Source: a virus (taxonomy: Duplodnaviria > Caudoviricetes). From it: a DNA stretch of 38,970 nucleotides. Position 1 is the first letter of the stretch, and each line of letters starts with the position of its first letter. Location: positions 1 to 38,970 of IMG/VR virus record IMGVR_UViG_3300020045_020419; one strand, 5' to 3'. The position numbers were made by a program, and so were the translations under genes. Under the pieces are notes generated by a model. It did not search any database. It was not told the DNA's origin and saw only the letters and a program-made list of their open reading frames with translations. This document shows positions 1-38,970 of this stretch, piece after piece.

Positions 1-150
1 TAGAGTGCATGAAAAAGTTTTTCTTATCGTTTTCCTCCAGTTCTTTTTTAAATAATTATATGAAAGTCAGTTATATAAGTTTGTTTTTGTTGTCACTTGC
101 TTTTTAAATGGCTTTTGGAGTGCTGTAAAATTCATTTTCCACTGTCAAAA

Positions 151-186
151 TGTCCTTTAAAAACATTGAATTGATGATTTACTTTG
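151..186 (+). promoter_or_regulatory. Putative late promoter (TGTCCTTT-N20-TTACTTTG)
   Basis: Same motif and spacing as at 2878, 9497, 15603 and 36568. Confidence 0.65.
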
Positions 187-203
187 ATAAAAAATTACAA
201 ACT

Positions 204-509
204 ATGTATGATGCAAAATTTTTAGAGAAAATGAAGTTGTTCGGATTGCTGAAATACGAACTAAAACGGATACTTCTTTTGCTTGATGCCGGAATTGATG
301 AGCAACAATTTATTGCTGATTTTGAAAATGAAAGTAGTATTGTCAAAACTGAATACAATAAAGGACGTGCAACGGCTGATTTTGCTATTGATAGTAAATT
401 ATTTTCAGCAGCATCGGGCGATGCGAATATTGATGCCATTGAGGAGATAGAGAAATTGCGCACCGACGAAATGTATAACCGAAAACTTAAAGAAATATTC
501 GATGTATAG
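204..509 (+). CDS. Hypothetical protein of the packaging module (possible small-terminase-like)
   Basis: Start moved from 150 to ATG 204 because ATG 150 lies inside the promoter motif. Overlaps the next gene and precedes terL. Confidence 0.55.
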   Translation: MYDAKFLEKMKLFGLLKYELKRILLLLDAGIDEQQFIADFENESSIVKTEYNKGRATADFAIDSKLFSAASGDANIDAIEEIEKLRTDEMYNRKLKEIFDV

Positions 510-1110
510 TAAATTTGAAGACTTAACGCCCGAAACGATTGATCGTGTTCTGAAAAAACGCGATACGTTGAATGTTTCTCCGGATGTAGTGATGTACATT
601 TTGCAACTAGATGATGCATCGAAATTATTTAAGGGAAATGTGACTCAAGCTGCAAAAAAGCTTCAGGAAAAATACGGATCGCTGACAGTTCGAACGGCAA
701 AGGAGCGGGTTTACGATGCCATTAAATATTTGCATGCCGGTGAAAATGCATTGCCATCGAAATATTGGTACAGTTACTATGCTGATAAATATGAAAGTAT
801 AGCAGCTTTATTCGCCATCAAGCCGGCACTTGCAAAACATTCACTTTCGGCACTAAAAGAGGCTGAGCGATGCCGTATAAAAGCATCTGAAAATGAAGTT
901 CCATATGAACTTTTGAAAACAAAGGTACAGCTTGTTTCGCCTGATGTTGATATTGAAAGGTTAGCAATTAACGGACAAAATATTAGTCAATCATGGAAAC
1001 AAGGTTTGCAGTTGATTAATGATTTGGATATTTCGGAAACGGATAAAGCGAGATTGATTCAGGAATTTGAAAACGAATTAGGCATTCAAGATGGCGAATT
1101 ACAAGATTGA
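502..1110 (+). CDS. Putative terminase small subunit
   Basis: 202 aa helical protein overlapping the terL start; positional call. Confidence 0.5.
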   Translation: MYSKFEDLTPETIDRVLKKRDTLNVSPDVVMYILQLDDASKLFKGNVTQAAKKLQEKYGSLTVRTAKERVYDAIKYLHAGENALPSKYWYSYYADKYESIAALFAIKPALAKHSLSALKEAERCRIKASENEVPYELLKTKVQLVSPDVDIERLAINGQNISQSWKQGLQLINDLDISETDKARLIQEFENELGIQDGELQD

Positions 1111-2842
1111 TGAAGGTGTATTTGATAAAAACTACATGACAGTTGTGCAATCGCAAGCCAAACTTGCAGACACAACTAACATGTGGATAGAAGCCGGACG
1201 CGGTACCGGCAAAACTACACACATACTTGCATCTCGCATTGACCGTGTGCAGTCAGATCTTCCGGGAGCTATGTTGGTTTTAGTGGCAGCCACATACAAA
1301 TCAATTTTCGAGAATATTCTTCCGGCTTTGATGGAGCATTACCGGGAGAACTATGTGGAAGATATGTATTATTGCATTGGTAAAAAACCACCAAAGCACT
1401 TCAAACAATGCGATACATACATAAAGAACTGGTTGCATACCATAAGCTTCTCGAATGGTTGTGTAATTGTATTTGCCAGCGTTGACCGTCCGGAAAGTAT
1501 GTTGGGAAAAAATACCCCTCATATTTTTGTGGACGAAATGCTGCGAATTCCAGAGGATAAATTCACGGAGCGTATTCTTCCTGCTTTGCGTGCCAATCGT
1601 TCGCTGTATGGGCACAGTGTTTATTTTGGAGGTATTACCGGCACGAGTTCAACGCCAAATTTTGAAACGGATTACGATTGGTTTATACACAATCAGAAAT
1701 TAATGAATCCGGTACTGATCAACTGTATTCAAAATATGGCTTATGAAATTGATAAACGACTGTATTACAAGGAGCGTTTTAAGAAAGAACTTCAGCAAGC
1801 AATTGATCCTGATTTGATAAAGAAACTATCGGATAAATGTCAGCAAATTGAAGCATACATTGACAGGTGGACACCTCGTTTGCAAATGCTTAGGCGTAAC
1901 CAGACGTTTTATTTGCGGGTTTCAAGTTTCTCGAATATCAAAATATTGGGACTTGACTACATAAGAACTCAGCTAAAATCAACAAAAGATCCGGCAAAGT
2001 TCAACGCTTCCATTCTTTCGATCAGATCCAGAAAGCCGAAAGAACTTTTTGCCGGGAAATTTGGGAAACAACATTTGTATCAGGATTCGTATAAGTACGA
2101 TCACATAGATAAGCTTTCGGCAGGCAGTTACAATGATGCTGAGATAAACAAAGCAAAACACCTTAAGCATTACAGTCCGAATTTGCCACTGTACGCGGGG
2201 TTTGATCCTGGTCCGTTTATGAGCATTGTTTTTGCTCAACGGTTTGACAGGACCACAAGTTCAAAAACCCGAAAATTCAGGGTGCTAAAAGATATGCATG
2301 TAATTCACCCTGATCAGCAGGAAGAGCTGGCATTTATGATCAACGATTACTTTAAAGATCACCGACGTAAAGAAATATTTCTGCATTACGACCGTGCAGC
2401 CAATCAGCAGGATCCGCATTACCGAAAGTTTTATCCCAATGCTGGTATAACAGATTTGAATGATACCGATGCCATATTGCTAAAAAAAGGATTGGAGAAA
2501 TATGGTTGGACAGTGCGACTTATGAGTTTGAACCAGGGAATCATTTATTACGGCCAGCACTACGCTTTATTGAATATACTGTTTGGTAAAACGGATGGAC
2601 GAAGAGACGAAGTACTGATTGACGAAAACGAAGCACCTTGTTTGGTTAGCTCTATTCAATCATCTCCACTCAAGCGACACGAAGGTAGGATAATGCTTGA
2701 TAAAAGCTCTGAACGCGAATTAAACTACGAAGATCAGGCTATGTGGAGCACACAGATATTTACGGCATTGCTTTATTTGCTTTGGGGAGAATATAAACAG
2801 CTATTGCCACAATCAGGCAAAGGAGAAATTCCGATTATATAA
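1091..2842 (+). CDS. terL: Terminase large subunit
   Basis: Walker A AGRGTGKT, Walker B IFVDE, nuclease-domain motif AGFDPG; 583 aa. Confidence 0.9.
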   Translation: MANYKIDEGVFDKNYMTVVQSQAKLADTTNMWIEAGRGTGKTTHILASRIDRVQSDLPGAMLVLVAATYKSIFENILPALMEHYRENYVEDMYYCIGKKPPKHFKQCDTYIKNWLHTISFSNGCVIVFASVDRPESMLGKNTPHIFVDEMLRIPEDKFTERILPALRANRSLYGHSVYFGGITGTSSTPNFETDYDWFIHNQKLMNPVLINCIQNMAYEIDKRLYYKERFKKELQQAIDPDLIKKLSDKCQQIEAYIDRWTPRLQMLRRNQTFYLRVSSFSNIKILGLDYIRTQLKSTKDPAKFNASILSIRSRKPKELFAGKFGKQHLYQDSYKYDHIDKLSAGSYNDAEINKAKHLKHYSPNLPLYAGFDPGPFMSIVFAQRFDRTTSSKTRKFRVLKDMHVIHPDQQEELAFMINDYFKDHRRKEIFLHYDRAANQQDPHYRKFYPNAGITDLNDTDAILLKKGLEKYGWTVRLMSLNQGIIYYGQHYALLNILFGKTDGRRDEVLIDENEAPCLVSSIQSSPLKRHEGRIMLDKSSERELNYEDQAMWSTQIFTALLYLLWGEYKQLLPQSGKGEIPII

Positions 2843-2878
2843 AAAAGAACCATTACAATAATTTGTAATGGTTTTTTT
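2841..2878 (+). terminator. Intrinsic terminator
   Basis: AACCATTACAA-TAAT-TTGTAATGGTT followed by a T run. Confidence 0.8.
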
Positions 2879-2913
2879 GTCCTTTCCCTACCTATTGATT
2901 TGAAATAAATTTG
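2878..2913 (+). promoter_or_regulatory. Putative late promoter (TGTCCTTT-N20-TAAATTTG)
   Basis: Fixed-spacing motif with a perfect TAnnTTTG. Confidence 0.75.
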
Positions 2914-2917
2914 CTTC

Positions 2918-3238
2918 ATGGAAACACCCGGAGAAATATCAGGAACGGAAGCTATCAGGCGTATGCGAATGCTAAAGAATGTGCCCGGTGCAAGTTTCGG
3001 AATGATGTTTATTCCGTGTCAGTATAAAAAACGGATTTGTACAGGCGAAATAAGGAAAGTAGAACATGCCAGGTTGCGCGCTTCGTTGCCAAAAGAAGCA
3101 TTTGAAATTGACAGTGATTTGTACTTACCTTATATGGATTTGGATGCCGACGATGCGCGTATGTGCTTTAAAAAACTGATTCGTTGGGTGTGTTTCCCGC
3201 CAACAAACGAATGGCTTCAGGTAAAATGGTTCGAATAA
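2918..3238 (+). CDS. Hypothetical protein
   Basis: 106 aa ORF between terL and portal; ATG only 4 nt after the -7 box, so possibly leaderless. Confidence 0.75.
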   Translation: METPGEISGTEAIRRMRMLKNVPGASFGMMFIPCQYKKRICTGEIRKVEHARLRASLPKEAFEIDSDLYLPYMDLDADDARMCFKKLIRWVCFPPTNEWLQVKWFE

Positions 3239-3251
3239 AATTTAATCAATA

Positions 3252-4796
3252 ATGGAAAAAACAAGTATTTCAGAAAAGGATGTAAAAGTTGAAATAAACG
3301 GTAATCGTGGTTTTGCAGCTTCAAAAGCAAATGTTGTTACATTTGAAATTCAGGGAATAGCTGAACGGGAAGATATCACCCGCAGTGAATATCGTTCGTT
3401 ATACTCTCGCTATACTACCGAACGCATGACAGTAAGGCTCGATGATCTTGAAGTTCCATATTGGGGCGAAGGTCATAACCTTTACCCACAAGAAGTTTAT
3501 TCGATTACTTCTGATAATAAGTTGCTTCCTGAATTGATTGAAAAACAAGTGGATTTTTTGTTCGGGAAAGGTCCGCGATTTTATCAGGAACAGGTAGTGG
3601 GCGAAGGTGACAAAAAACGCAGAGTGCGCATTCCGTGGGTTGATGGTAAAGCGCAAAACTGGTTGGACAGCTGGGAGGAAAAAGGATATCCACATTATTG
3701 GGAATACCTGAAAAACATTATCACTGATTATTATCTTGTGAAAACTTGTGTATCGAAATACAACTTCAACAAAGGGCGAAGAATTGATATGCCTGTAGCA
3801 ATTGATGCATTGACCTATGTTGGTGCTGATGAGGCGCGTTTGGCAGCTCGTGGTAATTTTATCAATCGCAGAATAAAAAACGAAGATTGTAAATTCGTTG
3901 TTGTTGGCGACTGGTTGAATATCTCAAGTCACCAATACGATGTTTATCCGCGCTTTGATGCTGCAGCTCCAACAAAATATCCGGTGTCAGTTGCTTTTGT
4001 AAGCGATAAAACTTTTTCGAAATGGGTGTATGCTTACAACGAATGGTTCAAAGGATTGTATGAATGGATAAAAGCTTCGAACCTTTCTCCACGTTATTTA
4101 AATTCATACCTTAAAAATGCACTCAATTCACATGTGCATGTTGTGATTCCTGCACTTTGGTACCAGGCGCAAAAAAGTATTTTGGAAAATATATGTATGA
4201 ACAATTTGGCTGGAGATACTGATATTCCTGTTCAAACAGAATACCGTGGAGTGAAGTTGATTGATGATTCAGGAAAGCCTTTCCGCTTCTTTGATACAAT
4301 GATGGAGGACTTAGTAGCCAACGAATTGCGCAGGATTACAAGTATGATGAGCGGTGAGGGAAAAAATCAGGGCAAAGCCTATGCTACTATCAAATACGGC
4401 GAAGAAGGCTGGGAATTTAAAGATATGCCCGGTAAATTCAAAGAATACATGGAGGCTGTAATCACTTTTGACAAACGTGCTGATCAGGTAATATTGGCCG
4501 GAAAAGGAATTTCGAGTTCAATCACCAATGTTGAGAACGATGGAGTTATAAGCAAATCGGGTTCGGATGTGTATTACAACTATTTGCTCTATGTGATGAG
4601 CCTCACGCTCGACGAATATTTCATTATGAAAGAAATCAACCGGGCGTTGTGGATTAATTTTCCATACCTCAAAACTCAGGGTGTGAAGCTCGGACTTTGG
4701 ATTGAGATTCCAGAAAAGCTTCAGGAAACAACTCCGGCAGATCGTCCCGGAAATACTGCCACATCAGATCCGGTTAAACCACAAACTCAAAATTAA
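3252..4796 (+). CDS. Putative portal protein
   Basis: 514 aa, downstream of terL; N-terminal WGEGHNLYP segment resembles Bacteroidota phage portals. Confidence 0.75.
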   Translation: MEKTSISEKDVKVEINGNRGFAASKANVVTFEIQGIAEREDITRSEYRSLYSRYTTERMTVRLDDLEVPYWGEGHNLYPQEVYSITSDNKLLPELIEKQVDFLFGKGPRFYQEQVVGEGDKKRRVRIPWVDGKAQNWLDSWEEKGYPHYWEYLKNIITDYYLVKTCVSKYNFNKGRRIDMPVAIDALTYVGADEARLAARGNFINRRIKNEDCKFVVVGDWLNISSHQYDVYPRFDAAAPTKYPVSVAFVSDKTFSKWVYAYNEWFKGLYEWIKASNLSPRYLNSYLKNALNSHVHVVIPALWYQAQKSILENICMNNLAGDTDIPVQTEYRGVKLIDDSGKPFRFFDTMMEDLVANELRRITSMMSGEGKNQGKAYATIKYGEEGWEFKDMPGKFKEYMEAVITFDKRADQVILAGKGISSSITNVENDGVISKSGSDVYYNYLLYVMSLTLDEYFIMKEINRALWINFPYLKTQGVKLGLWIEIPEKLQETTPADRPGNTATSDPVKPQTQN

Positions 4797-4800
4797 AATT

Positions 4801-5766
4801 ATGGCACTCAAAATTCCATTTACCCGGGCTGCATTTGCTACTGATATGAAATCGAAGATATCAGGTACCAATGTCACACTTGCATTTGACAATATCGAAA
4901 GTACGCTTATTAAAGTGGGTGTTGAAGCTGCTGAGTTAATTGGTCAAACGCTTTACGATAAAGTGTGTGATGGTACAGCAGCCAATACTCCGGCAATTCC
5001 TGCTGAAGGTGAAACTCCGGAAGTTCCTGCCAATGCTGAAACAGCTCTTAATGCTCAGGCAAAAGACTATTTGCAACGTGCAATCCTGCATTTTGCCATG
5101 TATCATCACACCATTTTTTTTGTAGCCAATATCGGCAACGATGGAATTACTCAGAAAAAGAGTGAAAACGAAGCACCGCTATATAAATATCAGCAGGAAA
5201 AGCTGGAGAATAAACTGATAACTGATGCATGGTTTTGGATGAATCAACTTATAGGTTTATTTAATGCCAATACCAATAAGTTTGCCGATTGGAAAGATTC
5301 ACCTGCACAAAAAGAACTTTCTGAAATTCCGCTTACAGCAAAGGATTTCAAAAAATGGATTGGCACAGGCGACGAATACTTTATGCTGAATGCTGCCGGT
5401 ATTGTTCGCGAAGTGTGGAACGACTGTATACTTTCGCGCTATAAAACACCTGAAAAAACGGATGATATTGCCCGGGCGGTATGTTATGAGGTAATTGCAA
5501 GATCGTGCGTGAGGCTGGCTTATTATTGCCTTCCTGAACCGATACGAATGGACATAAACAACGAGTTGGGAAAAGATCATGCCAGCCAAAGCGATACATA
5601 CATTCGTGAAAAAGTATCTGAGCAATACCGAACCAAAGCAACGGCTTACTTTAGTGCATTGGATATTCAGATCCAGCGAAAAGCACAAACAGAAGTACAG
5701 GAGTTTGCATCTAAACAAATTTATGTACCTCGTGGAGTGAGTGAATCAGATTCTTTCGGATTTTAA
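4801..5766 (+). CDS. Virion protein, possible head-tail adaptor
   Basis: ATG 4801 directly after the portal stop; positional call. Confidence 0.55.
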   Translation: MALKIPFTRAAFATDMKSKISGTNVTLAFDNIESTLIKVGVEAAELIGQTLYDKVCDGTAANTPAIPAEGETPEVPANAETALNAQAKDYLQRAILHFAMYHHTIFFVANIGNDGITQKKSENEAPLYKYQQEKLENKLITDAWFWMNQLIGLFNANTNKFADWKDSPAQKELSEIPLTAKDFKKWIGTGDEYFMLNAAGIVREVWNDCILSRYKTPEKTDDIARAVCYEVIARSCVRLAYYCLPEPIRMDINNELGKDHASQSDTYIREKVSEQYRTKATAYFSALDIQIQRKAQTEVQEFASKQIYVPRGVSESDSFGF

Positions 5767-5776
5767 AACAAACCAT

Positions 5777-6679
5777 ATGTTAACCATACAATTACCAAAA
5801 CGAAAATTAGAACTCCCGGAGAGCTGGGAAGAATTACGTCCAGATCATGTACCTGTTGTTTTTCGATATCTGATGCAACTGTTTTCAAATGAAATTACTC
5901 CTTTAGAATGTCAGTTCAAATTGATGGTTTTGTTTACAGGTTACAGGCCAACCAGGAGATTAAGTTTATTGAGTTTGATTCGCAAAATTATTTCAAAGAA
6001 TGAGAAATATATTGATTTTGTGAATGATGAAAATGAAACAATTGAAATTATTGAGTTCAATTTGATTCAGTTATCCGAAAAAATAAACTTTGCATTCACT
6101 GTTGAAGCCAATAAAATAGTACCCAATTACGAATTTAAACGTAATCCTTTCGGGGTGGATGCTCCGGTTTACTTCAATAGGGATGTTACTGTTGAAACCA
6201 ATATAACTGCAAAACAGTACACCGATTGTCTGGATCTTCTTTCAGCATTTCACGCATCAACCGATGCACACGTGCATGAGGTTTGTTTGTTGAAAATTAT
6301 GTCAACACTATATCAGATTGAAGACAGCGAAGCCCGAAAATATCCGATAGAAGTTTTGTTTGGCGTTATGTTTTGGTTCACTGGAATAGTGAAGTTTTTT
6401 AGAGAGCATTCGGTATATGGCATTTTGTACGACCGAAAATCAAATGCGGATGAAGATATTACAAAGATCAACCTGGGCATGGGTGAAGTACTTCTTTATC
6501 TGGAGAAAGAAGGATATTCGTTTATGGATCAGAAAAACATCATTGATTTTTATAATGCACAAATCAAAGCATTGAAAGACTCTGTAAATTCGGCTTTATC
6601 CATGGAAGTAAAAATTGAAGATATAGCCAAACGCACCGGATTAAGTATTAACACCATAAATCGTTTATCCAATGAATAA
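5777..6679 (+). CDS. Hypothetical morphogenesis-operon protein
   Basis: ATG 5777 (MLTIQLP...); overlaps the next gene. Confidence 0.65.
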   Translation: MLTIQLPKRKLELPESWEELRPDHVPVVFRYLMQLFSNEITPLECQFKLMVLFTGYRPTRRLSLLSLIRKIISKNEKYIDFVNDENETIEIIEFNLIQLSEKINFAFTVEANKIVPNYEFKRNPFGVDAPVYFNRDVTVETNITAKQYTDCLDLLSAFHASTDAHVHEVCLLKIMSTLYQIEDSEARKYPIEVLFGVMFWFTGIVKFFREHSVYGILYDRKSNADEDITKINLGMGEVLLYLEKEGYSFMDQKNIIDFYNAQIKALKDSVNSALSMEVKIEDIAKRTGLSINTINRLSNE

Positions 6680-7229
6680 TCAGGATTATATTATCAATCT
6701 GCTTAAATACTTTTCGAAGTTTGTTCCAAAAACAGTTTTGCAGGATATTTTTCAGCAGCCGGAACAAAGCCGGAATGCCGGATATAATGAACTTGTAGCT
6801 GAAATAATGTCACATGATGACTTGTCAGTATTCGACAATGTAGGTACATTTATCGTTTCTGCCAATCGTAAATTTGTGATTGATAGCGTAAAAAATTCAA
6901 CAGGGATTGTGCTGTTTGTCGAGTATGGCGAATTTTCATTTAATCCTTCTTCAGAGTTAGGAGTGACTGAGAAAATAGGTATAACAGTAGCTCATGAGTA
7001 CACCATGACCAACAACGACAATCTCAACGAAGCGCTGTTGATGAACGAATGTAACAATATTCTCAACCACATATTGCTAACCATGGAAGCGGACCAGGAG
7101 GAACTTGAAGCCTGTGGATTGAGTAGATTAATCCGTTTCCCGGCCAATATTTTTCCGGTAGATCCAGAAAGTTTTTCGGACAGAACCGGATGGACAGCAT
7201 TATTCAGTAACGAAAGCTCAGTATTATGA
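6672..7229 (+). CDS. Hypothetical virion protein (possible tail terminator/neck)
   Basis: 185 aa acidic protein, translationally coupled; positional call. Confidence 0.5.
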   Translation: MNNQDYIINLLKYFSKFVPKTVLQDIFQQPEQSRNAGYNELVAEIMSHDDLSVFDNVGTFIVSANRKFVIDSVKNSTGIVLFVEYGEFSFNPSSELGVTEKIGITVAHEYTMTNNDNLNEALLMNECNNILNHILLTMEADQEELEACGLSRLIRFPANIFPVDPESFSDRTGWTALFSNESSVL

Positions 7230-7618
7230 CATTAGCAGAAAAACAACAGGAGTTTATTGAATTATTCAATGAGCTGGGCGAATGGCCTAACCGCTTCACT
7301 TATCTGATTGCCATTGGTGACGAACTTCAACCTATGCCGGCACATTTGGTAATACCCGAAAACAAAATAGCAGGTTGCATGAGTAATACCTATTTTTGTT
7401 GCACTTACATTGATAATGTGGCTCACATTTACGGACAAAGCAATGCAACTATACCCAGCGGGATAATTGCAGTAATGCACGATATTTTCAACGGATGCAC
7501 GCGGGACGAAATAAGAGCTGAAATTATTAATTTCCATACCGAAACAAAACTGATTGAGAACCTTACACCGGCACGTGCCGGAGCTGTAGAACAAATGATA
7601 ACGAAATTACTTGCATGA
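7226..7618 (+). CDS. sufE: SufE-family sulfur-acceptor protein
   Basis: F..L..W..RF.YLI..G, ENKIAGC51MS (SufE GCQS), SNATIPSGII, LTPAR; 130 aa. Confidence 0.85.
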   Translation: MTLAEKQQEFIELFNELGEWPNRFTYLIAIGDELQPMPAHLVIPENKIAGCMSNTYFCCTYIDNVAHIYGQSNATIPSGIIAVMHDIFNGCTRDEIRAEIINFHTETKLIENLTPARAGAVEQMITKLLA

Positions 7619-7647
7619 CATAAGTATTTTATTGGTTAACAGAAGAG

Positions 7648-7685
7648 ATGCCCGGGCTGTGAAGTTCGGGTATTTCGTTTTTTTT
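7648..7685 (+). terminator. Intrinsic terminator
   Basis: GATGCCCGGGCT-GTGA-AGTTCGGGTATT followed by a T run. Confidence 0.7.
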
Positions 7686-7686
7686 A

Positions 7687-7694
7687 TATCTTTG
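7687..7694 (+). promoter_or_regulatory. Host-type -7 promoter box of the moron
   Basis: TATCTTTG ending 30 nt before ATG 7725; no TGTCCTTT box upstream. Confidence 0.5.
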
Positions 7695-7724
7695 TGAATT
7701 ATTAATCAATTAAAATTATACGTT

Positions 7725-8123
7725 ATGAAAAAAGTTCTTATTTTTATTGGCATTATTTTGTTTATAATTTTGGCAAACAATTTAATAAATTGGTATAATT
7801 CAAGTATAGATGCAGAATACGGTATCACTGAAAAACCAAAAAAAGAAGTCAAATTAAATTCAAAACTTAAATTTGATGGATTAGAATTTACAATTACGAA
7901 TCTTGATAATTTTGATTATGAGAATGTAGTATTAATTTTAAATGATGATTATGAATATAATGCTGATCTAATAGCATCTGGAAAAACATATAGCGTTGGA
8001 ATACTTCAATTTTCAAATGATGATGATGATCGATTTACGTTTAACAAAAAACCTAAAGAGTTAAAGATGACTTGTAAGGTATATGGAGAATTTGCTATTT
8101 CAGCTTGGAAATTAGAAAAATAA
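7725..8123 (+). CDS. Membrane-anchored/exported moron protein
   Basis: N-terminal MKK plus hydrophobic helix; very AT-rich; has its own promoter. Confidence 0.75.
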   Translation: MKKVLIFIGIILFIILANNLINWYNSSIDAEYGITEKPKKEVKLNSKLKFDGLEFTITNLDNFDYENVVLILNDDYEYNADLIASGKTYSVGILQFSNDDDDRFTFNKKPKELKMTCKVYGEFAISAWKLEK

Positions 8124-8125
8124 TT

Positions 8126-8266
8126 ATGCAAAGTATAAAAGATAGGATTAAAACTAATTTAGCAGTGGGAGCTATTATATTGGCTATATCTGCTATAGTT
8201 TATATTATAATGAATTTCAATGAAATTTTTTGTAAAATAAAGTTGTTTTTATTTGGTCAATTATAG
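8126..8266 (+). CDS. Small membrane protein, 46 aa (not in ORF track)
   Basis: MQSIKDRIKTNLAVGAIILAISAIVYIIMNFNEIFCKIKLFLFGQL, starting 2 nt after the previous stop. Confidence 0.55.
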   Translation: MQSIKDRIKTNLAVGAIILAISAIVYIIMNFNEIFCKIKLFLFGQL

Positions 8267-8283
8267 AAATATATCTATATTTG
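8252..8283 (+). promoter_or_regulatory. Bacteroidota primary-sigma promoter
   Basis: TTTG (8252) and TATATTTG (8276-8283). Confidence 0.65.
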
Positions 8284-8287
8284 TAAA

Positions 8288-8490
8288 GCGAAATCAAACA
8301 AAACCATAGCAGTTGAAAGGACTGCCCATTTTAAAGGGCTTTTTTTATGCCCAAACCGATCATATTGAAATGACGGCTGTATAATTTCCCATTACTTTTT
8401 TGAGCACTGCTCTGGATTGTTTGGTTTCGCGACCGGGAAATGTACAGCCGTTTTTCTGTACATATAATTAGCGAAATCAAACAATCCAAA
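8288..8490 (+). ncRNA. c4-like antisense RNA/attenuator leader
   Basis: Target copies at 8288-8313 and 8471-8488. The complementary segment 8406-8430 sits inside the stem 8373-8390/8435-8451. Terminator at 8324-8346. Confidence 0.7.
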
Positions 8491-8766
8491 ATGAAAAAAC
8501 CCATTCCAATCGGACAATCTCCGGTTATCAGCTTACCAGAAGTTGATTTACAACAGACTTACAACAATGTAACGCCTGTATCGCACATTCACGGAACGTT
8601 TATACGTTTAATCGAAGAAATGGCTGCCGGAAGCGAAACCATGCAGCTATCATGTCACCAAAGCAGCAATGAATTTATGTACACCATTTGTCACGAAAAT
8701 GTGATTGCTACTTTTCATGTTCAGGATTTAAACATGTCTATAACAAAGGAAGGAGGTCAGTCATGA
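8491..8766 (+). CDS. Hypothetical protein controlled by the c4-like leader
   Basis: ATG 8491 directly after the second target copy; ATGA overlap with the next gene. Confidence 0.65.
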   Translation: MKKPIPIGQSPVISLPEVDLQQTYNNVTPVSHIHGTFIRLIEEMAAGSETMQLSCHQSSNEFMYTICHENVIATFHVQDLNMSITKEGGQS

Positions 8767-9023
8767 ATAATATAACTGTAGAAGGCATTGAAATTACGCC
8801 AGTACTTATAAGTGTTTTAAAAGATATGGCACCTGCAGGAAAAACAGACATATCGAGACCTGCAATGCATGTTGAAATAATTAGTGAAATTCAGGATTTA
8901 ATTTGCAGGCATTTATCCGAGTTTCCTGAACACGAACAACAATCAATATTTAAATTGCTTGAATCAATAGTTTTAGCTAAAGATGATTTAAAGCAAATAT
9001 GCAAAATATGGGAGGGAAATTAA
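8763..9023 (+). CDS. Hypothetical protein
   Basis: ATG 8763 (MNNITVEG...) overlaps the previous stop. Confidence 0.65.
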   Translation: MNNITVEGIEITPVLISVLKDMAPAGKTDISRPAMHVEIISEIQDLICRHLSEFPEHEQQSIFKLLESIVLAKDDLKQICKIWEGN

Positions 9024-9024
9024 T

Positions 9025-9348
9025 ATGAAACAATTTGAAATAGAATCGTTTGCTAAAATAGTTCAGATAAAAAAAGAACTAAATTTGTTGAAAACCAAAT
9101 CGGTAAAATCAGGTGAAGATCTTGAACGTTACATTGAATTGAAAGAACTGTTATCAATGGAGCGATTAAAATTTCATGCAAGCAAAGAACTTATTGATAA
9201 AATTAGCCCTCTGATACTTGAGCAGTCAATTCTTGAAATTAAACACAATAAATCAGGCGAAGACTTTGAAAGATATATTGAATTGGAAAATGAAATATCA
9301 ACTCAAAAGAGTATTTTTGGTTTAATAAAATTAGATATAAATAATTAA
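9025..9348 (+). CDS. Hypothetical coiled-coil protein with an internal duplication
   Basis: KSGEDLERYIEL / KSGEDFERYIEL repeat. Confidence 0.65.
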   Translation: MKQFEIESFAKIVQIKKELNLLKTKSVKSGEDLERYIELKELLSMERLKFHASKELIDKISPLILEQSILEIKHNKSGEDFERYIELENEISTQKSIFGLIKLDINN

Positions 9349-9461
9349 TATAATAGACTTATTGAAGCATGTTTAAAAAACGCTAAAAAGCGTTTTTTCT
9401 GACATCAAATCAGAAGATGAAGATTAATTTTTATTTTAAAAAGTGATAATTCTCACTTTTT

Positions 9462-9497
9462 AAAAAGCCCGGACATTAATTTGTTCGGGCTTTTTTT
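9462..9497 (+). terminator. Intrinsic (bidirectional-type) terminator
   Basis: AAAAAGCCCGGACA-TTAATT-TGTTCGGGCTTTTTTT. Confidence 0.8.
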
Positions 9498-9532
9498 GTC
9501 CTTTTTGAGGGTATATGTAAAATATATCTTTG
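9497..9532 (+). promoter_or_regulatory. Putative late promoter (TGTCCTTT-N20-TATCTTTG)
   Basis: Fixed-spacing motif upstream of the tail operon. Confidence 0.75.
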
Positions 9533-9553
9533 AACTTGAAATAGTATAAAATT

Positions 9554-9952
9554 ATGATATCAGATACAATTATCAAAGATAAATTCATCAACGATCAACT
9601 TATAGCCGGAGCCAATAAAATATTTGACTTACAATCAGATGTTGTAGAGCAGGTTTTAAGTAGTAAAACAGGTCAGTTATTGGCTAATTTATCAAGTCGT
9701 AAGTTTGGTATTGATGGTTCAGGTCAGCATTTTATGTTATCGGTATCTATCCTGAATTATCTTCGTTTCAACGAGATACGTAAAGATATGCCATTGCGCG
9801 GAAAACTTCACCTGTACAACCGCATAGTATGGGGAGTACTTTATGGCGAAACATTACCAGCAATTAAATTTGGATTGACGGATGAAATAAGGGAAATTGT
9901 TCGTCAGCAAATAAAAGAATCGGGAGTTCAGTTACAACTAAAATTTGAATAA
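9554..9952 (+). CDS. Hypothetical tail/neck protein
   Basis: 132 aa, directly before the tape measure gene. Confidence 0.6.
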   Translation: MISDTIIKDKFINDQLIAGANKIFDLQSDVVEQVLSSKTGQLLANLSSRKFGIDGSGQHFMLSVSILNYLRFNEIRKDMPLRGKLHLYNRIVWGVLYGETLPAIKFGLTDEIREIVRQQIKESGVQLQLKFE

Positions 9953-9953
9953 A

Positions 9954-12900
9954 ATGGCAAAACTTAAAGATGACGAAATTAAGTGGATATTATCACTTGA
10001 TGCTACTCAAACACAACAGGAAATTCATAAAGTAACACAGGCAAATAAAGAACTGGCTAAAACAAACAAGGATTTAGCTAAAGATATGCGTGCGCTTGAA
10101 GCTCAGGGTAAAAAAAATAGTGATGAGTGGAATAATCTCAAAGCTTCGTATGATGAAAATGCAAAAGCAATTTCTCTTAATACTCAAAAAGTAAAAGAGC
10201 ATGAAAAAACGCTTGGTTATGACAAAATGACCATGTCTCAACTTAAAAAAACAGCAAGCGAATTACAGAAACAGCTGGATCATACATCAAAATCACTTCA
10301 TCCTGAAGCTTATGCAAAATTAGAAAAAGAAATTCAGGATGTAGCAAAAGCAAAAACAATGCTTAAAGGCAAAAGTGCGGAGTTAAGTTCAGTATTGAGT
10401 TTGATTCCAGGTTCTGCAGGTTCTGCTTTAAGTTCAATTCAGATGCTTGGAACCGGATTAAAGGCATTGCTGTTAAATCCTGTTTTTTTGACAATAACAG
10501 CAATTGTCGGGTTAATTGCCGGATTATTTTCATTGACTAAGAATTCAATGGAATTTTCGAAAGCATTATCAAATTTATCAGCTATAACAGGAGCTACCGG
10601 CAAAGATTTAGATTTTTTGAAGGAAAAAGCTAAAATGTTGGGAAAAGAATATGGAAAGTCGGCTGTTGAAATAGTTGAAGCAATGAAATTGGTAGGTAGC
10701 GCTAAGCCTGAATTGCTATCAAATGTAGAAGCATTGTCGGATGTAACAGCATCTGTTCTTACACTTAGCAAGGCTACTGGTTTAGATTTAAGCGAGTCTA
10801 CAAAAAGTGTAACAACAATCATGAATCAGTTTGGATTGTCCGCTCTTGAATCAGACAGAACCATTAATGTGCTGGCTGCCGGAAGTAAATACGGAGCTGT
10901 TGAAGTTGATTATTTAGGAGAGTCAATATCAAAAGTAGGTACTGTTGCCAAATCAGCAGGATTGACACTTGAGCAAACTACTGCTGTTATGGAACTTTTT
11001 GGAGAAAAAGGAGTTCGTGCAGAAACAGCTGGTAATGGGTTTAAAAAGGTACTTGTTGAACTGCAAAGTGATACAAAAAATTACACCAATGGTGTATTTG
11101 ATTTAAATAAAGCGATTGATAATAATCAGAAAATAGGTAATGATAATATTGCCTTGCAGAAAAAATTTGGTACTGAATTTTTCGGTTTAGCTCAAATATT
11201 AATTCAAAACAGAGATAGATTTAATGAGTTGACAACACAAGTGACTGGAACTACTGTTGCTGAAGAACAGATGGCAATTGCTACCGACAATTTATCAGGA
11301 GATGTAGATAAAATGAGTGCAAGTTGGGATGCATTTATGCTATCGCTCGAAGATGGTAAAGGACCTATTGCTACAACATTCAGGACATTGGTACAATGGG
11401 CTACAGATGCAGTGGATGCATTGGGTATGCTCACGAAAAGCAGTTCACAAAAAGAAGCTGATTTAATAGCTGATAATGCCAATTTGCGAATAAAATCGCT
11501 CAAAGAAGAAATGTCAGGCGTAAAAAACAAAGTTCAGGTAATAGATTCAGCAATTACTGCTGAGCAACGAATTTACCAACGAAATAATGAAAAGATAAAA
11601 AAATTAAAAAAAGAACTGGAGGAAAACGATAAGAAAAACTTTTTCATGCACTCTACAAATTTGGAGGCTGCCAACAAACGCGAAATAGAAAGTTTGCAAA
11701 AAAGCGTCAATCGTTCTATAGCTTTTGTAAATGCAGCAGCTGGTTTACGCGCATCTATTGCCAGTGAAAATAAAAAGATAAACGATGAAGATTTAAATAA
11801 TGACAAAGAATTATCAAAAGAGCAAAAGAAACTTCTTGATGATGAACTGGAAGCAAGAAAAAGAATTTTAGAGGACAACTCAAAATTGCTTAAAATAGAA
11901 GAGCAAAACCACAATGGTCGCCTTAAAACAGCAAATATATTTGGTAAAGAGCAAATTAAGCTCACTAAAGAAGAATTAGCCGAAAAATTGAGATTAGAAG
12001 AATTGTACATCAAAAATGTACAGGAAATACTTACTAAATCGGAAAACGAACGTTACGAACGATCAAAGAAACAAGCTGGTATTTCGTCTGATAAATCTCC
12101 AGAACAAAGTGGTTTAACCGGAGATAAACTGAAAGCCTATGAAATTTTATATGCAGAACACAAAGCCAATTTATCGGAAATAGAAATACAAAGTGGATTG
12201 AAGCAAATTGATATTAAAAAGCAAATTGATTCAACCATTCTCAAACAAATTCAGGAATCCGGAGCTGCTAATCAGAAAGTGATTGATACAGTCGAAAAAT
12301 CCAAAATTTCAAAACTGAAATCCGATTTATTGTATGGATTAGCTACACAAGAAGAGTATGAAGCTGAACTTAAACAAATTGAAAGTGATTCGCTGGCCGA
12401 ACGCCTGACAGCTCAGGAAAAATACATTGCAATGCTCAAGAACATTGCAAATCCTACTGAGGAGCAAAAAAAAGAACTCGAAAATGCCGAATCAGTTTTA
12501 ACTGGCATTCAAACCCAGATTTACGATAAAAAATTAGCTGAAGAAAAATCATTTCAGGATAAACGAAAAGCAGTTATTCAAAAATATGGTTTAGAAACTT
12601 TATCTGAAACTCATGCTTTAGCAATGGCTGAGCTTGAGAAAGAGCATAAAGAAGATATACTTAATGAAGAAAAATATGAACAGGCAAAGCTTAAACTGAA
12701 AATTAAAGCAGCTCAGGACTATGCAAGTCAGGTTCAGGGAATTGTTTCAGCTGGATCTCAGTTAGTTCAATCACTGCAAAGTGCTGAAACATCTAATGTT
12801 CAGGCAGATTACGCTAAACGCTTATCGAACCTGAATCAAAGTGATGCCGATTATGCAGCCAAAAAAGAGCAGTTACAATATGAACAGGCTGTTGCTGAAC

Positions 12901-13595
12901 TTGACGTACAAAAGAAATATGCCAATGCTCAGTTTGGAATTCAAGCAGCTCAAATTGGAGTTGCAACTGCAACTGGTGTGATGAATGCCTGGGCATCAAG
13001 TATGGTTCTTGGTCCTGTTGCCGGACCTATTGCAGCCGGAGTTATGACAGCATTATTAGTTGCTACTGGTGTTGCTCAAATAGCAGCTGCCAACTCAGAG
13101 CGTCAAAAATTACTTGCATCAACAATTGAATCTCCATCTTCGGGAGGTGGGTCAGCAGCTGTCAGTGGAGCAGTTGTTTCTAAATCTGGTTATGCCGATG
13201 GTGGTTACACAGGCGATGGAGGTAAGTATGATGTGGCCGGATATTTGCCAAATGGTCAGCCATTCCACCGGGGTGAATATTTTGTTGCTCAGGAAGAAAT
13301 GCGTAATCCGATACTGATTCCGTTGATTCGTAAAATTGACAATGAACGATCAAGGCGAACCGGAAGCACGTCATTGCCCGGAAGTTTTGGATCGGGGTAT
13401 GCAGATGGTGGTTATAGCGGTTCAGGTTCTGCAAGTGCTGAATCCATTTTAATGGCTCGCACGGTTGAAGAATTCAGGGCTGCCGTAAACTATTTTGCAG
13501 GCATAAAATTTAAAGCAGAAATCAACTACTGGGAGTGGGTTGATGCACAAAAAACAATTGAAGAATCTCAAAATTTAGCCAAAAGAGCCTCATGA
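9954..13595 (+). CDS. Tail tape measure protein
   Basis: About 1213 aa, coiled-coil, TP901-like core (LSAITGATG...INVLAAGSKYGA), C-terminal GYADGGY motifs. Confidence 0.92.
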   Translation: MAKLKDDEIKWILSLDATQTQQEIHKVTQANKELAKTNKDLAKDMRALEAQGKKNSDEWNNLKASYDENAKAISLNTQKVKEHEKTLGYDKMTMSQLKKTASELQKQLDHTSKSLHPEAYAKLEKEIQDVAKAKTMLKGKSAELSSVLSLIPGSAGSALSSIQMLGTGLKALLLNPVFLTITAIVGLIAGLFSLTKNSMEFSKALSNLSAITGATGKDLDFLKEKAKMLGKEYGKSAVEIVEAMKLVGSAKPELLSNVEALSDVTASVLTLSKATGLDLSESTKSVTTIMNQFGLSALESDRTINVLAAGSKYGAVEVDYLGESISKVGTVAKSAGLTLEQTTAVMELFGEKGVRAETAGNGFKKVLVELQSDTKNYTNGVFDLNKAIDNNQKIGNDNIALQKKFGTEFFGLAQILIQNRDRFNELTTQVTGTTVAEEQMAIATDNLSGDVDKMSASWDAFMLSLEDGKGPIATTFRTLVQWATDAVDALGMLTKSSSQKEADLIADNANLRIKSLKEEMSGVKNKVQVIDSAITAEQRIYQRNNEKIKKLKKELEENDKKNFFMHSTNLEAANKREIESLQKSVNRSIAFVNAAAGLRASIASENKKINDEDLNNDKELSKEQKKLLDDELEARKRILEDNSKLLKIEEQNHNGRLKTANIFGKEQIKLTKEELAEKLRLEELYIKNVQEILTKSENERYERSKKQAGISSDKSPEQSGLTGDKLKAYEILYAEHKANLSEIEIQSGLKQIDIKKQIDSTILKQIQESGAANQKVIDTVEKSKISKLKSDLLYGLATQEEYEAELKQIESDSLAERLTAQEKYIAMLKNIANPTEEQKKELENAESVLTGIQTQIYDKKLAEEKSFQDKRKAVIQKYGLETLSETHALAMAELEKEHKEDILNEEKYEQAKLKLKIKAAQDYASQVQGIVSAGSQLVQSLQSAETSNVQADYAKRLSNLNQSDADYAAKKEQLQYEQAVAELDVQKKYANAQFGIQAAQIGVATATGVMNAWASSMVLGPVAGPIAAGVMTALLVATGVAQIAAANSERQKLLASTIESPSSGGGSAAVSGAVVSKSGYADGGYTGDGGKYDVAGYLPNGQPFHRGEYFVAQEEMRNPILIPLIRKIDNERSRRTGSTSLPGSFGSGYADGGYSGSGSASAESILMARTVEEFRAAVNYFAGIKFKAEINYWEWVDAQKTIEESQNLAKRAS

Positions 13596-15565
13596 TAAGA
13601 ATAATAGATTTTGAAACCGGTAAAGATTATGATTTGAAATCAGGCACAAAAATAAGCGTTGATAAAACAAATCCGTTTTTGAGTGATAAAGGCAGCTTGT
13701 CACTTCCTCTTGAATTAGCACCAACTGATAAAAATTTTGAGCTTTTAGATTTTCCTTACAGATTAGATCGGAAAAATAAAATGCAAACAAAACGAAGCAT
13801 AATCATTGATGCAGGTATTTTTCAGACCAAAGCAACTATGGTAATTACCAATGTAACAAGAAAAACCATAATAGTAACATGCTTATTTGAAGAATCTGTG
13901 TTTTACAATTTAATGAAAGATATTAAGTTGGAAACAGTTTTCGAGAATATTGTCCGCGATGATTTTTCAAATTTATCAACATTAGAATTGCGAATAGCAG
14001 CATGGGTTGATCATTGCGAAAAAGTAATGATTGGTCAAGTGTCAGATGTGTTTCATGTCTTCCCGGTATGTTATGAAATTAATGGGAATGGATATGATAA
14101 TAATTCTATGAATGGAATTTTAAATATGATTAATCAATCTCATACTGCTGTGTATGATTCTAAAAAATATTGTAAATTGGCTGCTAATTATGCACGAATA
14201 TTTAGCATAGATGGAGCAAATATCAATATACCTGTAGGTTATGAAGTTTCACCATTTTTGAAAATGAGTTACGTTTTATCTCAAATATTCAGCAATTACG
14301 GATATACATTGAATGAAGATTACCTGACAAAATATCCTGATTTACAAAAAGAGGTTGTTTTGAACAACACAATAGATTCATTGATGCTGGGTAACCTTCA
14401 GTACAAGCAATTAGTACCATCTTGTACTATTAATGAATATCTTGATTCGATCAGATATAAATATGGATGTGAGTTTTTCCCATCAGAAAATAATAAAATG
14501 GTTTCAATTGTTTTTTGGAATGACTTACTTGAAAGTGTTGATTCAAATTACTCAAATCAAAAATCTGATGATGTTGAAATAACATATGAGAATTTCAAAA
14601 AAATAAAATTGATATGTGATATTTCAAATAAACCCAAAGAACTATTTAATACTTCCGGATCTGATGAAGTTTCGGCACCTATTGTTTTTGAAAGTTTGCA
14701 GCAAATGATTATTCATTTTGTGGATAAACGATATCTCAATTATGCATTTATAACTGAAAATAATTATGACATTTACAAATGGAATGTTGAATTTATCAAA
14801 AACTTTGAGTCGTTAAGTCGTGTCCAGGATGAATGCGAGCAAAATAATGAGGAGTATTTAGGATCAATATGTTTTGTTCAATCAGAATTGAAATGGTATT
14901 ACAGATACGATCCGCACGTTCAACCTGGTTATGCATATATATTGATAGATGAAAATGTATATAATTTCTTTGATGAAAAAACAGATTCAGAAGATTATCG
15001 TGAAATTAAGAGTACCCATGTGGCAGTTCCAATGGCATATATTAATTTACATACAACTTTTGATAGTTTAAGTCTTATCAGTAATTATACTAATTTGCTT
15101 TTACCATATATCAATGGCAGTCGAAAATTGAATACATATACTATAATCAATGGTTCTGTTCAATCTTCTACAGATAATGAGTGTAAAATAATGTCATGCT
15201 TTCATGTAGGTACAGCCAAAACACTTCAAGGTCCATTTTATGACACTTATACAATATCTTATGGATCAACTTATAGATATGATGATTTAGGAGATCCATG
15301 GGGATTAATTAATATGTCGTATGGTGGTGAAAATGGTTTATATGAAACATTTTGGAAGAAATTTGATTCAATTTTACGAAATTCATTTCAACCAATTAAA
15401 ATTCCGTTGAACTTAACTTCATCTCAAATATTTAATTTGGCGATGCAAAAACAGATTTATTTTGAAAATCAAAATATTATTCCCGAATCACTCAAATACG
15501 AAATTACTGATCAGGGAATAAATGTGATTGAAGCAAAATTTCGAACTACAAAATTGTATGTATAA
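13592..15565 (+). CDS. Tail tip/baseplate hub-like protein
   Basis: 657 aa, ATGA-coupled to the tape measure gene; N-terminal NPFLSDKGSLSLPLEL. Confidence 0.65.
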   Translation: MIRIIDFETGKDYDLKSGTKISVDKTNPFLSDKGSLSLPLELAPTDKNFELLDFPYRLDRKNKMQTKRSIIIDAGIFQTKATMVITNVTRKTIIVTCLFEESVFYNLMKDIKLETVFENIVRDDFSNLSTLELRIAAWVDHCEKVMIGQVSDVFHVFPVCYEINGNGYDNNSMNGILNMINQSHTAVYDSKKYCKLAANYARIFSIDGANINIPVGYEVSPFLKMSYVLSQIFSNYGYTLNEDYLTKYPDLQKEVVLNNTIDSLMLGNLQYKQLVPSCTINEYLDSIRYKYGCEFFPSENNKMVSIVFWNDLLESVDSNYSNQKSDDVEITYENFKKIKLICDISNKPKELFNTSGSDEVSAPIVFESLQQMIIHFVDKRYLNYAFITENNYDIYKWNVEFIKNFESLSRVQDECEQNNEEYLGSICFVQSELKWYYRYDPHVQPGYAYILIDENVYNFFDEKTDSEDYREIKSTHVAVPMAYINLHTTFDSLSLISNYTNLLLPYINGSRKLNTYTIINGSVQSSTDNECKIMSCFHVGTAKTLQGPFYDTYTISYGSTYRYDDLGDPWGLINMSYGGENGLYETFWKKFDSILRNSFQPIKIPLNLTSSQIFNLAMQKQIYFENQNIIPESLKYEITDQGINVIEAKFRTTKLYV

Positions 15566-15603
15566 AAAAACAGGCTAACCGTTATTGGTTAGCCTGTTTT
15601 TTT
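15564..15603 (+). terminator. Intrinsic terminator
   Basis: AAAAAAACAGGCTAACC-GTTATT-GGTTAGCCTGTTTTTTT. Confidence 0.85.
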
Positions 15604-15638
15604 GTCCTTTAAATTTATGCCGGATATCAATATTTTTG
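15603..15638 (+). promoter_or_regulatory. Putative late promoter (TGTCCTTT-N20-TATTTTTG)
   Basis: Fixed-spacing motif upstream of the lysis genes. Confidence 0.75.
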
Positions 15639-15660
15639 CTTAAACAATTTACGATAAAGT

Positions 15661-15978
15661 ATGGCACCAAACGAAATTGAGAAAAGAACAAAGGAAATAC
15701 TGGGAGATTCAAAGTCTTCAGTGGCTAAAGCAATAGTATTAATGTCCATGAGCATGGATGTGATGACATCTGCAATTCTTGACAATCAGCAAAAGGTTAA
15801 CGACAGAATAACAGCATTGGAGACTAAAACAGACAAACGTTTTGAACGCCTTAAATTCTGGGGGTTTTTATCGGATTACGGGTGGGTTTCAACATTATTA
15901 TTGATAGCTATTATTATAGTTATTATTTGGTCTGTAAATTCAGGCGATCCTACTACCGCGATTAAATTAATCAAATAA
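15661..15978 (+). CDS. Membrane protein, holin/antiholin candidate
   Basis: Coiled coil plus one C-terminal TM helix; first gene of the lysis module. Confidence 0.55.
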   Translation: MAPNEIEKRTKEILGDSKSSVAKAIVLMSMSMDVMTSAILDNQQKVNDRITALETKTDKRFERLKFWGFLSDYGWVSTLLLIAIIIVIIWSVNSGDPTTAIKLIK

Positions 15979-15989
15979 AAAATATCGAT

Positions 15990-16400
15990 ATGAAAACAAT
16001 TTTATTGAAGTTATTACAATCAATTCTTAATGCAATTAAATGGATATGGAAAAATTATCCTGAAGTTTTTTCAATTCCGAGTGCATTTGTATTATGGGCT
16101 TTTTCCAGTACGGTTATTTGGTTTTTTGATCCAGAAGCCGGATCTTTTGATGCAGGCATTTTTCAGGTACCCGTTTTTTCAATTGTGCTCTTGTTTATAT
16201 TCCTTTCAATTTCATGGTTGGCAATGAAAATATTATTTGGAACGGCCAGCAAATTTTTAAGAAAAGAATTAAAAACAGCATTTAATAATATTACATCATG
16301 GCAAAAAATTATTTACGCTACATCTATATTTTTCTTGTTACTGTATGCTTTAGTACAACTTTCGCATACGCTACTATTGACTCGACCAGGCAGCGTGTAG
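15990..16400 (+). CDS. Holin candidate (about 3 TM helices)
   Basis: Three hydrophobic segments; directly precedes the endolysin. Confidence 0.6.
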   Translation: MKTILLKLLQSILNAIKWIWKNYPEVFSIPSAFVLWAFSSTVIWFFDPEAGSFDAGIFQVPVFSIVLLFIFLSISWLAMKILFGTASKFLRKELKTAFNNITSWQKIIYATSIFFLLLYALVQLSHTLLLTRPGSV

Positions 16401-16858
16401 TTAGTATTTTTTCGTCAGAAATAGGAGTTCGCGAAAAAACTGGACACAATGATGGTAAAAGAGTAGAAGAGTATTTGGAATCATGCGGATTGAAAAAAGG
16501 AGATCCATATTGCGCTGCATTTATAACGTGGACATTTTTACAAGCAAATGTAAAAACAATAAAATCGGGGTATTCACCCAGTTGGTTTCCTGCAAACAAA
16601 ACGATTTATTCACGAGGGAAACCTGCAAATAAAACGCCTCTTCCGGCGGATGTAATTGGGATATGGATTAAAGATAAAGGAAGAATTGGACATGTTGGTT
16701 TTGTTCGCGAATGGCCTCCAAATAGTTCATTTTGTATTACTGTAGAAGCTAATACATCAATGTCAACTTCGGGAGGTAAATCTGATTACGATGGTCAGGG
16801 AGTTGAGAAAAAAAGAAGATTAAAAAGTCAAATTTATAAAGTAAGTCGTTGGTTATGA
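16298..16858 (+). CDS. CHAP-like peptidoglycan hydrolase (endolysin) with signal peptide
   Basis: PYCAAF, GHVGFV and TVEANTS motifs; N-terminal hydrophobic segment ending AYA. Confidence 0.85.
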   Translation: MAKNYLRYIYIFLVTVCFSTTFAYATIDSTRQRVVSIFSSEIGVREKTGHNDGKRVEEYLESCGLKKGDPYCAAFITWTFLQANVKTIKSGYSPSWFPANKTIYSRGKPANKTPLPADVIGIWIKDKGRIGHVGFVREWPPNSSFCITVEANTSMSTSGGKSDYDGQGVEKKRRLKSQIYKVSRWL

Positions 16859-17553
16859 AAGCTAAAAAATTAAATATCATTCAGAAAATTGTCAGATTAT
16901 TAAAATATTCAGAGATAATGCATGCCCGTTTTATTTCGGATCCTAAAAATGCAGATTTTTTGTTGCGCGAAATTCAGGACTTATATAAAATTGGTTTTGT
17001 ATGTGCATTATTATTCGTTGTGTCGTGCACCGGAATTAAAACTACTGTAAAATCGAAAGAGAATTTGAATCAGAAAGTTACAACTGAAGTTTCAAAAGAT
17101 GTACAAGCGAAACAAGATGTACAGGTTGATTCAAATCAAAGTTCGAAGAAAGATTCTGCATCGGCAATTTCTATTGAACAAATTGAACGCAGAACAGGTG
17201 AATGGGAATTTGCTCGTACAACATACGAGACATCATTACCAATTGATGCATCTACCGGAACTCCTCCAGTCAAAGAGAAAATTACGTATAAAAGTAAACA
17301 GAAGTCAGAACAGGACTATAAATCCTCAACTGATGTGACATTCACGCTTGATGAAGTTAGCAACATAAAAGCTCGTATTAAATCTGAATATGATGCTAAA
17401 ATTGATAGTCTTCAGAAAGAAAACACACAACAAAATAAAAATATTGCATCGAAAGAAACACCTGTAAATAAATCATGGTGGATATGGTTTATTGCAGGTG
17501 TTTTGACACCAATCATCATCCGGGTATTAATTAAAATATATCTCAAAAAATGA
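16855..17553 (+). CDS. Spanin-like lipoprotein (unimolecular architecture)
   Basis: Lipobox-like LLFVVSC and a C-terminal TM helix; follows the endolysin; start codon uncertain. Confidence 0.6.
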   Translation: MKAKKLNIIQKIVRLLKYSEIMHARFISDPKNADFLLREIQDLYKIGFVCALLFVVSCTGIKTTVKSKENLNQKVTTEVSKDVQAKQDVQVDSNQSSKKDSASAISIEQIERRTGEWEFARTTYETSLPIDASTGTPPVKEKITYKSKQKSEQDYKSSTDVTFTLDEVSNIKARIKSEYDAKIDSLQKENTQQNKNIASKETPVNKSWWIWFIAGVLTPIIIRVLIKIYLKK

Positions 17554-18704
17554 CTGAAATAAAAGCTCCTTCATTATATGCTTTTGTAGGGAATCCTGTT
17601 TTTTTTGAATTAGAAACAGATTCGCCCGATATGGTAGTTGTTGATATACTGATTGAAACCAAATCATTCAGCATCAGTGCATGTCCCTATTTAGTGTCAG
17701 AAGGAGTATATCGGTTCTCATTTGACATTAGCGATATCCTGAAAAACAAAGTGATAATTGAATATGATGCAACGCAAACAATTGCTTCTCCGGCAAAATT
17801 TGTTTATCAATATTCGGTAACTATAGGCACATATTTATTTGAAGCTTATGTAATTCCGGGAGCGGTGTCAAAACAGTTTCAGAAATACATGCTTTTTAAA
17901 AATACCAATCCTTTTGAATATCGTTTTTTCAATCCGCTGGAGCAGTTTATTTTCACCACACGTACAGATGCTTACATTATACCAATTGCCAGAAAAGAAT
18001 TGGCTTGTGTATTCTTTATGAGTCCAACGACGGACACATACACAATAACCAATGATTTGAACTTTGATGCACGAACATTAATTACCGGAACTGCCAATGC
18101 AGCTAAAATGGTAAACCTGAAATTATTGGTTGAAGAATGGGAGCTAACATCAGTTGCACGAATCAAAGAAATAATTTTCAGAATGAATGGTGCAAATATT
18201 TTCAAATATGTAATTAAAGATGAGGTGTTTGAAAATAGCTATTTGATTAAATTCAAAAATTCATTTGGTATTTATGAATTTTTAGAAGTTACCGGCAAGG
18301 CTCTTCGCACACCTGAGTTTGGCGAAGATGCAAGTTATAATGTGTTTGATCCTGAACTTCAGGATTTCAGAAAAAACAGTAAAAGAGTTCCTGTAAATAA
18401 TATTTTCGAAGTCGAAACAGGATATAAATCAACAGATGAATTGTATTTCATTGGTGATTTACTCCAGAAGCGATCAGCATATTTTATTGATGGTAGCAAT
18501 AAGCAAAGATGTATAATTACATCTGAAAATTACAGTCATGCATTGCGAAAAACTGCTCCTGAATCGATTAAATTAAGAATACAATTAGTTGACAATGAGC
18601 AATATTATACACCAATGACTAATATTGACAATACGGTGTATATACTTGGAACTGAAAATGATGAATTAATTATCACCGAAAATGGTGAACTAATAGGAGT
18701 ATAA
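17550..18704 (+). CDS. Tail/baseplate structural protein
   Basis: 384 aa, beta-rich, FKNSFGIYEF motif, precedes the fibre gene. Confidence 0.6.
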   Translation: MTEIKAPSLYAFVGNPVFFELETDSPDMVVVDILIETKSFSISACPYLVSEGVYRFSFDISDILKNKVIIEYDATQTIASPAKFVYQYSVTIGTYLFEAYVIPGAVSKQFQKYMLFKNTNPFEYRFFNPLEQFIFTTRTDAYIIPIARKELACVFFMSPTTDTYTITNDLNFDARTLITGTANAAKMVNLKLLVEEWELTSVARIKEIIFRMNGANIFKYVIKDEVFENSYLIKFKNSFGIYEFLEVTGKALRTPEFGEDASYNVFDPELQDFRKNSKRVPVNNIFEVETGYKSTDELYFIGDLLQKRSAYFIDGSNKQRCIITSENYSHALRKTAPESIKLRIQLVDNEQYYTPMTNIDNTVYILGTENDELIITENGELIGV

Positions 18705-18706
18705 TT

Positions 18707-21082
18707 ATGGCTAAAGTAGTAAAGAGAATGACTTCTGATTTTAATCAGGCAGAAAGTATAGGATTATTATTTGAGGTTTTGTTGAAAGATCCAAATCTTC
18801 CAACTCCAATATATGCAACTATTCAACAGCTTCAGTCTGTATTCTCCGGTGGTGGTTCTGCTGACGGTGGAGTGCTTGAGTCAATTGCTGCAATGGATGC
18901 AGCTGATCATGGTAAATTCTATGGAGTTCAACTTCCGGAAGTTCACCCAGAACTTGGAATTGACCATTTTAATCTGACATGCTTAAGAGTTGGGTCAGGT
19001 GATGGACGTATTCAGATTGCATACGGATACAGTTCAACAGGCAACATGCAATGGATTAGATCAGGAGAAACTAATAGTTACGGAGAATTTAATGCTCAAG
19101 CTTCACAAGATTGGGTTAGCAAAAATTTCGCAGAAGCTTCTTCCGGCATCACCCCCCCATTATCCGAAACAGTACAATTCACTATAGGCGCTAATACGTA
19201 TACAATTACAGACGAATCAGCCGAAAACATAACAGTGCAAGCCATAGTGACCGGAAGCATTGATTACGGAGTCCTCACGGCTGATAAAGCCGTGAAAATA
19301 ATTAATGCGGGACCAGCAGCTATAACCATAGATGGCACATCTGTAGCAGCAGGAGTAACCGCCTTTGCTATCTTTGATTTAGCTACCGGAGATTGGACCA
19401 TATCCACCGTAATTGACCCTATAGTTCCTAATTATTCAGATATTGCAGTAGCACAATATACAACAACAGGAGTAGTTTTATCGCCAATAGGTTACTTCAA
19501 AATTGCAGCGCATGGTATGGGAGGTACTACTGCAGGGAATTTGATATTTGTAAATAATGTTGCTCAACAAAGTGCAATTGGCGTTTATCAAGCCCTTGAA
19601 GGTGCTGGCAGTGGTGAAATCAAAGCTAAAAAGATTGCAACAGGTGTAAAACTAAATGTAGTTCGTGTAGCTTCAGGAGCTGTATATGTGTCACAATACG
19701 ATGGCCTTAATATTACATCCCTTAAATTTTCCGAAATGTCGACCAAAGAATACGCAGAATCTTTGGTGGTAAATATTTGGAAAGACAAAGGTAATTGGAA
19801 TCCTTCCGAAAATGCTAACCAATACCCAATTGCCACAGGCATAAAAAAAGGCTGGTTATGGGTAATATCAGGCTTAGGTACAGGAATATCTGCTGCCATG
19901 GGAACTGTAACCGTGCAAGATGGTGACACTGTTCGCGCTTTGGTTGATAATCCTGGACAAACAGATACCAATTGGACAACCTTAGAAAATAATCTGGGCT
20001 ATACTCCAGAAAATTCAAATAATAAAACGGATGATGTTGAAAGTCACAAGACATCATCTGTAAAATTTGCTTCCGTAAAAGGAAACGTTGATTGGATTAC
20101 TGCAAGATTTGCAAAGTTAGTACCTACAGCAACGCAAACATTTACCGTCGGAGATTACAAAATTGTTGTAAAATCAGGACCAACCCATACAACTGGAGAA
20201 TATATTTTTGAAGTTCAAAATAATGCTGGATCAACATTATTTGGTATAAACACGCAAGGGAATGCGTATTTTAGAGGATCAGCCCAATCAGATTCTATTG
20301 GTTCTATTGGTCGATGGTTAATTGACGCAAATGAAGGTTATACATCAGGAAGTTTGAGCGGTTTAAAATGGGGAAATGCAGCTTCTGCAGGTTCGACAAA
20401 AGATACTGCCATAATGCGAAATTCGGCAGGGGTTGTAGAAATCAATAACGGAACACCTGGACAATTACGAGATGCTATAATGCGAGGACTAAAAGTTGGT
20501 ACAGTATACCAAACTCAATTAACAGTAGCTACAAATAACACATCAATCACAACTATATCAGTAGGACATACTACTAATTTTCCTGAAACTGGAACAATAT
20601 TAATAGGAACTACATCAATAAATTATACATCAAAAACATCAACGTCGATTAGTTTCTCAGCTCAGGTAGTTCCAACGTATGCGATTGGTACGACCGTGTT
20701 GGTTACAAGTTCAAGAAGTTACACAGAAATATTAGCAGATGGAAGTATAATCGAAAGTATGAATGTGCTCACTGCTGGCACTGTTGAGACAACTTACCCG
20801 CTTATGCGAGGAAAAGAAACAAACATACTTAATAATTTGCCGACAGGTGTAAATTCCATATTCACGATTCCAACGCCAGAAGCCGGATTTAAGAACGAAT
20901 CAGTAGTTCACTTTTCGGTAGGTTCATCATTGCCAACATTGGTTTACTCAGGATTTACGCCAAAGTGGCTAAATAATAGAGCACTATCAACAGTTGCAAA
21001 TAAATCATATACAATCGTTTTTGAGCAAGTTCGTACTGCATCGGGCACATGGATTGTTAAAGCTAGTTACGGAGAGTATTAA
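18707..21082 (+). CDS. Tail fibre/receptor-binding protein
   Basis: 791 aa, G/T/S-rich and modular, near the end of the late operon. Confidence 0.75.
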   Translation: MAKVVKRMTSDFNQAESIGLLFEVLLKDPNLPTPIYATIQQLQSVFSGGGSADGGVLESIAAMDAADHGKFYGVQLPEVHPELGIDHFNLTCLRVGSGDGRIQIAYGYSSTGNMQWIRSGETNSYGEFNAQASQDWVSKNFAEASSGITPPLSETVQFTIGANTYTITDESAENITVQAIVTGSIDYGVLTADKAVKIINAGPAAITIDGTSVAAGVTAFAIFDLATGDWTISTVIDPIVPNYSDIAVAQYTTTGVVLSPIGYFKIAAHGMGGTTAGNLIFVNNVAQQSAIGVYQALEGAGSGEIKAKKIATGVKLNVVRVASGAVYVSQYDGLNITSLKFSEMSTKEYAESLVVNIWKDKGNWNPSENANQYPIATGIKKGWLWVISGLGTGISAAMGTVTVQDGDTVRALVDNPGQTDTNWTTLENNLGYTPENSNNKTDDVESHKTSSVKFASVKGNVDWITARFAKLVPTATQTFTVGDYKIVVKSGPTHTTGEYIFEVQNNAGSTLFGINTQGNAYFRGSAQSDSIGSIGRWLIDANEGYTSGSLSGLKWGNAASAGSTKDTAIMRNSAGVVEINNGTPGQLRDAIMRGLKVGTVYQTQLTVATNNTSITTISVGHTTNFPETGTILIGTTSINYTSKTSTSISFSAQVVPTYAIGTTVLVTSSRSYTEILADGSIIESMNVLTAGTVETTYPLMRGKETNILNNLPTGVNSIFTIPTPEAGFKNESVVHFSVGSSLPTLVYSGFTPKWLNNRALSTVANKSYTIVFEQVRTASGTWIVKASYGEY

Positions 21083-21083
21083 T

Positions 21084-22007
21084 ATGGGACACTACGCACA
21101 AAGATTTTTTGGACAATCATACTTACTTGATAAGTACGTAGCGCGTTATGCCTTTTCGCTTAGAAAACTGAGAGCTACTTATTCAGGCAAAGCAATAAAC
21201 GTAATAAGATCTACAGATAGCGTAGAATACCAAGTTGGTTTTGTAGGAGATAAATTAGACACAGAAGGCCTTATGTCGTTCATAGGGTCTGCAACAGCTT
21301 ACGTTGAGAGTGTGTATAGTCAGGGAGTTAGATCAAATGGTCAGTCCGCCTCTTTATATAATAACGGAATTATTGGGGCTCAATATCCAGTAATCGTAGA
21401 AAATGGGATTTTATGTGTTGATGAAAATGGACTTCCTGAAATAAGATATCCAAGTGCGTCTGTAATAACAGGACTGAGTGTACTTACTAATGGCGGATCA
21501 ACATATAATATACCTGAATATGAAGGATTATTAAAAATGAGTCATTTGTACGTAGCTTCATTTGCGCCAAGCACAAATAGTAAAATACTGATAAATGCAA
21601 ATAATGTTGGATTTACAAACTCTGCGTTAGACGATATAATTTCTTATAATGATTCTTTAGGATTAGTATCATATCAAAATAGATCTACAACTGGTGTTGC
21701 AGAATCTACTACATCTGCATTGATTTATGATAAAAAATCAGTAATCATAAGCAATGTGCTATCAGAAAGTTCACAGTCATTATCAATAAATGGAGTAAAT
21801 ACAGTAACAACAGGTTTAAGTATTGGAATACCTACATCTAATGCAGGTATATTTATTGGGAACAAAGCCTCTGGAAGATCAGCCACGAATCAATTTAAAG
21901 GTTCATTTTCTGAGATAATATTTTGGCTAAACGATAGTATTCAATCTGACGACATCCGAATGGATATAGAAGCTGACATAAAATCGTATTATAAAATAGA
22001 ATTTTGA
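21084..22007 (+). CDS. Concanavalin/LamG-like lectin-fold tail accessory protein
   Basis: AFSLRKLRATYSGKAINV.R and IGN...FKGSFSEIIFW motifs; ATG 1 nt after the fibre stop. Confidence 0.65.
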   Translation: MGHYAQRFFGQSYLLDKYVARYAFSLRKLRATYSGKAINVIRSTDSVEYQVGFVGDKLDTEGLMSFIGSATAYVESVYSQGVRSNGQSASLYNNGIIGAQYPVIVENGILCVDENGLPEIRYPSASVITGLSVLTNGGSTYNIPEYEGLLKMSHLYVASFAPSTNSKILINANNVGFTNSALDDIISYNDSLGLVSYQNRSTTGVAESTTSALIYDKKSVIISNVLSESSQSLSINGVNTVTTGLSIGIPTSNAGIFIGNKASGRSATNQFKGSFSEIIFWLNDSIQSDDIRMDIEADIKSYYKIEF

Positions 22008-22023
22008 AATAGCTTTAAAGAGT

Positions 22024-22066
22024 AAAAAAAGCGGTCGGTAATAATTTACCAACCGTTTTTTTTTTT
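22024..22066. terminator. Bidirectional terminator between the late operon and the integrase
   Basis: A7-GCGGTCGGTAA...TTACCAACCGT followed by a T run, between convergent genes. Confidence 0.85.
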
Positions 22067-23214
22067 TACTCTTTAATTTTTGACACAACAGTATTAATCA
22101 ATTCAATATTAGGTTTCCCAATATATTTACCTACCATTTTTTCAGACTTATGATCAGTTAGTTTTTGAATCACATTTCGTTGTATTCCTGAATTTTCCAA
22201 ATTGGTAATCCCGGTATCGCGATACGAGTACAATTGTGAGTCAAGTCCGAGTCCTGTTTTATCTCGCAGTTTTACCCAATATTTATCCAACTTTTTAGTA
22301 TCAGTTTTTTTAGGTCCTGGTTCCAAATTACTTGTCACTAAATAATAATTAAGTGGATATCTTTCTAAGTGATAATTATCAAGTATTTTTAATACAAGCC
22401 AATCCGGAAGATAAGCATATCTGAAGTTTTTTGTTTTTGATTTGCCTTTGGGTATTTTAATTACTTTTTCATACAAATCAATATTCTCAATTTGCACCCG
22501 GCAAATTTCAGCAGGTCGCAGAAAAGCAGCTCGCACTAAATCTACTACTATTTCAAATTTAGGATAATAGGTTCTGCAATATTCAACTACTTTATCGTGA
22601 ATATGTGGATCAATTACTTGTCTTATTTTTTCGGCTTCAACTTTCTTTTTGAAACCGGTAAACACATTGGATTTAGCATAGTTTTTCTCAATCAACCAAT
22701 ACCACAGCGATTTATAGAATACCATATAATTATTCCATGTTCTGTTTCCAATTTTTGGATCCAGCTCCAATGAAGTCAGAAATTCAACAGCTAAATCTTT
22801 GTTAAAATCGATTACATATATGTTTTGAAGTCGATTATTAGTCAGCCATGTTTTCAACCGTTTCATATATGATTTGTAACTGTTGAATCCATCTTCACGC
22901 ATTTCCTTATCTTTTATGATATAAAATAGATCAATGGCTTCGAATAATAAAGTATATGCTTTTGGCATTTCAGCTTCAATCAATGGGTTTTTACCCATTT
23001 CAAGTTTCATGTTGATTTCAGCACATGCTTTGTTGAGCATTCGCATTATTTCACGTTTCGGATATTTCCCGATCATGTGATTAAATCTTAATACCTTTCG
23101 CTTTTTTTTGTTCTCTTTAGAATCCCAGCAATAGTATTTAATAAGTAATTCTTTTCCTTCACATATCCGTGCAGGCTCGTAGTTTATTTTGAAATTGTCG
23201 TTAATTAATGCCAT
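22066..23214 (-). CDS. int: Phage integrase (tyrosine recombinase)
   Basis: AFLRPAEI, KSK, YSYRDTG, LTDH and KY catalytic motifs; adjacent to attP. Confidence 0.92.
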   Translation of the reverse strand: MALINDNFKINYEPARICEGKELLIKYYCWDSKENKKKRKVLRFNHMIGKYPKREIMRMLNKACAEINMKLEMGKNPLIEAEMPKAYTLLFEAIDLFYIIKDKEMREDGFNSYKSYMKRLKTWLTNNRLQNIYVIDFNKDLAVEFLTSLELDPKIGNRTWNNYMVFYKSLWYWLIEKNYAKSNVFTGFKKKVEAEKIRQVIDPHIHDKVVEYCRTYYPKFEIVVDLVRAAFLRPAEICRVQIENIDLYEKVIKIPKGKSKTKNFRYAYLPDWLVLKILDNYHLERYPLNYYLVTSNLEPGPKKTDTKKLDKYWVKLRDKTGLGLDSQLYSYRDTGITNLENSGIQRNVIQKLTDHKSEKMVGKYIGKPNIELINTVVSKIKE

Positions 23215-23289
23215 AACAGTAAGTTTTTTAAAAGTGTAACTTATTGCGTAGCAGCATTATTTTATTTAGGTGGGAGTCAGGCAAAAAAG

Positions 23290-23492
23290 TGCCTCAAATT
23301 TGCCTCAGTAAAATAAAAAAAATGCTGCATGTTTTTCACATACAGCATTTTACATTATCATAAGCGGAGAGAGAGGGACTGTTCTCGCTTATATTTTATT
23401 CAAAATTGAATTTGCAAAATGCTGAATGTCTGCAATTTAGTGTTTTTTGTATTTTGATATTTTACAGCTTATTGCCTCAAATTTGCCTCAGT
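23290..23492. other. attP with tRNA-Ser 3'-end core and arm-type repeats
   Basis: GCGGAGAGAGAGGGA (23364-23378) is the reverse complement of TCCCTCTCTCTCCGC. Perfect 20-bp direct repeats TGCCTCAAATTTGCCTCAGT at 23290 and 23473. Confidence 0.85.
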
Positions 23493-23516
23493 GCACAATA
23501 AATAAAAAACTGATTT

Positions 23517-23855
23517 TTAATTAGTTGGAAATTTTATTTCATTATTAGTTATCATCTCTTCGGCAATTTCTAACTGCAGGTTAAGAGATGTAATTTTTTG
23601 GACTGCTTTAAATAAATCGTTTTCTGCTTGATCAATCCTGGTAATCATATCTAATGCAGGATTCGATTCTGTAAGCTCTTTCAGAAGATATATAGTCTTT
23701 TGAACCGCATCATATATTTTCAACTCCGGATCTGAAATTGTAATCTTATTGGATCCAGACTTACCACTCCTGATATATTTTGTCAATTCAGCAATGAAAA
23801 GGCCTGTATTCTTTTCATATCTTTCAATGAAGTCTATTAAGTCAGCATTACTCAT
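23517..23855 (-). CDS. Hypothetical protein co-transcribed with the repressor
   Basis: 112 aa; overlaps the repressor stop. Confidence 0.7.
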   Translation of the reverse strand: MSNADLIDFIERYEKNTGLFIAELTKYIRSGKSGSNKITISDPELKIYDAVQKTIYLLKELTESNPALDMITRIDQAENDLFKAVQKITSLNLQLEIAEEMITNNEIKFPTN

Positions 23856-24204
23856 CTCTTTTGATTTTATCGGTTAGTTTATTTAAGAGTTCACGTTGGA
23901 ATCTAATTGTTTCCCGGAGCTCTTTAATTAATTCATCTTTATCTGATAAATTGTACGCAGGAGGTGGTTCTTGTAGTATACTATTTTGAACCTGAATTGG
24001 ATTAAGCATTTCTCCATTACCATAAAGTAACCACTCTTTGCTTAGATTAGGATATGCCTTTAGAACATTTTCTAATTTTGTCACTCCAAAACCAAGTCTC
24101 ATGCTCTGCACATAGCCATTACTAAGATTGCAATTCTTCTCAAATTGACTTATGGATATTTTTTGATTATCCACAAATACTTTAATTCTTTCCTTAATTT
24201 GCAT
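23848..24204 (-). CDS. CI-like XRE/HTH repressor (no S24 peptidase domain)
   Basis: IKERI...ISISQFEKNCNLSNGYV...YPNLSKEWLLYGNGEM; divergent from the early operon. Confidence 0.85.
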   Translation of the reverse strand: MQIKERIKVFVDNQKISISQFEKNCNLSNGYVQSMRLGFGVTKLENVLKAYPNLSKEWLLYGNGEMLNPIQVQNSILQEPPPAYNLSDKDELIKELRETIRFQRELLNKLTDKIKRDE

Positions 24205-24240
24205 ATTATCAGAGTATTAACAAATATTAATACTATTTTT

Positions 24241-24292
24241 TAGAAAATGTTCGAAATATATTTTGATTATATTAGAACATGTTCTATATTTG
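24241..24292 (+). promoter_or_regulatory. Early promoter with two operator palindromes
   Basis: TAGAAAATGTTCGA (24241) and perfect TAGAACATGTTCTA (24273-24286), the latter overlapping TATATTTG (24285-24292); TTTG at 24262. Confidence 0.75.
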
Positions 24293-24372
24293 CACTGTGT
24301 TTATAAAAAACATGCGCTTTGCATGTACTTTGCAAAGATAATTCAGCAAATATACTAAAACAATACAAAAAA

Positions 24373-24621
24373 ATGGGTAAAAATCAGGACAATTTTAAAG
24401 AGACACTGAATGGTATTCAGAAGTTTCTATCGGAAAAAAAGCAACTTAAGAATCTGGCCGATCGTTCAGGCGTTTCATTGCGCACTGTTTACGACACTTT
24501 CGAAGTAGAAAGTTTTTCTCAATTAGCAGGAAAACAACTGGCTGTTTATCAAACTTCAATCTTAATGGTAGAAGAAATTAAAAAACTTCCTCAACTGGCT
24601 GAAAATGCTATCAACAAATAA
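24373..24621 (+). CDS. Cro-like HTH protein
   Basis: LKNLADRSGVSLRTVY HTH; first gene divergent from the repressor. Confidence 0.7.
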   Translation: MGKNQDNFKETLNGIQKFLSEKKQLKNLADRSGVSLRTVYDTFEVESFSQLAGKQLAVYQTSILMVEEIKKLPQLAENAINK

Positions 24622-24625
24622 GGTT

Positions 24626-25003
24626 ATGAAAGCGACATTATCACATTCAGAATTTGAGATAGCCGAACGCCTGGCGCTCGGTGAATCTAAAAAAGAAGTT
24701 GCTGATAAAACGAACAGAAGTGTATTCACTGTCGAAACCACTGTGAAAAACATCTACCAAAAATTAGGTTTCAATAAATTATCTGATCTGGTTCTTTGGT
24801 ATTGCGGACAAACATTCAATATATCACTCCAGATATCAGAGCGCAAAAAACAAGTTCTTTCAATTATTCTATTAGTTCTGTTTATTTCTTTCGAATGTGC
24901 TTCTGACAATTCATACTGTAGAGTAAGAAGATCCGGGCGAAGAAAAGGAGATTCTGAGTTATGTGAAGCGGATGCTGAATTATACATGGAATCAGAAATT
25001 TAA
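24626..25003 (+). CDS. LuxR-type HTH regulator
   Basis: LSHSEFEIAERLALGESKKEVA...SVFTVETTVKNIYQKLG. Confidence 0.85.
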   Translation: MKATLSHSEFEIAERLALGESKKEVADKTNRSVFTVETTVKNIYQKLGFNKLSDLVLWYCGQTFNISLQISERKKQVLSIILLVLFISFECASDNSYCRVRRSGRRKGDSELCEADAELYMESEI

Positions 25004-25089
25004 AAATAGGTTGCAAGGCGTTGCAACTGGTAAATACAACATTTTACATTATCATCATCTCACATTTTTTTTACTTTAAATTATAAATT

Positions 25090-25491
25090 ATGACACATAC
25101 AACCATTCAGTTTGAAATACAGCTTCTACAAATGAATGTAGAAATTGAATCGATTCATAAAAGAGGGCAATTTGTTCACTATGTAATTGGATTCATCAAT
25201 GGAGTACGCCACAAATGGGATGCGTTTGGATCTTGTTTTTGTGGTCAAATTCGCGAACCTCAGTATGATTTGAAATTCATATCAATTTCTTCAGATCAAA
25301 ATACCATTTCATTCGGACCCGAAAAACATGTTTTTACCCCAAAAACAATATTCACCCGAAAGCGTGTTTGCGCGATATGCTCACTGAAATCGGCTTGTGG
25401 AAAAGAACCATGGGATGAAATACTTTTTCCATGTATGCCGGCTGCACGAATTGACAAACGAAATGGATTCTTTAAAACCAAAAAAGCATGA
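25090..25491 (+). CDS. Hypothetical protein with a Cys-rich C-terminus
   Basis: CAICSL..C...C motif; early operon. Confidence 0.7.
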   Translation: MTHTTIQFEIQLLQMNVEIESIHKRGQFVHYVIGFINGVRHKWDAFGSCFCGQIREPQYDLKFISISSDQNTISFGPEKHVFTPKTIFTRKRVCAICSLKSACGKEPWDEILFPCMPAARIDKRNGFFKTKKA

Positions 25492-25766
25492 TTAGCGTAA
25501 ACATATTATTCTCAATTACTGATGCTATTGCAGTTTTCAGAAATGCCGGATTAGTAGTAGAAATGAGAAACTTTGAAGTTTCATTCCCAATACATCATTC
25601 AGCTGAATATCGAACAGAAACAATTCCGATAATGGCAGTAGTCAATCCATTTACAGGTGAACCTGAAAAATTAGAGGAATCTTTCAATAAGTATTTAGAA
25701 CTAAAAAAAAACGAACTATTTCTCAGTCCTGAAAAGCTCGAAATATATAATCTATTCAAACATTAA
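25488..25766 (+). CDS. Hypothetical protein
   Basis: ATGA overlap with the previous gene. Confidence 0.7.
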   Translation: MISVNILFSITDAIAVFRNAGLVVEMRNFEVSFPIHHSAEYRTETIPIMAVVNPFTGEPEKLEESFNKYLELKKNELFLSPEKLEIYNLFKH

Positions 25767-26257
25767 TGCCAATGAAGCCAATATGGGATAAATACTCAAT
25801 GTCGATAAGTGAATTAATATCGATGATTGAAGAGTTCGGAGAGGGGTTGACAGAAGCAAGATTTCAGAAAGCGTTCAGAAAAATAGTAATAGCCTCAGAA
25901 AAAGTAGTAGAACAGCACAATTCGCTCGACAAAATGATCGATCCTATAGCAGCTATTGATGTAAAACTACCTTTTGAAAGTAAAGAATTTGCGGACATGT
26001 GGAATATATACAAAGAGTATATGATTGAAAGTCACAATTATGTGATTAAAAGCCGACAGGAAACAATTCTACTTTCACGCCTTAAAAGGCTGGCCGATAA
26101 TAATCAGAATCGCGCTGTAATGATGCTGGAGCTTTTTATTTCTTCCGGATATAAATCGATATTCAAACCATCAGAAAAACAATTAACCGGAGACGAGCCA
26201 ACAAAACCTGAAGAGCAAGCAGCCGGACTTGATTTAGCGAAAAAGGAAAAACTTTAA
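25766..26257 (+). CDS. Hypothetical protein, possibly replication-associated
   Basis: PFESKEF..MW..YKEY...ISSGYKSIF resembles C-terminal domains of phage replication proteins. Confidence 0.55.
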   Translation: MPMKPIWDKYSMSISELISMIEEFGEGLTEARFQKAFRKIVIASEKVVEQHNSLDKMIDPIAAIDVKLPFESKEFADMWNIYKEYMIESHNYVIKSRQETILLSRLKRLADNNQNRAVMMLELFISSGYKSIFKPSEKQLTGDEPTKPEEQAAGLDLAKKEKL

Positions 26258-26456
26258 ACTCCCGACAAGGAACCCACGCAAAGAGTTGCATGGTGGTGGA
26301 GAGAGACCACCGGTGGAGCGAATCGGAATTAATGAACCAATAAAATCGTGTGATAGTGATTTAAAGTTCAATGTACCCTTCCGGGGAGTTGTCTCGACAG
26401 ACACCGCTTCAACTATTTTTTTAAAACAAAGTGCGAACCAAAAAAAAGAACATTCA

Positions 26457-26552
26457 ATGAAAAATATCAGACTTAAAAATGCAATTCAGTGGACAGTTTT
26501 CGGCTCAATTATAGCCCTGTTTTTTTTCTTACTTATTATCTCATTAAAATAA
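26457..26552 (+). CDS. Small single-TM protein (31 aa)
   Basis: ATG 26457 with an A-rich leader; hydrophobic C-terminus. Confidence 0.45.
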   Translation: MKNIRLKNAIQWTVFGSIIALFFFLLIISLK

Positions 26553-26558
26553 GCTCAA

Positions 26559-26816
26559 GTGCGGACCGCTTCACCCACAAATCAACTCACGCTTCCATTC
26601 TTTGACATTCAGACGATGCCAAAGCAAAAGAAGCAACCGAAACCTGCAGGAAGATCGCAGGATTCGGAGGGAAGATTTGTGGTTGAAGTTCAAATTCCAA
26701 CACCGGAAGTTTTTCGGGAAACGGAAAAAAGAAGAGATGAATCGTATGCCAAACGGTTACGACAGGTAGAAGAAGAAAATCTGAGACTTAAGGCTAAACT
26801 GGCGCAATATGAATAA
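26559..26816 (+). CDS. Hypothetical protein
   Basis: C-terminal coiled coil; overlaps the next gene. Confidence 0.55.
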   Translation: MRTASPTNQLTLPFFDIQTMPKQKKQPKPAGRSQDSEGRFVVEVQIPTPEVFRETEKRRDESYAKRLRQVEEENLRLKAKLAQYE

Positions 26817-27048
26817 GCAAACAGCCATCCAGATACTTAAAATTGACGAAGATATATTTCAGATCAGAGATTTTAAGAAAAGCTTATCAATTGAGCAAAA
26901 CGATCTGCAAAACTCATTAGAACTACTTATTAATCAATTACTAACCGATAAAATTAAATTGTATAATGCAACAGACAATAGAACAATTGAGCCAGACGCA
27001 ATTGAAGATCAGGAATTTATATCCTACATACGAAAAGTTTATTATTGA
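26809..27048 (+). CDS. Hypothetical protein
   Basis: 79 aa; overlaps the next ORF by 83 nt. Confidence 0.5.
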   Translation: MNKQTAIQILKIDEDIFQIRDFKKSLSIEQNDLQNSLELLINQLLTDKIKLYNATDNRTIEPDAIEDQEFISYIRKVYY

Positions 27049-27676
27049 CTATAAACCGGCTCAACTACTTGTCACGTACGATGAGGTGAACACGCTGGAG
27101 CAAAGTATTGAAAAGGATAGAATGTCAATCGAAGATTTATCCAAAATTTATCCGGATCAAAAAAGAAACTATTCAGTTGAATACATAGTTCAATGGCTCG
27201 ATTATTTGAACAGATTCAGCAATATAAATAAGCAGCTTACCGAACTTAATGCAGTGGCCTACATGATTTATAAGGACTATAAAAAGCTATTTCTCACCGA
27301 CTTCAAAATAGTATTCGAAAAAATAATGAGAGCTGAATATGGTACATTCTACGGATCAGTTGATGCACAACGAATTCTATTTGCTTTCATGTCATACAAT
27401 ACAGAGCGAAACCTTCTCCTTCGTAAAATGAATATCGACAGCAAAATAATTCAGGAAAACCAAAAAAACACAAAGTCAGAACTCCAACGATACTTAGAAA
27501 ATAAACAGTCGGAGGTTGAATTTGAAGTTGTGCAGCTTCTGAAATTAGACTACAAAGAATTATCCGGACTTGAATATAACAAAAAGAAAATAGAGCTGAT
27601 TCAGGAAAGATTGCCTGCAGCTCTTGATAAAGGAAGAGAAGAATACCTCCAAATACAAACAGAAAAACAAAAATAG
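26966..27676 (+). CDS. Hypothetical replication-module protein
   Basis: 236 aa, EYGTFYGSVD motif, directly upstream of the VapE-like ATPase. Confidence 0.7.
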   Translation: MQQTIEQLSQTQLKIRNLYPTYEKFIIDYKPAQLLVTYDEVNTLEQSIEKDRMSIEDLSKIYPDQKRNYSVEYIVQWLDYLNRFSNINKQLTELNAVAYMIYKDYKKLFLTDFKIVFEKIMRAEYGTFYGSVDAQRILFAFMSYNTERNLLLRKMNIDSKIIQENQKNTKSELQRYLENKQSEVEFEVVQLLKLDYKELSGLEYNKKKIELIQERLPAALDKGREEYLQIQTEKQK

Positions 27677-27682
27677 CCTGAT

Positions 27683-28948
27683 ATGCAATTAGAAAAACCC
27701 AAAAAGACAGAGAAACAAACATCAATATTTGATGATAAAATTAAGTACGTCGCCAACTTTCTGCTGGAGCATTACGAGATCAGAGTTTCAGTTCAGGATC
27801 CATCTAAAAAATACATTCAATGTAAAGATGAAGATCGCAAAGACATAGAACCAAACTTTCGCGAAATATCGCTGCATTTAGCCTCGAATGGATATACAGT
27901 AGGTGATGCAACGCTCCGTAAGATAATGAGTTCACCTTACTATATTCCTCATTGCGATCCGATAAAAGAATATTTTGCCAAAATTGAAGGAAAATGGAAA
28001 GGTAAATCGCAGATCGATCTTCTTTGTCAACACATCAAAGTCAGGGTATTTGAAGACAATACTGAAGAGTTCTACACACAAAGAGCCTATAATCTAATAC
28101 GCAAATGGCTTGTAGCTTGTTTAGGAACGTGGCTGGGGGATGATCAATACAAACAAAATGATGTGTGTTTAGGCCTGATACAAGCAGCCGGTGGAGCTGG
28201 TAAATCATCACTTGCAAGGTTTCTTCTTCCTAAAGTTTTGGGTGACTATTATATTGAGACTTCAGATGATGAGAAAAAATTCGATATGGAAGATGTGTAC
28301 TGCAGATATATGCTTATCAACTACGAAGAAACAGCAGGTCTCAAAAAATCAACAATCAATACGTACAAAAAATGTCAGTCAGCAATGTGGATAACCACAA
28401 AGCAACGACACGAGGAGTTTGCCTCAAAGAAAAAACGCATCGGCTGCTCATTTCTCAATACCAATTTTAATCAGGAAAATGGAGGATTTATTCAATCGTG
28501 GTATGGATCTGACACAAGGCGTTTTGGACTAATTGAGATAACAGACATTGACCAGGAATACTCTAAAAAAGTAGATATTGATCAGCTTTGGAGTGAAGTG
28601 CTAACACTATACAAATCAAGTTCTTTCAATTATGTGTTTGATAAGCCTGATTACGAAGACTTCAATATATACAATTTGCGCTATCTCAACGAAACCAATG
28701 CAATGAAGATATTGCAACGATCAATCCGACATCCGGAGCCGGGAGAAGAAGGAGAAAAAATGAACCCAACACAAATAATGCAGCGCCTGATTCAGCTCCG
28801 CAAAATAAAATCAGATGAGATGAAAGATGTAACACCACAGCGAATCGGCCAGGCGCTCAACTCACTCGGTTACGAACAAATTTCTTACCGGTCCAAAACC
28901 GACAACAACGAATCAAGAAAAGGATATCATGTTCAATTTTTAGAATAA
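27683..28948 (+). CDS. VapE-like P-loop ATPase (putative replicative helicase)
   Basis: AGGAGKSS Walker A, LINYEE Walker B, NTN, DTRRF and IDQLWSE motifs. Confidence 0.85.
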   Translation: MQLEKPKKTEKQTSIFDDKIKYVANFLLEHYEIRVSVQDPSKKYIQCKDEDRKDIEPNFREISLHLASNGYTVGDATLRKIMSSPYYIPHCDPIKEYFAKIEGKWKGKSQIDLLCQHIKVRVFEDNTEEFYTQRAYNLIRKWLVACLGTWLGDDQYKQNDVCLGLIQAAGGAGKSSLARFLLPKVLGDYYIETSDDEKKFDMEDVYCRYMLINYEETAGLKKSTINTYKKCQSAMWITTKQRHEEFASKKKRIGCSFLNTNFNQENGGFIQSWYGSDTRRFGLIEITDIDQEYSKKVDIDQLWSEVLTLYKSSSFNYVFDKPDYEDFNIYNLRYLNETNAMKILQRSIRHPEPGEEGEKMNPTQIMQRLIQLRKIKSDEMKDVTPQRIGQALNSLGYEQISYRSKTDNNESRKGYHVQFLE

Positions 28949-28969
28949 TAATTTAATCAATAAAATGCA

Positions 28970-29362
28970 ATGAGAACAAACAAAACTGTCAAACCATCTG
29001 ACAAAAAGCCGGAAATCCAACGTAAGGAAACCCGAAGAGAACGCAGAGCTATTAAACGCAAAATGGATAATTACTTTAAACTGAAATGCTTTCAAGTTGA
29101 AGTTGAAGTTTGCGATGTAGATGAAACATTTTGGATAATAGCCATTCACGAAGCGCATGTTGATGAATTGCTTTTAGCTTCAGAAGAAAACATTCAGCAT
29201 CCTGATATATGGAGTTACAATGTGCTAAATCCGGAACAAATGAAACAAGTAATTATCAAAAGTGATGATGAAAATAAAGATCCGGAAACAACGCTTTGGG
29301 AGGTGTTCCAAAGCTACGAAGGAGCTGGAGAAATAATATGTTCAACTATGTGGATTGATTGA
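28970..29362 (+). CDS. Hypothetical protein
   Basis: 130 aa with a basic N-terminus and acidic C-terminus. Confidence 0.7.
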   Translation: MRTNKTVKPSDKKPEIQRKETRRERRAIKRKMDNYFKLKCFQVEVEVCDVDETFWIIAIHEAHVDELLLASEENIQHPDIWSYNVLNPEQMKQVIIKSDDENKDPETTLWEVFQSYEGAGEIICSTMWID

Positions 29363-29363
29363 T

Positions 29364-29468
29364 ATGAAAGCGATAACGATAAAACAACCGTGGGCTTCTT
29401 TGATAGTTAAAGGAGTAAAGGATATTGAAAATAGAACGACTAAGGCTATTTTTCAGGCGGGTCTTTAG
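29364..29468 (+). pseudogene. Truncated ASCH-domain gene
   Basis: MKAITIKQPWASLIVKGVKDIENRT matches the ASCH N-terminal signature; similarity stops at AAC 29435-29437. Confidence 0.85.
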
Positions 29469-29555
29469 CAAAATTGAATAGAAATCACAAAACTAAATTA
29501 TTAATATAAACTTGATAGAAATCACTTCCGCCCCGCTTGAAAATAGGCGTGTGTT
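29435..29555. repeat. attC-like site A (121 bp)
   Basis: AAC-N8-CTATTTTTCAGGCGGG ... CCCGCTTGAAAATAG-N6-GTT. Confidence 0.85.
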
Positions 29556-29588
29556 AGGCGGAGTACTTTCTTTCTTATTCAAAAAATT

Positions 29589-29882
29589 ATGAAAACAAGG
29601 AAACAAATTGAGAATTTAATCAAAACAAAACAACGCAAAATCAATGCTTTAAGTGACGAAATAGACCTTCTTAGAATAGAAGAACTACAAATATGTGATT
29701 CTGAACAGACATACGAAGAAAAAGAAGAAGAATGGGTTGTAAAAAGACGTCCAATTACAAAAGAAACTCATGTGATTGGTCGTGTACATTGGGACGAAGA
29801 TTTTATTGACGAAGATACAGGAGACGTAGTTACTATAAATCGAAGTCGACTTGTCCGAAAAGACGGTATCTGGATTTTTTAG
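29589..29882 (+). CDS. Cassette 1 protein with an RpoB-like segment
   Basis: Coiled coil plus WDEDFIDEDTGDVVTINR; the stop overlaps the cassette arm. Confidence 0.8.
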   Translation: MKTRKQIENLIKTKQRKINALSDEIDLLRIEELQICDSEQTYEEKEEEWVVKRRPITKETHVIGRVHWDEDFIDEDTGDVVTINRSRLVRKDGIWIF

Positions 29883-29892
29883 TATTACGCCT

Positions 29893-30017
29893 AACGAAGA
29901 AGACTATGTGCATCCTGCGGGATGCGGGCTTCAAACCTTTCGCAAAGCGAAAAGGTGAAAGCGGGAATATAGACTTCGGAATGCGATTCAGCCAGTAGGT
30001 GAACATAGACGAGTGTT
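29893..30017. repeat. attC-like site B (125 bp)
   Basis: AAC-N8-CTATGTGCATCCTGC ... GTAGGTGAACATAG-N6-GTT. Confidence 0.85.
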
Positions 30018-30068
30018 ATCGGTTCGGCTTATCTTTCTTGTTATCAACAACAAAAAAAATATAAACTT

Positions 30069-30242
30069 ATGGATTTAGTATTTGTAAATGATTGCGCTGT
30101 CGACTGGTGCAATAAAAAAAATGTCGGAAAAGGAAAACAAATGTGCAAAGAACATCAAGCAAAATATGAAGCTGGTGAAAAATTAGTTGCATTTTATGGT
30201 AAAACAGTTCAAAAAAAAGAATTCCAAAATAAGACAGTATGA
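30069..30242 (+). CDS. Cassette 2 protein a, 57 aa, C-x4-C-x11-C-x2-H (not in ORF track)
   Basis: MDLVFVNDCAVDWCNKKNVGKGKQMCKEH...; ATGA overlap with 30239. Confidence 0.7.
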   Translation: MDLVFVNDCAVDWCNKKNVGKGKQMCKEHQAKYEAGEKLVAFYGKTVQKKEFQNKTV

Positions 30243-30430
30243 AAACAAACGACAACGGAGAAACTCAATCTAATCAGTTCAATTTTATAGGAAATTCAAG
30301 TATTAGTTTTTCCCATACTTTCAGAAAAAGTAAAGAGGGAAACATTCATTTGCCTTTTTTCGTGATAGCATACGGAAAAAATGGATTTGTTATTTACCTG
30401 TTGTGTTTCAGCGTCTGCGTTTCTTTTTAA
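30239..30430 (+). CDS. Cassette 2 protein b, 63 aa
   Basis: ATGA-coupled; the stop overlaps the cassette arm. Confidence 0.65.
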   Translation: MKTNDNGETQSNQFNFIGNSSISFSHTFRKSKEGNIHLPFFVIAYGKNGFVIYLLCFSVCVSF

Positions 30431-30440
30431 GCTGACCGAT

Positions 30441-30522
30441 AACGACAGCACTATGTGCGCCCAAACGTACAGAATTGTCAAACAGCATAAAACTGTCTGA
30501 GGGCAGCACATAGAGCCGTGTT
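30441..30522. repeat. attC-like site C (82 bp)
   Basis: AAC-N7-CTATGTGCGCCC ... GGGCAGCACATAG-N6-GTT. Confidence 0.85.
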
Positions 30523-30562
30523 ATGTACAGTGCTTTCTTTCTTATATTTTAAATCGTAAAAT

Positions 30563-30709
30563 ATGAATAAATGAAAATATATTTTTGAAACTGCTACTGT
30601 TCAATGTTTAATTTGTGGTAGGTTTTTCATAAAACAAATGCCGCATTTATGTGGAAAGAATTACAGAAAACATAAAATTAAATGGTTAAAATTAAAACAA
30701 AATGGATAA
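30563..30709 (+). pseudogene. Cassette 3 ORF a: CxxC/HxC mini-protein with TGA at codon 4
   Basis: MNK*KYIFETATVQCLICGRFFIKQMPHLCGKNYRKHKIKWLKLKQNG; overlaps ATG 30702. Confidence 0.5.
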
Positions 30710-30941
30710 CTGTCAAAAAGAAAAATGGCACGACTGCTGCTGTTGCAACTGTGCAAATCATTTAGAAGATTTTCATCATTGTACAACACTACCAAAACCC
30801 GAAGGAGTTTTAGGTTGTGTTTGCTCAACGCATAAAGGTTGGATTTGTCGAATGGCGTTTGACGATTCTTATAAGGTTTATTATCATTCTGGTTGGTCTG
30901 AACACGGAATGTGCGAAATGCACACACCTCGTCTTTCTTAG
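30702..30941 (+). CDS. Cassette 3 Cys/His-rich protein (11 Cys, 8 His in 79 aa)
   Basis: ORF track; the stop overlaps the cassette arm. Confidence 0.75.
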   Translation: MDNCQKEKWHDCCCCNCANHLEDFHHCTTLPKPEGVLGCVCSTHKGWICRMAFDDSYKVYYHSGWSEHGMCEMHTPRLS

Positions 30942-30951
30942 TATTGTACAT

Positions 30952-31072
30952 AACGATAGGGCTAAAAGCATAGCGGGTCTTTAGCAAAGGCAACTGAGCC
31001 GCACAAAATAATCAAAATTAATATTCACTTTCAAGAAATCACATCCGCACCGCTTGCTATTAGCCTTGTGTT
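30952..31072. repeat. attC-like site D (121 bp), homologous to site A
   Basis: AAC-N7-CTAAAAGCATAGCGG ... CCGCTTGCTATTAG-N6-GTT. Confidence 0.85.
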
Positions 31073-31107
31073 ACCGGTTGTTTTTTCTTTCTTCAAAAAA
31101 TTAAACA

Positions 31108-31974
31108 ATGGGAAAATCAAATTCAATTAGAACTTACAGAAATTCTGTAGTTATTCATTTTTCTGAACGTGGTGAGAATTTTACTTTAAAAGTTCCTCAT
31201 TATAACGATTGGATTAATTTAATCCAATTTCTTAAAAAAAGAGGTTTTAAAGTTGGCGAAAACAAATCATACAAAGAACATTACGCATGTTTATCAATGT
31301 ATAATAAATTAGGTTCTAAAAAAGACGTGAGAGTACTAATGGAAATTTGCGCAGACCATATTACACTTGAATTTGGAAACGTAAAAAACTTGTGGACTGG
31401 ACATGCTCAAAGTTTCTGGTCTGATAAAACAGACAATAGATACACTGCTACAACTTATCTTGAAGATAAAGCCGTAGAACTTGAAATAAAAAAGGTTATT
31501 GATAGGTTTAAAGCCAAAGGATTTATGTACGAGCCAAATGATAAGGATAGAACCGATATTGATAATATAATTCATTCAAATAATCATAACTCCCATATAC
31601 ACGGCAAAATTACCTGCCTTGAAGATATTGGAAAATCAATAACCGAAACATCATATAATTACACTCAAAACAGTTGGGATAGAAACCACAAAAGGATTAT
31701 ATGTGGAGATCATAAATGTTTTTACGATTACAACAAAAGGCTTGCTATCGGTGTAGCATGGCACAATATAAATAATATGTGGTGGATAATTGTAAACGGT
31801 AAAAGATATAATAAAGCATCATTTGAGCTTTTTGATTACGATCCAGCTTTGCCAAAAAGAAAACCTGCTGACAAAGATAAAATTACTCGCCTTTTGAAAA
31901 AATATGAATCTGAATTGAATTATGAAAAGTGTATGGCGATTCGGAACTATGCTAAAATTAATAACATCCTTTAA
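31108..31974 (+). CDS. Cassette 4 hypothetical protein (288 aa)
   Basis: ORF fills the cassette; no motif recognised. Confidence 0.85.
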   Translation: MGKSNSIRTYRNSVVIHFSERGENFTLKVPHYNDWINLIQFLKKRGFKVGENKSYKEHYACLSMYNKLGSKKDVRVLMEICADHITLEFGNVKNLWTGHAQSFWSDKTDNRYTATTYLEDKAVELEIKKVIDRFKAKGFMYEPNDKDRTDIDNIIHSNNHNSHIHGKITCLEDIGKSITETSYNYTQNSWDRNHKRIICGDHKCFYDYNKRLAIGVAWHNINNMWWIIVNGKRYNKASFELFDYDPALPKRKPADKDKITRLLKKYESELNYEKCMAIRNYAKINNIL

Positions 31975-32010
31975 AATCAGTGAATGCTGGTATTTTTTAA
32001 AATAACCGGT

Positions 32011-32127
32011 AACGGTCGCTACTATCCTGATTTAGGGGCTTTCACAAATGATGGATAGCGAACAAAACTTACTAATTGCACTTCGGGAGCATAACCCCAC
32101 GCCCCTAAATAGGGATAGTTAGTTGTT
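32011..32127. repeat. attC-like site E (117 bp)
   Basis: AAC-N8-CTATCCTGATTTAGGGGC ... GCCCCTAAATAGGGATAG-N6-GTT. Confidence 0.85.
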
Positions 32128-32513
32128 ATGTACCGTTTATTTCTTTTCTCGGTGTACGCTGAACTGTTATCCGGGAGCAACTCCAAAGCGTTGGGGTGTT
32201 TATATCATTAACAAACAATTTTTTATCATTAATTAAAATTTATTATTAACAAGCATTCTGCTATTGTTCAGTAAAGATTTAGTCCATGAGAAAAAAAGTG
32301 TGCAAATTCTTATCCGCATTTATGCCAAAAGATTGCAGTTAATGCTATTTAAATTAATATGTACCGTTTGCTTCGGTAAATAAGCAATGCAGACTACGTG
32401 TAGGATTAATTACCCAACGGTGGAACATAATCGAATATCTGACGAAGCACAGTACTTAGATTGAAGCGTGGGAACTACGAAAGTGCCTTAAATGAAACTA
32501 ATAATCAAAATAT

Positions 32514-32747
32514 ATGACAAGACAAGAATTTCACCAATTACCAGTATTTCATCAGCGGTTAATTGCTTCTAAAAATGGAATACAAAAAGATAAACGAGAA
32601 CGATCAAAAGCAGTTCAAGGAGTTATCGACAAAACTAGAGTACAAACAAAAGGATATACGGGTGAAGAAGCTCCGAGTGAATTTTATTCTGATAGCCGTG
32701 ATTTATACGCTGAAATAGTCAAAATGAACGGTCGCTTTTTTTTCTAA
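32514..32747 (+). CDS. Cassette 5 protein a (77 aa)
   Basis: A-rich leader; the stop overlaps a degenerate arm. Confidence 0.7.
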   Translation: MTRQEFHQLPVFHQRLIASKNGIQKDKRERSKAVQGVIDKTRVQTKGYTGEEAPSEFYSDSRDLYAEIVKMNGRFFF

Positions 32748-32770
32748 AATAGTACATAATAAAATAATAT

Positions 32771-33001
32771 ATGGAACAAAAAATCAACTTAGGAAAAGCC
32801 AGCGCAGTACGAATACTTGTAGCTGAAGAACTTGGACTTAATCCAGAATATGTGCCACTTGCAAATGAATACATAGTAGGTAAACTTTTTCCACTTCAAT
32901 ACGGAATGCTCGAAAAAGGAGGCATTCAAGCGGTTGAATTAATCAACAACGCAGGACTAACTGATAAAGCCTCCGAACTTGCACAACGCTATTTTTATTA
33001 A
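32771..33001 (+). CDS. Cassette 5 protein b (76 aa)
   Basis: The stop overlaps the cassette arm. Confidence 0.7.
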   Translation: MEQKINLGKASAVRILVAEELGLNPEYVPLANEYIVGKLFPLQYGMLEKGGIQAVELINNAGLTDKASELAQRYFY

Positions 33002-33010
33002 ATGGTACAT

Positions 33011-33131
33011 AACGTTGATAATATGAAAAGTGGCTGCATTCGGTGAGCGAAACTATCAAACTGCAATAAACTTTGATGCGAGCTGTACGATACGAAACGC
33101 AGACAACCAGCCATTTTTTATATTATGTGTT
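33011..33131. repeat. attC-like site F (121 bp)
   Basis: AAC-GTTG-ATAATATGAAAAGTGGCTG ... CAGCCATTTTTTATATTAT-GT-GTT. Confidence 0.85.
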
Positions 33132-33181
33132 AGCGTTTCGTACTTTTTAAATCGAATTTTAAACATTTAAATATCAAAATA

Positions 33182-33718
33182 ATGGAAAAGAATTATAGAA
33201 AAATTGAATTTGGATTAGGAGATATAACCTCCGCTATGAATGAATTGAAAAGGAATAAAGATTTAGTTTGTGGCTCGTTTAACGGACAAATGCTTTATTC
33301 AGATATTGATGATATTGATACAGCTTATAAAAAGATTACAGGCAAAACAAAGGCTGAATTTGATGCTGAAAGAAAAGCTGAAAATGACCGATACAAAGAA
33401 GAGGAGAGAAAACACAAAGAAGCTATTCCTGAACTTACAAAAGAATGGATTGAAAAAGGCAAAGCGATACTTGCTGAAAAATACCATGAAACTTGGATTG
33501 AATGTGTACCAATAAGATTAGACGATTTATATAGAGGCATGGAATTAGGTAATTGCCTAACTATTGTTAAAGAACTTAATGCAGGTTGCGAACTTGCCAC
33601 AGCAAAAACCATAATTGAAGAACAAGGACACTCTGGAATGTCATTCGGTTTGGTTTGCTCAATGGTTAAATCTTTTTGCGATAGAGGTGAAGAATTTGCA
33701 AGTTACGCACGGTCTTAG
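33182..33718 (+). CDS. Cassette 6 hypothetical protein (178 aa, GHSGMS motif)
   Basis: ORF fills the cassette; the stop overlaps the arm. Confidence 0.85.
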   Translation: MEKNYRKIEFGLGDITSAMNELKRNKDLVCGSFNGQMLYSDIDDIDTAYKKITGKTKAEFDAERKAENDRYKEEERKHKEAIPELTKEWIEKGKAILAEKYHETWIECVPIRLDDLYRGMELGNCLTIVKELNAGCELATAKTIIEEQGHSGMSFGLVCSMVKSFCDRGEEFASYARS

Positions 33719-33728
33719 TATGAACGCT

Positions 33729-33782
33729 AACAACTATCTATAAAAAAATCTATTTATAAACTAACTATCAAACAATTACAAC
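33729..33782. other. attI-like site
   Basis: Last AAC, followed by N6-CTAT but no hairpin. AACTATC direct repeat at 33732 and 33763. Abuts the recombinase ATG. Confidence 0.65.
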
Positions 33783-34616
33783 ATGAATATCGGAAACTAC
33801 ACAAACCAACTTTCCAAATCAATTCGATATAAAAGGTATTCTGAGCATACGGTTAGTAGTTATGTAGCTCAAATAGAAAAGTTCCTGAAGCATTTTGAAA
33901 AAGTGGCAACAAAACCATCTGAAATATCGGCAAAGCAGATAACAGAATATTTAGGATCAATGAATAATCATGCATCGCATAAAGCAGCATTATGTGCTAT
34001 TAAGTATTTTTATAGTGAAGTTGGTCACCAACCACGTAAACTTGACAAGGTGAAATTTCCAAAAAAGAATTATAAACTTCCAATAGTACTTAGTCAGGAT
34101 GAAATACAGCGAATGTTTACAGCTTGTACTAATTTAAAACACAAAGTGATTCTTTCATTGCTATACAGTACCGGTTTGCGAGTTTCTGAATTACTTAATC
34201 TAAAGTGGAGTCATATCGATCGTAGCCGAATGATAATAAATGTTATTCAGGGGAAAGGGAAAAAGGATAGACAGGTAATGTTACCACCTACTATAATTCC
34301 ATTGCTAGAAAAGTACTGGTTAGAATATAAACCGAAAGATTATGTGCTAAATGGACAGTTTACTATTCAGTATTCACAAACGAGTGTAAATGCAGTAGTC
34401 AAAGATTTAGCCAATAAAGCAGGAATAACTAAACTAGTATACACGCATCTTATTCGTCATTGTAGCCTTACACACATGTACGAAAATGGAGTAGATATTT
34501 ATGCACTTCAAAAACTAGCCGGACATAATTCAGCTAAAACCACAGCCATATATACCCATATGTCTGATAATATAATAAGTAGAATTCAATCACCAATAGC
34601 AAACATAAATTTATAA
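33783..34616 (+). CDS. IntI-related tyrosine recombinase (277 aa)
   Basis: YSEHTVSSY, KLPIVLSQDEI, LLYSTGLRVSE, GKGKKDR, HLIRH, LAGH and TTAIY; complete catalytic set. Confidence 0.93.
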   Translation: MNIGNYTNQLSKSIRYKRYSEHTVSSYVAQIEKFLKHFEKVATKPSEISAKQITEYLGSMNNHASHKAALCAIKYFYSEVGHQPRKLDKVKFPKKNYKLPIVLSQDEIQRMFTACTNLKHKVILSLLYSTGLRVSELLNLKWSHIDRSRMIINVIQGKGKKDRQVMLPPTIIPLLEKYWLEYKPKDYVLNGQFTIQYSQTSVNAVVKDLANKAGITKLVYTHLIRHCSLTHMYENGVDIYALQKLAGHNSAKTTAIYTHMSDNIISRIQSPIANINL

Positions 34617-34621
34617 CCAAT

Positions 34622-34819
34622 ATGAGCAAAACATTATTCCCATTCCGACAGCCATTCCGTGACAATAACGGAGATGTAGTTATTAAAAGCAGCGAAACAA
34701 CAGTACACGGCATAACTACCATACAAGTAGCTGAAAATAAACGAGACTATAAACCCGATCAGCTTCAACCAATTACACCTGAAGAGTTCCAAAAATATTT
34801 ACATAACGACTTTGAGTAA
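34622..34819 (+). CDS. Hypothetical protein
   Basis: 65 aa, starting 5 nt after the recombinase stop. Confidence 0.6.
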   Translation: MSKTLFPFRQPFRDNNGDVVIKSSETTVHGITTIQVAENKRDYKPDQLQPITPEEFQKYLHNDFE

Positions 34820-34823
34820 AACT

Positions 34824-35027
34824 ATGAACGCAAAAGAATTTTTCGACACAGTTGCATCAATGCGCGAAAATCAACGAAGATATTCCCAAACCAGGAGCCA
34901 CATATTTCTTACCGAAAGCAAAAAATTAGAAAAGATCGTAGACGAAGAAATATCCAGAGTAAATGGAACAATCTCAAAAAGTATAATTGAACAAAATTTA
35001 CCTTCTTTATTTGATGAGCATGAATAA
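34824..35027 (+). CDS. Hypothetical protein
   Basis: MNAKEFFDTVASMRENQRRY...; ATG 34824 preferred over TTG 34812. Confidence 0.7.
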   Translation: MNAKEFFDTVASMRENQRRYSQTRSHIFLTESKKLEKIVDEEISRVNGTISKSIIEQNLPSLFDEHE

Positions 35028-35068
35028 TAATTAAGCGAGCTGCAGTAACTGTGGTTCGCTTAATTATT
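35026..35068 (+). terminator. Long hairpin ending the early operon
   Basis: AATAATTAAGCGAGCTGCAG-TAA-CTGTGGTTCGCTTAATTATT. Confidence 0.6.
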
Positions 35069-35283
35069 GAATAATCACCACCACTCAAAACAACTTACCA
35101 ATACCCGGCCATCAGTAATTCCCCCTACAGAGATTTTAATTAGTACCGTTTGTTTTCTTTCTGCTTAAACAAGACTTTACCGTGAGTTAGTGTTCAGCTA
35201 TACGCTTCTTATATATTATTAATAAAATTAAGTTTGCATAATATAAATTTTATTATCGCATAACTAAATAATTGCATTAGTAA

Positions 35284-35468
35284 ACCTACCACATACCACA
35301 ATTACATATAAATGTCTGAAAATCAGCACAAAAATAGTGGTATGTATGAATAAAAATACAAATTACCACAACAAACCACAACCAACCACAAAAATGAGCA
35401 TACCACGTACATACCACATTTATATTTTTGATAATTAAATAGTTAAATGCTTGTGGTATGTGGTAGGT
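35284..35468. repeat. Iteron-like (T)ACCAC cluster, putative replication origin
   Basis: Perfect 18-bp inverted repeat (35284-35301/35451-35468) enclosing multiple ACCAC/GTGGT units; AT-rich flanks. Confidence 0.6.
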
Positions 35469-35607
35469 AAAATATTTATGAATAAGAAAAACACAAAAAA
35501 AACAGCAAAATTTCAGTAAAAAAGTAGCTAAAAATTTGATTATCAGAAAATTAATTACTAAATTTACTGCTAAAAACCTGTTACCAAACCAATAAAGCCA
35601 AATAATT

Positions 35608-36126
35608 ATGACCAATCCACCCAACAGACCGATATTGGCATTTGAATTGAACAAAAAATACACTTCCTTTCTTGAGTATTTGTTCGGAAAGGATGAAAAC
35701 GGAGTGATATTGCTTACCAACGGAAATCCGGTTGGCAAGATGATTAATTCGCTCTGGGAAACTTCACCCTACCCGGTAAACACTAAATTTGAAAATGAAG
35801 TCAGGGTTTACCTTCCAATTCACCCGGGAAGCAACTACCGGCTAAAATTCAACTTTATCTATATCGATAAATGGAAAACAGAACAACTGCGTATTTTCAT
35901 AGAATCGTATTTTGAAATTGTGATCAGAGAATTTTTTGTTAATGGTTATGAGAAACATTACCAGAAGAAAACGATAATAGAAATGATTCTTGCCGACCTA
36001 AACAGATACGAATATTCATTTACTTACGACCAAATTTCAAAGTTCGATTACCGAAATAGAGTTAAAATCGTCGAAAATATACGATTCGACATAAAGAAGT
36101 CTAGAAAATCATTGATAATCAGGTAA
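35608..36126 (+). CDS. Hypothetical protein, candidate late-gene activator
   Basis: 172 aa with a basic C-terminus, at the early/late boundary; function inferred only from position. Confidence 0.55.
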   Translation: MTNPPNRPILAFELNKKYTSFLEYLFGKDENGVILLTNGNPVGKMINSLWETSPYPVNTKFENEVRVYLPIHPGSNYRLKFNFIYIDKWKTEQLRIFIESYFEIVIREFFVNGYEKHYQKKTIIEMILADLNRYEYSFTYDQISKFDYRNRVKIVENIRFDIKKSRKSLIIR

Positions 36127-36193
36127 TAAATAAATTTTAAATACATTTGTCTCTGAAATACAGCATATTATATTAAATTAACTCACTTTTAAA

Positions 36194-36565
36194 ATGTCGA
36201 AAAGAACAATTATTTGCAGTTATTTTGACTGGGTACATATTTCGGATGTAGTTTCTACTGAAGATAATACAATTGTACTTGCAGATGGAAAATCGTGGAC
36301 CAGAATATTAAGCCAAAACAAGGTTACATATCAATCTGAAACAGATAATCCGGATGCAGGTCCGATAAATAACGAATCTGTGAATATTACAGCTTATTCA
36401 AATGTAGTTACAGAGCTGCTCAATCGCAATCAGAATTACATTTTGCGCATTTTCGAAGATGATCAGGAATTAATTATAGGTTCTAAAGATTATCCGGCAC
36501 AAAAATCGTATACCAACAACCGAATCCGGGTAACTTTATCTTTCAACTGTCAATCCCCAATATAA
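36194..36565 (+). CDS. Hypothetical protein
   Basis: 123 aa ORF before the protease. Confidence 0.7.
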   Translation: MSKRTIICSYFDWVHISDVVSTEDNTIVLADGKSWTRILSQNKVTYQSETDNPDAGPINNESVNITAYSNVVTELLNRNQNYILRIFEDDQELIIGSKDYPAQKSYTNNRIRVTLSFNCQSPI

Positions 36566-36567
36566 TC

Positions 36568-36603
36568 TGTCATTTATTAAACTTCTAAATATCCATATCA
36601 TTG
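36568..36603 (+). promoter_or_regulatory. Putative late promoter (TGTCATTT-N20-TATCATTG)
   Basis: One mismatch in each box, identical spacing, upstream of the protease and capsid genes. Confidence 0.55.
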
Positions 36604-36624
36604 CACTATATTAAAAACAGTGCA

Positions 36625-37536
36625 ATGATATATACTCAATTACTTACCGAAGTCGGATCAGGTCCGTTACTTATTCGCGAATCTGCAACTCGTGAACTGG
36701 AGGCAATTCTCAGAAAACATGAAGTAGGTGTTCAGGCACCAACTAACAAAGAATTGAAACTTCACATTCCTGCAATACATACGAATATGATTAGTTCTGA
36801 CAATGCAAGTTCAGACAATCCATTTGATGCTTATGAGGAAAACTCAGTAGTTATATTGCCAATTATTGGTATGATGTATAAATACAATACCATTGATTGG
36901 GATGAGTATAAATATGTCATTGGCATGGATCAGGTTGCAAATCTTATCCGTAAAGCAGACCAGTCTCCAAAAATTGCCGGTATAATTTTACTTTGCAACA
37001 CTTCCGGAGGCACAACTCAATCTATTCTTCAGCTTGAAGATGCAATGCGTAACAGAACTAAACCAGTAATTGGTTTGGTTGATGGTATGTGTATGTCTGG
37101 AGGAATATACGCACTATCATTTTGCGATAAGATTTATGCAACAAATCGGATGTGCGAAATTGGATCAATTGGAACTTATTGCCGATTACTAGATAATTCG
37201 AAAATGCTCGAAAATGCAGGTATTAAAATAATTCCTGTTTACCCTAAAGAATCAGATTGGAAAAACAGAGCTGTCAACGAAGCATTGGCCGGAAAGGAAC
37301 AATTATTAATTGATGAATCATTGGCTCCATTTGCAATCCATTTTCAGAACATTATCAAAGAAAACCGCCCAAAATTAAAACAGGATGTAGAAGGCATTCT
37401 CGAAGGGCGCGAATTTTATGCTTACGATGCAATTGAACATAAACTAATTGATGGCTTACGAAATATTCCTCAAGCCATTGATGAAGTTCTCAGCCTATCA
37501 AAAGAAAACAAACAATTTTACTCACAATTTAATTAA
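36625..37536 (+). CDS. S49-family (SppA-like) prohead protease
   Basis: NTSGG, MCMSGGIY and IGSIG motifs; directly upstream of the capsid gene. Confidence 0.88.
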   Translation: MIYTQLLTEVGSGPLLIRESATRELEAILRKHEVGVQAPTNKELKLHIPAIHTNMISSDNASSDNPFDAYEENSVVILPIIGMMYKYNTIDWDEYKYVIGMDQVANLIRKADQSPKIAGIILLCNTSGGTTQSILQLEDAMRNRTKPVIGLVDGMCMSGGIYALSFCDKIYATNRMCEIGSIGTYCRLLDNSKMLENAGIKIIPVYPKESDWKNRAVNEALAGKEQLLIDESLAPFAIHFQNIIKENRPKLKQDVEGILEGREFYAYDAIEHKLIDGLRNIPQAIDEVLSLSKENKQFYSQFN

Positions 37537-37544
37537 AAAAAAGT

Positions 37545-38970
37545 ATGAAAAAGTGGCAACAAAGATTTATGGCAATTGCTGTAGCATTGGGATTTTCTGA
37601 AAAAGTAAAATCCGGATCGGTTTCCAAAGAGGAACAAAAAGCAATTTTTGCCGAGTATCAAAAAATTCACAACATTTCTTTTGCTGATGACAAGCTTCTG
37701 AATGAAGATGTTGAAGTTGAAGAAACGTTGATTTCTACTGAAGATTTGGCAGACATTGCTAAATTGTTAGGTACAGAAGCAAAAGACTTATCAAAAGACA
37801 ACAAAGAAGTTGTGAAAAAGGTAGTCGAAAAAGCAAAGGATCAGGAAAAGAAAATTGAAAAACTTTCTGCTGAACCTGAAGTGGAAGATGTAAAAAAAGT
37901 TCGTGCAGCCGGTGCAGCTGGTAACATGGCTATCGTTTTAGGTCGTACACCTAACACAGCAACTCACTTGTTTGGTATTGAGCATGAAAACTTTGCTTTG
38001 ACTGCATGGTGGAATCAGATCACAGCTGATCGTAAAGCTATTGAAGCTTCAAATATTCAACCTGATCAACAGGCTGCATTCATGGAGGCCTTCAAATCTC
38101 AATCAACCAGCATTGCACGTCGTGCCATTGAATTGCAAGCATCAAACCAAATTGGTTTGTTGGACTATTCAAAAATGATTGCAGGCGAAGGTCACATTGA
38201 TTACAGCTCATTGACAGAAATTGCCGGTGAATATGTAGTTCGTCGTAACGATTTGATTTTGGCTTATTTCCGCACATTGCCATCAGTTGGAAACATTTTC
38301 CCGGTTGTATCTAATGTTCAGAACAAAGAAGAAGCTCCAACAGCTACTTTTGGCGAACTGTCACAAGGATATCGCGAAGGTCGTATTTTCAAAGGATCAG
38401 TTGGTTTCAGTGCTGAAGTGTATTCGGTAATTGATGTAATGTTCAAGTATCAGTTCTCTGACCTGATTGCACTTGAAAAGAAATACATCGGTTATTTAAA
38501 CCGCGAAGGTTCTTCTGTAATCAAATGGACATTCATTGAATGGATCATGGTGTACTTTGGCCAGCAGCTCGTGAATGAGCAAAACCGTCGTCGCGTTATT
38601 GGTGTTCGCGTTCCTCAACAAAATGTTGTAGCTAACCCTGCAATGTTTGGTGCTGATGGAGCTTTACGTGCCATCGAACGTGTTGAAGAAGAATTGAAAG
38701 TACTTCCTTTCGAAGATTTGGCAGTGTACACATCAAGCAGCATGCTTGATTACGTGAAAAACATGTGGAACAAAGTGGCAAACATTGTTGATACCACTGT
38801 TGGCTTGAAAGTATATGCCAACATGAAACACAAAGAATGGTACGATGAGTTGTGGGCTGACAAATATGGTCAATATACAGGTGCAATTGTATCTGGTCAA
38901 CAGTTGACTGATTTGAATCCTGCTAACATTATGTGGGTTCCAAACATGCCGGCTAACAACTTCAAAATGT
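37545..38970 (+). CDS. Putative major capsid protein, 3'-partial (not in ORF track)
   Basis: Open frame of at least 475 codons from ATG 37545 (MKKWQQRF...) to the window end, after the protease; charged N-terminal scaffold-like region. Confidence 0.75.
   Translation, partial: MKKWQQRFMAIAVALGFSEKVKSGSVSKEEQKAIFAEYQKIHNISFADDKLLNEDVEVEETLISTEDLADIAKLLGTEAKDLSKDNKEVVKKVVEKAKDQEKKIEKLSAEPEVEDVKKVRAAGAAGNMAIVLGRTPNTATHLFGIEHENFALTAWWNQITADRKAIEASNIQPDQQAAFMEAFKSQSTSIARRAIELQASNQIGLLDYSKMIAGEGHIDYSSLTEIAGEYVVRRNDLILAYFRTLPSVGNIFPVVSNVQNKEEAPTATFGELSQGYREGRIFKGSVGFSAEVYSVIDVMFKYQFSDLIALEKKYIGYLNREGSSVIKWTFIEWIMVYFGQQLVNEQNRRRVIGVRVPQQNVVANPAMFGADGALRAIERVEEELKVLPFEDLAVYTSSSMLDYVKNMWNKVANIVDTTVGLKVYANMKHKEWYDELWADKYGQYTGAIVSGQQLTDLNPANIMWVPNMPANNFKM

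Follow-up and report, generated by a model that had tools for sequence, protein, structure and literature searches.

An integron-like array of six hairpin-bounded gene cassettes beside an I2-less tyrosine recombinase in a Bacteroidota-type phage

The window analyzed here is the full 38,970-nt stretch of IMG/VR record IMGVR_UViG_3300020045_020419. On its + strand, the 5' fragment of an ASCH-like gene (29364..29437; it aligns to residues 1-24 of the 103 in PF04266 with E 0.0014, which does not reach the cut-off) is ended by an AAC that forms the distal edge of an array of attC-like hairpins and genes; no further ASCH piece was found in the rest of the record. Cassette 1 (29435..29892, 458 bp) begins with a hairpin of 121 nt (29435..29555), which resembles hairpin 4 at 75% across 77 nt, and carries a 97-aa ORF (29589-29882) weakly matching phrog_35807. 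Cassette 2 (29893..30440, 548 bp; hairpin 29893..30017, 125 nt) holds ORFs of 57 aa (30069-30242) and 63 aa (30239-30430), and cassette 3 (30441..30951, 511 bp; hairpin 30441..30522, 82 nt) a Cys-rich ORF of 79 aa (30702-30941). Next come cassette 4 (30952..32010, 1059 bp; hairpin 30952..31072, 121 nt), with a 288-aa ORF (31108-31974) of phrog_7674, a group of unknown function, and cassette 5 (32011..33010, 1000 bp; hairpin 32011..32127, 117 nt), in which a leader of ~390 nt precedes ORFs of 77 aa (32514-32747) and 76 aa (32771-33001). Cassette 6 (33011..33728, 718 bp; hairpin 33011..33131, 121 nt; ORF 33182-33718, 178 aa) adjoins an attI-like site (33728..33782), made up of a TAAC core without a hairpin, an ATCTAT-type box and an AT-rich leader. 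There follows a tyrosine recombinase of 277 aa (33783..34616), likewise on the + strand, and all ORFs listed in the six cassettes face it. A second integrase (22066-23214) would serve lysogeny.

An earlier note made from the letters alone had described this region as a set of integron-like cassettes, and most of its anatomy holds. All six hairpins and their 12 arms lie where it put them, the AAC-to-AAC distances equal the unit sizes it gave, and five of six last stop codons overlap the 3' arm, ending 12-13 nt before the end of the AAC; in cassette 4, the exception, this distance is 39 nt. Sites 1, 2, 3, and 5 match the proposed consensus AAC-N7/8-CTAT...ATAG-N6-GTT exactly; site 4 has the covariant pair CTAA/TTAG, and site 6 does not conform. 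A profile built from related loci finds the six sites, the first weakly, and nothing elsewhere on either strand of the window.

Arms were said to match across a gene rather than across a hairpin. Scored ungapped with Watson-Crick pairs over 12 positions, own-unit pairing reaches 10, 8, 10, 11, 11, and 6 in units 1 to 6, with at most 7/12 between non-matching units, and random GTT/AAC pairs within the window reach 9/12 with P=0.001. The claim stands, with the proviso that unit 6 does not rise above background in an ungapped score because its arms, like those of unit 2, pair only with a 1-nt bulge. The corollary that the full stem forms only in an excised circle agrees with predicted folding, in which the stability of isolated hairpins is modest (z 0.0 to -3.5) and that of own-circle junctions strong (z -3.9 to -5.4).

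Hairpins that lie between co-oriented genes, some of them sharing sequence, could also be RNA elements such as terminators or processing sites, with modules that travel through ordinary recombination, microhomology, or exchange of double strands between short cores. We consider this extremely unlikely. Pairing of arms that spans a gene is not explained by an RNA hairpin role, none of the six hairpins gave a terminator-like call, and Rfam returned no relevant match over 29000-35600. As to other signals, the idea of a structured RNA in the cassette 5 leader found no support (z +0.28), a sigma-70 promoter scan gave 46 matches against 54 by chance, and a Bacteroidota promoter pattern gave eight matches against four expected, none of them within the array.

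The same anatomy recurs in related loci. Among 70 dereplicated recombinase loci, whose counts are not mutually independent, 181 sites fall in 345 kb upstream and four in 542 kb downstream, an upstream count favored by a site profile seeded on upstream DNA; each of the 36 distinct loci that have 3 kb or more of upstream sequence carries a site at relaxed score. Over 179 unique units, arms pair at 7.5 of 10 positions within their own unit, as against 3.7 across the hairpin and 3.8 after shuffling, and the circle form is predicted to be more stable than the array form in 163 of 164. Strand asymmetry is pronounced, with 180 G.T wobbles on the + strand and six on the - strand, and with pair 8 a G.T in 155/175 sites. 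In predicted folds the AAC arm carries 2-4 extra nucleotides in 154 of 161 sites, and single bulges opposite AAC are scattered (33 in 166 sites) rather than conserved as extrahelical bases. Imperfect hairpin, AAC/GTT triad, and strand asymmetry, the features by which attC sites are recognized, are all present.

With respect to the recombinase, the sites have the polarity of a classical integron, with AACG...TGTT on the recombinase-sense strand; a Vibrio integron and the bottom strand of aadA7 served as checks of this reading. It is the genes that are turned. Cassette genes face the recombinase by 134 to 9 in phage-type loci and by 1 to 27 in the other genome loci, bacterial relatives in which gene and site have the classical orientation in 27/28. 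The integron interpretation is supported with a refinement, namely that phage cassette genes run in reverse of classical arrays; the classical layout, with genes pointing away from intI and read from Pc at attI, is not the one seen here. In bacterial relatives the site, in its same orientation, is antisense to the genes, a further difficulty for an RNA role of the hairpins.

A second refinement is the attI-like site, which the earlier note did not name; the note placed the recombinase start 52 nt past the last AAC, and 51 nt separate that AAC from the ATG at 33783. Its motif occurs in 67 of 70 related loci (one locus, L059, was taken out of the attI set by eye) and lies 51-52 nt ahead of the ATG in 46 of the 56 that were profile called. 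Position next to the 5' end of the recombinase gene and use as the cassette entry point are those of an integron attI, and relatives diverge from the window left of 33728.

Comparison of near-identical phages shows what moves. Gene order in relatives, which the earlier note had offered as a test, is not fixed, and breakpoints lie at AAC. Loci L073/L077 and L070/L074/L078 are 99.9% identical over recombinase and attI and share four cassettes, each 100% identical together with its upstream hairpin, in different order; the junction flanks in common are just (C)TAA and C(GG). Two public runs from two studies have a 97%-identical recombinase and attI with other DNA before TAAC: the first differs from the window at 34 positions over 33728-35024 and the second at 23 over 33728-34612, and each has a different arm-like end left of 33728. 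Cassette 6 homologs occupy cassettes in other loci, and its likeness to loci L215 and L229 stops at 33731. Among cultured Polaribacter phages, six of six Freya isolates compared with Freya_10 differ from it in this region only by AAC-joined blocks, and Freya_1 shows 0 mismatches over 43,978 bp; the set did not include Freya_3, Freya_4, Freya_7, or any Danklef isolate. Of six Freya junctions, however, three fall at the record origin, and the Freya recombinase, on a long branch, is only 29% identical to that of the window.

These comparisons show that the mobile unit is a hairpin with the gene or genes downstream of it, a discrete cassette with crossover at AAC. Independent movement of hairpin and gene is ruled out for identical cassettes; in four more distant pairs the upstream hairpin is 0.61-0.85 alike and the body 77-98%, and hairpins are therefore sometimes replaced too. 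Since near-identical phages differ in number and order of units joined at AAC, the recombinase likely swaps units, and the earlier suggestion of capture and shuffling gains support. Freya encodes RecT, which would suit ordinary recombination of modules, but junctions share just 3-6 nt, AAC always included. It is also highly unlikely that the system is real and the copy in the window a frozen relic: the ASCH gene is cut at the distal edge and broken copies are known (an in-frame TAG in L011), yet the catalytic residues are intact and the DNA at attI is different in relatives of 97% identity. A contig joint running from 29896 back to 29443, with other letters between, may be another cassette rather than a circle joint. 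No sites were detected with either of the phage homologs found for the cassette 4 gene, and for cassettes 4 and 6 together this is true of several homologs. A metagenome scan gave four loci, none above 71%; no public sequencing run covered half of the stretch, and no RNA run was listed.

The recombinase is not an IntI. Residues R133, K158, H222, R225, H248, and Y257 are invariant in 39/39 aligned sequences, as in an integron integrase, but the I2 insertion is absent. TIGR02249 (IntI) scores 170 bits against a cut-off of 265, in two stretches; about 43 aa are missing relative to IntI4; 56 aa separate the motifs that are 99 aa apart in IntI; and the predicted structure has only helices H169-182 and H199-212 in the I2 region. 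The best HMM is NF040815 (XerA), at 197 bits against a cut-off of 220, with XerD at 159 (330) and XerC at 157 (335), and XerA 5HXY is the best PDB match in both sequence and fold. The family stands apart from XerC/XerD in both trees, which contain no archaeal XerA row; arm-type integrases could not serve as a root, since they do not make up one side of a branch; L011, with its internal stop, was left out, L190 and L192 were not used, and the recombinase is truncated in L005/L092. IntI lies beside the I2-less family in one tree and within it in the other, and AU tests reject neither family plus IntI (p 0.21) nor family plus Xer (p 0.065).

Set beside classical integrons (IntI1, Vibrio IntIA/IntI4), the phage system shares a recombinase whose 5' end adjoins a hairpin-less site from which the array extends away, the AAC/GTT triad, site polarity, G.T skew on the cut strand (PMC5027507), and a C-terminal SP[LI] motif. 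It is unlike them in the I2-less enzyme, in outer arms of ~12 bp beyond the triad, in a one-sided 2-4 nt bulge instead of a conserved single extrahelical base, and in gene direction. With XerA and with XerCD it shares a compact I2-less enzyme, and in CTXphi integration a folded strand is recombined without I2 (PMC4792948); it is set apart by an enzyme of its own, an array of several cassettes, and sites of variable sequence.

Such XerCD activity, and the finding that Polaribacter phage P12002L has sites of this kind on the gene strand with no recombinase match at E 1e-20, could mean that the host supplies the enzyme, canonical IntI or else XerCD, that moves the cassettes in trans and that the neighboring recombinase serves lysogeny or dimer resolution. 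This is very unlikely. The attI-like site keeps a fixed distance from the recombinase ATG, the phage has a second integrase, and TIGR02249 exceeds its cut-off in 0/5 Bacteroidota genomes. IntI1 recombined five of six sites tried and failed on P12002L_attC1, the one genuine hairpin of this type among them. Moreover, attI and attC subtypes covary: ATCTAT-type attI accompanies TAG-type hairpins in 7/10 as against 1/124, counts that are not independent, the ATCTAT group being about four lineages.

P12002L also bears on novelty. Qi et al. (2023, PMC9892861) present the integrons and CALINs of phages either as clusters without an integrase or as integrons captured from bacteria, and our search of openly accessible literature found only the integrase-less attC clusters. 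In that set P12002L has an attC1 hairpin of this type and methyltransferase cassettes too, but neither shuffling nor an attI nor a phage recombinase cognate to the sites is described; in our reading, P12002L_attC2 falls on the AT-rich array end after the last AAC, which resembles the attI region here. The earlier note knew of no such system in Bacteroidota phages; sites of the kind are partly in print there, with no cognate recombinase. Smyshlyaev 2021 (PMC8138268) gives an "Integron-like" subgroup of tyrosine recombinases with zero viral members, terms the insertion essential for integron function, and is not known to describe arrays.

In all, six cassettes bounded by hairpins, an attI-like site, and an I2-less tyrosine recombinase make up the array of this Bacteroidota-type phage. 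Very probably the recombinase excises and inserts cassettes through AA|C cuts on the gene strand, for which folding is predicted in the single-stranded state; the system is integron-like in its working, yet no canonical integron. The + strand would be the folded substrate, as the conserved G.T wobbles lie on it. Excision to a circle would restore a ~12 bp stem outside AAC/GTT, hence a full binding half-site, so that circles would be better substrates than arrayed sites, in favor of insertion at attI. The one-sided 2-4 nt bulge inside the triad might block second strand exchange instead of I2, a hypothetical step because I2 is what has been described as solving single-strand recombination (PMC7790495), and the junction would be left to replication for resolution. 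The reversed genes would be transcribed from the upstream operon of the phage, and host-type cassettes would then land antisense.

In the accepted account, integron integrases gained single-strand recombination through the I2 helix (PMC7790495). We propose tentatively, with slightly more doubt than confidence, that an I2-less lineage recombines folded single-stranded sites in which extended outer arms and a bulge on one side stand in for extrahelical bases; that it is a surviving pre-I2 integron, widespread in Bacteroidota; and that the phages of these bacteria run a strand-reversed copy as a counter-defense shuffling bank, separated from the host pool by gene polarity and already active in Freya. 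A viral origin of integrons has been speculated upon (PMC4792948), and I2-less cassette shufflers would bear on where integrons came from. Integron finders identify IntI by its I2 domain (PMC9024848), so an attC-like shuffling family without I2 would escape them. Phages would thereby have a programmed means of stocking accessory genes, testable now because Freya on Polaribacter sp. HaHaR_3_91 is a cultured pair with natural array variants.

Family cargo may mostly counter host defense. The anti-defense role suggested as plausible in the earlier note is not apparent in the six cassettes themselves, whose eight ORFs have no Pfam match over the cut-off and none in NCBIfam or PADLOC. In the Atlas, cassette 4 has no match and cassette 6, whose single-sequence fold is poor (pLDDT 57), falls to unnamed viral clusters, one lead below 0.9 pointing to a cluster that is 10% Tad4. 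For the family the suggestion is supported: its 105 cassette ORFs include 19 DNA methyltransferases, two TAGT glycosyltransferases, three PAPS-reductase-like proteins, and one Tad3-like protein.

Cassette order in related phages is not fixed and its breakpoints fall at the AAC, as a comparison of cassette content and order, run here, made plain; this bears out the shuffling proposed in an earlier note. Nine viral loci have a common recombinase and attI region, with identities of 99.9-100% for eight and 96% for the ninth (ungapped count), and three or more distinct arrays occur on these near-identical platforms. Four cassettes common to two of these arrays are 100% identical, upstream hairpin included, and stand in changed order, with identity stopping inside TAAC(G). 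Contigs from the public sequencing runs X1 and X2 (two studies) follow the window at ~97%, starting exactly at 33728 and continuing through the recombinase, with different arm-like ends before 33728; in a third run, X3, a homolog of cassette 6 (the attI-proximal unit) runs past 33731 into other DNA, and in the related loci L215 and L229 likeness to cassette 6 stops at 33731. A site was detected upstream of cassette 6 homologs in 9 of 15 loci, and upstream of cassette 4 homologs in neither of two. Loci L221 and L222 hold cassette 6 homologs as lone units with no hairpin detected after the 3' AAC, which would fit insertion at a secondary site.

The same pattern is seen in cultured isolates of Freya, a Polaribacter phage. 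In all six isolates compared with Freya_10 (Freya_1, 2, 5, 6, 8 and 9, out of 10 isolates), only AAC-joined blocks differ upstream of the recombinase, the record origin coinciding with three of the junctions. Freya_1 equals Freya_10 minus 4,942 bp with no mismatches, and Freya_6 has an additional unit of 472 bp at attI; the Freya recombinase is only 29% identical to that of the window. In the isolation paper the integrase was taken to indicate a temperate lifestyle, and the available main text is without the words 'integron' and 'cassette' (PMC8776804). In the extra Freya_6 unit (L235:461-932) the annotated gene sits in the hairpin loop (~290 nt), not after the hairpin. Further cultured Flavobacteriaceae phages carry a recombinase of this type (Danklef_1-5, Ingeline_1-8, Leef_1), and among the Danklef isolates the length upstream of a seemingly split gene is variable.

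Recomputation of the six-unit window array (29435-33728) returned the hairpins, arm positions and unit lengths of the earlier note, and a profile built from relatives found no further sites in the window. The proposal that arms pair across their own unit held for units 1-5, where the 5' arm matches its own 3' arm best; unit 6 is a tie with background in ungapped comparison and needs a 1-nt bulge. A full stem in the excised circle is likewise predicted. Own-circle junctions (both arms of one unit joined) have folding z-scores of -3.9 to -5.4, and family-wide the circle form is by prediction the more stable one, against the array form, in 163/164. No cassette arm precedes the first AAC; an ASCH-like gene (match under cut-off) is interrupted there after 24 codons and its remainder is absent from the record, so the platform or its first cassette probably entered at this point.

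Across the family, 181 sites lie in the 345 kb upstream of the recombinase and 4 in the 542 kb downstream, counted with a profile that was itself seeded upstream. Arm pairing over 179 units averages 7.5/10 within the unit, 3.7 across the hairpin and 3.8 when shuffled. The strands are unequal: of the G.T pairs in the arms, 180 fall on the + strand and 6 on the - strand, G.T occurs at pair 8 in 155/175, and the + strand is predicted to fold more stably than the - strand in 161 of 164. Movement of the cassettes by a host enzyme acting in trans seems to us improbable, and RNA hairpins combined with microhomology exchange are the least probable reading considered. Most likely, and with good confidence on our part, the recombinase would cut the gene strand, once folded, at AA|C, freeing hairpin plus gene as a circle in which the long arms complete the stem, and would insert such circles at attI; resolution would be replicative, and cassettes may be expressed from the upstream operon. 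We regard the system as real and predict that it is very probably active.

The last AAC of the window array is without a hairpin, and the same hairpin-less motif precedes the recombinase in 67 of 70 dereplicated loci, which include the window, Leef_1 and Freya_10 (68 by pattern, L059 then being removed by eye). The distance from motif to ATG is 51-52 nt in 46 of 56 profile-called loci, and the DNA to its left differs among loci; the motif is an attI-like site (33728..33782, +, in the window). Loci L042 and L059 have an inverted repeat in its place, immediately 5' of the recombinase ATG. The P12002L array terminates in AT-rich, attI-like DNA that is not followed by a recombinase (L086:29180-29245); this is the P12002L_attC2 of Qi 2023 (PMC9892861).

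The integron logic of the earlier note stands for the way the system works, not for its canonical form. AACG...TGTT is read on the intI-sense strand of a Vibrio integron, whose genes lie mostly on the opposite strand, and likewise on the aadA7 bottom strand; because window sites carry it on the recombinase-sense strand, platform and site polarity are classical. Gene orientation is not: the longest cassette ORF is on the recombinase-sense strand in 134 cassettes, on the opposite strand in 9 and absent in 21 (164 cassettes, 64 loci). Lone reversed ORFs are seen in classical arrays too, and the distinctive part is the entire reversed pool. A further 62 genome loci, possibly including prophages, have recombinases that are more distantly related; 15 of them hold cassettes (by the same strand count 1 versus 27 cassettes, ORF absent in 4), the array lying on the upstream side of the recombinase in some and on the downstream side in others. 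In predicted folds, the AAC arm has 2-4 extra nt just inside the triad in 154/161 scored sites, and no conserved single bulge was found on the arm opposite AAC; Vibrio and class 1 sites under the same folding differ, most of them having a loop that is nearly symmetric and, on the GTT arm, a bulge. The phage system is integron-like in its working and departs from the canonical form in three tested features: it lacks the IntI insert I2, its sites have no conserved extrahelical bases, and its genes are reversed. The bulge may stand in for I2. Sites of this type were already observed in P12002L, whose genuine hairpin was the one site that IntI1 failed to recombine (one site, array form; Qi 2023, PMC9892861). 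No paper on a phage array accompanied by its own recombinase lacking I2 turned up in the literature searched, mostly non-subscription (compared: PMC9892861, PMC8138268, PMC8618304, PMC7790495, PMC9024848, PMC5027507, PMC8776804, PMC4792948).

The recombinase (33783..34616, +; 277 aa) has intact catalytic residues, and we think it slightly less likely even than action in trans that the window copy is a relic. At an E threshold of 1e-30 it has 2,772 relatives; it scores under the model cut-offs for IntI, XerA, XerC and XerD, and has XerA first and IntI4 second by Foldseek E-value. The stretch in which I2 would lie measures 56 aa, compared with 99 for two Vibrio IntI and 63-64 for XerD (IntI1 and six other rows gave no value in the motif count); a C-terminal SP[LI] motif is common to the recombinase and IntI. 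Both trees separate the family from XerC/XerD but place IntI differently, beside the family in one and inside it in the other; AU tests rejected neither a grouping with IntI (p 0.21) nor one with Xer (p 0.065). A 78%-identical recombinase in L011-L013 has an in-frame TAG at codon 143, reflecting either a broken gene or another genetic code, and in one genome (G006) a related recombinase is present in eight or more copies with equal scores, suggesting that the family also serves in a transposon-like way.

The scan covered 105 of the 109 cassette ORFs with 80 codons or more (all but two from the window and two in overlapping frames), and 31 gave Pfam matches: 19 DNA methyltransferases, 3 PAPS-reductase-like, 2 TAGT, 1 Tad3 and 6 others. 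This cargo suggests an anti-defence role for cassettes of the family; the window's eight cassette ORFs received no name from profile or domain searches. The Tad3 (Thoeris inhibitor) domain is in L026:7754-8365 (E 3e-20), and a second tyrosine recombinase gene lies within a cassette at L079:4561-5538.

The 38,970-nt virus record is 98% complete (CheckV) and encodes a terminase, tape measure protein, endolysin, head protease, regulator and second integrase (22066-23214). Because most of the best 80 recombinase loci in genome contigs are titled Bacteroidota, the host phylum is probably Bacteroidota. Within the long leader of cassette 5 (32128-32513), 32144-32176 recurs in public runs in other contexts, and a motif near 32354 is found again near 35136. 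Around 35025-35029 and 35026-35068, 431 nucleotides of other sequence stand at 35024/35029 in a 97%-identical relative, beside a 21-bp inverted repeat; a perfect 18-bp inverted repeat (35284-35468, arms 149 nt apart) and ACCAC-rich direct repeats lie in a non-coding gap.

Follow-up and report, generated by a model that had tools for sequence, protein, structure and literature searches.

A small Bacteroidota phage protein resembles the SI1 hairpin of the host RNA polymerase and may act as a decoy

A 97-residue phage protein, P0001, carries a long beta-hairpin that resembles the SI1 hairpin of the RNA polymerase beta subunit (RpoB) of Bacteroidota. We give slightly better than an even chance to the proposal that P0001 is a decoy for a host protein that docks on this hairpin in the polymerase. 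The window, that is, the whole 38,970-base stretch of DNA analysed, is a virus record with terminase-like, tape measure, CHAP endolysin, integrase, repressor-like and VapE-like genes. Its terminase matches 49 GenBank phage records, mostly phages of Porphyromonas, Flavobacterium and Cellulophaga, all at less than 60% identity. The virus is a temperate phage of Bacteroidota. The features of the protein are the following:

29589..29882, plus strand: open reading frame P0001, 97 aa, member of an unnamed Bacteroidota phage family (open frame and family searches)
29598..29690, plus strand: residues 4-34, predicted single helix with a heptad repeat (AlphaFold2 model; covariation 14-25 and 8-32)
29751..29867, plus strand: residues 55-93, aligned to Bacteroidota RpoB SI1, about 233-273 in 9N9P numbering (hmmsearch, hhalign)
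29790..29855, plus strand: residues W68-V89, predicted long beta-hairpin whose face 68/70/72/74/81/83/85 is conserved and RpoB-like (model, conservation)
29808..29825, plus strand: predicted tip of the hairpin, D74-D79 (DEDTGD), in the position that the helicase interaction motif takes, with Asp here for the Glu of TGE (model)

The likeness to RpoB

A reading of the sequence alone had proposed that this frame encodes a small protein resembling a segment of Bacteroidota RpoB. The stretch that it quoted is present at residues 64-89 of the open frame, the reverse frame at 29589-29882 is interrupted by stops, and the resemblance is confirmed. With P0001 alone, phmmer against 177,635 PDB sequences gave as best match residues 247-269 of the RNA polymerase beta chain 9n9p_C (E 0.0068; next E 0.31). 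The same chain came out on top when PDB sequences were searched by hmmsearch with a family profile of 132 sequences (E 4.4e-5; next 0.035), and hhalign, aligning the family with 34 segments of Bacteroidota RpoB, returned a probability of 97.7% over 39 columns. 9N9P is the Flagellimonas taeanensis RNA polymerase complex, according to its description (bioRxiv 10.1101/2025.06.10.658880). The family profile does not list the Porphyromonas chain 8dkc, and the 8dkc hairpin differs at several stem positions.

RpoB was also the next-best profile match in three of the four genomes that hold a family member (E 1.3e-6 to 4.7e-5); the fourth, a 1.4-Mb assembly, gave no RpoB match. In a sample of the phylum, 76 of 301 genomes matched the family profile, in 73 cases within a frame of 1268-1329 aa; these figures come from a loose first look that missed the rest and are no gauge of presence. 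All 29 of these long-frame matches that were read contain the RpoB segment. Judged by sequence comparison, the likeness is beyond chance and specific to the Bacteroidota SI1 hairpin. Other searches with P0001 added little: Pfam gave weak coiled-coil matches only and NCBIfam none, the ESM Atlas offered a single lead at 0.77, under its trust level, and GenBank phages gave matches of hairpin length only (E 0.1-0.2).

In a model of the host RpoB segment (34-row alignment, pLDDT 78), a DEDTGE loop of six residues joins strands 39-48 and 55-65, and a helix (73-82) and a strand (86-90) come next. The model matches the beta subunit of 9n9q (Foldseek E 1.4e-13), and the top row of a VIA fold search, tied with two to four other rows, was E. 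coli beta 226-338 in 7egs_A (Z 6.4, rmsd 2.0, 61 aligned). These two matches identify the RpoB segment as the hairpin of SI1/beta-i4, an insertion in the beta lobe. We take this domain to be of the BBM2 type. According to PMC11685472, the sequence insertions of Bacteroides polymerase are uncharacterised.

By sequence homology P0001 belongs with the RpoB SI1/beta-i4 domain. It shares with the Bacteroidota domain (9N9P/9N9Q, 8DKC) the hairpin W-x-E-D-F-x-D-E-D-T-G-x-V-V-x-I-x-R and its predicted register, the loop D-E-D-T-G-E/D occupying the same six residues in the P0001 and RpoB models. The overlap is limited to the hairpin and a few residues upstream of it. P0001 stops eight residues past V89 and the alignment ends at 93; this free 97-aa phage protein lacks the helices and the closing strand of SI1 and has in their place a coiled-coil helix and a third strand.

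Predicted architecture and conservation of the family

AlphaFold2, run on P0001 with 132 sequences, predicted a helix (4-34) and three strands (40-52, 57-73 and 80-91), with a loop at 74-79 (pLDDT 91.5, pTM 0.61). P0001 is thus predicted to be a helix followed by a three-strand meander with its hairpin in the RpoB register, the hairpin alone being common to the SI1 domain. The T-G pair sits at the tip of a beta-hairpin in the prediction (loop pLDDT about 91), and covariation between positions 73-80, 71-82 and 69-82 backs this register, which puts 68/70/72/74 and 81/83/85 on one face. Since residues 70-83 form a two-stranded arm by secondary structure, the conserved F72, V/I81 and I83 are probably exposed in its distal part. 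The P0001 model had no match at E <= 0.001 in Foldseek searches of the PDB and BFVD, and VIA gave nothing clear (best Z 4.5).

The N-terminal coiled coil noticed in the sequence-only reading agrees with the model, in which the 31-residue helix is predicted at pLDDT >= 90 and has a 3-4 hydrophobic repeat at positions 7, 11, 14, 18, 21, 25 and 28. The strongest covarying pair of the protein is 14-25 (z 11.8), and 8-32 also covaries (z 5.2). Residues 14 and 25 are too distant to touch within one helix, which suggests an antiparallel dimer; covariation hints that helix 4-34 likely forms a homodimeric coiled coil of this kind. The pair is Asn-Asn in 79 and Lys-Ile in 83 of 253 members, the N14/N25 states are concordant in 236 of 244 rows, and there are 32-34 changes on a fast tree. 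A kinship-corrected test with independent pairs is underpowered, having four pairs only (p 0.25).

A search of 1.84 billion representatives at 50% identity gave 248 matches at E <= 0.001, 160 of them at <= 1e-10; among the 150 matches listed, nearly all were full-length, in proteins of about 93-175 aa. Extra members from Bacteroidia and Cyclobacterium, annotated at most as 'hypothetical protein', came from a second search. Members occur in Bacteroidota prophages, lying among small phage genes in genomes of Arachidicoccus, Lutibacter, Flavobacteriales and Bacteroidia, and in viral contigs. In the phylum sample a full-length member was found in one of 301 genomes, the centre genome of the sample, and in GTDB a first scan gave no relatives while a degenerate pattern found four. 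One sequence, P0005, diverges abruptly after the DED motif and was excluded from all counts. A word search for longer relatives of P0001 gave none among 34 candidates. Two more distant proteins of the coiled-coil-plus-hairpin type (L159:354-722 and L160:2881-3189) carry a C-terminal extension and are possibly a sister family.

Conservation is concentrated on one side of the hairpin. Over 154 members, the mean entropy is 0.85 bits for the face 68/70/72/74/81/83/85 and 3.0 for 69/71/73/79/80/82/84, and identity to RpoB reaches 93% at W68, 75% at E70, 87% at F72, 95% at D74, 71% at I83 and 99% at R85. At the tip, E75-D76-T77-G78 are the RpoB residue in 68-74% of members. The RpoB hairpin is nearly invariant on either face in 32 segments, which were chosen by the family profile and are hence biased towards the family. 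The conservation of one face and of DEDTG fits a binding mimic.

A decoy, its candidate partner and the alternatives

The sequence-only reading had gone further and proposed a molecular mimic that titrates a host factor or defence sensor, or that modulates transcription. The RpoB match and the conservation of one face in 154 members support mimicry, and because of both, titration of a host factor is a fair inference. We hypothesize that P0001 would display a copy of the SI1 hairpin on an unrelated scaffold and act as a two-armed decoy, capturing the host protein that docks there. The antiparallel coiled-coil dimer would present one hairpin at either end, expression would come by read-through out of the replication operon, and P0001 would compete with RNA polymerase for the partner.

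Among named candidates for this partner we put first the DNA-repair helicase UvrD/PcrA with its C-terminal Tudor domain, giving it about half of the weight of the decoy proposal and the rest to another factor. In E. coli the C-terminal domain of UvrD binds the beta lobe insertion SI1/beta-i4, the complex solved in 7EGS with the beta lobe domain. In B. subtilis the PcrA Tudor domain binds the tip of the SI1 hairpin, as described in the accessible text of Urrutia-Irazabal et al. 2021 (PMC8318588), which defines the helicase interaction motif as [VIL]-D-x-x-T-G-E-[VIL]-[VILT] and, with no mention of Bacteroidota in that text, reports that changing the motif Glu to Ala or Lys abolishes PcrA pulldown in B. 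subtilis. Searches for the Tudor family PF21196 found it in 61 of 61 genomes and in 30 of 31. With this domain sequestered, the helicase would lose its link to transcribing polymerase, which could shield phage replication, recombination or single-stranded intermediates from the helicase.

P0001 resembles the carriers of this motif (RpoB, UvrB, YxaL and YwhK) by having D-x-x-T-G at a hairpin tip and by agreeing at eight of the nine pattern positions. However, it has Asp for the Glu of TGE, and the pattern, found in 31 of 32 Bacteroidota RpoB segments, is found in only one of 154 family members, P0001 not being that one. The family is not conserved at the Glu that is critical for PcrA: position 79 is Glu in 32%, Lys in 25%, Asp in 14% and Asn in 10% of 253 members. 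The hydrophobic motif positions 73 and 80 fall on the variable face, and what this phage-encoded family conserves is on the long stem of Bacteroidota type. P0001 appears to work like a mimic of the helicase interaction motif but to be no member of that motif class. All these mismatches count against a decoy, as does the possibility that one conserved face reflects packing inside the protein or the dimer, and the dimer signal is not significant after kinship correction.

The weight of the motif mismatch can be gauged on a host protein. In the phylum sample the UvrB helicase interaction motif (L187-L216) is degenerate, unlike that of RpoB; among 24 sequences recovered from 30 loci, five have Glu at the motif position and none matches strictly. 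The Glu rule may be loose in Bacteroidota, or UvrB may simply not bind there, and the mismatch of the phage family is thereby softened, not removed. A complex prediction for P0001 30-97 (132 rows) with a Bacteroidota UvrD Tudor domain (62 rows) reached scores of 0.00 and 0.15, below the mark of 0.32 (controls not folded, non-cognate pair).

The hairpin could instead bind RNA polymerase itself, where the host SI1 hairpin packs, and modulate transcription directly. In favour of this, the conserved residues (W, E, F, V/I, I, R) are those of the long Bacteroidota-type hairpin and not of the helicase motif, and the host hairpin hardly varies on either face. Phage mimics that bind polymerase exist: bioRxiv 10.64898/2026.10.05.756390 describes mycobacteriophage D29 gp53, a sigma-factor mimic that binds polymerase. 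P0001 is likewise a small phage protein and gp53 acts on the host transcription machinery by molecular mimicry, but P0001 copies a piece of the polymerase itself. We think that direct binding is unlikely, though the strongest of the rival accounts; in the Flagellimonas structure the lineage-specific insertions are at lower resolution (10.1101/2025.06.10.658880), which suggests mobility and not a tight dock. Next in probability, and also unlikely, is that the hairpin is a relic from RpoB or from a longer phage family that is now structural or oligomer-forming, with, for example, nucleic-acid binding through the basic 52-58 hairpin. The drift of the motif Glu and of one entire face would agree with this, as would the Arg/Lys-rich tip of the other hairpin and the resemblance of the P0001 model to generic beta-meanders. 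However, the D-E-D-T-G tip equals RpoB in about 70-95% of members that are less than 50% identical to one another, and a mere fold would tolerate other acidic or turn-forming residues.

Some features of the gene, namely its small size, its mobile cassette site and the repeated capture of the surface, fit counter-defence genes, and P0001 might decoy an anti-phage sensor that watches over RNA polymerase at SI1. We know of no defence system that senses SI1, a literature search turned up none and no result points to a sensor, and we rate this account as quite improbable. Least credible of all is that chance, or convergence on an acidic D-x-x-T-G turn, produced the match. In its favour, P0001 by itself reaches no better than E 0.0068, and D-x-x-T-G hairpins also occur in the unrelated UvrB, YxaL and YwhK (PMC8318588). 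Against this stand the 39 columns aligned at 97.7%, the W, E, F, I, E and R outside the turn, which are specific to Bacteroidota RpoB, and the Bacteroidota hosts of the family. This account is largely refuted already, and a convergence driven by selection for mimicry would still fall under the decoy proposal.

The same host surface appears, from sequence, to have been captured repeatedly by phages. A 250-310-aa Bacteroidota phage family (PHROG 35807, 283 positions, unknown function) contains the SI1 module whole; the module is present at 47 of the 48 viral loci, in truncated form at one of these. P0001 residues 67-93 match this profile at positions 36-62 only (E 1.9e-5), not across most of its length. 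The two have the same RpoB-derived hairpin and no other similarity: the larger family carries the whole SI1 module N-terminally (53 aligned residues, E 9.8e-10 to 9n9p_C), retains the Glu in every one (100%) of its 23 unique hairpins, and adds two domains, with a DUF4494 match in one member. The Bacteroidota SI1 module was also seen in a ParB-HTH fusion (L162:8-1132) and, placed C-terminally, in a protein of 158 aa (L186:31-507).

A tempting but in our view doubtful idea is that phages of Bacteroidota took over the same polymerase surface on two or more occasions, in one case with the entire domain and in the other with the hairpin alone, set on a dimeric scaffold. The target of this capture would be a factor specific to Bacteroidota that recognises the W-E-F/V-I-R face of the long SI1 hairpin and not the TGE motif. 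The family would then be a conservation map and a bait for a new transcription factor or a polymerase-monitoring defence sensor. One SI1-hairpin face kept across hundreds of divergent sequences marks residues that matter, and P0001 could serve as a small soluble bait for finding the SI1 partner. Should the decoy capture UvrD, it would act as a phage-made inhibitor of the coupling between helicase and polymerase, of which our literature search found none described; should it capture something else, this would indicate a new factor that binds polymerase, in a phylum that is major in the gut and the environment. Among papers outside subscription, none was found that deals with the P0001 family or with SI1 hairpins copied by phages.

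The cassette array around the gene

The gene is the only one of an integron-like cassette, the first of six units:

29433..29560, no strand: attC-like imperfect hairpin, upstream (DNA fold of the native sequence alone, -14.8 kcal/mol for the top strand)
29553..29895, plus strand: cassette 1, with complementary 8-nt ends, enclosing only the 97-aa frame
29888..30022, no strand: attC-like imperfect hairpin, downstream (arms visible in the sequence; the minimum-energy fold pairs the outer arms incompletely)
33783..34616, plus strand: integron-integrase-like tyrosine recombinase, 277 aa, which closes the six-cassette array (context)

The name 'Cassette 1' given to this unit in the sequence-only reading proved apt. 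It starts with GTTAGGCG and ends with CGCCTAAC, complementary over 8 nt, is flanked by two hairpins, and in its 343 bases has no other frame of at least 45 aa. Its own end pair scores best in a cross matrix (8, against 4-5 for the others). The five units that follow have complementary ends of 9-10 bases, with imperfect hairpins in between. By the conventions for attC sites we call these hairpins attC-like.

Like integron cassettes, the unit has a promoterless-looking frame between imperfect hairpins, complementary core ends of the GTT-RRRY / RYYY-AAC type and an adjoining IntI-like recombinase. In contrast to them, the array is phage-borne and its genes face the recombinase. This recombinase scores best with integron-type models, yet below their cut-offs: 170 bits with TIGR02249 (cut-off 265), the best stretch covering profile positions 3-176 of 315, and 197 with NF040815 (cut-off 220). 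Promoter scans around the cassette gave nothing exceeding chance. Cassette ends of 9-10 bases were found at four of eight homologue loci, two of these being near-identical, and since they are absent at the other four, the role of the protein is not bound to cassettes.

Several other observations concern the array (29553-34616) and its surroundings. The last of the six units abuts the short IntI-like recombinase with no hairpin beyond it, and the cassette genes are all directed towards the recombinase, which is the direction of the phage replication operon. The 5' end of an ASCH-like gene (29363-29437) is severed precisely at the first attC-like hairpin, suggesting that the array occupies a secondary site inside an ASCH gene. 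This fragment shares its start with an intact, Pfam-confirmed ASCH gene (L050:4753-5295), and the remainder of the gene was not seen adjoining the array. Among the other cassette proteins, a Cys/His-rich one of 79 aa (30702-30941) has no Pfam, PHROG or NCBIfam match, and one of 288 aa (31108-31974) matches PHROG 7674, of unknown function (E 4.2e-24). Elsewhere in the window, a gene of the SufE family of Fe-S metabolism (7226-7618, E 4.6e-25) lies amid the head-tail genes.
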